Shown here piece by piece: positions 1 to 35,611 of a stretch of 35,611 nucleotides of DNA (positions are counted from its first letter, which is position 1; each line of letters begins with the position of its first letter). The DNA lies in IMG/VR virus record IMGVR_UViG_3300042465_001705, positions 1-35,611 of that record. One strand, given 5' to 3'. The translations under genes were made by a program, and so were the position numbers. This DNA is from a virus. Taxonomy: Duplodnaviria > Caudoviricetes. The notes under the pieces were generated by a model that made no database searches, had not been told where the DNA came from, and saw only the letters and a list, made by a program, of their open reading frames with translations.

Positions 1-1644
1 TCAAATACTGTTTTTGGCGACCCTTGCTCTGGCATCGGGAAAAGACTTCAAATCATTTTGCATTACTCACCAGTAACACCAGCGCCCGAGCCTTCATCAA
101 TCTGCCCACCTAGCAATTTAACAATTAGTGATGATGGCAGTTTGCTAACACTTAATTGGTCTGCACCTAGTTGCGGAAATGTTCAACCAGAGAGATATGC
201 AATTGCTTTTAACGCATCTGGAGGTGGATGGGGAATCGCAACAGGCAATGTTGGAGATGCCCAAGCCTTAAACACAACAATTACTATCGGTCACGATTTA
301 CTTTACGGATTAAGACCCGCTGGAACCGAATGGACATTTTCAATTCGCTCCGACAATGACACCTTGAGTATGTATTCCTCTAATTCAAATCTGGTGACAA
401 TGGTGGTTGGCTCAGTTCCCGAGCCTTCTCCTTCGCCTTCTCCAAGCGAGACAGCGACTCCGACTCCCGAACCTTCTCCAAGTCCAGCGGTTCAAGAACC
501 TCAACCGACTCCTCAACCGACACCAGTTGTTTCCCCCAGTTCGGAACCGTCTCCCAGCCCGAATACTCCGATGCCTTCACCAACATCGGAATCACCTTCG
601 ACAGAGACTCCAGCCCCTCAACCTTCCGTAACTCCGACTCCTCAACCGCAACCGAGCCAGGAACCTTCGCAGTCCACACCTGAACCCACACCTTTGCCAT
701 CGCCTATTCCTCCTGCCGTTGAACCAACACCAATTGCAATTCCTGACCCGCCGCCATTACCAGAACCCGACCCTACTCCATTGCCCGATGTCGCCCCGAC
801 TCCCGATGAAATTCCCATTCCCGAGCCTGAGCCAGAACCATTGCCGAGCGAGCCTGAACCAATTCCTGTTGAGCCAGAGCCAATTCTTGAGCCAGAGCCT
901 CCAGTTGAGCCTCCAGTCGAAGCATTAGAACCGCCTGATGTAGCGCCCGAACCAGAACCAGAACCAGTAGACCTACCACCGACAATAGAAGAGCCGTCTC
1001 CTGAACCATTAGAAACCTCCGAGGTTATTGACGATGTTTTATCGGATGGAAAGATTACACCCGCTGATGCTGAAGCGGTAGTTGATTCATTGATGGAAGA
1101 TGGAGAAGTTACCGAAGCCGAAGCGACTGAGTTAATCGAAACTCTTTCAGATGGTGGCGCTTTATCTGGAGCCGAAGAAGATTTAATTCTTGATGCTCTT
1201 TCAGCCGATGGCGAGATTACCCAAGACGAGGTAAACAATCTTTCAGAAACTCTCTCTGGAGACGGAACATTTACTGAATCAGAAAAAGAACTTGTAGCCG
1301 AAGCGATTATTGCTCAATTTGATGGCGCTCCAGTTACAGCCGCGGCAATCGCTGAAGCGGGAATTGATTACGAGAATCTGCCACCCGAGACTCCAGTTGA
1401 AACCCGCGTTGATGAAAGCGGAGAACCAATTGTCGTCATAGCCGAAATTGCAGATGCCCTTGAGTTGGTAGCAAACCCAGCCGAATTAGTAGGGGCAATT
1501 TTTACCGACCCTGCTAAGGCACTTATGGCGCTGGGAAATATAGGGGCAGATATGTCCACAACAGAACGCGAAGAATCACAAACAGTTGTTGTTGCCTCGG
1601 TCATCGTGGGAGCAATCGCATCACTATCTATAAGGAGAATGTAA
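1..1644 (+). CDS. 5'-truncated large surface/virion protein: end of SUEL/Gal-lectin-like domain, FN3-like domain, long Pro/Glu-rich linker, acidic repeats, C-terminal hydrophobic segment
   Basis: Frame is open from base 1 (SNTVFGDPCSGIGKRLQIILHY), so the ORF-track start at 58 is probably not the true start. FGDPCxGxxKxL is the SUEL lectin motif; PPSNLT..LTLNWSAP..FSIRS is FN3-like; PEP/PSP-rich region; imperfect LSxDGxITxxE repeats; ends VVVASVIVGAIASLSIRRM. Confidence 0.7.
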   Translation, partial: SNTVFGDPCSGIGKRLQIILHYSPVTPAPEPSSICPPSNLTISDDGSLLTLNWSAPSCGNVQPERYAIAFNASGGGWGIATGNVGDAQALNTTITIGHDLLYGLRPAGTEWTFSIRSDNDTLSMYSSNSNLVTMVVGSVPEPSPSPSPSETATPTPEPSPSPAVQEPQPTPQPTPVVSPSSEPSPSPNTPMPSPTSESPSTETPAPQPSVTPTPQPQPSQEPSQSTPEPTPLPSPIPPAVEPTPIAIPDPPPLPEPDPTPLPDVAPTPDEIPIPEPEPEPLPSEPEPIPVEPEPILEPEPPVEPPVEALEPPDVAPEPEPEPVDLPPTIEEPSPEPLETSEVIDDVLSDGKITPADAEAVVDSLMEDGEVTEAEATELIETLSDGGALSGAEEDLILDALSADGEITQDEVNNLSETLSGDGTFTESEKELVAEAIIAQFDGAPVTAAAIAEAGIDYENLPPETPVETRVDESGEPIVVIAEIADALELVANPAELVGAIFTDPAKALMALGNIGADMSTTEREESQTVVVASVIVGAIASLSIRRM

Positions 1645-1818
1645 ATGAAGAACTTCTTCAATGACCTAATCGGTCAGTTATTCACCATGCTTGGATTTTT
1701 TATTGCATGGGTAACCATTGATGGGTCTGCTAAATCCGCAGTTGCCTACGCAACGGCATGGTGCCTCGGCATCTGGATTTTGACCTATCCACTACGCAGA
1801 AAAAAGGATGAAGAATGA
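1645..1818 (+). CDS. small two-TM membrane protein (57 aa, not in ORF track)
   Basis: ATG directly after the upstream TAA, with AAGGAG upstream; MKNFFNDLIGQLFTMLGFFIAWVTIDGSAKSAVAYATAWCLGIWILTYPLRRKKDEE; stop overlaps the next ATG (ATGA). Confidence 0.75.
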   Translation: MKNFFNDLIGQLFTMLGFFIAWVTIDGSAKSAVAYATAWCLGIWILTYPLRRKKDEE

Positions 1819-2054
1819 AAAATGTAAACAATATCGTGATGCGGATTCTTTCCGTATTTGCCGCATCTGGTCTATCGGTCATCGGAGCAGGGTCGCTCTT
1901 TGGGCTTGAGCCTCTGACAGCCGCGCTTATGGCTGGCTTGCTCGGAGTTGCCACCGTGGTCGAATCTCTGGCTCGCTCATTCCTAGATGACGGCAAACTG
2001 ACCACCGCAGAGGTCAATGAAGCCTTCAGTAAGGTAGACAAGAAAAAGGCTTAA
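1815..2054 (+). CDS. small membrane protein, possibly holin-like
   Basis: 79 aa, two hydrophobic helices and a charged C-terminus; coupled to the upstream gene. Confidence 0.6.
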   Translation: MKNVNNIVMRILSVFAASGLSVIGAGSLFGLEPLTAALMAGLLGVATVVESLARSFLDDGKLTTAEVNEAFSKVDKKKA

Positions 2055-2083
2055 ACACGCCGATGGGGGATAAATGGATGGAT

Positions 2084-2135
2084 TTGTATATCTAACCCCC
2101 ATAGGGTAAACTGGAGTTGTCAAAGAGAGAGGACA
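2084..2135 (+). promoter_or_regulatory. sigma70/SigA-type promoter plus extended RBS
   Basis: TTGTAT (2084-2089), 17 nt spacer, TAAACT (2107-2112); GAGAGAGGACA (2125-2135) before ATG 2139; inverted repeat ATGGGGG (2063-2069)/CCCCCAT (2096-2102) overlaps it. Confidence 0.65.
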
Positions 2136-2138
2136 ACA

Positions 2139-2984
2139 ATGGTTACCAAAGAGTTTGCAGTCAAGATTGATACAGAACTATCTGAGTTGCATTTCAAGCG
2201 TTTCAATTTGTTGTTCGATTTAGAAAGTGCAATTGATACAAAAGAGTTCTACGAAAAGCATTACCCAACCCGTATTGAAGAAATTGCAAAACAAGAGGGC
2301 AAGATTGAATCTGCAAGAAAAAAGATTTTTGAAGTAGGTTCCCAGATTCTTGACCTCAATGAGATTTATGACCAAGACCCATGGACACGCGCTTTCTTGG
2401 TAATCAATAGCAATGGTCATGTTCACAAATCACAGGATTGCAACACTTGTTTTCCGACCACTCGTTTTCAATGGTTGGTTCAATACAGCAATGACGATGA
2501 GAACATAATTGTTGAAGATGCTGGTCAAGACGCTTGCACAGTTTGTTATCCATCTGCTCCAGCCGATGTCTTGAATCGCCCAAGCCGAATCGTTACAGCC
2601 GACAAAATTGCCAAGGCTGAAGCAAAGGCAGAGCGTGATGCAAAGAAGGCGGCTCGAATTGCCAAAGAGAAGGCAAACGCTCCAACAGCATCAGGCAAAT
2701 TCTTGACCTACAAAGAGGGCAAGTGGACAAGAGAAATCAAGACAGAGCGTTCAGCGATTACTGAATGGTTTAGCCAATACTCAGATTCTCAGCGCGAAAT
2801 CGTTACAGAATATTACGATGGCAAGCCACACACAGAGGAAAGTATTCAAGAGCAAAAGAATCGCAGAGCCTTCGCTGGAGAGATTGCTCAGTTGATTTGT
2901 TTCAACTTGGCTGAAAAGCACGGAATTACTTATGATGAGCAAGAAGCAATTCTTATCAAGAAGTATGAGAAGAGAGGCTACTAA
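2139..2984 (+). CDS. hypothetical protein with putative Zn-binding motif
   Basis: 281 aa ORF with strong RBS; HVHKSQDCNTC and CTVCYPSAP motifs. Confidence 0.75.
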   Translation: MVTKEFAVKIDTELSELHFKRFNLLFDLESAIDTKEFYEKHYPTRIEEIAKQEGKIESARKKIFEVGSQILDLNEIYDQDPWTRAFLVINSNGHVHKSQDCNTCFPTTRFQWLVQYSNDDENIIVEDAGQDACTVCYPSAPADVLNRPSRIVTADKIAKAEAKAERDAKKAARIAKEKANAPTASGKFLTYKEGKWTREIKTERSAITEWFSQYSDSQREIVTEYYDGKPHTEESIQEQKNRRAFAGEIAQLICFNLAEKHGITYDEQEAILIKKYEKRGY

Positions 2985-3640
2985 TGACCAACATTGACGC
3001 TCAATTACTAGAGTATGCAAAAATCATGGGGTCAAATGAGGACTTGCATCCTGATTTAGTTCCCTATGTCTCAGACGGACCTTTAGGAAAACAACTTCGA
3101 CACCCGCTTGTGTATCAAATCGCTATGACAGGCAATGGATGGGCTAATGCTTACTATCTACAAAAGAAAACAGATAGCGAAAAAGCGCTCGCCAATAAAA
3201 AATACGATTCCTTCGTATGGCTACATGAACGCCCTTATCGCGTAGAAGCATTTATCCAGATTGCAGATAAGTTATCCGATACAAAATATTGGTCGCTTCT
3301 TGGTTCAATCTGGACAGATACAGAGAATCAATGGCAGAACCTTGAGCAATGGACAGAGTTGCTCTCAGCCAATCGTTCAAGCCGTCATTATTTGATGGAT
3401 GAATCAGAGGTTCAGTTGTTGAATTCACTACCAGAGTTTGTTAAAATATACCGTGGATGCGTCAAGGGTCTAAATGAAAATGGACTTTCATGGACATTAG
3501 ACAAAGCCAAGGCAGAATTCTTTGCTAAAAGATTTAGCAAGGAAGGAATTATCTTAGAGAGAGAAATTCCAAAGGCAGACATTATTGCGGTTCTAACAGG
3601 TCGCGGTGAATCTGAAGTGATATGCGAGGTAAAGAAATGA
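2984..3640 (+). CDS. hypothetical protein with a C-terminal ADP-ribosyltransferase-like motif set
   Basis: KIYRG...GLSWT...A..FA...GESEVI resembles the R-S-E ART signature; coupled by TAATG. Confidence 0.55.
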   Translation: MTNIDAQLLEYAKIMGSNEDLHPDLVPYVSDGPLGKQLRHPLVYQIAMTGNGWANAYYLQKKTDSEKALANKKYDSFVWLHERPYRVEAFIQIADKLSDTKYWSLLGSIWTDTENQWQNLEQWTELLSANRSSRHYLMDESEVQLLNSLPEFVKIYRGCVKGLNENGLSWTLDKAKAEFFAKRFSKEGIILEREIPKADIIAVLTGRGESEVICEVKK

Positions 3641-3735
3641 AATGCCCTAAATGCGGCACAGAGCCTCACACTCCAATCCAGATTAAACGGGCGGGAATGT
3701 GTCGCTGGTGCGAGAAGCAAGAGGAGACAAAATGA
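3637..3735 (+). CDS. tiny Zn-ribbon protein (32 aa)
   Basis: MKCPKCGTEPHTPIQIKRAGMCRWCEKQEETK; two CxxC; ATGA overlaps at both ends; GAGG RBS. Confidence 0.6.
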   Translation: MKCPKCGTEPHTPIQIKRAGMCRWCEKQEETK

Positions 3736-3872
3736 AATGCTATACCTGCGGTTCAGAGTTCAGAATTACTTTCGTGAAAGGCAAGCCATATTGTTTTCAA
3801 TGTGAGGCAGATGTTTCACTTGTTGTTTATGGGGTCATCCAACTACACAAAGGAGAGAAAAATGCTGGCTAA
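3732..3872 (+). CDS. small Zn-ribbon protein (46 aa)
   Basis: MKCYTCGSEFRITFVKGKPYCFQCEADV...; two CxxC; GAGGAG RBS. Confidence 0.6.
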   Translation: MKCYTCGSEFRITFVKGKPYCFQCEADVSLVVYGVIQLHKGEKNAG

Positions 3873-4008
3873 ATATCTATCTAAGCATGGTCGAGTTACC
3901 GAGCGTGGCTACAAAGTCTCAGAGTGGATTGATGCCGCTGGGATATTCACCCTGATATTCCTCGTATTCGGGGTTGTAGGGTCAATTGAGAGCGGCAGAT
4001 GGTTCTAG
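3862..4008 (+). CDS. small membrane protein (48 aa; start moved from 3802)
   Basis: AAGGAG RBS before ATG 3862; one hydrophobic helix (AAGIFTLIFLVFGVVG). Confidence 0.6.
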   Translation: MLAKYLSKHGRVTERGYKVSEWIDAAGIFTLIFLVFGVVGSIESGRWF

Positions 4009-4154
4009 TGAGAGTTCCATCATGGTTCAAGAGGAAAGAGCCTCTACGCCTCTCTGAAGCCTCTTTGCGGCGTGTTCAACGGGCGGAGGCTGAGAAGGCT
4101 CTCCAGCGACTCGCCGATGAGCGTAAGGCTCAGGAGTTGAATAACCAACCATAG
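4008..4154 (+). CDS. small hypothetical protein (48 aa, GTG start)
   Basis: GTG overlaps the upstream TAG; helical, charged sequence VRVPSWFKRKEPLRLSEASLRRVQRAEAEKALQRLADERKAQELNNQP fills the gap. Confidence 0.45.
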   Translation: MRVPSWFKRKEPLRLSEASLRRVQRAEAEKALQRLADERKAQELNNQP

Positions 4155-4187
4155 TTTGATATACTGGGTATACATCGAGAGAGAGGA
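4137..4187 (+). promoter_or_regulatory. sigma70/SigA-type promoter plus extended RBS
   Basis: TTGAAT (4137-4142), 17 nt spacer, TATACT (4160-4165); GAGAGAGGA (4179-4187); spacer shares AACC..CCATAG with the promoter at 2084. Confidence 0.7.
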
Positions 4188-4193
4188 ATCAAG

Positions 4194-4352
4194 ATGGCTT
4201 CAGTTGAATTTAATAAATATGAACTTGAAAGTTTTTTGCTGGTGGTTTCCAAGAAGATTGACAAATTGGAAAATGCTGGCAAAAACCCTGGTTCACTAAA
4301 AGAAACTTTTGAAAAACTTTTGAAAGCCAAAAAAGAGGAGGAGAGTAAATGA
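4194..4352 (+). CDS. small hypothetical protein (52 aa)
   Basis: MASVEFNKYELESFLLVVSKKIDKLENAGKNPGSLKETFEKLLKAKKEEESK; follows promoter and RBS; ATGA overlap with the next gene. Confidence 0.7.
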   Translation: MASVEFNKYELESFLLVVSKKIDKLENAGKNPGSLKETFEKLLKAKKEEESK

Positions 4353-4762
4353 CCACAGTAGAAAAAATTAAAAGCGGTTACGACATTCTTGTCGAAGCAT
4401 CAGAAGCGGCAGAAGCCGCGGTCAAGGCTTGCCGACCAACACCAATGATTGTTGGTTCTCCATCAACGCCACTTGGCAATGATGTAGACCCAACACAGCA
4501 AACTTGGTTTGTTGAAGGTGGAGTTTGCGGATTCGCTTCAGTTGTAATTAAGCCAGCGCGAGGAAAATTCGTTGCTGAATTAAAGAAGCGTGGGCTTGGT
4601 GGAGCGCACTACTACGGCGGTTATTCCGTGAGTTCGTGGCAATTCGCACCAAGTATCCGCCGCGACCAAAGTTATGAAAGAGCGTGTGCGGCGGCAGAGG
4701 GAGCAGTCAAAGTTCTCCAAAGTTACGGCATTAACGCTTATGTGGATGCACGAATAGACTAA
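4349..4762 (+). CDS. hypothetical phage protein
   Basis: 137 aa, GAGGAG RBS, GGVCGFA motif. Confidence 0.75.
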   Translation: MTTVEKIKSGYDILVEASEAAEAAVKACRPTPMIVGSPSTPLGNDVDPTQQTWFVEGGVCGFASVVIKPARGKFVAELKKRGLGGAHYYGGYSVSSWQFAPSIRRDQSYERACAAAEGAVKVLQSYGINAYVDARID

Positions 4763-4770
4763 ATAGAGTT

Positions 4771-4812
4771 CACCCGCTGGTTGAGCGCCGTTCCGTTCCC
4801 AGCGGGTGTTCT
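4771..4812 (+). terminator. hairpin, probable terminator of the early cluster
   Basis: CACCCGCTGG (4771-4780) pairs with CCAGCGGGTG (4799-4808); only a weak U-tail. Confidence 0.5.
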
Positions 4813-4838
4813 ATATGCGCTTGGTGTAACCTATTCTC

Positions 4839-4939
4839 GGGCGCGCCTAGTTCGGTGGGGTAGATTGCCCGATGCGGTCTGTCCTCTCTCATAGACTTGC
4901 ATTGCGTTGGCTCCCCCACCGAACGCCTATTTATTTATT
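4839..4939 (+). ncRNA. candidate small structured RNA with an anti-RBS loop
   Basis: Perfect 11-bp outer stem GTTCGGTGGGG (4850-4860)/CCCCACCGAAC (4914-4924); inner stem closes a CCTCTCTC loop (4883-4890); TAACCT -10-like element at 4827-4832; T-rich tail. Confidence 0.5.
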
Positions 4940-5093
4940 ACTCTGGTTGGTTACAATTCCCAGATTTATCTGATACCGTTTATGCAGGTTCGCAAAACAC
5001 CTACACCTCAAAAGCGAGGTCAGTCCGATACTGACACCAACGATGCGTTACATCCAGTAACGAAAAATTGTTTGCTCCGAACTATGGAGGATT

Positions 5094-5558
5094 ATGCGAT
5101 TCTATGAAATTGTTACCTTAAAACCTATGCACATCGCGCTAATCAGCGCATTACTGATTACAACTAATCCACTTCAGATGCCAAGAGACCCTTCGGCAAA
5201 TGCAGTTGAAGTAATAGTTGAACCACCTAAACCAATTCTGGTTGAAAGAACACCAGAGGCGGCTAAGGCTTATGCCAAAACCCAATTAGATACTTTCGGC
5301 TGGGATACACCTGCTCAATGGGCTTGCCTTTTGGATTTGTGGACTGGCGAATCAAATTGGAGACCCGCGGCGTATAACAAGCAACCCGTTTACCAAAATG
5401 GCGAGCGCCTTCACGCAGGTGGAATTCCTCAGATTCTAGGACTTGACCCAGACACCACGGTTGAGCGACAGATTGAAAGAGGATTTCTTTATATCGAAAG
5501 TCGCTATGACACGCCCTGCAACGCGAATTCTTTCTGGCATAGAAATTTTTGGTATTAG
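5094..5558 (+). CDS. secreted lytic transglycosylase-like (lysozyme-fold) protein
   Basis: N-terminal hydrophobic segment; CL..LW..ESNW (catalytic Glu), GIPQ, QI..G..YI..RY..PC.A..FW....WY, the pattern of actinobacterial SLT-like proteins; GGAGG RBS. Confidence 0.8.
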   Translation: MRFYEIVTLKPMHIALISALLITTNPLQMPRDPSANAVEVIVEPPKPILVERTPEAAKAYAKTQLDTFGWDTPAQWACLLDLWTGESNWRPAAYNKQPVYQNGERLHAGGIPQILGLDPDTTVERQIERGFLYIESRYDTPCNANSFWHRNFWY

Positions 5559-5567
5559 AGTTCGCGC

Positions 5568-5882
5568 ATGAGCGAACAGAATAAAAAACCATCCGCAATA
5601 GACAATGCCCTTGCTGATATAGCCAGGGTTGCTTTCGAGGACCCAGCAATATGCACGGGCTGGGTCCTTGTTTCTGAATGGACAGATGGCACGGCTAAAG
5701 GATTCTGGACAGTAGTTTTTGCAGACGACCAAAATCCAGATTGGCGACAAAAAGGGCTAGTGCATCATGCACTAGATACATGGGGAGAGGACAACCTTTA
5801 TGACGATAACGAAGAAGAAGATGACTCCGAAAGAGAAGATGGAGATGGAGAGACAGGAACTCCTGAACAAACTTCTAGTTGA
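5568..5882 (+). CDS. hypothetical protein with acidic tail, probably leaderless
   Basis: 104 aa; TAGAGT (5556-5561) 6 nt before the ATG; no SD. Confidence 0.7.
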   Translation: MSEQNKKPSAIDNALADIARVAFEDPAICTGWVLVSEWTDGTAKGFWTVVFADDQNPDWRQKGLVHHALDTWGEDNLYDDNEEEDDSEREDGDGETGTPEQTSS

Positions 5883-5943
5883 AAGATTCGGCGAATTAGC
5901 GACACGCCCAGAGAGCCAAATCACAGAAAGTGTGAATACTTAA
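5800..5943 (+). CDS. small hypothetical protein (47 aa) overlapping the upstream gene's 3' end
   Basis: GGAGAGG RBS before ATG 5800; MTITKKKMTPKEKMEMERQELLNKLLVERFGELATRPESQITESVNT. Confidence 0.5.
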   Translation: MTITKKKMTPKEKMEMERQELLNKLLVERFGELATRPESQITESVNT

Positions 5944-5959
5944 CCCTACTATTTACACC

Positions 5960-6280
5960 ATGAGTTTATTTAACTTTTTGAATAACGCACCTTGTCGTGA
6001 TTCTGACCCATGGTTATTTGACCAGTATCAATTAGATTTAGCGCAACCAGGATTAGCGTATTGCCGCAATTGTAAATTCTGGGATGAATGTGATTCTCAA
6101 GTAAAGCCTGAGAGTTCTAATTATGATGGTATTGCCGCTGGAAAGGTATGGCGCAATGGCAATTTATTGGCTAGGTTATCTCCTACTTCCCCGTATCCGT
6201 TAATCGTTAATGAGGAGAGAGAAGTATTTATTAGTGTTGAAACCCTGGCAGTTCGAAGGAGCGATTTGCTCACAGATTGA
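5960..6280 (+). CDS. whiB: WhiB-like Fe-S protein (divergent)
   Basis: C-DP.LF...CxxC-x5-C with GIAAG in place of G(I/V)WGG; leaderless-type start (TACTAT 5947-5952). Confidence 0.7.
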   Translation: MSLFNFLNNAPCRDSDPWLFDQYQLDLAQPGLAYCRNCKFWDECDSQVKPESSNYDGIAAGKVWRNGNLLARLSPTSPYPLIVNEEREVFISVETLAVRRSDLLTD

Positions 6281-6497
6281 TACAGAATTTTATTTTCCAG
6301 AGAGAAATAAAATCTCAGAGGAAAATAAAAGAGTAAAGGAAATGTGTAGGCGGTGTCCTTGGAAACAAGAATGTCTGACCTACTCGTTACATTACTCAGT
6401 AGTTGGAATCTGGGGAGGAACCTCTACCAGAGAAAGACAAATACTAAGAAGAAAACTAAATATCATCCCGATACCTATTACTGAAGGAAGAAGATAA
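6210..6497 (+). CDS. whiB: WhiB family transcriptional regulator (true start may be slightly downstream)
   Basis: AIC...D.EFYFP...CRRCPWKQEC...GIWGGTSTRER, a canonical WhiB pattern. Confidence 0.9.
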   Translation: MRREKYLLVLKPWQFEGAICSQIDTEFYFPERNKISEENKRVKEMCRRCPWKQECLTYSLHYSVVGIWGGTSTRERQILRRKLNIIPIPITEGRR

Positions 6498-6935
6498 ATG
6501 ACTCAATTAACTATAACGGGGAATCTAGTAGCAGACCCAGAGTTGCGCTTTATACCTAACGGAAAAGCACTCGCAACTTTTACTGTCGTATCATCAAAAT
6601 CTGTTAAGCAAGCCGATGGCTCATGGGAGAACACCGACACGACCTTTTGGGATATTAAGTGTTGGGGCAAGACCGCTGAGAATGTAGCCGAATCAATCGA
6701 AAAGGGAATGTCCGTAATTGTGGTTGGCACCGCAGTTCAAGAGGACTGGAATGATAAAACCACAGGGCAAAAGCGCTCAAAGATGGCTGTTACCGCATGG
6801 AATGTAGGCGTAGACCTAAAGCGCCACACCACCAAAACCAATATCATTAAACACACAGATGCCGCCCATAACCCATCTTCTGCACCTGACCCATGGAGCG
6901 CCCCATTTGGCTCAGATTCAGTTGCGCCTTTCTAA
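6498..6935 (+). CDS. ssb: single-stranded DNA-binding protein
   Basis: ITGNLVADPELRF...W...AENVAES..KG..VIVVG; C-terminal DPW...APF as in actinobacterial SSBs. Confidence 0.95.
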   Translation: MTQLTITGNLVADPELRFIPNGKALATFTVVSSKSVKQADGSWENTDTTFWDIKCWGKTAENVAESIEKGMSVIVVGTAVQEDWNDKTTGQKRSKMAVTAWNVGVDLKRHTTKTNIIKHTDAAHNPSSAPDPWSAPFGSDSVAPF

Positions 6936-6984
6936 CCTTCGTATAGTATGCTAGGGGTTAATAATTTCCTTACGAAAGGGGAAA

Positions 6985-7287
6985 ATGGTGGCTTGGACTG
7001 ATTACTTCATTAGCAATATTGCTGGCGCTAAAGTTGTTGTTTCCGAATCTGGCAAACCGTTCGTCTCGCATGAAATTGACCCACGCGAATATGTAGAAAT
7101 TGAATTGACCGAGAGCATCAATGAGTTGCCCTTCAAGATTTCGTTTCGTTCATTTGATTCACTTGGCGAGCAAACAGAACATCGTATGTATGCTCAAGCG
7201 GGAACAAAAGACATGGCTCGCATCTTTGCAAAAGAAATCACTAACCTGCGTTTGAATTGCAAGGAATTTGTCCTAGACGGAGAATAA
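6985..7287 (+). CDS. hypothetical protein
   Basis: 100 aa; AAGGGG RBS; TATGCT -10-like element upstream. Confidence 0.7.
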   Translation: MVAWTDYFISNIAGAKVVVSESGKPFVSHEIDPREYVEIELTESINELPFKISFRSFDSLGEQTEHRMYAQAGTKDMARIFAKEITNLRLNCKEFVLDGE

Positions 7288-7318
7288 GCCTAAATTCACT
7301 TGATGCTAAAATCATTGG

Positions 7319-7477
7319 GTGGAAGATGACTACTCTGGCTTAAATCGCCATGGTGTCATGTCCGTTCTCGGGGCTTTCGCGGTGCATACCCATGAATTAT
7401 TCTTGGAGTTGCAAAACGCGGGATTCAACGAAGAACAGGCTATTAAAATTCTTGTCGGTCTAGCATCTAAAGAGTAG
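7319..7477 (+). CDS. small hypothetical protein (52 aa, GTG start, probably leaderless)
   Basis: MEDDYSGLNRHGVMSVLGAFAVHTHELFLELQNAGFNEEQAIKILVGLASKE; extended -10 TGcTAAAAT ends 6 nt upstream. Confidence 0.6.
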   Translation: MEDDYSGLNRHGVMSVLGAFAVHTHELFLELQNAGFNEEQAIKILVGLASKE

Positions 7478-7485
7478 AGGGAAAC

Positions 7486-8907
7486 ATGGCAGAAAAGCCA
7501 GATATGCAGGAGTTAGGCTCTACTGGATTACGCCGCTCAGGTGGAACAGTTTATGAGGAATTCCTTGTTAATCTCCGTGGACTTCGCGGTGCAAAAGTTT
7601 ACCGCGAGATGTCTGATAATGACCCGACCATTGGTTCAATGCTTTATGCAATTGACAAAGTTATTACCCGTCTTGAATGGCGCTTAGACCCGTTCACAGA
7701 TGATTCCGCTGATGGAGATGCAAGTCCAGAAGATAAAGAGTTAGCAGTATTTATTGAATCCTGTTTGCACGATATGTCCGATTCATGGGATGCCACACTT
7801 TCTCAAATTCTCTCAATGCTTATCTTCGGATATTCATATCACGAAATTGTTTACAAGATTCGCACAGGTCCAGATGCAAAAGACCCATCCAAGCGTTCTA
7901 AATACACCGATGGAAAAATTGGCTGGCGTAAATTGCCTATCCGCGCTCAAGAAACTTTATTTCGTTGGCAGATTGACGAAAAAGGTGGAATTCAAGCAAT
8001 GGAACAAAGCGACCCATCATCAGGTGGCAGTCACATAATTCCTATTGAAAAGGCTTTGCTCTTCCGCACAACTTCACAAAAGAATAACCCAGAAGGTCGT
8101 TCTATCCTCCGTAATGCTTATCGCCCTTGGTTCTTCAAGCGCCGTATTGAGGAAATTGAAGCAATCGGTATCGAGCGCGATTTAGCAGGACTACCAGTTG
8201 CCTATGTTCCGCCTGAATATCTTTCATCAAGTGCGACTACTGAGCAAGCAAGCGTTCTCGCCTCTATCCAGACTCTTGTTACTTCTATCAAGCGCAATGA
8301 GCAAGAAGGCGTAATTTTCCCAGTTCTATTTGACGACCAAGGCAATAAGCAATTTGACCTTCAACTTCTATCTTCAGGCGGCTCACGCCAGTTCGATACA
8401 GACAAGATTGTCCAGCGCTATGACCAGCGTATGTCCATGTCAATCCTTGCTGACTTTATTCTTCTTGGTTCAGACCGCGTTGGTTCTTATTCCCTAGGTT
8501 CATCAAAGATGGATTTATGGTCAATGGCAGTTGATTCAATTGCTAAGAACATTGCTGAGGTTATGAATCAATACGCAATTCCTCGCCTTATGAAACTTAA
8601 TGGAATGGATGCAACACGCGCTCCAATTCTTACTTACGGCGAAGTAAGCCATGTTGATTTGACCGAGGTTGCAGATTACATTTCCAAGTTGGCTACCGCT
8701 GGTGTCCTTATGCCAGACCCTAAGTTGGAAGATTACCTACGCGATTTGGCTGGACTACCACCTGCCGAGCATGATGGACAGGCTTACGGCGCTCCAGCAA
8801 TGCCAGGTGAAGAAGGCGCTCCAGCAGAATTTGATGCTCCACCATCTCTGGAAGAAGAATTGGAAATTCCAGAAGGACAGGAACCGCTAGACGGCGATTT
8901 GGAGTAG
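7486..8907 (+). CDS. phage portal protein (Mu gp29/DUF935-like)
   Basis: 473 aa; Y.EM..ND, FGYSYHEIVY, NNPEGRSILRNAY..W.FK, GS.SLG, IPRL..LNG, EDYLR...GLP; lies directly before MuF. Confidence 0.9.
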   Translation: MAEKPDMQELGSTGLRRSGGTVYEEFLVNLRGLRGAKVYREMSDNDPTIGSMLYAIDKVITRLEWRLDPFTDDSADGDASPEDKELAVFIESCLHDMSDSWDATLSQILSMLIFGYSYHEIVYKIRTGPDAKDPSKRSKYTDGKIGWRKLPIRAQETLFRWQIDEKGGIQAMEQSDPSSGGSHIIPIEKALLFRTTSQKNNPEGRSILRNAYRPWFFKRRIEEIEAIGIERDLAGLPVAYVPPEYLSSSATTEQASVLASIQTLVTSIKRNEQEGVIFPVLFDDQGNKQFDLQLLSSGGSRQFDTDKIVQRYDQRMSMSILADFILLGSDRVGSYSLGSSKMDLWSMAVDSIAKNIAEVMNQYAIPRLMKLNGMDATRAPILTYGEVSHVDLTEVADYISKLATAGVLMPDPKLEDYLRDLAGLPPAEHDGQAYGAPAMPGEEGAPAEFDAPPSLEEELEIPEGQEPLDGDLE

Positions 8908-8910
8908 AGC

Positions 8911-9921
8911 ATGGCAATTAGGTTCGGCTCTGGCTCAGATGGCTCCAGAAACCCTTTAACCGCTGAAGAAGCGGCAATGGCGCGAGTCCTCGTCAATGCA
9001 ATCCGCAATGCAACGGACAAAATCAAAGTGGATGAGTTGGCTCGGATTCTCGGGCGACTTGATGCCGATACTTTAGACCGATTACTGCGAGCAATCTCTA
9101 TCAATAGCGATGCCGCAAAGATTGAAGCGCAGTTGCTTAACATCATTGACCTAGGTGGCAAGGATGCAATCAAGGGTCTACGAGATATTGCCCCTCAGTT
9201 GGCTTTGCCAGCGTTTCTGCCTACCCAAGTTCGTATTGCCAATCCCGAAGCAATGGCAAATATGGATTTTGCAAACATTCCTAACTGGGCAAGAGTTAAT
9301 CCAGAACCAATCGCCTTTAGTCTTTCTTTCAATAGGACTAACCCTAATTCTTTAGCCTTTGCTTCTCGCAGAGCAGGGCAGTTGGTGACCAGTATTGATA
9401 ACCTCACACGCGAGGCAATCCGAAAGATAATTATTGATTCATTCAATGAGCAGATTGATGTAAGACGAACAGCAGTTCGAATCAAAAACATAATTGGTTT
9501 GCATCCGAAGTGGGCTGACGCAGTAAAGAAATTTGAAGTTCGAGAATATAACCGTTTAATTAACGCTGGCATCAAAGAGGCTAAAGCAATCGAACGCGCC
9601 CAGAAATCTGCTACCGCTTATGCAGACAGATTAAAGAGCGCTAGAGCAAAGACCATTGCCCGCACCGAAATTCAAATAGCCCAAAATGAAGGGCGCATGG
9701 AAGGTTACCGCCAAGCCGATGAAGCGGGATACATAGACCCAGCGACCATGAAAATGTGGATTACAGCCCCAGATGAGCGCACCTGCGATATTTGTGCGCC
9801 CTTGAATGGAGAAGTTGTGCCTTGGATTGGAACTTTCTCTATCGGTCTGGAGAAGCCAATAGTTCACCCTAATTGCCGTTGCACCTTCGTAATCTTGCCT
9901 CCAGATAGAGGCACTAAATGA
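8911..9921 (+). CDS. MuF/SPP1 gp7-like minor head morphogenesis protein without C-terminal toxin extension
   Basis: RAKTIARTE...W.T..DERTCDIC..LNG...HPNCRC; follows the portal. Confidence 0.9.
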   Translation: MAIRFGSGSDGSRNPLTAEEAAMARVLVNAIRNATDKIKVDELARILGRLDADTLDRLLRAISINSDAAKIEAQLLNIIDLGGKDAIKGLRDIAPQLALPAFLPTQVRIANPEAMANMDFANIPNWARVNPEPIAFSLSFNRTNPNSLAFASRRAGQLVTSIDNLTREAIRKIIIDSFNEQIDVRRTAVRIKNIIGLHPKWADAVKKFEVREYNRLINAGIKEAKAIERAQKSATAYADRLKSARAKTIARTEIQIAQNEGRMEGYRQADEAGYIDPATMKMWITAPDERTCDICAPLNGEVVPWIGTFSIGLEKPIVHPNCRCTFVILPPDRGTK

Positions 9922-11855
9922 AAGTAATCAAGTTCGCGCCTGGGCTTATCCCAGTTCTAAAACACCAAGAACATGACCAATCTACCCACGGTTCATGGGC
10001 TGAAGGTTCTCAGGGAACAACAAGCAACCTTTCAGATGATGAAATACGCGATGTTATCTATAACTCAAAGACAGTCAATGAGATGTTCCAAAAGGTCGCT
10101 AAGCGCCTAGGTAAGAGCATGAAGCCATCGGTAGACAATCTTTCTGAGGATGAAATTACCCATTACCGAGGAGTTCAAGATGTAAGCAGGGATGCCCAGC
10201 GATTACTTGACGGAAAAATTAAGTTTACAGAATTCCAAACATGGGGTCAGGGAATCTATCTTGCTGAAGATAAAGGCATTGCCTCTAACTACGGAACTTT
10301 GATAGGCATGAAACTAGATTCAAGCGCAAAGATTGTTCAAGGAGAAACAACATGGGATAGCGCCTTTGATGTCAGTTACGACAATCCGAGAGCCAGAACC
10401 CGCAATACAACAACATCAAGTTTTATAGATTTAGGAAGAATTGAGACACAGATTCGTGCTGGAAAAATGGACAACCTTTCTATCTCAGATATGCGTAATA
10501 TCTATTGGGCGGCTAAAGGCTATGACGGCTTTACTACATACGGCGAAACAGTTTTATTCAATGGCAGTAAATTAACCATTAACAAAGCGGATATTGGTAG
10601 CGCTATTCAAAAGCATCTTGCAGGTCAGCACGACCAAAAAACTCATGGTCGTTGGGCTGGTTCAGGATTGCCTCACGAACTTGAGGATGTAAAAGGCTCA
10701 ATCCAAAAGTATTTTGATTCGGGAGCAATTGTTAAAAAAGGAGAGGTGACTCGCCCAAAGCGGGATTATCAACCTAGAGAAGATGGGTCTGGTTACGACT
10801 TTGTAACAACGAGAGTTCCAGTAAGAGACAGTTTAGACCAACCTTTTATGACATTCAGAGAACCTGACTCTGATAAAGACCCCGAGGGTTACAAGATTTT
10901 CAAAGAATATGAAGCCAAAATGCTTGGTGGAAATTATGATGAAATAAAAGATGCCGCTCAACAGGAAGCCCTTGATGCTGGCATGGGTTCTCGTCAGGCT
11001 CTTTATTATGGACAGGCTATTGCATCCCGAGCATCTTTATATGTCACTATGCACAATGAGGCACTTCGTCAAGAAGCGGCAGAAATAGTTTATTCAAGAG
11101 ATGTAAGCAACTATCAAGAAGTTGGCATGAAAGAATACTTTGACCAAAGAACAAAGACAATGAAAACTCTTTCTGACAACATAAGTAAGGCTCAACCAGT
11201 TGTTGCGATTGAAACCGAAAATTTTCTTGGCGTTATCAAAGACGGAAGATTTAAGACTCAGCACGAAACAAGAGAGTCCAATGGAGCATATAAGCCAGCC
11301 CTTCGTAAAGAGGCTGAGTTAGCGATAGCAGGGGTTCCCCTTGATACCAAATCTGCCGAACGCCCTATCTATGGTTACTTGGCAGTTCAAAATGATGGAA
11401 CAACACCCAATACATCTCCGTATAACACGGACAAATGGAATGTTAATAATGCAGGTGTTGGTCAATATGGCGAAGTTCGGGTTGTCCTTAAAGATTCAGT
11501 TAAGGAGCGAACCTCTTACACAATTCCAGATTCTTTGGATAGAAACGCAATCCCACAGCCTTTAAGCAGGAACAGCAAGGCAGATTTAATCAATGCTGGG
11601 GCATATTACGACTTATCGCAGAGCCATGGGGGATACCAGCGTGAAAGTTATGCCGAGGCTCAAGTCTATGGAGGGGTTAAAATCTCGGACATAAAGGCTG
11701 TTTATGTAGTGCCATCAAGCGACTACAATTACGAAACTAATACCTATACGCCGAGAGACCATGTAGGGCAAGCAGACTCAATCCGTTCCGCGCTAACCGC
11801 TAAAGGTTTTGATATACCAGTTGAAGTTCTTCCATTACCAAAGAAAGGGGATTAA
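9918..11855 (+). CDS. two-module effector polyprotein: tag + ART-like domain; tag + DUF3626-like domain
   Basis: Tags at 9960 and 10611. Module 1: HYRG..WGQGIYLA....A.NYG..KGYDG. Module 2: GRFKTQHET..S.G, RPIYGYL, QYGEVRVVLK, RTSYT..DS, YAEAQVYGGV. Confidence 0.65.
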   Translation: MKVIKFAPGLIPVLKHQEHDQSTHGSWAEGSQGTTSNLSDDEIRDVIYNSKTVNEMFQKVAKRLGKSMKPSVDNLSEDEITHYRGVQDVSRDAQRLLDGKIKFTEFQTWGQGIYLAEDKGIASNYGTLIGMKLDSSAKIVQGETTWDSAFDVSYDNPRARTRNTTTSSFIDLGRIETQIRAGKMDNLSISDMRNIYWAAKGYDGFTTYGETVLFNGSKLTINKADIGSAIQKHLAGQHDQKTHGRWAGSGLPHELEDVKGSIQKYFDSGAIVKKGEVTRPKRDYQPREDGSGYDFVTTRVPVRDSLDQPFMTFREPDSDKDPEGYKIFKEYEAKMLGGNYDEIKDAAQQEALDAGMGSRQALYYGQAIASRASLYVTMHNEALRQEAAEIVYSRDVSNYQEVGMKEYFDQRTKTMKTLSDNISKAQPVVAIETENFLGVIKDGRFKTQHETRESNGAYKPALRKEAELAIAGVPLDTKSAERPIYGYLAVQNDGTTPNTSPYNTDKWNVNNAGVGQYGEVRVVLKDSVKERTSYTIPDSLDRNAIPQPLSRNSKADLINAGAYYDLSQSHGGYQRESYAEAQVYGGVKISDIKAVYVVPSSDYNYETNTYTPRDHVGQADSIRSALTAKGFDIPVEVLPLPKKGD

Positions 11856-12962
11856 ATGATTAAAGGTCAAATCCTCTATGCCAAAAATAGCGGCTCGGTA
11901 ATTCTCTTTGATGAAGAAAGAGATGGAGTTATGTATGCCCATGTAAGGGCTAACGGTCAAGATTACGAATCCAGAAGTCTTGCTGGAATTCTTGCTAAAG
12001 GCTATTGGAATGAAGTTTATATTTCTATGGATGTTGATGTAACCGTCAAGCATCTTGCGGGTCTACACGACCAGCGCACCCACGGTTCATGGGCAGGAGG
12101 CGGCGGCGCAGGAGTTGATATTACTGAGGCGCTTGATGAAGTATTTTTTAATAGCAAACTAGACATAAAAGAAAGTAAAATTTTTCCTGGCAATTTAAGA
12201 ATCGTTGTTCAATCCGAGATTGAACGCTCAGGATTAAATAAAGAAACAGTAGATTTAATTGATGAAATGTCTGAAGCGCAGATAGCAAGTGGGCAAGCCT
12301 ATGGAGACAATGCGCTCAAAATTATTGCCGAGCGTCAGGGATTTACAGGTAAACCTAAAACGGTTGAGAGCGTTGAGGATTTGGAAGAAATACAAAAGAC
12401 CGATGGAGGTATTTTGGTCTACCGTGGTCTTTCTAACTATTCAAAAGAAGCAATAGAGATAAGCGCTAGACACAGCAGAGCAGAAATTGATGGTGGTAAA
12501 CCCTATAAACAAATACCACAAATTATTAGAGAAACTAAAGAACTAGAGGCGGCGAAGGTTAGTTACACGGCTGAACAAGCGCTGACAGATTTTACAGAAG
12601 GCGAGTATTTTGGCGGCTGGGGAGTTTTTGGCAACGGCACCTACACGACTGTTCGCGTAGAGGAGGCTAATACTTACACACAAACTAGAGATTACGATAG
12701 TGGAAAGTTAGGCAATGGCAAAATTGCGGCGATGCTAATTCCGAGAGATGCTAAAGCACCAAGCAAAGAGGTTGTTGCAACTGTCGTAAAAAACATGGTT
12801 TATGGTGGAGAGCCAAATCATCGTAACAATGTAGGCAGGATGCTTGCCTCCATGGGCTACCAGTATTACGATGCTGGTTATGTTCAAAGTGACAAAGGCG
12901 GTATTTTTGTAGTCCTTGATAGGTCAATGCTTACAGTTGCAAAGAAAGCGAGCGGAGAATGA
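11856..12962 (+). CDS. 64-aa leader + tag + ART-like domain
   Basis: Tag at 12048; LVYRG...GVFGNGTYT...A.TY...GYQYYD resembles module 1 of the upstream gene. Confidence 0.55.
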   Translation: MIKGQILYAKNSGSVILFDEERDGVMYAHVRANGQDYESRSLAGILAKGYWNEVYISMDVDVTVKHLAGLHDQRTHGSWAGGGGAGVDITEALDEVFFNSKLDIKESKIFPGNLRIVVQSEIERSGLNKETVDLIDEMSEAQIASGQAYGDNALKIIAERQGFTGKPKTVESVEDLEEIQKTDGGILVYRGLSNYSKEAIEISARHSRAEIDGGKPYKQIPQIIRETKELEAAKVSYTAEQALTDFTEGEYFGGWGVFGNGTYTTVRVEEANTYTQTRDYDSGKLGNGKIAAMLIPRDAKAPSKEVVATVVKNMVYGGEPNHRNNVGRMLASMGYQYYDAGYVQSDKGGIFVVLDRSMLTVAKKASGE

Positions 12963-13798
12963 TGCTTACTCCAGTTCAATCACAACGCTACGCCCAATTA
13001 GTCAATAAGTTCAATGAAAAAGAATTCTATGCCTATTACGCACATCTGAGCGAAGGCGGAACAGTCGAAGATTTTTTTAGCAAGATGGAAAAACACCAAG
13101 AGCATGACCAGTCCACTCATGGTAACTGGGCTTTAAGTGAGAATTATCCAGATTTATTAACCCTAGGCACATTCGATGAAGAATCTGAATATGACCCAGC
13201 ATTGATGGTTTATAGCGAGCGCTACGGGATAGACAAAGACGGCAAAATTGTTGGAGTTGAGACTTTTGAGCATGATGCAATAGATAGTTATTCTCAAGAG
13301 GGATACAAAAATATAAACGCATACCTTCGTGAATCAAGAAGCGTGGGAGGCGAAAGTTACGCCAAATTTCTTCAACAAAAGGTTGATGGGTTAGATTCTT
13401 TGATTGATAAGGCTCCAGATATGTTTGGGGATAAAACTTTATTTAGAGTTGTAGATAACTTTGTTTTAGGACAATTAACCCCAGGAGATACTCTCCGAGA
13501 TAAAGGTTTTCTATCTACAACCAGAATAGATTTAACAAAAGATACCGATGCTCGGGATGCGCTTGGTGAAATTTATGACACACCTGATACGGTTGCTGTA
13601 ATTCTTCCAAGTCCAAGCAAAAGCGGTAAAGGGCTTGCGGTAGACCTCTATCGAACCTCTGTCAATGATACAAGTTCGGTATCAGATAGGGAAAAGGAAG
13701 TTCTATTACCCCGTAGCACAGACCTATTATTTTTAGGATACAAAAGAGGTATAGGCTCTGAAGATAAGGTTGCAGTCTTTCAAAGGGTGGATAAATGA
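12959..13798 (+). CDS. leader + tag + VIP2/C3-like ADP-ribosyltransferase
   Basis: Tag at 13091; Y....YKNINAYLR, LFR, GFLSTT, EKEVLLPR form the R-S-ExE signature. Confidence 0.85.
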   Translation: MMLTPVQSQRYAQLVNKFNEKEFYAYYAHLSEGGTVEDFFSKMEKHQEHDQSTHGNWALSENYPDLLTLGTFDEESEYDPALMVYSERYGIDKDGKIVGVETFEHDAIDSYSQEGYKNINAYLRESRSVGGESYAKFLQQKVDGLDSLIDKAPDMFGDKTLFRVVDNFVLGQLTPGDTLRDKGFLSTTRIDLTKDTDARDALGEIYDTPDTVAVILPSPSKSGKGLAVDLYRTSVNDTSSVSDREKEVLLPRSTDLLFLGYKRGIGSEDKVAVFQRVDK

Positions 13799-14541
13799 GT
13801 AAATTTAGAACCACATTTGAAGATATTGAGATTATCAAGCCTGTAAAAAAACATGGCGAGCATGACCAGAAAACCCATGGTTCTTGGGCAAATGGAACAA
13901 GTGCGCTACCTGAAGGAATAGGCTATAAAGATTCAGATGTGGTTTTTCATGCTGAGTATGGTTCAACCGAAGAACAGGGTCCTTATGTAGAGGATTACAC
14001 AATGAACGCATACGGTCCAATAAATCAATACCTCCGAACTGGCAAATTTCAAGAAGATAATGAGTCGGGTCTCAAACAATCAGATGTTGCAGAATATAGA
14101 AGCGCTTTGGATTATGTGATAGGTCGCACAGAAGCGCCTAGAGATATGCTCCTTTATAGAGGAACAAGTGGAGTTGATAAATTCGATACTCTTAAAGTAG
14201 GCGATGTATTCAAAGATAAGGGTTATGTCTCCACGACAACCAAGCCTGACCAATTATGGGATTTTATGTCTACCGCCACAGGTGGCAATTATGACAGTAG
14301 ACCAGTAGAAAAAGGTTATGTTCTGCAAATAAATGTTCCCAAGGGCAATAATGTTCTATCTGTAAACCGCTACTTTAAGGGCATAAGTGAGAGATACGGT
14401 CCTACCGAGGGAATCCGTGAGGAGAATGAACATATACTTCCAAGAGGCACAAAATTTAGAGTGGATAGCATTAGTTCCGTTGATGTAAGAGGCGGAATCC
14501 AAGATAAGTTGATTAAGGTGACGGTGGTAAACGATGGCTAG
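13795..14541 (+). CDS. leader + tag + VIP2/C3-like ADP-ribosyltransferase
   Basis: Tag at 13849; YT...Y..INQYLR, LLYRG, DKGYVSTT, ENEHILPRGTKFRV. Confidence 0.88.
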   Translation: MSKFRTTFEDIEIIKPVKKHGEHDQKTHGSWANGTSALPEGIGYKDSDVVFHAEYGSTEEQGPYVEDYTMNAYGPINQYLRTGKFQEDNESGLKQSDVAEYRSALDYVIGRTEAPRDMLLYRGTSGVDKFDTLKVGDVFKDKGYVSTTTKPDQLWDFMSTATGGNYDSRPVEKGYVLQINVPKGNNVLSVNRYFKGISERYGPTEGIREENEHILPRGTKFRVDSISSVDVRGGIQDKLIKVTVVNDG

Positions 14542-17161
14542 TAAATATGTTTACACCGACCCAGATGAAATTGAGATTGTTGTATCTAAACACGGCACCC
14601 ACGACCAAAAGACGCATGGAAACTGGGCTACGGGCGGCACTCTTTACACGGGCATTATTGACCGCTTAAGCCGTAAAGATATAACTGGATTCAGTCTGGA
14701 TATTTCCAGCCGTAGCGAACCTACTAGCGGGTATATGTGTTCTAAATCTGGGGCTGAGCAGACAGTTGCCTATGAGGATTTCTTCTCAAGCCGTGATAAG
14801 AGCCGAGAGTTTCTCTTGGATTACATGGAGAAGAACGCAGATGCGCTCAGCGAGCGCGGAGCCTATTTTGGTATATGGGTTGTAAAAGACCAAGGAACCG
14901 TGTATCTTGATGTCTCACGCCGTTATGACACCAGAGGCGAAGCAGTTCGCGCTGGATTCGATAATGAACAGCAATCTGTTTATGACATTGAAAAAGACGA
15001 CTATATCTATATGAAAGATGAGGAAGATGACCGAACAAGAAAAGCCGTTATTGATGGAAGTTCCAATCCCCGTCAATCAAATGACTCCAGAGCAGAAGCG
15101 AGCCTTCGCGGAAGAGATTCTCAACGCAATCGAGAAGAATCGCCCCATGTCTGCCTCGGAAGATACCAAGGCGTAAAAAAACACCTAGAGGGTCAGCATG
15201 ACCAAGCCACACATGGCAGTTGGGCATCTGGTCGCTTTGGTCCAGATTCAGTAAAGTCAGCAAGAGATGGCGCAAAAGAATATGCCTTCAAAGCGGGAAT
15301 CGAGCAAGATGATTCTATTGACTATCAAAAAACAGTTGCTAATAGAGCGAGAGCGGCGCGTATTGCCGATGCTTATGATGAGTTGCCTACGGTTCAAGAA
15401 GAAGCCTTCCCTGCCTACACAGCCCTTGCAACAGAGGTAGAAGCACAGTTCGATTACATGACAAAGACCATGGGCGTTAAGGTCGAGTTCGTAGATGCAG
15501 ACCCATATAAGACTTCCCGAGAAATGTTTGCCGATGTAAGCAAAGGCATCTTAAAGGTTTTGAAAACAGCCTCTACTGGCTCTCACCCATTCTTCACGGA
15601 TGAGCAAAACGACAAGTTTCGAGCAGTTCACGATTTCTTTGGACACGCGGCAACAGGTCGAGGTTTTGGTCAAGATGGAGAAGAGTCCGCTTGGGTTCAT
15701 CATTCACAGATGTTTACAGAAACCGCTCGCGGTGCGCTCACCACAGAAACCCGTGGGCAAAACTCTTTTTACAACACACGCAATCAGGGATTCGCTGAGC
15801 AGAAAGTAGCACTTCTGCCTAAAGAGTTCTGGGAAGTTCCAAAGACATTTGAAAAGCAATACAGAGTAATTAAATTCCAAGCAGGGCTTACCCCTGTTCT
15901 AAAGCATCAAGAACATGACCAGCGAACACACGGTTCATGGGCTAACGGATATACAGCCGAAGAAACTGCTCGCATGGATGAGTTGCAAAACTATGGACCA
16001 GCACTAGAAGATTTAGATGAAATCATAAACAGTATGAAAAACCCTAATCCTGGAATGGATGATTTCAGAAGAATTATTGAAAATAACGCAAATAAATACG
16101 ATGCCGCTACCGAGGGTATTGAGGAGCGGGTAGCAGAACGCCTTGCAAACTTACAAGCAGAGTTTCCAAATCACGAATATACAGAGCAAGAAAAAGCAAC
16201 AATTTATGACGATGTGCAAACCGAAATGATTGATGAATACATAGATGATAACTCCGATGACTTACACGCCGAATATGCGGCAAGCATAGGAACGGGCGAT
16301 ATAGAAACCTTAACTTACCAAGCACAGGCTTTCTTTGAGGACATCTACAACACAGACCACAAAGTATTAGATTCTAATGACCAATATGTCACAACCCTCA
16401 AATCAGAAATTCTCTCCGTAGATGCCACCACTAATGATATTGCTGGTGAATACAGACCAACAATTGAATTAAGGGGTCAAGTTACCGATGATAATGGTAA
16501 TTTTGCTGGAGAGTTCCAACGAATCTTCTACAAGCAAGACGGTGTATGGATGGTGGAACACGCACTATTTAAGATGGAAGATGATTACAAAGGGCTTGGA
16601 TTTGGTAAGCAGTTCATCCAGCGCCAAGAGGATTGGTATGCCCAGCGCGGGTTTGGGGCAATAACAGTATCTACTGGATGGGATGGCGCTCGCGTTTGGG
16701 CGCGTTCAGAGTTCGACTGGGATACAAGAAGCGTTCATAGAGATATTAGTGAAATCGTTCGTATGACAAATTATTCAACAGATTTTGATGAAGGGTCTCC
16801 TGCAAAAATCCAATTAGATGCTCTCATGGAAAGGGCTACAAATGGATACAACCCTCAAACAAAAACTTTTGATTCACTCAAAGATATTAAAAATGATGAT
16901 TTCCCGTTGCCGAACGATTTTGCAATGCTTGGATATGGTGGCAAAAAATCTAGCACTTATATCTCGCCAATTACAGAAGAAGAAAAGGTTGAATACAGTT
17001 GGGCTGGGCAGAGGCTATTGCAGAATATGAATTTACATTACACAAAGGTTCTTACAGCCGAGGGTCGCAACCTCTTCGATGGTCCAATTGACCGAGATGG
17101 CGATGGGTTAGTTTATGACGGCACCAGTAGAGAAAAGCCAGCAAGTGCGGTAAACTCATAA
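14534..17161 (+). CDS. three-module effector polyprotein: unknown domain; FRAVHD..GH/ETRGQNS domain; GNAT-like acetyltransferase
   Basis: Tags at 14588, 15179 and 15902. Module 3 has F.MEDDYKGLGFG (GNAT motif A-like) and G..VWAR..FDW; C-terminal DRDGDG. Confidence 0.7.
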   Translation: MASKYVYTDPDEIEIVVSKHGTHDQKTHGNWATGGTLYTGIIDRLSRKDITGFSLDISSRSEPTSGYMCSKSGAEQTVAYEDFFSSRDKSREFLLDYMEKNADALSERGAYFGIWVVKDQGTVYLDVSRRYDTRGEAVRAGFDNEQQSVYDIEKDDYIYMKDEEDDRTRKAVIDGSSNPRQSNDSRAEASLRGRDSQRNREESPHVCLGRYQGVKKHLEGQHDQATHGSWASGRFGPDSVKSARDGAKEYAFKAGIEQDDSIDYQKTVANRARAARIADAYDELPTVQEEAFPAYTALATEVEAQFDYMTKTMGVKVEFVDADPYKTSREMFADVSKGILKVLKTASTGSHPFFTDEQNDKFRAVHDFFGHAATGRGFGQDGEESAWVHHSQMFTETARGALTTETRGQNSFYNTRNQGFAEQKVALLPKEFWEVPKTFEKQYRVIKFQAGLTPVLKHQEHDQRTHGSWANGYTAEETARMDELQNYGPALEDLDEIINSMKNPNPGMDDFRRIIENNANKYDAATEGIEERVAERLANLQAEFPNHEYTEQEKATIYDDVQTEMIDEYIDDNSDDLHAEYAASIGTGDIETLTYQAQAFFEDIYNTDHKVLDSNDQYVTTLKSEILSVDATTNDIAGEYRPTIELRGQVTDDNGNFAGEFQRIFYKQDGVWMVEHALFKMEDDYKGLGFGKQFIQRQEDWYAQRGFGAITVSTGWDGARVWARSEFDWDTRSVHRDISEIVRMTNYSTDFDEGSPAKIQLDALMERATNGYNPQTKTFDSLKDIKNDDFPLPNDFAMLGYGGKKSSTYISPITEEEKVEYSWAGQRLLQNMNLHYTKVLTAEGRNLFDGPIDRDGDGLVYDGTSREKPASAVNS
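15027..15176 (+). CDS. nested out-of-frame small ORF (49 aa), candidate immunity protein
   Basis: +1 frame inside 14534..17161: MTEQEKPLLMEVPIPVNQMTPEQKRAFAEEILNAIEKNRPMSASEDTKA; spans the linker between modules 1 and 2 and ends 2 nt before tag 7. Confidence 0.5.
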   Translation: MTEQEKPLLMEVPIPVNQMTPEQKRAFAEEILNAIEKNRPMSASEDTKA

Positions 17162-17162
17162 T

Positions 17163-17309
17163 ATGGACAGACTAGAGAGACTCAAGCGCATCGCTCGTAT
17201 AAACGCCTCCATGCCCTCAGAAGTAGATGGCGCTCCAGATGACCAAGAAATTGCTATCCTTGATGAATTGGTGAGAATGAAATTAACTCCAGTAGAGGAA
17301 ACTAAATAA
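17163..17309 (+). CDS. small protein (48 aa), candidate GNAT antitoxin
   Basis: ATG 1 nt after the upstream stop; MDRLERLKRIARINASMPSEVDGAPDDQEIAILDELVRMKLTPVEETK. Confidence 0.6.
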   Translation: MDRLERLKRIARINASMPSEVDGAPDDQEIAILDELVRMKLTPVEETK

Positions 17310-17340
17310 CGGTTGTAATTCAATCCGCTACTATGTATAC

Positions 17341-19566
17341 ATGGCGGATATTGCACCAAAACTCGTAGAACTAAGCGCGGATAAACTACGCGCCCTACAC
17401 GAACGCCTTCACAAATCTGAAGCCTCTCCAGAGGTCTTAGAAGTCCATCACCTAGCAGTCAATGAGATGTTGCGCCGTGGCTTAGAAGCCCCAGCCAATG
17501 ATGCGTGGGATGAGTTCGAAATCCTTGTAGACACAATGAAGAACGCCAATCTTGAAGCCCTATCTGGCTCGCTTCCACCCGAGATGGTTGAAGATGTTAT
17601 TAAAACAACGGGTTCCTCAGTTGCCAATGTTCAACTTTTCTTAACTACTACTGGGTATGAAATGCGCCTTGAAGAAGTTGAAAATGTAAACAAAATGATT
17701 CGCCGTGAAAACGGAAAATGGACAGTTTACGATGAGAAAGGCAAGCGACCTTTTGGCACATACGATACTAAGGCTGAGGCTGAGAAGCGCCTAGCGCAAA
17801 TGCACCAGTTCAAAAAGGCAGAAACATTTACACCGCCAAAGGCAGTTCGAAGCGCCGCTCGCAGAGCGCTTGAATGGATTGCTGACGGTAAGGCAGGAAG
17901 TGGCTTTACGGGAGTTGGTCGCGCTCGCGCTAACCAATTGGCTTCAGGCGAGCAAGTAACAATGGCAACACTCAAGCGCATGAAGTCTTTCTTCTCGCGC
18001 CACGAAGTTGATAAAGATGCAGTCGGATTTAGCCAAGGAGAAAAGGGCTATCCAAGTGCAGGTCGAGTTGCTTGGGATGCTTGGGGCGGAGACGCAGGAT
18101 TCGCTTGGGCTGAATCGCTAGTGGCTGAAAACGACAAGAAAATTGAAAAGCACAATCAGGGTAAGCACGACCAAAAAACTCACGGCTCTTGGGCAGATGG
18201 CATTGCTCAAACAATCTTGGATGGCGGTCACCCAACAGTTGAAAAGGAAAATGTTTCTGCCTTCTTGATGAAAGCGGCAAAGCGAACAGACCATCCAGAC
18301 CTTACTGAGTTGAGCATTGAAGGAACATTGCTTTATGGCGATGAGGGAATGGGAATTGCCCGTAAAGATATGCCTCAGATTCCTGGAAAAGAACGCGCTC
18401 GCTTCTTATCTGAGATTGAAAGTGAACAAGGAATCACGGCAGAAAAAGAGAAGGTAGACCCACTTACTCTCAAGCCTATTCAGAAAGAAATCTCAGCATC
18501 TCGCTCTGGTGCTATCTATGAGAAGTTCCGTGAAGATGGAAAGATTCCAAAGGATGAGCGCATCTTGATTTCTAGCGATGGCTTTGTTGTTGATGGTCAC
18601 CACACATGGGGCGCGGCTGTTGCATTTGCTTTCGATAATCCTGGAACTGAGTTGCCCGTCTATCGCTTATCAGTAACAGCAAAAGAAGCAATGGATGTCT
18701 CGCTCACATGGTCAAAGGCGAATGGATTTGAAAGTCAGGCTATTGATGCTCCAGCAAAGAAATCTCTTGCTTGGCAAACAATTTCAAAACATCAAGAGCA
18801 TGACCAAGCAAGCCATGGTTCATGGGCTAATGGCGGAGATAGTGCAATTCCAGCACTAGCACCAGATGTAGAACCTAACGCAAAATGGTCAGCAGATGCG
18901 GTTGCCAAGGCAAGGGCTATTCGAGAAAAGGCGCTTGCAGTTGAGCCAAAAGTTACAGAGTTGATGAAAACTATTCAAGAAAACTCTGGTGGTGAATTTG
19001 TCCAGTTAGACCAAAGAGTTAAATCAACAGATTCCCTAGCAAGCAAGATTGATAGAGAAGCCGTCTCAGAGTTCGATGGTGATAGGTCAAGAGCGGCTGA
19101 TGCTGTTTCTGATGCAGTTCGCTATACCCTCAAGGTAGGCGATGAGAGTTATGCTCAATCCCTTGATTCAACGGTTAAGGCTCTTGAGGCATCGGGCTTT
19201 GCATTACGAGTTAAGAATTTCTGGCAGTCTGGTGACCCTTACGATGGAGTCAATATCAAGGCTACAAAAGACGGAATTACAGTTGAAGTCCAGTTGCATA
19301 CACGCAGTTCCTTTGCCCACAAAGAAGGAGAGGGTGGAACCCATAAAATTTACAAGCAATATCAGGTTGAGTTGAATGACCCTACCCGTGAATCTATGTG
19401 GAATCAGATGATTGATATTGCTAAGGGTGTTACTCGCCCAGCAAACTACGGAGCAATTTTGGCTACTGGAACCCTTGTTCTGCAACAGTTCCAGACCGCT
19501 CAAGAGGCTGGCTTGATTAAATCAACCCCAGTTGATATTCTATCCCTTAAGAGAGGAGGGGAGTAA
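17341..19566 (+). CDS. multi-module polyprotein: N-terminal head-associated domains; tag + ParB/Srx-like domain; tag + RelA/SpoT-like synthetase
   Basis: WDAWGGDAG domain; tag 18148 then LKPIQKEI..ILISSDGFVVDGHHTW; tag 18787 then RVKS, DAVRY, YDGVN, EVQLHT; leaderless-type start (TACTAT 17329-17334). Confidence 0.75.
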   Translation: MADIAPKLVELSADKLRALHERLHKSEASPEVLEVHHLAVNEMLRRGLEAPANDAWDEFEILVDTMKNANLEALSGSLPPEMVEDVIKTTGSSVANVQLFLTTTGYEMRLEEVENVNKMIRRENGKWTVYDEKGKRPFGTYDTKAEAEKRLAQMHQFKKAETFTPPKAVRSAARRALEWIADGKAGSGFTGVGRARANQLASGEQVTMATLKRMKSFFSRHEVDKDAVGFSQGEKGYPSAGRVAWDAWGGDAGFAWAESLVAENDKKIEKHNQGKHDQKTHGSWADGIAQTILDGGHPTVEKENVSAFLMKAAKRTDHPDLTELSIEGTLLYGDEGMGIARKDMPQIPGKERARFLSEIESEQGITAEKEKVDPLTLKPIQKEISASRSGAIYEKFREDGKIPKDERILISSDGFVVDGHHTWGAAVAFAFDNPGTELPVYRLSVTAKEAMDVSLTWSKANGFESQAIDAPAKKSLAWQTISKHQEHDQASHGSWANGGDSAIPALAPDVEPNAKWSADAVAKARAIREKALAVEPKVTELMKTIQENSGGEFVQLDQRVKSTDSLASKIDREAVSEFDGDRSRAADAVSDAVRYTLKVGDESYAQSLDSTVKALEASGFALRVKNFWQSGDPYDGVNIKATKDGITVEVQLHTRSSFAHKEGEGGTHKIYKQYQVELNDPTRESMWNQMIDIAKGVTRPANYGAILATGTLVLQQFQTAQEAGLIKSTPVDILSLKRGGE

Positions 19567-20267
19567 TGAGATATTTCGTAAAAATGAGTAGAGGCTTACC
19601 CTATAACCTTTATCGCTTCAATATCGTAGATGAGGAACGCTGGTATCCAACGCAGGGTTGGACACCCACCAGAGTCATTTCAGCCTATCTAGTTATGGGC
19701 GAAGGCGACTATGAAGAGATTACTGAAGCCCTTGCCATGAGTTCATTTCCAGATGCCTTCGCAGTTGTAAAGAGCATTGGAGCCTATGAAGTTTCAAAGG
19801 CTGAAGATGCTAAGCGTTACACACTAGGCGCTATGTATATCCCAGACCGTATTGATGCCCATGGTGAATGGACAGATGCAGATGAGTTGCAAAGAGCAGT
19901 TTGGGATTATGTAAAAACAAATGACCGCCGTATCCGTCTGCAACATAACCGCGATGTAGTCGCAGGTGAATGGGTAGAAGTTATGGCGTTCCCATACGAA
20001 CTAACAGTTCCAATTAAGACTATTACTGGAATTGATGTAAACCATACCTACCCACCAAACACAGTATTTCTCGGTGTTATCTGGGAGCCTTGGGCTTGGG
20101 ATTTAGTTAAGACTGGAAAGATTCTTGGCTATTCAATCGGCGGTAAAGCAGAACGCCTTTATGTTGATATGGAAGAAGTTGAAAAAGAAGATGGTCCAGG
20201 AGTGTCCGATGTCCATGTTGATACAATTATGAACCCGAAGAAAAAGAAGCCAAAGGAAACCAAATGA
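19566..20267 (+). CDS. XkdF-like putative prohead serine protease with ~70-aa N-terminal extension
   Basis: KRYTLGAMYIPDRIDAHGEW..A.EL..A.W.Y, LQH, W..VK.G.I.GYSIGG; position upstream of scaffold and capsid. Confidence 0.8.
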   Translation: MRYFVKMSRGLPYNLYRFNIVDEERWYPTQGWTPTRVISAYLVMGEGDYEEITEALAMSSFPDAFAVVKSIGAYEVSKAEDAKRYTLGAMYIPDRIDAHGEWTDADELQRAVWDYVKTNDRRIRLQHNRDVVAGEWVEVMAFPYELTVPIKTITGIDVNHTYPPNTVFLGVIWEPWAWDLVKTGKILGYSIGGKAERLYVDMEEVEKEDGPGVSDVHVDTIMNPKKKKPKETK

Positions 20268-20925
20268 AAGACAAAAAGATTCTCAAAGAACTTCGTCAGG
20301 GTCCTATGAAAAATATAAAGGATGACGAATACGCCATGATTGAGGAACAAGTCAATCAAAAGGGAATCTCAGGTCTAAAGGGTTACGCTAAATCCATAGT
20401 TGAAAAGGCTATGCGAGACATGGCTTACGACATGAAAAAGGCTGTTTCTGTATCAATGGGTGACATGGTTTCTTGGAATTCATCAGGCGGCAGAGCAACA
20501 GGCAAGGTTGTGCGTATTGTGCGCGGGGGCAAAATCAATGTTCCTGATTCAAGTTTCTCAATTGAAGGAACCGAAGATGACCCAGCCGCTTTGATTCAGT
20601 TGTATCGTGATGGAAAGCCAACTGAGACAAAAGTTGGTCACAAGGTTTCAACGCTAAAAAAAAACTAGAAGTATCTAAGCACGGTAGCCACGACCAGAGT
20701 TCACACGGAGCATGGGCTAATGGCAAATATAACCCAGATGATTCAGAGGGTGAAGATGCCTCAGAGCCAAAGAATTACGGAAAACCGACTCCAAAACTTC
20801 ACAGTCATAACGATGATTCAGAAGAAGAATACGAAGAATTAGATGCAGACGACCCAAGATGGATGGATGATATGGATATTATGCGACCATCCCGAATCAC
20901 TCCAAGCCAGAGGTATCCAAAGTAA
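20264..20925 (+). CDS. protein with DUF2945/Hva1 Tudor-like domain (20264..20668), extended by a probable -1 frameshift into a tag + acidic tail ending at 20925
   Basis: GDMVSWNSSGG.ATG.V...EDDPA...VGHK.STL; A AAA AAC then TAG at 20659-20668; -1 frame reads LEVSKHGSHDQSSHGAWANG... to TAA 20923-20925. Confidence 0.65.
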
Positions 20926-21192
20926 ATGAGCATCATTGACACCACCATTGGAATCTTAAAAACCATGGGTTTAGATGCAATGCCCGTCACGGCTCAAAGA
21001 GGATATGTCGGAGTTACGGCTCAGTTGCCTAATGATGCCCAAGCCTTCTTCGTCTGGAGCAAAATGAATGAGGATGATTTCCACTTCCAGATAGCCCGAT
21101 TCTGGCAAAGCGATAACCCCTTTTCAATAATGGCTTTCGATAATCTGCCAAGCGCCATCGAAAATACGAGGATTCTTATTACCTCCAATTAG
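20926..21192 (+). CDS. hypothetical protein
   Basis: 88 aa; ATG abuts the stop of the -1 frame extension (TAAATG). Confidence 0.7.
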   Translation: MSIIDTTIGILKTMGLDAMPVTAQRGYVGVTAQLPNDAQAFFVWSKMNEDDFHFQIARFWQSDNPFSIMAFDNLPSAIENTRILITSN

Positions 21193-21287
21193 GTCAAATT
21201 ACACTTATGTTATTCTTATGCTTGTCAAGACCCGTGTTTATCCCTCAATCCATATTGAGCAAGATAAGCACTTTTCGTTAGGAGTGA

Positions 21288-22067
21288 ATGTTGGCTCGAA
21301 CCCGCAAAATGGCAAATTTAGTCATTGAGGAAACATCTGGAGTAGACCATCCTGCACACTTACATGAGGGTTGGCTGGTTATGAAATCAGCCGATGAATC
21401 TGAAGTTCAGAGAGTCTTAGACGAAACGCTCACCGAGGAGGACTCCAATATGGAGGAAACAACAACCGCGGCTACTGATGCACAGGTCGAAAAGGCTGAA
21501 ATGACACTTGAAGATGCGATGAAAAAAATCGCTGAACTCGAAGCCAAACTTTCTGAAAAGGAAATGGCTAAAGAGGAAGATAAGTCAGAATCAGATAAGA
21601 CCGAGGATGAAATGGAATACATGAAGTCCGCTCCTGAGTCAGTCGTCAAAATGATTGAAGATTTCAAAAAGCAAGCAGAAACCGCAACTGAAGAACTCCG
21701 CAAGGAGCGCGAAGCCAAGGCTGATGCAGACGCTATCGAAAAGGCAAAGGGATTCTCAAACTTGAATCTTGATGCAGAGAAAGTCGGACCAGCGCTACGC
21801 CGTTTGTCCACAGTTGATGCAGACCTAGCAAAGTCAGTAGAGGAAATCCTCACATCTGTAAATGCTCAGGCTGAATCAGCAAATATTTTTGCTGAAATCG
21901 GGAAATCAGCAGACTTCACTTCAGGCGATGCTTACAGTCGTATGACTGCTATGGCAAAGTCGGCAGTTGAGGAAGGAAGTGCAAAATCTTTCGAACAAGC
22001 GTTCGCTAATGTTGCATCTTCCAATCCTGAACTATATGTCCAATACCGTAATGAAAAGGGTGCATAA
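21288..22067 (+). CDS. capsid scaffolding/assembly protein
   Basis: N-terminal EETSGVDHPAH..W.VMKS, then acidic coiled coil with repeated hydrophobic-x-K-(A/S) sites; upstream of decoration and capsid genes; AGGAG RBS. Confidence 0.75.
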   Translation: MLARTRKMANLVIEETSGVDHPAHLHEGWLVMKSADESEVQRVLDETLTEEDSNMEETTTAATDAQVEKAEMTLEDAMKKIAELEAKLSEKEMAKEEDKSESDKTEDEMEYMKSAPESVVKMIEDFKKQAETATEELRKEREAKADADAIEKAKGFSNLNLDAEKVGPALRRLSTVDADLAKSVEEILTSVNAQAESANIFAEIGKSADFTSGDAYSRMTAMAKSAVEEGSAKSFEQAFANVASSNPELYVQYRNEKGA

Positions 22068-22069
22068 AC

Positions 22070-22462
22070 ATGGCATACGAAATCAGTAATTACTCGGTAA
22101 AGGTCACCCTCGTTGCAGGTGCCGACCTTTCCGCTAAGCAGTATAACTTCGTCAAGTTGAATTCATCAGGTCAGGCAATCGCTATTGCCGCAATCACAGA
22201 TGTTCCAGTTGGCGTTCTACAAAATGCTCCAACATCAGGTCAAGAAGCCGAAGTTCTTGTTTCAGGCGGAACTAAACTTGTTGCTGGCGAAGCAATCACT
22301 CTTCCAGCGTTCTTGAGCGTTACCTCAGCAGGTAAGGCAGACAAGATTGCTGTTACAGATACAACTCAATATGTTGTTGGTCAAGCATTAACCGCCGCTG
22401 GCGCTGATGCTGATGTTATTACAGCAGTCGTAAACTGCGCTAACCCAACAAGAGCGAACTAA
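22070..22462 (+). CDS. capsid decoration/cement protein (DUF2190-like)
   Basis: 130 aa, Ala/Gly/Val-rich beta protein (AGADLS..QY.FVKL, GVLQNAP..G..A.V...G, G.AL.AA); between scaffold and capsid. Confidence 0.75.
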   Translation: MAYEISNYSVKVTLVAGADLSAKQYNFVKLNSSGQAIAIAAITDVPVGVLQNAPTSGQEAEVLVSGGTKLVAGEAITLPAFLSVTSAGKADKIAVTDTTQYVVGQALTAAGADADVITAVVNCANPTRAN

Positions 22463-22476
22463 GGGGATAACTAAAA

Positions 22477-23454
22477 ATGCCACAACCACATATCAATAGC
22501 GTTCACATTGACGCAATTCTTACAAACATCTCGGTTGCTTATTTACAGAACCAAGACAACTTTATTGCTGACAAGGTATTCCCAGTAATTCCTGTGGATA
22601 AGAAGTCAGACAAGTATTTCACTTACACCAAGAACGATTGGTTCCGTGACGAGGCTCAACGCCGCGCACCAGGAACCGAATCTGCTGGTGGCGGTTACAA
22701 TCTTTCAACTGGAACATACTCAGCAGATGTCTGGGCGTTCCACAAAGATGTAGATGACCAAACACTTGCTAACGCAGACACACCAATCAACCCACTCCGC
22801 GAAGCCGCAGAGTTCGTAACACGCCGTCTAATGCTTCGCCGTGAACTTCAGTTCGTAACTGACTTCTTCACAACAGGCGTATGGGCAGACGATGTAACTG
22901 GTGTTGCTGGCGCTCCATCATCAGGTGAGACAAAGCAATGGTCAGATTACGCATCATCAGACCCAATTGCTGACATCGAAACAGCAAAGGCAGAAATTCT
23001 TGGAAACACAGGAATGGAAGCAAACACACTCGTTCTCGGATACGATGTATTCAAGTCACTAAAGAACCACCCAGACTTGGTAGACCGTATTAAATACACA
23101 TCTTCACAGACAATCACAACAGATATGCTTGGCGCGATGTTTGACATCCCACGCGTAATGGTTGCAAAGGCTGTAAAGGCTACTAACAACGAAGGTGCAT
23201 CTGAGGCTTACGGCTTTGCTTTTGGCAAGGGCGCACTCCTTACACATGTTGCTCCAAATCCAGGACTTCTTACACCTTCAGCGGGTTACACATTCGCTTG
23301 GACAGGTGTTTCAGGTGGTCTCGGACAGACAATCGGAACTTCACAGTTCCGTATGGAGTCAATCAAGTCAGACCGTATTGAAGCGGAAATGGCGTTTGAT
23401 AACAAGGTAATCGGAGCAGACCTCGGTTACTTCTGGAACACAATCGTTGCTTAA
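22477..23454 (+). CDS. major capsid protein
   Basis: 325 aa; DAILTNISVAY.Q....FIAD.VFP..PV.K, WSDY..SDPI.DI, final G....N.VA; strong codon bias; followed by a terminator. Confidence 0.9.
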   Translation: MPQPHINSVHIDAILTNISVAYLQNQDNFIADKVFPVIPVDKKSDKYFTYTKNDWFRDEAQRRAPGTESAGGGYNLSTGTYSADVWAFHKDVDDQTLANADTPINPLREAAEFVTRRLMLRRELQFVTDFFTTGVWADDVTGVAGAPSSGETKQWSDYASSDPIADIETAKAEILGNTGMEANTLVLGYDVFKSLKNHPDLVDRIKYTSSQTITTDMLGAMFDIPRVMVAKAVKATNNEGASEAYGFAFGKGALLTHVAPNPGLLTPSAGYTFAWTGVSGGLGQTIGTSQFRMESIKSDRIEAEMAFDNKVIGADLGYFWNTIVA

Positions 23455-23469
23455 TTAAGTTGAGTGAAC

Positions 23470-23504
23470 GGGGAGGGTCTGAAAAGGCTCTCCCCTTCTT
23501 TCTT
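23470..23504 (+). terminator. Rho-independent terminator
   Basis: GGGGAGGGTCT-GAAA-AGGCTCTCCCC followed by TTCTTTCTT. Confidence 0.85.
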
Positions 23505-23534
23505 AAGAAATCTAATTTTAGAAAAGGAAAATAA

Positions 23535-23879
23535 ATGCCTCAAGTAAATCGCATTTCTCGCGGTGAAGTTTCAGTTGGTGCTATTCAAGGCTCAACAGGC
23601 GACATGGTGTATGGACTAGATTTTGGAACAGCATCAGTAGACCCTGCTTCAATCGCGGCAACAACTCGCAGTTCAGTTACTTTCACTCTTACAGGTGCTA
23701 AGACAACTGACATCATTATCGTAAACCCACCAGCAGACCTAAACGATGATTTGATTTTCTGTGGAGCGGCTGTCTCAGCGGCAGACACAGTTTCAATTTA
23801 TCTTTACAACCCAACTGCTTCAGCAATCAACGACACAGCCCGCACATTTTCTTATGTGTGGATTGACATGACTGCGTAA
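23535..23879 (+). CDS. putative virion structural protein
   Basis: 114 aa beta-rich ORF right after the capsid gene; AAGG RBS. Confidence 0.65.
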   Translation: MPQVNRISRGEVSVGAIQGSTGDMVYGLDFGTASVDPASIAATTRSSVTFTLTGAKTTDIIIVNPPADLNDDLIFCGAAVSAADTVSIYLYNPTASAINDTARTFSYVWIDMTA

Positions 23880-23880
23880 T

Positions 23881-24102
23881 ATGAAAGCACAAATTCTTAA
23901 AAATATGGTGGTTGATGGTCGCCTATTGCAATCTGGAGACATCATTGATGTCAAAGGGTGGAAACACGCAAAGGCTCTAAATCGAAGCCGCTATATTAAG
24001 ATTCTTGATGAAGTAGTAAAGCCAAAGGTAGAGCCAAAAGCCGAGCCAGAGGTAAAAGCAGTTGAAAAACCAAAGGCGAAGAAGGAAGTCGCCTCCAAGT
24101 AA
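23881..24102 (+). CDS. small hypothetical protein with Lys/Glu/Pro tail
   Basis: 73 aa; coupled to the upstream gene. Confidence 0.7.
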   Translation: MKAQILKNMVVDGRLLQSGDIIDVKGWKHAKALNRSRYIKILDEVVKPKVEPKAEPEVKAVEKPKAKKEVASK

Positions 24103-24105
24103 TTC

Positions 24106-24146
24106 GAGGGGGTGATTCAGTAAAATGAGTCACCCTCTTTTTTTCT
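24106..24146 (+). terminator. Rho-independent terminator
   Basis: GAGGGGGTGATTCA...TGAGTCACCCTC followed by a T run. Confidence 0.85.
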
Positions 24147-24157
24147 AAGGGAGCATC

Positions 24158-24430
24158 ATGGCAATTACACACGAACGCGTATCAATAGGCACAACAGCCA
24201 CACAAATTTCGTCTAACTATGCTGGTAAAGATGGTCAAACAGTTTCAGTTCAGGTTCCAGCGGCGGGCGCTACCGTCTATTTAGGCGGAGAAGGCGTGAC
24301 AACAACATCTTATGGATTTGCTCTTGCTGGCGGAACTGATATGGCAGTTGAAATGCAAGATGGAGAAAAACTTTACGGCGTTGTTGCTTCAAGCACACAG
24401 ACCGTAAATGTGCTTCGTCAAGGCGCATAA
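24158..24430 (+). CDS. putative small virion protein
   Basis: 90 aa beta-rich; GGGAG RBS. Confidence 0.65.
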   Translation: MAITHERVSIGTTATQISSNYAGKDGQTVSVQVPAAGATVYLGGEGVTTTSYGFALAGGTDMAVEMQDGEKLYGVVASSTQTVNVLRQGA

Positions 24431-24433
24431 ATC

Positions 24434-24979
24434 ATGGCACTACCAGCATCCCTTTCAACCGTAACGGTTGCTGGCACCTATGTGGATTTACTAGGCAATC
24501 CAGTTCGAGGCTCAATCACTATTGAACCTCAAACCATGCTTAAGGAAAAGACCCTTAATGTCCACATCATGCCAGTTCACATCGTTAAGACTTTAGATGC
24601 GACTGGCTCTTTTACTACCACTTTGCCAGTAACTAGCGATACAGATGTCTTGCCTCAACCATTTGTTTACACCATAGTTGAAAACTTTACCTCTGGTCGC
24701 ACATTTCAAATTGCTTTACCTATCTCCGTAGCAGGAACCACTCAGAACCTTGCAGACCTGCTTACAGCGCTCTCCGAGGCTGATGCCACCGCTTATGTAT
24801 CCGTAGATGCCTACCAAGGCTTATTGACCCGCTACAACAACGCCAGCAATAGAAGAGAGATTGTTGTCAATGCCTCGACTTACGAAGGCAACGCTTTAGC
24901 CTATGCAACAGAGGCTTCGAATTCAGCAAGCACAGTTGCCAATTTCACAACCAATCAGTTGATGATGATGGGAGTCTAA
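24434..24979 (+). CDS. putative virion appendage protein (paralog of 25178..25855)
   Basis: Shares MAL...L.TVT..G.YVD..G..V.G...GSF...LP.T.D.DV.P.PFVYT..E.F..GRT..I..P with 25178..25855. Confidence 0.7.
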   Translation: MALPASLSTVTVAGTYVDLLGNPVRGSITIEPQTMLKEKTLNVHIMPVHIVKTLDATGSFTTTLPVTSDTDVLPQPFVYTIVENFTSGRTFQIALPISVAGTTQNLADLLTALSEADATAYVSVDAYQGLLTRYNNASNRREIVVNASTYEGNALAYATEASNSASTVANFTTNQLMMMGV

Positions 24980-24980
24980 A

Positions 24981-25178
24981 ATGGCTGAACCGTATGTGCC
25001 GATAGCCGAATACACCGCTTCAAACGCTCTTTTAGTTGAGTTGGAAGTTGCCACCGATGCCGCCGCGACTAACGCAACAGCCCTCTCAGCGGCTACCGCA
25101 AGCGCTCTTACATCAAGAAATACAGCAAATTCTTATGTGGCTGAAAGTTTTGATTTATTCTTTTTGGTGGGTGCCTAA
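24981..25178 (+). CDS. small Ala-rich protein
   Basis: 65 aa, GGAG RBS, ends FFLVGA. Confidence 0.65.
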   Translation: MAEPYVPIAEYTASNALLVELEVATDAAATNATALSAATASALTSRNTANSYVAESFDLFFLVGA

Positions 25179-25855
25179 TGGCTCTCGGTCCAAATCTAAC
25201 CACGGTTACTTTAACGGGTAGTTATGTTGATTTTGAAGGAACCGCTGTTGAAGGTCAGGTTCGCTTTAGTATCGGCGAGGTTTTGCGTAACGGCACAGAT
25301 GACCAGATGGTCGCACCTTCTAGCGTAGTTGTGCCTTTGAGTTCAGGTTCATTCTCGGTCTCACTCCCTGCAACCAATGACCCAGATGTAGTTCCAAATC
25401 CTTTTGTTTATACCGTTGAGGAGTCATTTCCTAATGGTCGAACCTATGAAATCAGTATCCCTTACACCACTTCAGGGTCACTAGATTTAGCAGATATTAG
25501 CCCAGACCCAACTTTAAGTGAAAGTTATGTAGCGGCAGTAGACCTTACTTCTTGGAACACCCTTGAGTCCAACATTACCGCTTTGGATGCTTTCATTGAC
25601 CAAGCGGAAGATAAGTTCCCTGCCTCTGGTCAGTATTGGTATATTGATTCTGCTTATTCAACATACACAGCACTCGATACAGCCTTTGCTACATACACCG
25701 CTCTCGCCGCGGCTACACACAATATTTCAGGCGCAGACATCACATCATTCGTAACCTCGGCGCAGGGTTACGCTTCTTCAGCATCAGCAAGCGCTACGAC
25801 AGCCCAAAATAATGCGGCTGGTATCATTAGTCCATTATTACTCATCGGAGGATAA
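25178..25855 (+). CDS. putative virion appendage protein (paralog of 24434..24979)
   Basis: Shared N-terminal domain with 24434..24979; ends PLLLIGG. Confidence 0.7.
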   Translation: MALGPNLTTVTLTGSYVDFEGTAVEGQVRFSIGEVLRNGTDDQMVAPSSVVVPLSSGSFSVSLPATNDPDVVPNPFVYTVEESFPNGRTYEISIPYTTSGSLDLADISPDPTLSESYVAAVDLTSWNTLESNITALDAFIDQAEDKFPASGQYWYIDSAYSTYTALDTAFATYTALAAATHNISGADITSFVTSAQGYASSASASATTAQNNAAGIISPLLLIGG

Positions 25856-25859
25856 CCGC

Positions 25860-26189
25860 ATGGCAACAACTTACAAGGTTCTAGGGCAATCAAACCCTTC
25901 AGCCACTACTGCCACAACACTTTACACTTGCCCTGCCGCTACACAGACGGTTATCTCAACCATCACCATCTGTAATCAGGCTGGCACAAGTGGAACATAT
26001 CGAGTTGCAGTTCGCCCAAATGGAGCGACTTTAGCAACCGAGCATTACATTGTTTACGATGCAACAATCCAAGCAAATACAACCTCGGCTTATACCCTAG
26101 GGCTTACAATTGATGCTTCAGATGTTGTAACAGTCTACGCATCAACTACAAGTTTCTCATTCAGCGCATTTGGAAGCGAGATAGCATAA
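25860..26189 (+). CDS. putative virion adaptor/structural protein (start moved from 25812)
   Basis: GGAGG RBS before ATG 25860; MATTYKVLGQSNPSATTATTLYT...FGSEIA. Confidence 0.75.
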   Translation: MATTYKVLGQSNPSATTATTLYTCPAATQTVISTITICNQAGTSGTYRVAVRPNGATLATEHYIVYDATIQANTTSAYTLGLTIDASDVVTVYASTTSFSFSAFGSEIA

Positions 26190-26190
26190 T

Positions 26191-26838
26191 ATGGCAATTA
26201 CCACTAATGGTGGCGCTGGAGTCACCGCAGATGCAGTAGCAACACTTACAAACAAGACTTTGACAGCCCCAGTAATTAGTGATGCAACCTTTACGGGCGC
26301 TCAGGCTGGTCTTGAAATTAAGTTTGGTAACAACATTGTTCTTGAAGGAACAACTGATAACGCTTTTGAGATGACTCTCTCAGGCGGAGACCCAACTGCT
26401 GACCGCACAGTTACCCTTCCAGATGTCACAGGAACAGTCGTAACTACTGGAAACCTTTCAGCAATTACAACTCTTACTAGCCCAACAATTACTGGAGCAG
26501 TATTTAATGATGGCTCAGTAGTTTTTGAAGGTGCAACAGCAAACGATTTTGAAACAACTTTAGCAATCACAGACCCAACAGCAGATAGAACAATTACATT
26601 CCCTGATTCAACAGGAACAGTTGCACTCACATCAGGAGTAATCAATAACTCTTTGGTTACAACAACTGGTGACACTATCTACGCATCAGGAGCAAGCACT
26701 CCTGCTAGACTCGCAATCGGAACAGCGGGACAAACTCTAACTGTTTCGGCTGGTGGAATCCCTGAGTGGGCAACTCCAGCGGCAGGAACAACAGCCAACG
26801 ACCAAGCCTTCGCCTTCGCGGTGCAGGTATTCGCATAA
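26191..26838 (+). CDS. fibre-shaft-like protein
   Basis: TLTNKTLTAP, two EG.T...FE.TL...DPTADRT.T.PD.TGTV repeats, GD.IYA....PARLAIGTAGQ.LTV..GG.PEW. Confidence 0.7.
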   Translation: MAITTNGGAGVTADAVATLTNKTLTAPVISDATFTGAQAGLEIKFGNNIVLEGTTDNAFEMTLSGGDPTADRTVTLPDVTGTVVTTGNLSAITTLTSPTITGAVFNDGSVVFEGATANDFETTLAITDPTADRTITFPDSTGTVALTSGVINNSLVTTTGDTIYASGASTPARLAIGTAGQTLTVSAGGIPEWATPAAGTTANDQAFAFAVQVFA

Positions 26839-26851
26839 GGAGAAATAGAAT

Positions 26852-27211
26852 ATGGCAACAACAGTATCTCGAATCCCACTATCAGGTTCAACACATGGTC
26901 GTGGAGTCAAAGTTGCGGCAACATCAAGCGCTGGAACAACAATTCACACAGCAACATCTTCTACTACTGACTGCGATGTCGTAACAATTTATGCTTACAA
27001 CTCATCAGGTTCAGCAGTAAACCTAACCCTTCAATGGGGTGGAACAACTTCAGTTGATGACGACATTAAGTTGTCTATTCCCGCAACATCAGGTCTAACA
27101 CTTATTGCTCCTGACCTAGTTCTTCGTAACTCATTAGTTATCAAGGCTTATGCTGGAACAGCAGATGTTGTCACAATCCACGGATTTGCTAACCGCGTAA
27201 CAACTGCTTAA
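26852..27211 (+). CDS. putative virion adaptor/structural protein
   Basis: 119 aa beta-rich; AAGGAG RBS. Confidence 0.7.
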   Translation: MATTVSRIPLSGSTHGRGVKVAATSSAGTTIHTATSSTTDCDVVTIYAYNSSGSAVNLTLQWGGTTSVDDDIKLSIPATSGLTLIAPDLVLRNSLVIKAYAGTADVVTIHGFANRVTTA

Positions 27212-27223
27212 GAGGGAGTCACC

Positions 27224-27847
27224 GTGTCCCTAGCGACCCGACTATTAAATGCTAACCCAGGAGCGCAAGTAACTACTGCGCTTACTGGGGCTTTAACGAC
27301 CCCAGGCGCTAAAGGCACTTTTACCGACCCTGGCTCTTTCTTTTCTATTGCCAGCACAACAGTCGGTGCAGGTGGCACTCCAAGTGTAACTTTTACTGAT
27401 GGCGGTGCTTGGGCTGATTACAAACATTTACAAATTAGATGCCGAGTAATGTCTGCAAGCGGAACACCTGAGTTGGTTCTCAATTTCAACGGAGTTACTG
27501 GTTCTACCATCTACACTCAACACGCAGTTTATGGAACCGCAGATGGTTCTACTCCTTCGGCTTATGGTGCGGCAAATCAAACACTTGGAATTACATGGCA
27601 AGGAGCAGGTGGAGATACTAATGGTCCTGCTGTAAATATCATTGATATTCCAGAGTTCGCTAATACTAATAAATTCAAAACTTTCCGTTCATTGACAGGT
27701 CGAAATAACTACAATACTGGAACAATCTCAATCAATAGTGGTGGTTTTCGTTCGACTAATGCAATAACAAGTATTACTTTCAGCACAATCTCATCAGTTA
27801 ATTTTGCACAGCATAGTTTCTTCGGACTTTATGGGATAAAGGGTTAA
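27224..27847 (+). CDS. fibre-tip-like protein, paralog 1 of 3
   Basis: GTG start with GGGAG RBS; IAS.TVG.GG..S.TF, Y.HL.I, FNG, I.IP.., AITSI, LYGI. Confidence 0.7.
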   Translation: MSLATRLLNANPGAQVTTALTGALTTPGAKGTFTDPGSFFSIASTTVGAGGTPSVTFTDGGAWADYKHLQIRCRVMSASGTPELVLNFNGVTGSTIYTQHAVYGTADGSTPSAYGAANQTLGITWQGAGGDTNGPAVNIIDIPEFANTNKFKTFRSLTGRNNYNTGTISINSGGFRSTNAITSITFSTISSVNFAQHSFFGLYGIKG

Positions 27848-27849
27848 TA

Positions 27850-28371
27850 ATGCCATTAACATTTGACACAATAGCAACCACTACTTTAAGTAGCACACAA
27901 AATGTTGTTACCTTTAACAGTTTTGCTGGCTATACAGATTTAGTAGTTATTGCTTCCGTAAAAAATACTGGAACTTCTACTTATGTTGTGTCGTGGGGCG
28001 GCTTAAGATTTAATGGTGATGCTACTGCTAATAAATACAGCAATATGGGAATTACATCGCGAGTTACTCCTACAAATACTCTCACTTCGGATAGTAGCGT
28101 TGGTAATGCTCTTGCTTGCATGAATGTTTTTCGTGACGACCATGACAACTTTAATACAACCATTATCCATATACCAAATTACGCATCTACAACAACATAC
28201 AAAAATGCTCTTGGCACATCTACTGGAAGCATGAGATTTGTATTTGAGTCTATTGGAATATGGAAAGATAATTCAGCAATTACATCTTTAAGTTTTATTT
28301 CAGAAGATTCTAGCGTTTCACGATTTGATGTAGGTTCGGTTTTTACCCTATACGGAATACTGGCGGCATAA
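27850..28371 (+). CDS. fibre-tip-like protein, paralog 2 of 3
   Basis: IATTTL, YTDL, RFNGD, IHIPNY..T..YK, W....AITSL, LYGI. Confidence 0.7.
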   Translation: MPLTFDTIATTTLSSTQNVVTFNSFAGYTDLVVIASVKNTGTSTYVVSWGGLRFNGDATANKYSNMGITSRVTPTNTLTSDSSVGNALACMNVFRDDHDNFNTTIIHIPNYASTTTYKNALGTSTGSMRFVFESIGIWKDNSAITSLSFISEDSSVSRFDVGSVFTLYGILAA

Positions 28372-28881
28372 ATGGCATATACATATAAATTGATAGCATC
28401 CGCTTTAGTAGGCTCAGGTGGTGCCGCTAGTTTAGATTTTACATCTATCCCACAAACTTATACTAATCTTTGTATTCTTGCTTCTCCTCGCTCCACCAAT
28501 GCTTTCACAGGAGAAAATATCTACATAAGATTTAATGATTCCACTTCAAGTTACAACTGGGTGAACTTTTATGGAACTGGCTCAGGGTCAGCGTCTATAC
28601 AAAATGGTAGCGATAATCAAGCGGGAACTGCTGTTGGCGCAAGTGCTACAACAAGTTTTTTTGGAAATGTTTGTATTTATATTCCTGAATATACAACCAC
28701 TAAATACAAAACATTGATTTCGGATAGTAATGTTGAAAATAACGCAACCCGCGGAGATAATACTTTGTGGGGAACTATGTGGAGTAATACTGCCGCAATC
28801 ACTTCAATAAAATTGTTCCCGTCTACTGGTGTATGGGCGCAAGACTCAAATGCTTATCTATACGGAATAACTAAATCCTAA
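28372..28881 (+). CDS. fibre-tip-like protein, paralog 3 of 3
   Basis: IAS..VGSGG.ASL.FTSIPQTYT.L, RFN, IYIPEY....YK, WSNTAAITSI, LYGI. Confidence 0.7.
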   Translation: MAYTYKLIASALVGSGGAASLDFTSIPQTYTNLCILASPRSTNAFTGENIYIRFNDSTSSYNWVNFYGTGSGSASIQNGSDNQAGTAVGASATTSFFGNVCIYIPEYTTTKYKTLISDSNVENNATRGDNTLWGTMWSNTAAITSIKLFPSTGVWAQDSNAYLYGITKS

Positions 28882-28894
28882 AGGGGGATAACTA

Positions 28895-29128
28895 ATGCCA
28901 AATCCAACAAAACTGGTAATCAACTGCGCCACGGGAGTTCAAGAAGATATTGAAATGACCGATGAAGAAGTTGCTGAACTTCAGCAAAGAGAACAAGCAT
29001 ACGCACTAGAGGTAGCGGAGCGCACAGCGGCGGCAGAAGCCCTTGCTACACTCAAGGCAAGCGCTAAGGCTAAACTCGTTGCTGGCACACCTTTAACAGA
29101 AGAAGAAGCCGCAGTTCTAGTAATTTAA
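28895..29128 (+). CDS. small helical protein, possibly fibre assembly chaperone
   Basis: 77 aa; NCATG...IEMTDEE...KASAKAKL..G.PLTEEEA. Confidence 0.6.
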   Translation: MPNPTKLVINCATGVQEDIEMTDEEVAELQQREQAYALEVAERTAAAEALATLKASAKAKLVAGTPLTEEEAAVLVI

Positions 29129-29155
29129 TTCAACCGTAGTAAGAAAGGTAGAGAA

Positions 29156-30115
29156 ATGGCTCCACATTTAGGACTCCAACGAATAATGATTCCTGGGTCG
29201 CAAGTCTCTGCTTTGACGACTGGAAATGTGACTTTGCCTGGTGCGAGAGGTGCATTTGCTCAATCTACTGGGCGAGGTCTATTTGGTGGTGCCACCGCTT
29301 CTGCGCAGATTTCATACATAACTATTGCCACTACTGGTAATAGCGCAACCTTTGGTAATTCAACTGTTGCAAGAGGTGGCTCTCAAGGGTGTGGAAGTTC
29401 AACAAGGATATTGTTTGGTGGCGGGTCAAGTCAATCAAATGTTATTGATTATTTTACTGCCTCAAGCCTTGGAAACGCAACGGATTTTGGTGATTTGACC
29501 CAAGGAAGAACGCAGATTAGTTCTTGTAATAGCCCAACTAGGGGAATTTGGTGTGGTGGTAACGAAGGTGGAACAGGCACATCAAATGTAATTGATTATA
29601 TTACTATTGCCTCTATTGGAAATGCAACAGACTTCGGTGATTTGAACATAGCAACAAGAGGTGGAGGCTCTGCTAGTAATACAACAAGAGGTTTATTTTT
29701 TGGCGGAGAAAATACAGCGTCTATTCCATTTAATAATATAAGTTATATTACTATTGCTACAACTGGTAATGCCGCAAGTTTTGGCACATTGGTATCTGCT
29801 CGCTCCGATATGTATTCTGCTTGTGCATCATCTACAAGAGCAGTTCACTCATCGGGTTACACCGATACAACCTCGCCTGGATATGTAGAAATTGCGACCC
29901 TTGGAAATGCAACAACCTTTGGCACTTATGCGGGTCGTTATGGTAACTGGGCTATGAGTAATAAAATAAGAGGAGTATTTGGTGGTGGAACCGCTGGCAC
30001 GGGCATGGTTTACATAACTATTGCCACAACTGGTAATGCAACAAGTTTCGGAACTGAACTAGGTCCATCACAAGCACCTTCAGGGGCTAGTGATGCTGGC
30101 GGTGGAGTAGAGTGA
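29156..30115 (+). CDS. six-repeat beta-propeller-like protein, putative receptor-binding/appendage head
   Basis: Six repeats of R(G/I)xFGGG...YITIA(T/S)xGNA(T/A)xFG. Confidence 0.75.
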   Translation: MAPHLGLQRIMIPGSQVSALTTGNVTLPGARGAFAQSTGRGLFGGATASAQISYITIATTGNSATFGNSTVARGGSQGCGSSTRILFGGGSSQSNVIDYFTASSLGNATDFGDLTQGRTQISSCNSPTRGIWCGGNEGGTGTSNVIDYITIASIGNATDFGDLNIATRGGGSASNTTRGLFFGGENTASIPFNNISYITIATTGNAASFGTLVSARSDMYSACASSTRAVHSSGYTDTTSPGYVEIATLGNATTFGTYAGRYGNWAMSNKIRGVFGGGTAGTGMVYITIATTGNATSFGTELGPSQAPSGASDAGGGVE

Positions 30116-30966
30116 GTGAAATACAAAAATCAAAAGAAAGGCAGTTCATGGAGATAGCACTACAAGAAGTAAGCAATGATTTAGCAATAACTCCTGAATA
30201 CAAGGGAATGTTAGAGCATATAAATGCCAATCTTCCCGCTATTAGTAGAGATTCTGAAAACTTTTACAAATCCGCTTCTCAATTTAAGAATGTAACTTTA
30301 GATGTTACTGACCTTACCCCAATGGGGTCTATGAAACATATTTTGGCAGTAATTGACCGCACTCGCATGGCACTTGAAGAAGCACATATTTCACTTAAGC
30401 GTAAACAAATTGAGTTAAAAATAAAAACTGAAGAATATGACAAAGTTCAAGAGGGCAACGAAAAAGAACTTCTTTGGATTGATATTGTTGAAATTAACAA
30501 CCATCTAAATAACTCTGAAAACTCAGTTAAAGGCGCTTTGCGTAAGTTAAGTTTTTTTACTACCCAGTATCAAGCCATTATGGAAAAAATGGGTAAGGAA
30601 GAAATTACTGAAGAAGATTACGAACTAAACGAATCTCGCCACCATGTTATGACCGCTATGAAACAAGCATTGTGCGCGGCTAGGACTAGAGGCGGAGTAA
30701 TTGACGAAGGCAATCATATTTATTTATTTGATATGGGTATCAATGGAGCGGTTGCTCAGGCTGAAGTTTTTGCTTTTTTAGAGGCAGAACAAGAAATGCT
30801 TGTAAGAGGCGAGGAGCCTACGCAAGAACTCACAATGAAATGGCTTGAGGCTTTCGCCGATAAGTTTGCTAATTGTGGGGCAAAATTTGCAGAACTTCGT
30901 GGCTTTATCCCACTCGACAAAAAATCACTAGCGAAAGAGATTACAAGTGGCAAAGAAAGTAATTAG
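30112..30966 (+). CDS. hypothetical helical/coiled-coil protein
   Basis: 284 aa, GTG start overlapping the upstream stop. Confidence 0.75.
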   Translation: MSEIQKSKERQFMEIALQEVSNDLAITPEYKGMLEHINANLPAISRDSENFYKSASQFKNVTLDVTDLTPMGSMKHILAVIDRTRMALEEAHISLKRKQIELKIKTEEYDKVQEGNEKELLWIDIVEINNHLNNSENSVKGALRKLSFFTTQYQAIMEKMGKEEITEEDYELNESRHHVMTAMKQALCAARTRGGVIDEGNHIYLFDMGINGAVAQAEVFAFLEAEQEMLVRGEEPTQELTMKWLEAFADKFANCGAKFAELRGFIPLDKKSLAKEITSGKESN

Positions 30967-31246
30967 TTACAAACTGAACATAGATGGAACTATTCCTGAT
31001 TATGTAGAAGATGGTGGCTACCTAGCAAAAGACGCTAATAACACACCTGCCATGGTTCTTCTTGGTGTCTCAAAAGACGGCGCTGATACTTCAGGAGCCG
31101 AGGCTGAGTTTGCTGATGAGGCAAGCACACTTGCTTATGTTGAAACCTATCTATCAGATTCAACATATACCGACCCCGCAACCAATCAAGAAGAAGTTTT
31201 TCTTGTTGCTGATGCCGTATCTGACCTGTTTGCTAAACTAGCGTAA
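30947..31246 (+). CDS. hypothetical acidic protein
   Basis: 99 aa, GTG start overlapping the upstream gene. Confidence 0.7.
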   Translation: MAKKVISYKLNIDGTIPDYVEDGGYLAKDANNTPAMVLLGVSKDGADTSGAEAEFADEASTLAYVETYLSDSTYTDPATNQEEVFLVADAVSDLFAKLA

Positions 31247-31267
31247 CTTAAGAATTGGGGTCATAAA

Positions 31268-31756
31268 ATGGCAGGAACAACAACCAAGGGTTTGCGTTAC
31301 CCAACCGCGGGTGATAACCCTGCCGTTCATACTGATTTCCTTAATCTTGCCACAGATGTAGATACGGAATTAAACGATTATGCCCTTCTTGCTGGAGCGA
31401 CCTTTACGGGCAATATCCAGATTCCAACTGAGTTGGTCTTTGAAGGCGCGACATCAAATGGCTTTGAAACAACTCTTACAGTTGTAGACCCAACCGCTGA
31501 CAGATTAGTAACTTTTGCAGATGTAAGCGGAACAGTCATTACGACTGGAAATTTAACAGGCATCACAGCCATAAACAGCGCGGTAATCACCAGTTCAACC
31601 ATCACTAGCGGAACTTTGGGCAATGCTCTTGCGGCTGGAACTTTCAAAATTACTGGTCTTGGCGATGCTTCTGAATCAACAGATACCGATGCAGTCAATG
31701 TTAAACAAACCTTAAATCTTGCTCGGACAACTATGTTGCTACTGGGCGGTATGTAA
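31268..31756 (+). CDS. fibre-shaft-like protein
   Basis: GLRYP...D.P, third copy of the FEGAT...FETTL...DPTADR repeat, KITGLGD.....DAVN.KQ; ends LLLGGM. Confidence 0.7.
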   Translation: MAGTTTKGLRYPTAGDNPAVHTDFLNLATDVDTELNDYALLAGATFTGNIQIPTELVFEGATSNGFETTLTVVDPTADRLVTFADVSGTVITTGNLTGITAINSAVITSSTITSGTLGNALAAGTFKITGLGDASESTDTDAVNVKQTLNLARTTMLLLGGM

Positions 31757-32202
31757 TGACATTTACCTATTCAGGAGACCCAAGCACATCGGCTCGAAAC
31801 TATGTTCGTTTTCTTCTTAACGACACAGATTCAACCGATGCGCTTTTTTCAGATGAAGAAATTTCTTATGTCTTAACTGAATGGTCAAATGATTCCTATG
31901 AGGCGGCGCGTGAGTTGGCGGAGATTCTTATTGCTCGCTTTGCCCGTTTAGCGGATAGCACTTCAAAGAGCGTAGGCGATATTTCAGTCTCCGAGTCTTT
32001 TAGTTCAAAGGTAACGCATTACAAAGAGTTGGCTAATAGCCTAGCCAAGCGCAAAATGCGTAAATCTCCTCCTCGCCCATGGGCTAAGGCAGATGCTTTG
32101 AAGTCCACAGACGATAAGACAACTACTGATTTTGCCACAGACTTTGTAGTTGGTCAGATGGATAATCCAAACTCTTACTACGAAACACGCATCGTAGAGT
32201 AG
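31756..32202 (+). CDS. head-tail adaptor (connector) protein
   Basis: TYSGDP......VRFL..DTD....LFSDEEI.Y.L, A...AE...ARFA, KSVGD.S.S. Confidence 0.75.
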   Translation: MTFTYSGDPSTSARNYVRFLLNDTDSTDALFSDEEISYVLTEWSNDSYEAARELAEILIARFARLADSTSKSVGDISVSESFSSKVTHYKELANSLAKRKMRKSPPRPWAKADALKSTDDKTTTDFATDFVVGQMDNPNSYYETRIVE

Positions 32203-32212
32203 GGAGATAGCC

Positions 32213-32551
32213 ATGGCAGATGCTATCTACAACAAAGTCGCTGAGTTTATGACTGACACCGTGGTCTTTACACCCAAGGCTTCAGTTGATAAATACAACA
32301 AAACTACTTTTGGTAATGCTCAAACAAATGTTTCGGCTACTGGTCGCCTTATTTATGACACAGTTCGAAGCCGTGATGTTCAAGGAGTTGAAGTCACCGA
32401 TATTGGTCGTTTCATAACCAAAGGTCCACAGACTTCAATCACCGTGGCACACAGAATGGTTGTGGGAGCAGATACCTTTACTATCAACGCAGTAGACAAT
32501 ATCGCGGATGAAAATGGAGCGCATCACACCGTCATACGCTTTGGTAGATAA
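32213..32551 (+). CDS. head-closure/stopper-like protein
   Basis: 112 aa beta-rich, DKY...FG and DENGAHHT motifs; position after the adaptor. Confidence 0.65.
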   Translation: MADAIYNKVAEFMTDTVVFTPKASVDKYNKTTFGNAQTNVSATGRLIYDTVRSRDVQGVEVTDIGRFITKGPQTSITVAHRMVVGADTFTINAVDNIADENGAHHTVIRFGR

Positions 32552-32553
32552 CC

Positions 32554-32961
32554 ATGGCACAGACCTTTACCTTTGAGTTAGAAGGCGCTCAAGAACTTCG
32601 CAATATGCTTGAAGTCTCTGGAAAAGATGCTGGCAAAGTAGTTGGTCAAGTAATCCTTGAAGAAGCCAATATGATTTTTGCTAAAGCAATGGTTTTGACT
32701 CCTATTGATACAGGCGCTTTGCGTGGCTCAGGCGGAGTTTCAGCCCCTATGAATATGCCTTCAGGCATCGGAGTTGATATTTTCTTTGGCGGTCCAGCCG
32801 CCCCATACGCCATGTATGTCCATGAGATATTAGGGAACTATCACAACCCACCGACACAGGCTAAATATCTGGAACAACCTTTCATGGAGAGATTGCCAGA
32901 AATTCAGCAAAATATGGCTCGGCGTATCATTGACCTTATTAGGAAGAACGGAGCAGTCTAA
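32554..32961 (+). CDS. HK97 gp10-like neck/tail-completion protein
   Basis: PIDTGALRGSG, APYAMYVHE, QAKYLEQP. Confidence 0.8.
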   Translation: MAQTFTFELEGAQELRNMLEVSGKDAGKVVGQVILEEANMIFAKAMVLTPIDTGALRGSGGVSAPMNMPSGIGVDIFFGGPAAPYAMYVHEILGNYHNPPTQAKYLEQPFMERLPEIQQNMARRIIDLIRKNGAV

Positions 32962-33386
32962 TGGCAACAATTCTTGAATCCATAGGCGATTACTTGCAGA
33001 ACACAGCAAGTGCTTTTGGCGCACACGCTTCTCAAGGCACCCTTGGAACTAATCTATTTTTAGCCACCCTTCCTGAGTCTCCTGATGTATGCACAGCGGT
33101 CTATGAGAACTCTGGAACTCCTCCAGCCTTCACTATGGGAACAGGTGGAATTGTTATTGATTATCCAATGCTCCAGATTATTTCTAGGGCGGCAAAAGAA
33201 GATTATCCAACAGCCAGAGACAAAATTGAAGATATTCGAAACTTGCTCGCTTCAATAACTAATGTCACAATTTCGGGTGTCCATGTTTTGCGTATAGAAC
33301 CAATGGGTAGCGTAAACCCATTGGGGATAGACCCAAAGCAGAGACCACTATTATCGGTAAATTTCCGATGTCTAGTGAGGAAATAA
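32961..33386 (+). CDS. tail terminator ('minor capsid'-like) protein
   Basis: LF....PESPD....VYE..G, P.LQI..R, LG.D...RP..SVNF; position in the neck module. Confidence 0.7.
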   Translation: MATILESIGDYLQNTASAFGAHASQGTLGTNLFLATLPESPDVCTAVYENSGTPPAFTMGTGGIVIDYPMLQIISRAAKEDYPTARDKIEDIRNLLASITNVTISGVHVLRIEPMGSVNPLGIDPKQRPLLSVNFRCLVRK

Positions 33387-33388
33387 GC

Positions 33389-33556
33389 ATGGAGCCATTG
33401 GCTCCCCAAGAGAGAGTGGCAGACGCTTATGGCAGAACAGCACTTACAGACGAGTTCCAAAGATGTTGGAAATGCGACAGACTCCTCTTTGAGTCGGCAA
33501 CGCGCCCGTGGAAAATCAGATGCTCCCGTTGTAAATCCAAAAATCAATCAGGGTGA
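33389..33556 (+). CDS. Mu Com-like zinc-finger protein (55 aa)
   Basis: RCWKCDRLLF.......IRCSRCKSKN matches the Com pattern RCxxCxxLL...IKCxRCxxxN; GAGG RBS. Confidence 0.7.
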   Translation: MEPLAPQERVADAYGRTALTDEFQRCWKCDRLLFESATRPWKIRCSRCKSKNQSG

Positions 33557-33806
33557 GTTCGCTGACGCTTTAGAAGGTTTAGTTGGAGTAAGTAAAATTT
33601 ATGAAGGTTGCTCAGTAGGAAGAATAACAAGAGAACTACCAGAACCTTTACAAACAAAATTCAAAGAAACACTTTTGAATGAAAAAGTTAATTCTGCTCG
33701 CTTGGTTGAAGTTTTAGCCAGTTTTGGCATTACGGTAGGCTCTGATGTTATGCGTAGACATCGTAGAAGGTTACTTGGCAAAGATGGTTGTAAGTGTCCT
33801 CGATGA
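33429..33806 (+). CDS. hypothetical protein (start uncertain; overlaps the Com-like gene)
   Basis: C-terminal part has GCSVG...RRHRR...CKC; stop overlaps the ATG of the next gene. Confidence 0.6.
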   Translation: MAEQHLQTSSKDVGNATDSSLSRQRARGKSDAPVVNPKINQGEFADALEGLVGVSKIYEGCSVGRITRELPEPLQTKFKETLLNEKVNSARLVEVLASFGITVGSDVMRRHRRRLLGKDGCKCPR

Positions 33807-34999
33807 ATCTTGATGATGCTTTAGACAATCTCCTTAAAACGACAGAGATTGCTTCAGTTCAAAAGACTGAACCGCGAGAACGAAAAGCCGAATGGCAACC
33901 TGGAGTTACTTGGAATGGTGACGAGGGAGTAGTTACAACAGCCCCAATGGAGGGCGAGAACCATCCAGATTGGTCTGGAGTCCTCAAGATGTGGGGGCTT
34001 GACCCAGAGCATTTCTCAGTTGTCGAACCCGTTCTTTTCAATGTCTGGGGCGACACTATGGGCATCTTGAATCGGCAATGGAAAGGGAAAGTTGTTCGAA
34101 AAGGCGCTAAAGAAAACGCCGATATAGAAGCCTTGATTGAGGAAATAAGAAAACATAAGCCTCGCGCTCCTAAAGTCATGGTGGGAAATTCAAGTCTAGT
34201 GGTGTGCGTTGCCGACTGGCAGACGGGCAAAAGAGATGGCGATGGGCTTAAAGGTTTAGTTGGAAGATGGCTTCAGGCAGTTGATGATGTTGAGTTGAGA
34301 TTAAAAGAATTAAAGAAAATGGGTCGGGCTATTGATTCGATTACAGTTCTTTGTTTAGGAGATTTAGTTGAAGGATGCGATGGTCACTATGACATCCAGA
34401 CTTTCACAGTTGAAGTAGACCGCCGTGACCAAGTAAAGATTGCTCGCCGCCTTTTGCGAGATGCCCTGATTCGCTGGTCAAAACTGGTTCCAGAAATAAC
34501 AGTTGCGGCAATTGGTGGAAACCATGGAGAGAACCGAAAGAACGGAAAGTCCTTTACGACCCTTGGCGATAACGATGATGTTGCCTTAGTTGAGTCCGTG
34601 GCAGAAATCTTCGGGGCTAACCCAGAGGCTTACGGTCATGTTAAGTTTGCAATCCCAACAGATGAGTTAAGTTTGACCCTTGAAGTCAAGGGAAAAATTG
34701 TAGGTATTACCCACGGTCACTTGGCTAGAGGCGGAACTACACCAGAGGCAAAATTGCGCCGATGGATAGCAGACCAAACTCTAGGGCGACAAGCAATAGG
34801 TGATTGCGATATTTTAGTTTCAGGTCATTATCATTCATTAAAGATGGCAGATTGGGGAGGAGTCAAATGGATACAGGCTCCAGCCCTAGACGGGGGAAGT
34901 GTATGGTGGAGACAATCAACGGGCGAAATTGCGGATGTGGGAGTTCTGACATTCCTAGTGTCAAATGCGGGTGTGACAGACCTCCAGTTGCTCCGATGA
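33803..34999 (+). CDS. calcineurin-like metallophosphoesterase (possible nuclease)
   Basis: ADWQ, LGDLVEG, GGNHGE, THGH and SGHYH metal-binding motifs; ATG 33803. Confidence 0.85.
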
Positions 35000-35280
35000 A
35001 CGACCCTAGAGACATTGCCTCTTATGCGGCTGAACTCGTCTCAGGAGACCGTCAGGAGGCTTACGGACACCCTTTAGATAACTTCACTAGGGCGGCTCAA
35101 ATCTGGAGCGCTATCCTCGGCATCGAGGTCACAGCCGAGCAAGTAAGTCTTTGCATGGTGGGAGTCAAGATTGCCCGAGAAGCCCATGTTACTAAACCAG
35201 ATACAGTTGTAGATGGAATTGGATATTTTTTAACTTTAGCAATGATTCGAGAAGAACGCGCTCGCCGAGAGGCTGAATAG
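34996..35280 (+). CDS. DUF6378-like protein (start moved from 34804)
   Basis: [21 protein letters not shown]......V.LCM...K.AR......D..VD..GY; ATGA coupling. Confidence 0.75.
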
Positions 35281-35395
35281 CGATGCGATACACTTTATTT
35301 ACTGTGCGCTAGTCGCCCGAGTTTCGTCTTACCTCTGTGTCCGTGTGACCTAGACGGCGACTTGGGCTTTCCATGCGCCGTTCAAGGAGGAATAG

Positions 35396-35611
35396 ATGGC
35401 TAAGTATCGTGTGCTTCAGGGGATTGATTACCCACCAAACAAACGCGCCGAAATTGGCGATGTCGTAGAAGATTTACCTGCCACATCAATCAAGTGGTTA
35501 CTTGAGTCTGGCGCTATTGAGGATTCCTCTAAGCCAGCAAAAATAGTTGAAGAAACAAAAACAGAAACAATCGTTGAGCCAGTAGTCGAGGCTCCAGTTA
35601 AGGCTGTTAAA
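35396..35611 (+). CDS. 3'-truncated hypothetical protein, likely start of the tail operon
   Basis: AAGGAGG RBS; MAKYRVLQGIDYPPNKRAEIGDVVEDLP...; open to the window end. Confidence 0.7.
   Translation, partial: MAKYRVLQGIDYPPNKRAEIGDVVEDLPATSIKWLLESGAIEDSSKPAKIVEETKTETIVEPVVEAPVKAVK

Follow-up and report, generated by a model that had tools for sequence, protein, structure and literature searches.

The head-assembly region of a freshwater phage carries a row of swappable toxin-like enzyme genes. We read this array, with a probability of about 0.7, as a series of toxin-plus-partner cassettes that are exchanged by recombination at a common tag and whose partners are likely immunity proteins. Each cassette consists of a KH..HDQ..HG.W tag, an enzyme, a stop codon and a short partner, after which the next tag follows. 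Partner families pair one-to-one with upstream enzyme families, and partners exist as free genes elsewhere. On this reading, recombination at the common tag would leave the partner of each toxin joined to the start of the following gene. The interpretation of these partners as immunity proteins is supported, inhibition itself being inferred.

The locus bears on the question of how a phage can load toxic enzymes into its heads without killing the producer cell too early; the role and delivery of MuF toxins are stated to be unknown in the available part of PMC10083569. It provides a genetic rule that pairs each enzyme with a candidate antidote, yielding five uncharacterized families in the window, with more in relatives after zincin proteases, Zeta toxin and other ADP-ribosyltransferases (ARTs). 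Such immunity genes are missed by standard annotation because they resemble N-terminal extensions of the next gene, the head protease included. The rule makes cognate pairs directly testable, as cultured Gordonia phages and phage DSL-LC01 carry the same pairs.

Organization of the array and its tag

The window is the whole 35,611-nucleotide stretch analyzed, IMG/VR record IMGVR_UViG_3300042465_001705 (completeness 59 %). Its portal gene (7486-8907) precedes a short MuF head-morphogenesis gene without a toxin domain (8911..9921, +; PF04233, E 5e-14), the upstream anchor of the array, and an XkdF-type (S78_2) prohead protease (19773..20267, +; PF14550, E 1e-11) bounds the array downstream. Adjacent genes abut or share 1-8 nt, with Shine-Dalgarno-like runs within the final codons of the upstream gene at most junctions. 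The variable toxin domains lie within the head-morphogenesis module, as in MuF polymorphic toxins, and a small cognate ORF directly follows the toxin, mostly fused to the next gene and free after the GNAT-like enzyme. MuF is not fused N-terminally to a toxin; the toxins occupy separate tagged genes. Among relatives, 37 cargo clusters have at least two members and cargo order is shuffled.

Ten tags of the form K|Hxx(xx)HDQxxHGxW (9960..18825, +; His of HDQ at 9972, 10629, 12066, 13103, 13861, 14600, 15197, 15914, 18166 and 18799) lie within 9918-19566 and an eleventh at 20689. They are exchange points: DNA alignment ends pile up on tags (55 of 88 starts and 43 of 77 ends; 8.6 % expected), and leaders move with upstream DNA, with 26 alignments upstream-only, none downstream-only and one both. 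Exchange at the tag alone would carry any leader along with the upstream gene, so linkage within a family is not proof of function. The tags are also predicted cut sites. Lys precedes the His in 406 of 408 tag contexts, and the motif [VILM]xK[AHS] reaches 26.6 per 1000 residues in the scaffold, compared with 0-2.6 in portal, MuF, SSB and several further non-head families. This enrichment predicts that the prohead protease cuts at the tag Lys; such a cut would separate a partner from the downstream protein to which it is fused rather than from its own toxin.

Leader families track the upstream enzyme

The original prediction held that the N-terminal leader of each gene may neutralize the toxin of the previous gene, leader type following the upstream toxin. 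All ORFs and leaders it named (64-aa, 43/44-aa and two 18-aa leaders, the 48-aa ORF and the protease extension) were found at the coordinates given, and the linkage generalizes across the 221 merged loci from which the junction counts are drawn. Leader family matches the upstream enzyme in 64 of 71 distinct junction types and the downstream enzyme in 19 of 71. None of 10,000 permutations of the upstream labels reached the observed purity, while 9,972 of 10,000 shuffles did as well as the observed downstream association. Of six mismatches inspected, five are short fragments truncated where a contig stops. Leader homologs are thus tied to the upstream toxin, the opposite of an association with the downstream domain, and stand-alone homologs do lie downstream of the same toxin families in phages that lack the tag. 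A Pfam scan of 11 leader sequences gave 0 matches. Clustering placed the 269-aa front of the gene at 17341 and the Apk2 domain in one cluster; counts for this cluster refer to its last segment, Apk2.

Enzymes and their partners

A tagged DUF3626-like cargo (10662..11855, +) has an invariant Y-x-E-x-Q motif and a weak DUF3626 match (E 3e-4, under the Pfam cut-off). Its 64-aa GYW partner (11856..12050, +; ending ...ILAKGYW...) is fused through the Lys-His tag to the next cargo, and 17 of 18 GYW profile matches follow DUF3626. Modeling predicts a small folded beta/alpha domain (pLDDT 81), for which a VIA search returned nothing informative (best Z 4.6). Complex prediction of the DUF3626 domain with this leader, run without folded controls, gave a median of 0.25 against a mark of 0.32 and counts neither for nor against the pairing. 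The cultured phage DSL-LC01 encodes a free 62-aa GYW homolog right after DUF3626 (E 8e-13). At 41 tagless DUF3626 loci a partner homolog comes next in 19, as a free gene in 12 and fused to the following gene in seven, three of these joined via other tags; 22 of the 41 have no recognizable GYW homolog, and in mycobacteriophages Tierra and L5 the small genes that follow DUF3626 match no leader profile.

The next tagged cargo (12099..12962, +) is ART-PolyVal-like as a lead only (Atlas lead 0.88). Its 43/44-aa partner (12959..13093, +; start 12959 or 12962) is fused to the first VIP2-type ART and forms a family separate from GYW, as anticipated; 24 of 25 profile matches follow an ART-PolyVal-like cargo or fragments of it. 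The two tagged VIP2/Alt-type ADP-ribosyltransferases (13136..13798 and 13894..14541, both +) belong to PF03496 (E 2e-11 and 3e-16), with the invariant S and E-x-E intact. Each is followed by an 18-aa peptide, the first fused to the second ART (13795..13851, +) and the other to an 875-aa polyprotein (14534..14590, +). The resemblance noted between these two leaders reflects membership of one family, of whose 103 profile matches 102 follow a VIP2-type ART or ART fragment and one lies at a contig start. At 19 ART-leader-ART junctions, leader similarity correlates with that of the upstream ART at rho 0.93 and of the downstream ART at 0.66, and the nearest ART predicts leader subtype in 84 of 85 cases. 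Among Gordonia phages the peptide is a free gene in Forza (gp81) and GMA2 (gp15), is fused to the next gene in GMA6 (gp14) and sits on the C-terminus of the ART itself in ChisanaKitsune (gp22). In tagless ART rows the motif occurs in 6 of 35, with three further by eye. It was not found after the ARTs of Orisa03, the Manatee Spring phage or Metamorpho Alt; all three members of the VIP2-like family C100 lack a partner; and tblastn of cultured phages with the second ART, the ART-PolyVal-like cargo and the GNAT cargo gave no match. Eighteen residues is unusually small for an immunity protein.

The polyprotein (14633..17161, +) holds three tagged cargos in frame: an unknown cargo (14633-15178), a phrog_3170 cargo (15230-15901) and a GNAT-like cargo (15947-17158; Atlas 0.94, family on 20 % of members). 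The free 48-aa ORF predicted after the GNAT is present (17163..17309, +), and the same family follows 64 of 64 GNAT ends. Next comes a 741-aa phrog_2859 protein (17341..19566, +), in which a 269-aa front precedes two tagged cargos, at 18199-18786 and 18832-19563.

The second of these, the RelA/SpoT cargo, is an Apk2-like alarmone synthetase with 35 % identity over 190 aa to MuF-Apk2 of an S. pneumoniae phage (E 3e-27). A GTDB scan with the Apk2 alignment confirmed none, and a second IMG/VR Apk2 scan found close relatives only. The expected protease extension is there as well: 69 aa (19566..19772, +), here termed MRYF, ending V-V-K before the protease. MRYF takes the position of IapK and Tis1, 82 of 84 profile matches lying directly after Apk2 and two at contig starts. 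Among 94 proteases, 80 carry MRYF after Apk2, seven an unrelated extension after Zeta toxin and five none, tagged cargo reading straight into the protease; two are start miscalls. The extension is thus swapped or missing where the upstream toxin differs. The model indicates an autonomous domain (pLDDT 94.6), and at least 103 homologs of stand-alone size (60-95 aa) occur among the matches listed.

MRYF weakly resembles IapK/Tis1, proven immunity proteins of such synthetases; both block the active site of their toxin according to the available parts of PMC12226406 and PMC10083569. Four genes, identified as IapK by position in phage records, score 6.4-12.8 bits on the MRYF profile (best of 468 decoys, 6.6), and hhalign of MRYF against IapK rose from 50 % to 81 % (E 1e-5) once the profile was widened, over one 33-column stretch, with an unrelated control at 0.3 %. 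Against Tis1 (6OX6_B) the model ranked 7 of 48,161 at Z 3.2, within background (rmsd 3.8, 56 aligned). A PDB sequence search with the profile found nothing below E 0.028, and Foldseek of the model no match at E<=0.001.

Alternative explanations

The leaders may instead be cognate binding partners that tether, chaperone, load or fold-complete the upstream enzyme without inhibiting it, an explanation we consider unlikely. It draws on the leader at 9918..9962 (+; 14 aa plus Lys, VIKF.PGL.PVLK type), which follows MuF in 115 of 116 cases and is thus equally strict with a protein that here has no toxin domain, and on the leader versions found in frame on the enzyme's own C-terminus. However, free homologs with neither tag nor fusion cannot tether, and the only family with a characterized look-alike, MRYF, resembles an active-site blocker. 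The 9918-type peptide also recurs as an internal linker near 15860-15900 and forms the end of 33 phrog_3170 cargos that run in frame and of 37 of the 80 C4 cargos that do so. That leader is not toxin-linked; the 269-aa front at 17341 is a conserved head region, not a partner leader; and a tagged cargo at 10005..10610 (+), related to the ART-like cargo at 12099, reads through to the following tag without a partner peptide in between (19 of 19 in frame). The prediction that each gene bears a partner leader therefore stands for the toxin-linked families and fails at these three places, the MuF-linked leader and the partner-less in-frame cargos ruling out an immunity leader on every gene.

Still less probable is that the leaders are spacers or relics that provide a cut site and a start signal and simply accompany the upstream gene when exchange takes place at the tag. 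The exchange points do fall at tags, the 18-aa leaders are short and variable, and MRYF co-varies with Apk2 and the protease alike (rho 0.70 and 0.71), so that its co-variation does not discriminate. Against this, identical pairings of leader family and toxin recur in four arrangements in unrelated phages that have other tags or none, and two leader families are predicted folded domains with invariant residues.

It is very improbable that the leaders serve the protein they head as capsid-targeting signals or propeptides, in the manner of the T4 CTS propeptides. Their N-terminal position and the predicted protease site at their end would suit this, but they show no association with the downstream cargo (19/71) and have homologs that are free genes. 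This largely refutes the toxin-linked leaders as signals for downstream cargo; the 9918-type peptide is still a candidate and may be such a signal, by comparison with the T4 account in the available part of PMC9026906.

A model for the cassette chain

Under the immunity reading, partners would keep the enzymes off during head building. Late in infection, each partner would bind the enzyme from the preceding gene, at roughly 1:1 through translational coupling, and shield the host until lysis. Tagged proteins would enter the prohead, where the XkdF protease would cut after [VILM]-x-K and release mature enzymes starting with the His-rich tag and partners as small free proteins. Once ejected into the next cell, the enzymes would probably separate from their partners and act on the new host. 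A possible but doubtful extension is that the fusions themselves are functional: each leader would grip the preceding enzyme, a physical chain from MuF through every toxin to the protease would silence all toxins, set their stoichiometry and bring about their joint loading, and the protease would then cut the chain; in that case the 18-residue peptide would inhibit VIP2/Alt-type ARTs on its own. Freshwater actinophage VIP2-like ARTs have been proposed to target grazing protists (PMC6802176, available part); strict linkage to a partner would be consistent with enzymes that do harm within the bacterial host, and so bears on that proposal.

Comparison with known systems

Searches of the main texts of open-licence papers found no account of these families or of an immunity protein joined to the following gene; some of the small domains could be listed in the supplements of PMC5512222, PMC9503650 and PMC3482391. 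Phage polyvalent proteins (Iyer et al. 2017, PMC5512222) likewise bring numerous effector domains together in head-associated polypeptides that sometimes include a maturation peptidase, but the available part of that paper describes no shared tag or cognate partners between domains. T4 internal proteins and Alt are enzymes loaded into the head and trimmed by gp21 at a three-residue motif, Alt at both ends (PMC9026906, available part); in T4 the cut follows L/I-x-E and a propeptide acts for the protein that carries it, whereas in the array the predicted cut follows Lys and the leader goes with the gene before it. No copy of the ART peptide motif was found at the C-terminal end of a T4-like Alt. 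The Bxa-Bsi/BAH system, compared by description in the available part of PMC11699363, also comprises a MuF-type ART from a phage head region, and Bxa needs a small structural inhibitor; Bsi is a free gene product of at least 92 residues, whereas our candidate has 18. The array shares with Apk2-IapK(-Aph1) and Tas1/Apk1-Tis1 (PMC12226406 and PMC10083569, available parts; PDB 6OX6) a synthetase, here Apk2-like, that is immediately followed by a protein of about 70 aa, here weakly IapK/Tis1-like; it differs in that the candidate partner is the N-terminus of the prohead protease and no Aph1 hydrolase gene is next.

Judged from sequence, the array is a new architecture of MuF-type toxin-immunity modules with five uncharacterized candidate immunity families, one of them an 18-residue ART partner. 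In MuF polymorphic toxins a small ORF follows the toxin in 89.4 % of 191 cases (Jamet et al. 2017, PMC5576092, available part). As described there and in Zhang et al. 2012 (PMC3482391, available part), these systems share with the array a location between portal/MuF and head genes, ART, metallopeptidase and RelA-like toxin domains and the small ORF after the toxin. The array differs in that its MuF is short, five to seven toxins are distributed over separate tagged genes, the N-terminus of the next gene incorporates the partner and cassettes are exchanged at a peptide-coding tag.

Array layout within the head module

The window record is a linear virus of 59% completeness in which WhiB and SSB genes lie upstream of the portal (7486-8907), followed by a short MuF (8911-9921), the array, an XkdF-type protease (19566-20267), a scaffold-like gene (21288) and the major capsid gene (22477). 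We mark this gene set as a tailed phage head module. Because WhiB serves as an actinobacterial-host marker for freshwater phages (PMC6802176), we infer an actinobacterial host. In the outermost stretch (1-1644), the first kilobase is GC-rich and negatively skewed, and a 528-aa ORF has no confident Pfam family.

A six-frame scan places the tag K-H-x2(4)-H-D-Q-x-x-H-G-x-W 11 times in the window, on the plus strand only and with a different cargo domain behind each, several of the cargo labels being leads only. Five of the cargos terminate at a stop codon; within a few bases the next gene starts, headed by a short leader that precedes that gene's own tag except at 19566, where the protease comes next. 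Behind a further, GNAT-like cargo lies a free-standing gene of 48 aa (17163-17309). An ORF and leader check recovered in the window every element named in the original prediction, which held that each N-terminal leader may neutralise the toxin of the previous gene.

Lys stands directly before the first His of the tag in 406 of 408 distinct contexts, and V, L, I or M lies two places ahead of that Lys in 487 of 518. This motif reaches 26.6 per 1,000 residues in the scaffold-like protein, against 0.1-2.6 in portal, MuF and SSB. Cleavage after Lys is a property of HK97-type proteases. The Lys-before-tag motif probably represents a prohead protease site pattern, by analogy with T4 gp21 cleavage (PMC9026906).

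The neighbouring Hva1-TUDOR gene (20264-20925) ends in an A-run and a stop, while its -1 frame goes on into the eleventh tag and an acidic tail. Reaching the tag requires -1 in 46 of 76 relatives and is in frame in 20; 10 have no tag match. The gene end is likely a programmed frameshift or slippage.

Leader families follow the upstream cargo

Relatives were IMG/VR loci gathered through MuF (best 80 of 178), the protease (best 80 of 284) and the tag DNA pattern (at least those listed), merged into 221 stretches including the window, 212 of them with a tag. Their proteins were cut at tags and clustered. The 368 junctions retained (leader at most 110 aa, intact start, gap of -30 to +40 nt) gave 131 distinct upstream-leader-downstream family triples; removing 37 with a once-seen leader family and then 23 following MuF left 71.

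Knowing the leader family gives the correct upstream family for 64 of these 71 triples and the correct downstream family for 19; among 10,000 label shuffles, none reaches 64 and 9,972 reach 19. Leaders could instead have co-occurred with the downstream domain, and the linkage found is upstream. Six mismatched triples were inspected, five being short fragments that end at a contig edge. Profile scans over all segments place the 64-aa family (11856) after DUF3626 in 17/18 hits, the 43-aa family (12959) after the ART-PolyVal-like cargo or fragments of it in 24/25, and the 18-aa family (13795, 14534) after a VIP2-type ART in 102/103. The 48-aa family follows all 64 distinct GNAT gene ends.

The pairing of every leader with the previous toxin thus holds for the toxin-linked families, but not for the leader at 9918, which follows MuF, nor for the ART-like cargo at 10005, which, like a VIP2-like family in relatives, lacks a partner peptide and continues in frame. 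The 9918 leader comes after MuF in 115/116 cases and reappears as an internal linker; strict upstream linkage is therefore not unique to toxins. Its VIKF.PGL.PVLK peptide (9918-9962, about 15860-15900), found after MuF and two in-frame cargos and flanked by two Lys sites, is a candidate signal for loading, separate from the toxin partners. In relatives, zincin-like (HExxH) cargos (L010:11966-12704, L084:2059-2142, L195:8100-8846) have cognate leaders of their own in which one aligned position is Cys or Asp, similar to cysteine- or aspartate-switch propeptides.

Exchange at the tags

When the window array was aligned to relatives by blastn, 55/88 alignment starts and 43/77 ends fell within 40-45 nt of a tag (expected 8.6%), near-identical relatives being counted repeatedly; by distinct positions, 15/32 starts and 17/35 ends lie near a tag. 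Of the alignments that span a leader, 26 continue only into the upstream cargo, none only into the downstream cargo and one into both; for the 64-aa leader, blastn against relatives gave no alignment covering it. The unit exchanged is therefore tag-enzyme-stop-partner, which explains why the partner is fused to the next gene. It also follows that upstream linkage within this tagged family cannot, alone, prove function.

Partners outside the HDQ-tag system

Of 80 DUF3626 loci gathered, 63 were distinct and scorable and 41 tagless. At a threshold of at least 12 bits (best of 1,599 unrelated decoys, 10.4), the next gene starts with a homologue of a DUF3626-linked leader in 19/41 tagless loci: 12 of these homologues stand alone as genes of 56-78 aa, and seven are joined to the front of the next gene, three of the seven via other short tags. 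The cultured phage DSL-LC01 carries a free 62-aa gene directly after DUF3626 (profile match E 8e-13). Stand-alone homologues behind the same toxin accordingly exist, but the profile recognised none in 22/41 tagless loci or in the gene after DUF3626 of Tierra and L5. Since the same partners are joined to next genes by tags of FNP.H/QPRD and GGPGSGNYGH types (loci L437, L443, L479, L626), daisy-chaining extends beyond the HDQ tag.

In four Gordonia phages a stretch similar to the 18-aa peptide lies directly behind an ART. Forza gp81 and GMA2 gp15 are free versions, GMA6 has it at the start of the following gene, and in ChisanaKitsune it forms the C-terminus of the ART itself. The peptide motif, which matches 75/80 leaders and 0.56% of decoys, is matched by three of these four stretches; against the profile all four score modestly (8.1, 5.2, 3.0 and 1.0 bits, equalled by 1, 3, 14 and 106 of 3,063 decoys). 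Three other cultured-phage ARTs lack the peptide. Among tagless ART rows 6/35 match the motif, and three further free 30-44-aa genes are similar by eye. In cultured Gordonia phages, head-region proteins are headed by another shared tag, K.G..VRD.E.WG.P.GTPI (ChisanaKitsune genes 22-23, GMA6 genes 13-14), and this system offers an analogue within experimental reach. A large phage on one 243-kb contig has many tandem VIP2-like ART genes without these partners; several begin MK.FK.L.E, which we take to resemble a T4-type targeting peptide.

The Apk2-like cargo and its partner

The last cargo shares 35% identity with the toxin domain of pneumococcal phage MuF-Apk2. In pneumococcal prophages iapK comes after apk2 and IapK blocks the active site (PMC12226406), and such immunity genes are Tis1-like (PMC10083569). 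The 69-aa MRYF extension of the protease (19566) is predicted to fold autonomously (pLDDT 94.6). A search of 1.84 billion representatives gave it 210 homologues (E<=0.001); of those taken into the profile from the 150 matches listed, 103 are 60-95 aa long. The four iapK-position genes score 6.4-12.8 bits on this profile (best of 468 decoys, 6.6), ahead of nine other proteins tested; the hhalign value is 81%, across 33 columns. Tis1 ranks 7th of 48,161 chains against the MRYF model, with a Z of only 3.2. The sequence and structure signals are each weak; in combination with gene position, they render MRYF a likely, though not certain, homologue of IapK/Tis1. Natural variants fit such a partner: P0102 is a single ORF with Apk2, a Lys-Ala site, MRYF and protease in one frame, P0155 fuses GYW (64-aa family) and MRYF domains in tandem, and several proteins carry MRYF ahead of tagged ARTs and other cargos.

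The protease serves as a natural experiment: among 94 proteases, the extension is MRYF behind Apk2 in 80 and unrelated to MRYF behind a Zeta toxin (PF06414) in seven; five have none, a tagged cargo reading directly into the protease, and two are start miscalls. Against the pairing, the co-variation of MRYF is as strong with the protease as with Apk2. The ~80-aa extension found in 7/7 cases where Zeta replaces Apk2 (as at L222:8406-9350 and the gene after) is a candidate epsilon-like antitoxin.

Proposed mechanism and relation to known systems

The analysis establishes that the array is built of cassettes, that these are exchanged at the tags, that partner families pair one-to-one, and that free-standing homologues exist. 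From these sequence patterns we propose, with a probability of about 0.7, that the partners are immunity proteins silencing packaged enzymes in the producing cell. Each partner would hold its enzyme inactive there, the protease would cut it off the next gene's protein, and the enzymes would lose their partners upon ejection.

The open-licence literature searched contained no description of this arrangement, in which a toxin's partner heads the next gene. MuF toxin-immunity systems work similarly, but one of their defining features is a toxin fused to MuF, whereas the toxins of the window are not so fused. We rate the array as a variation on the MuF toxin-immunity theme, in an apparently new arrangement.
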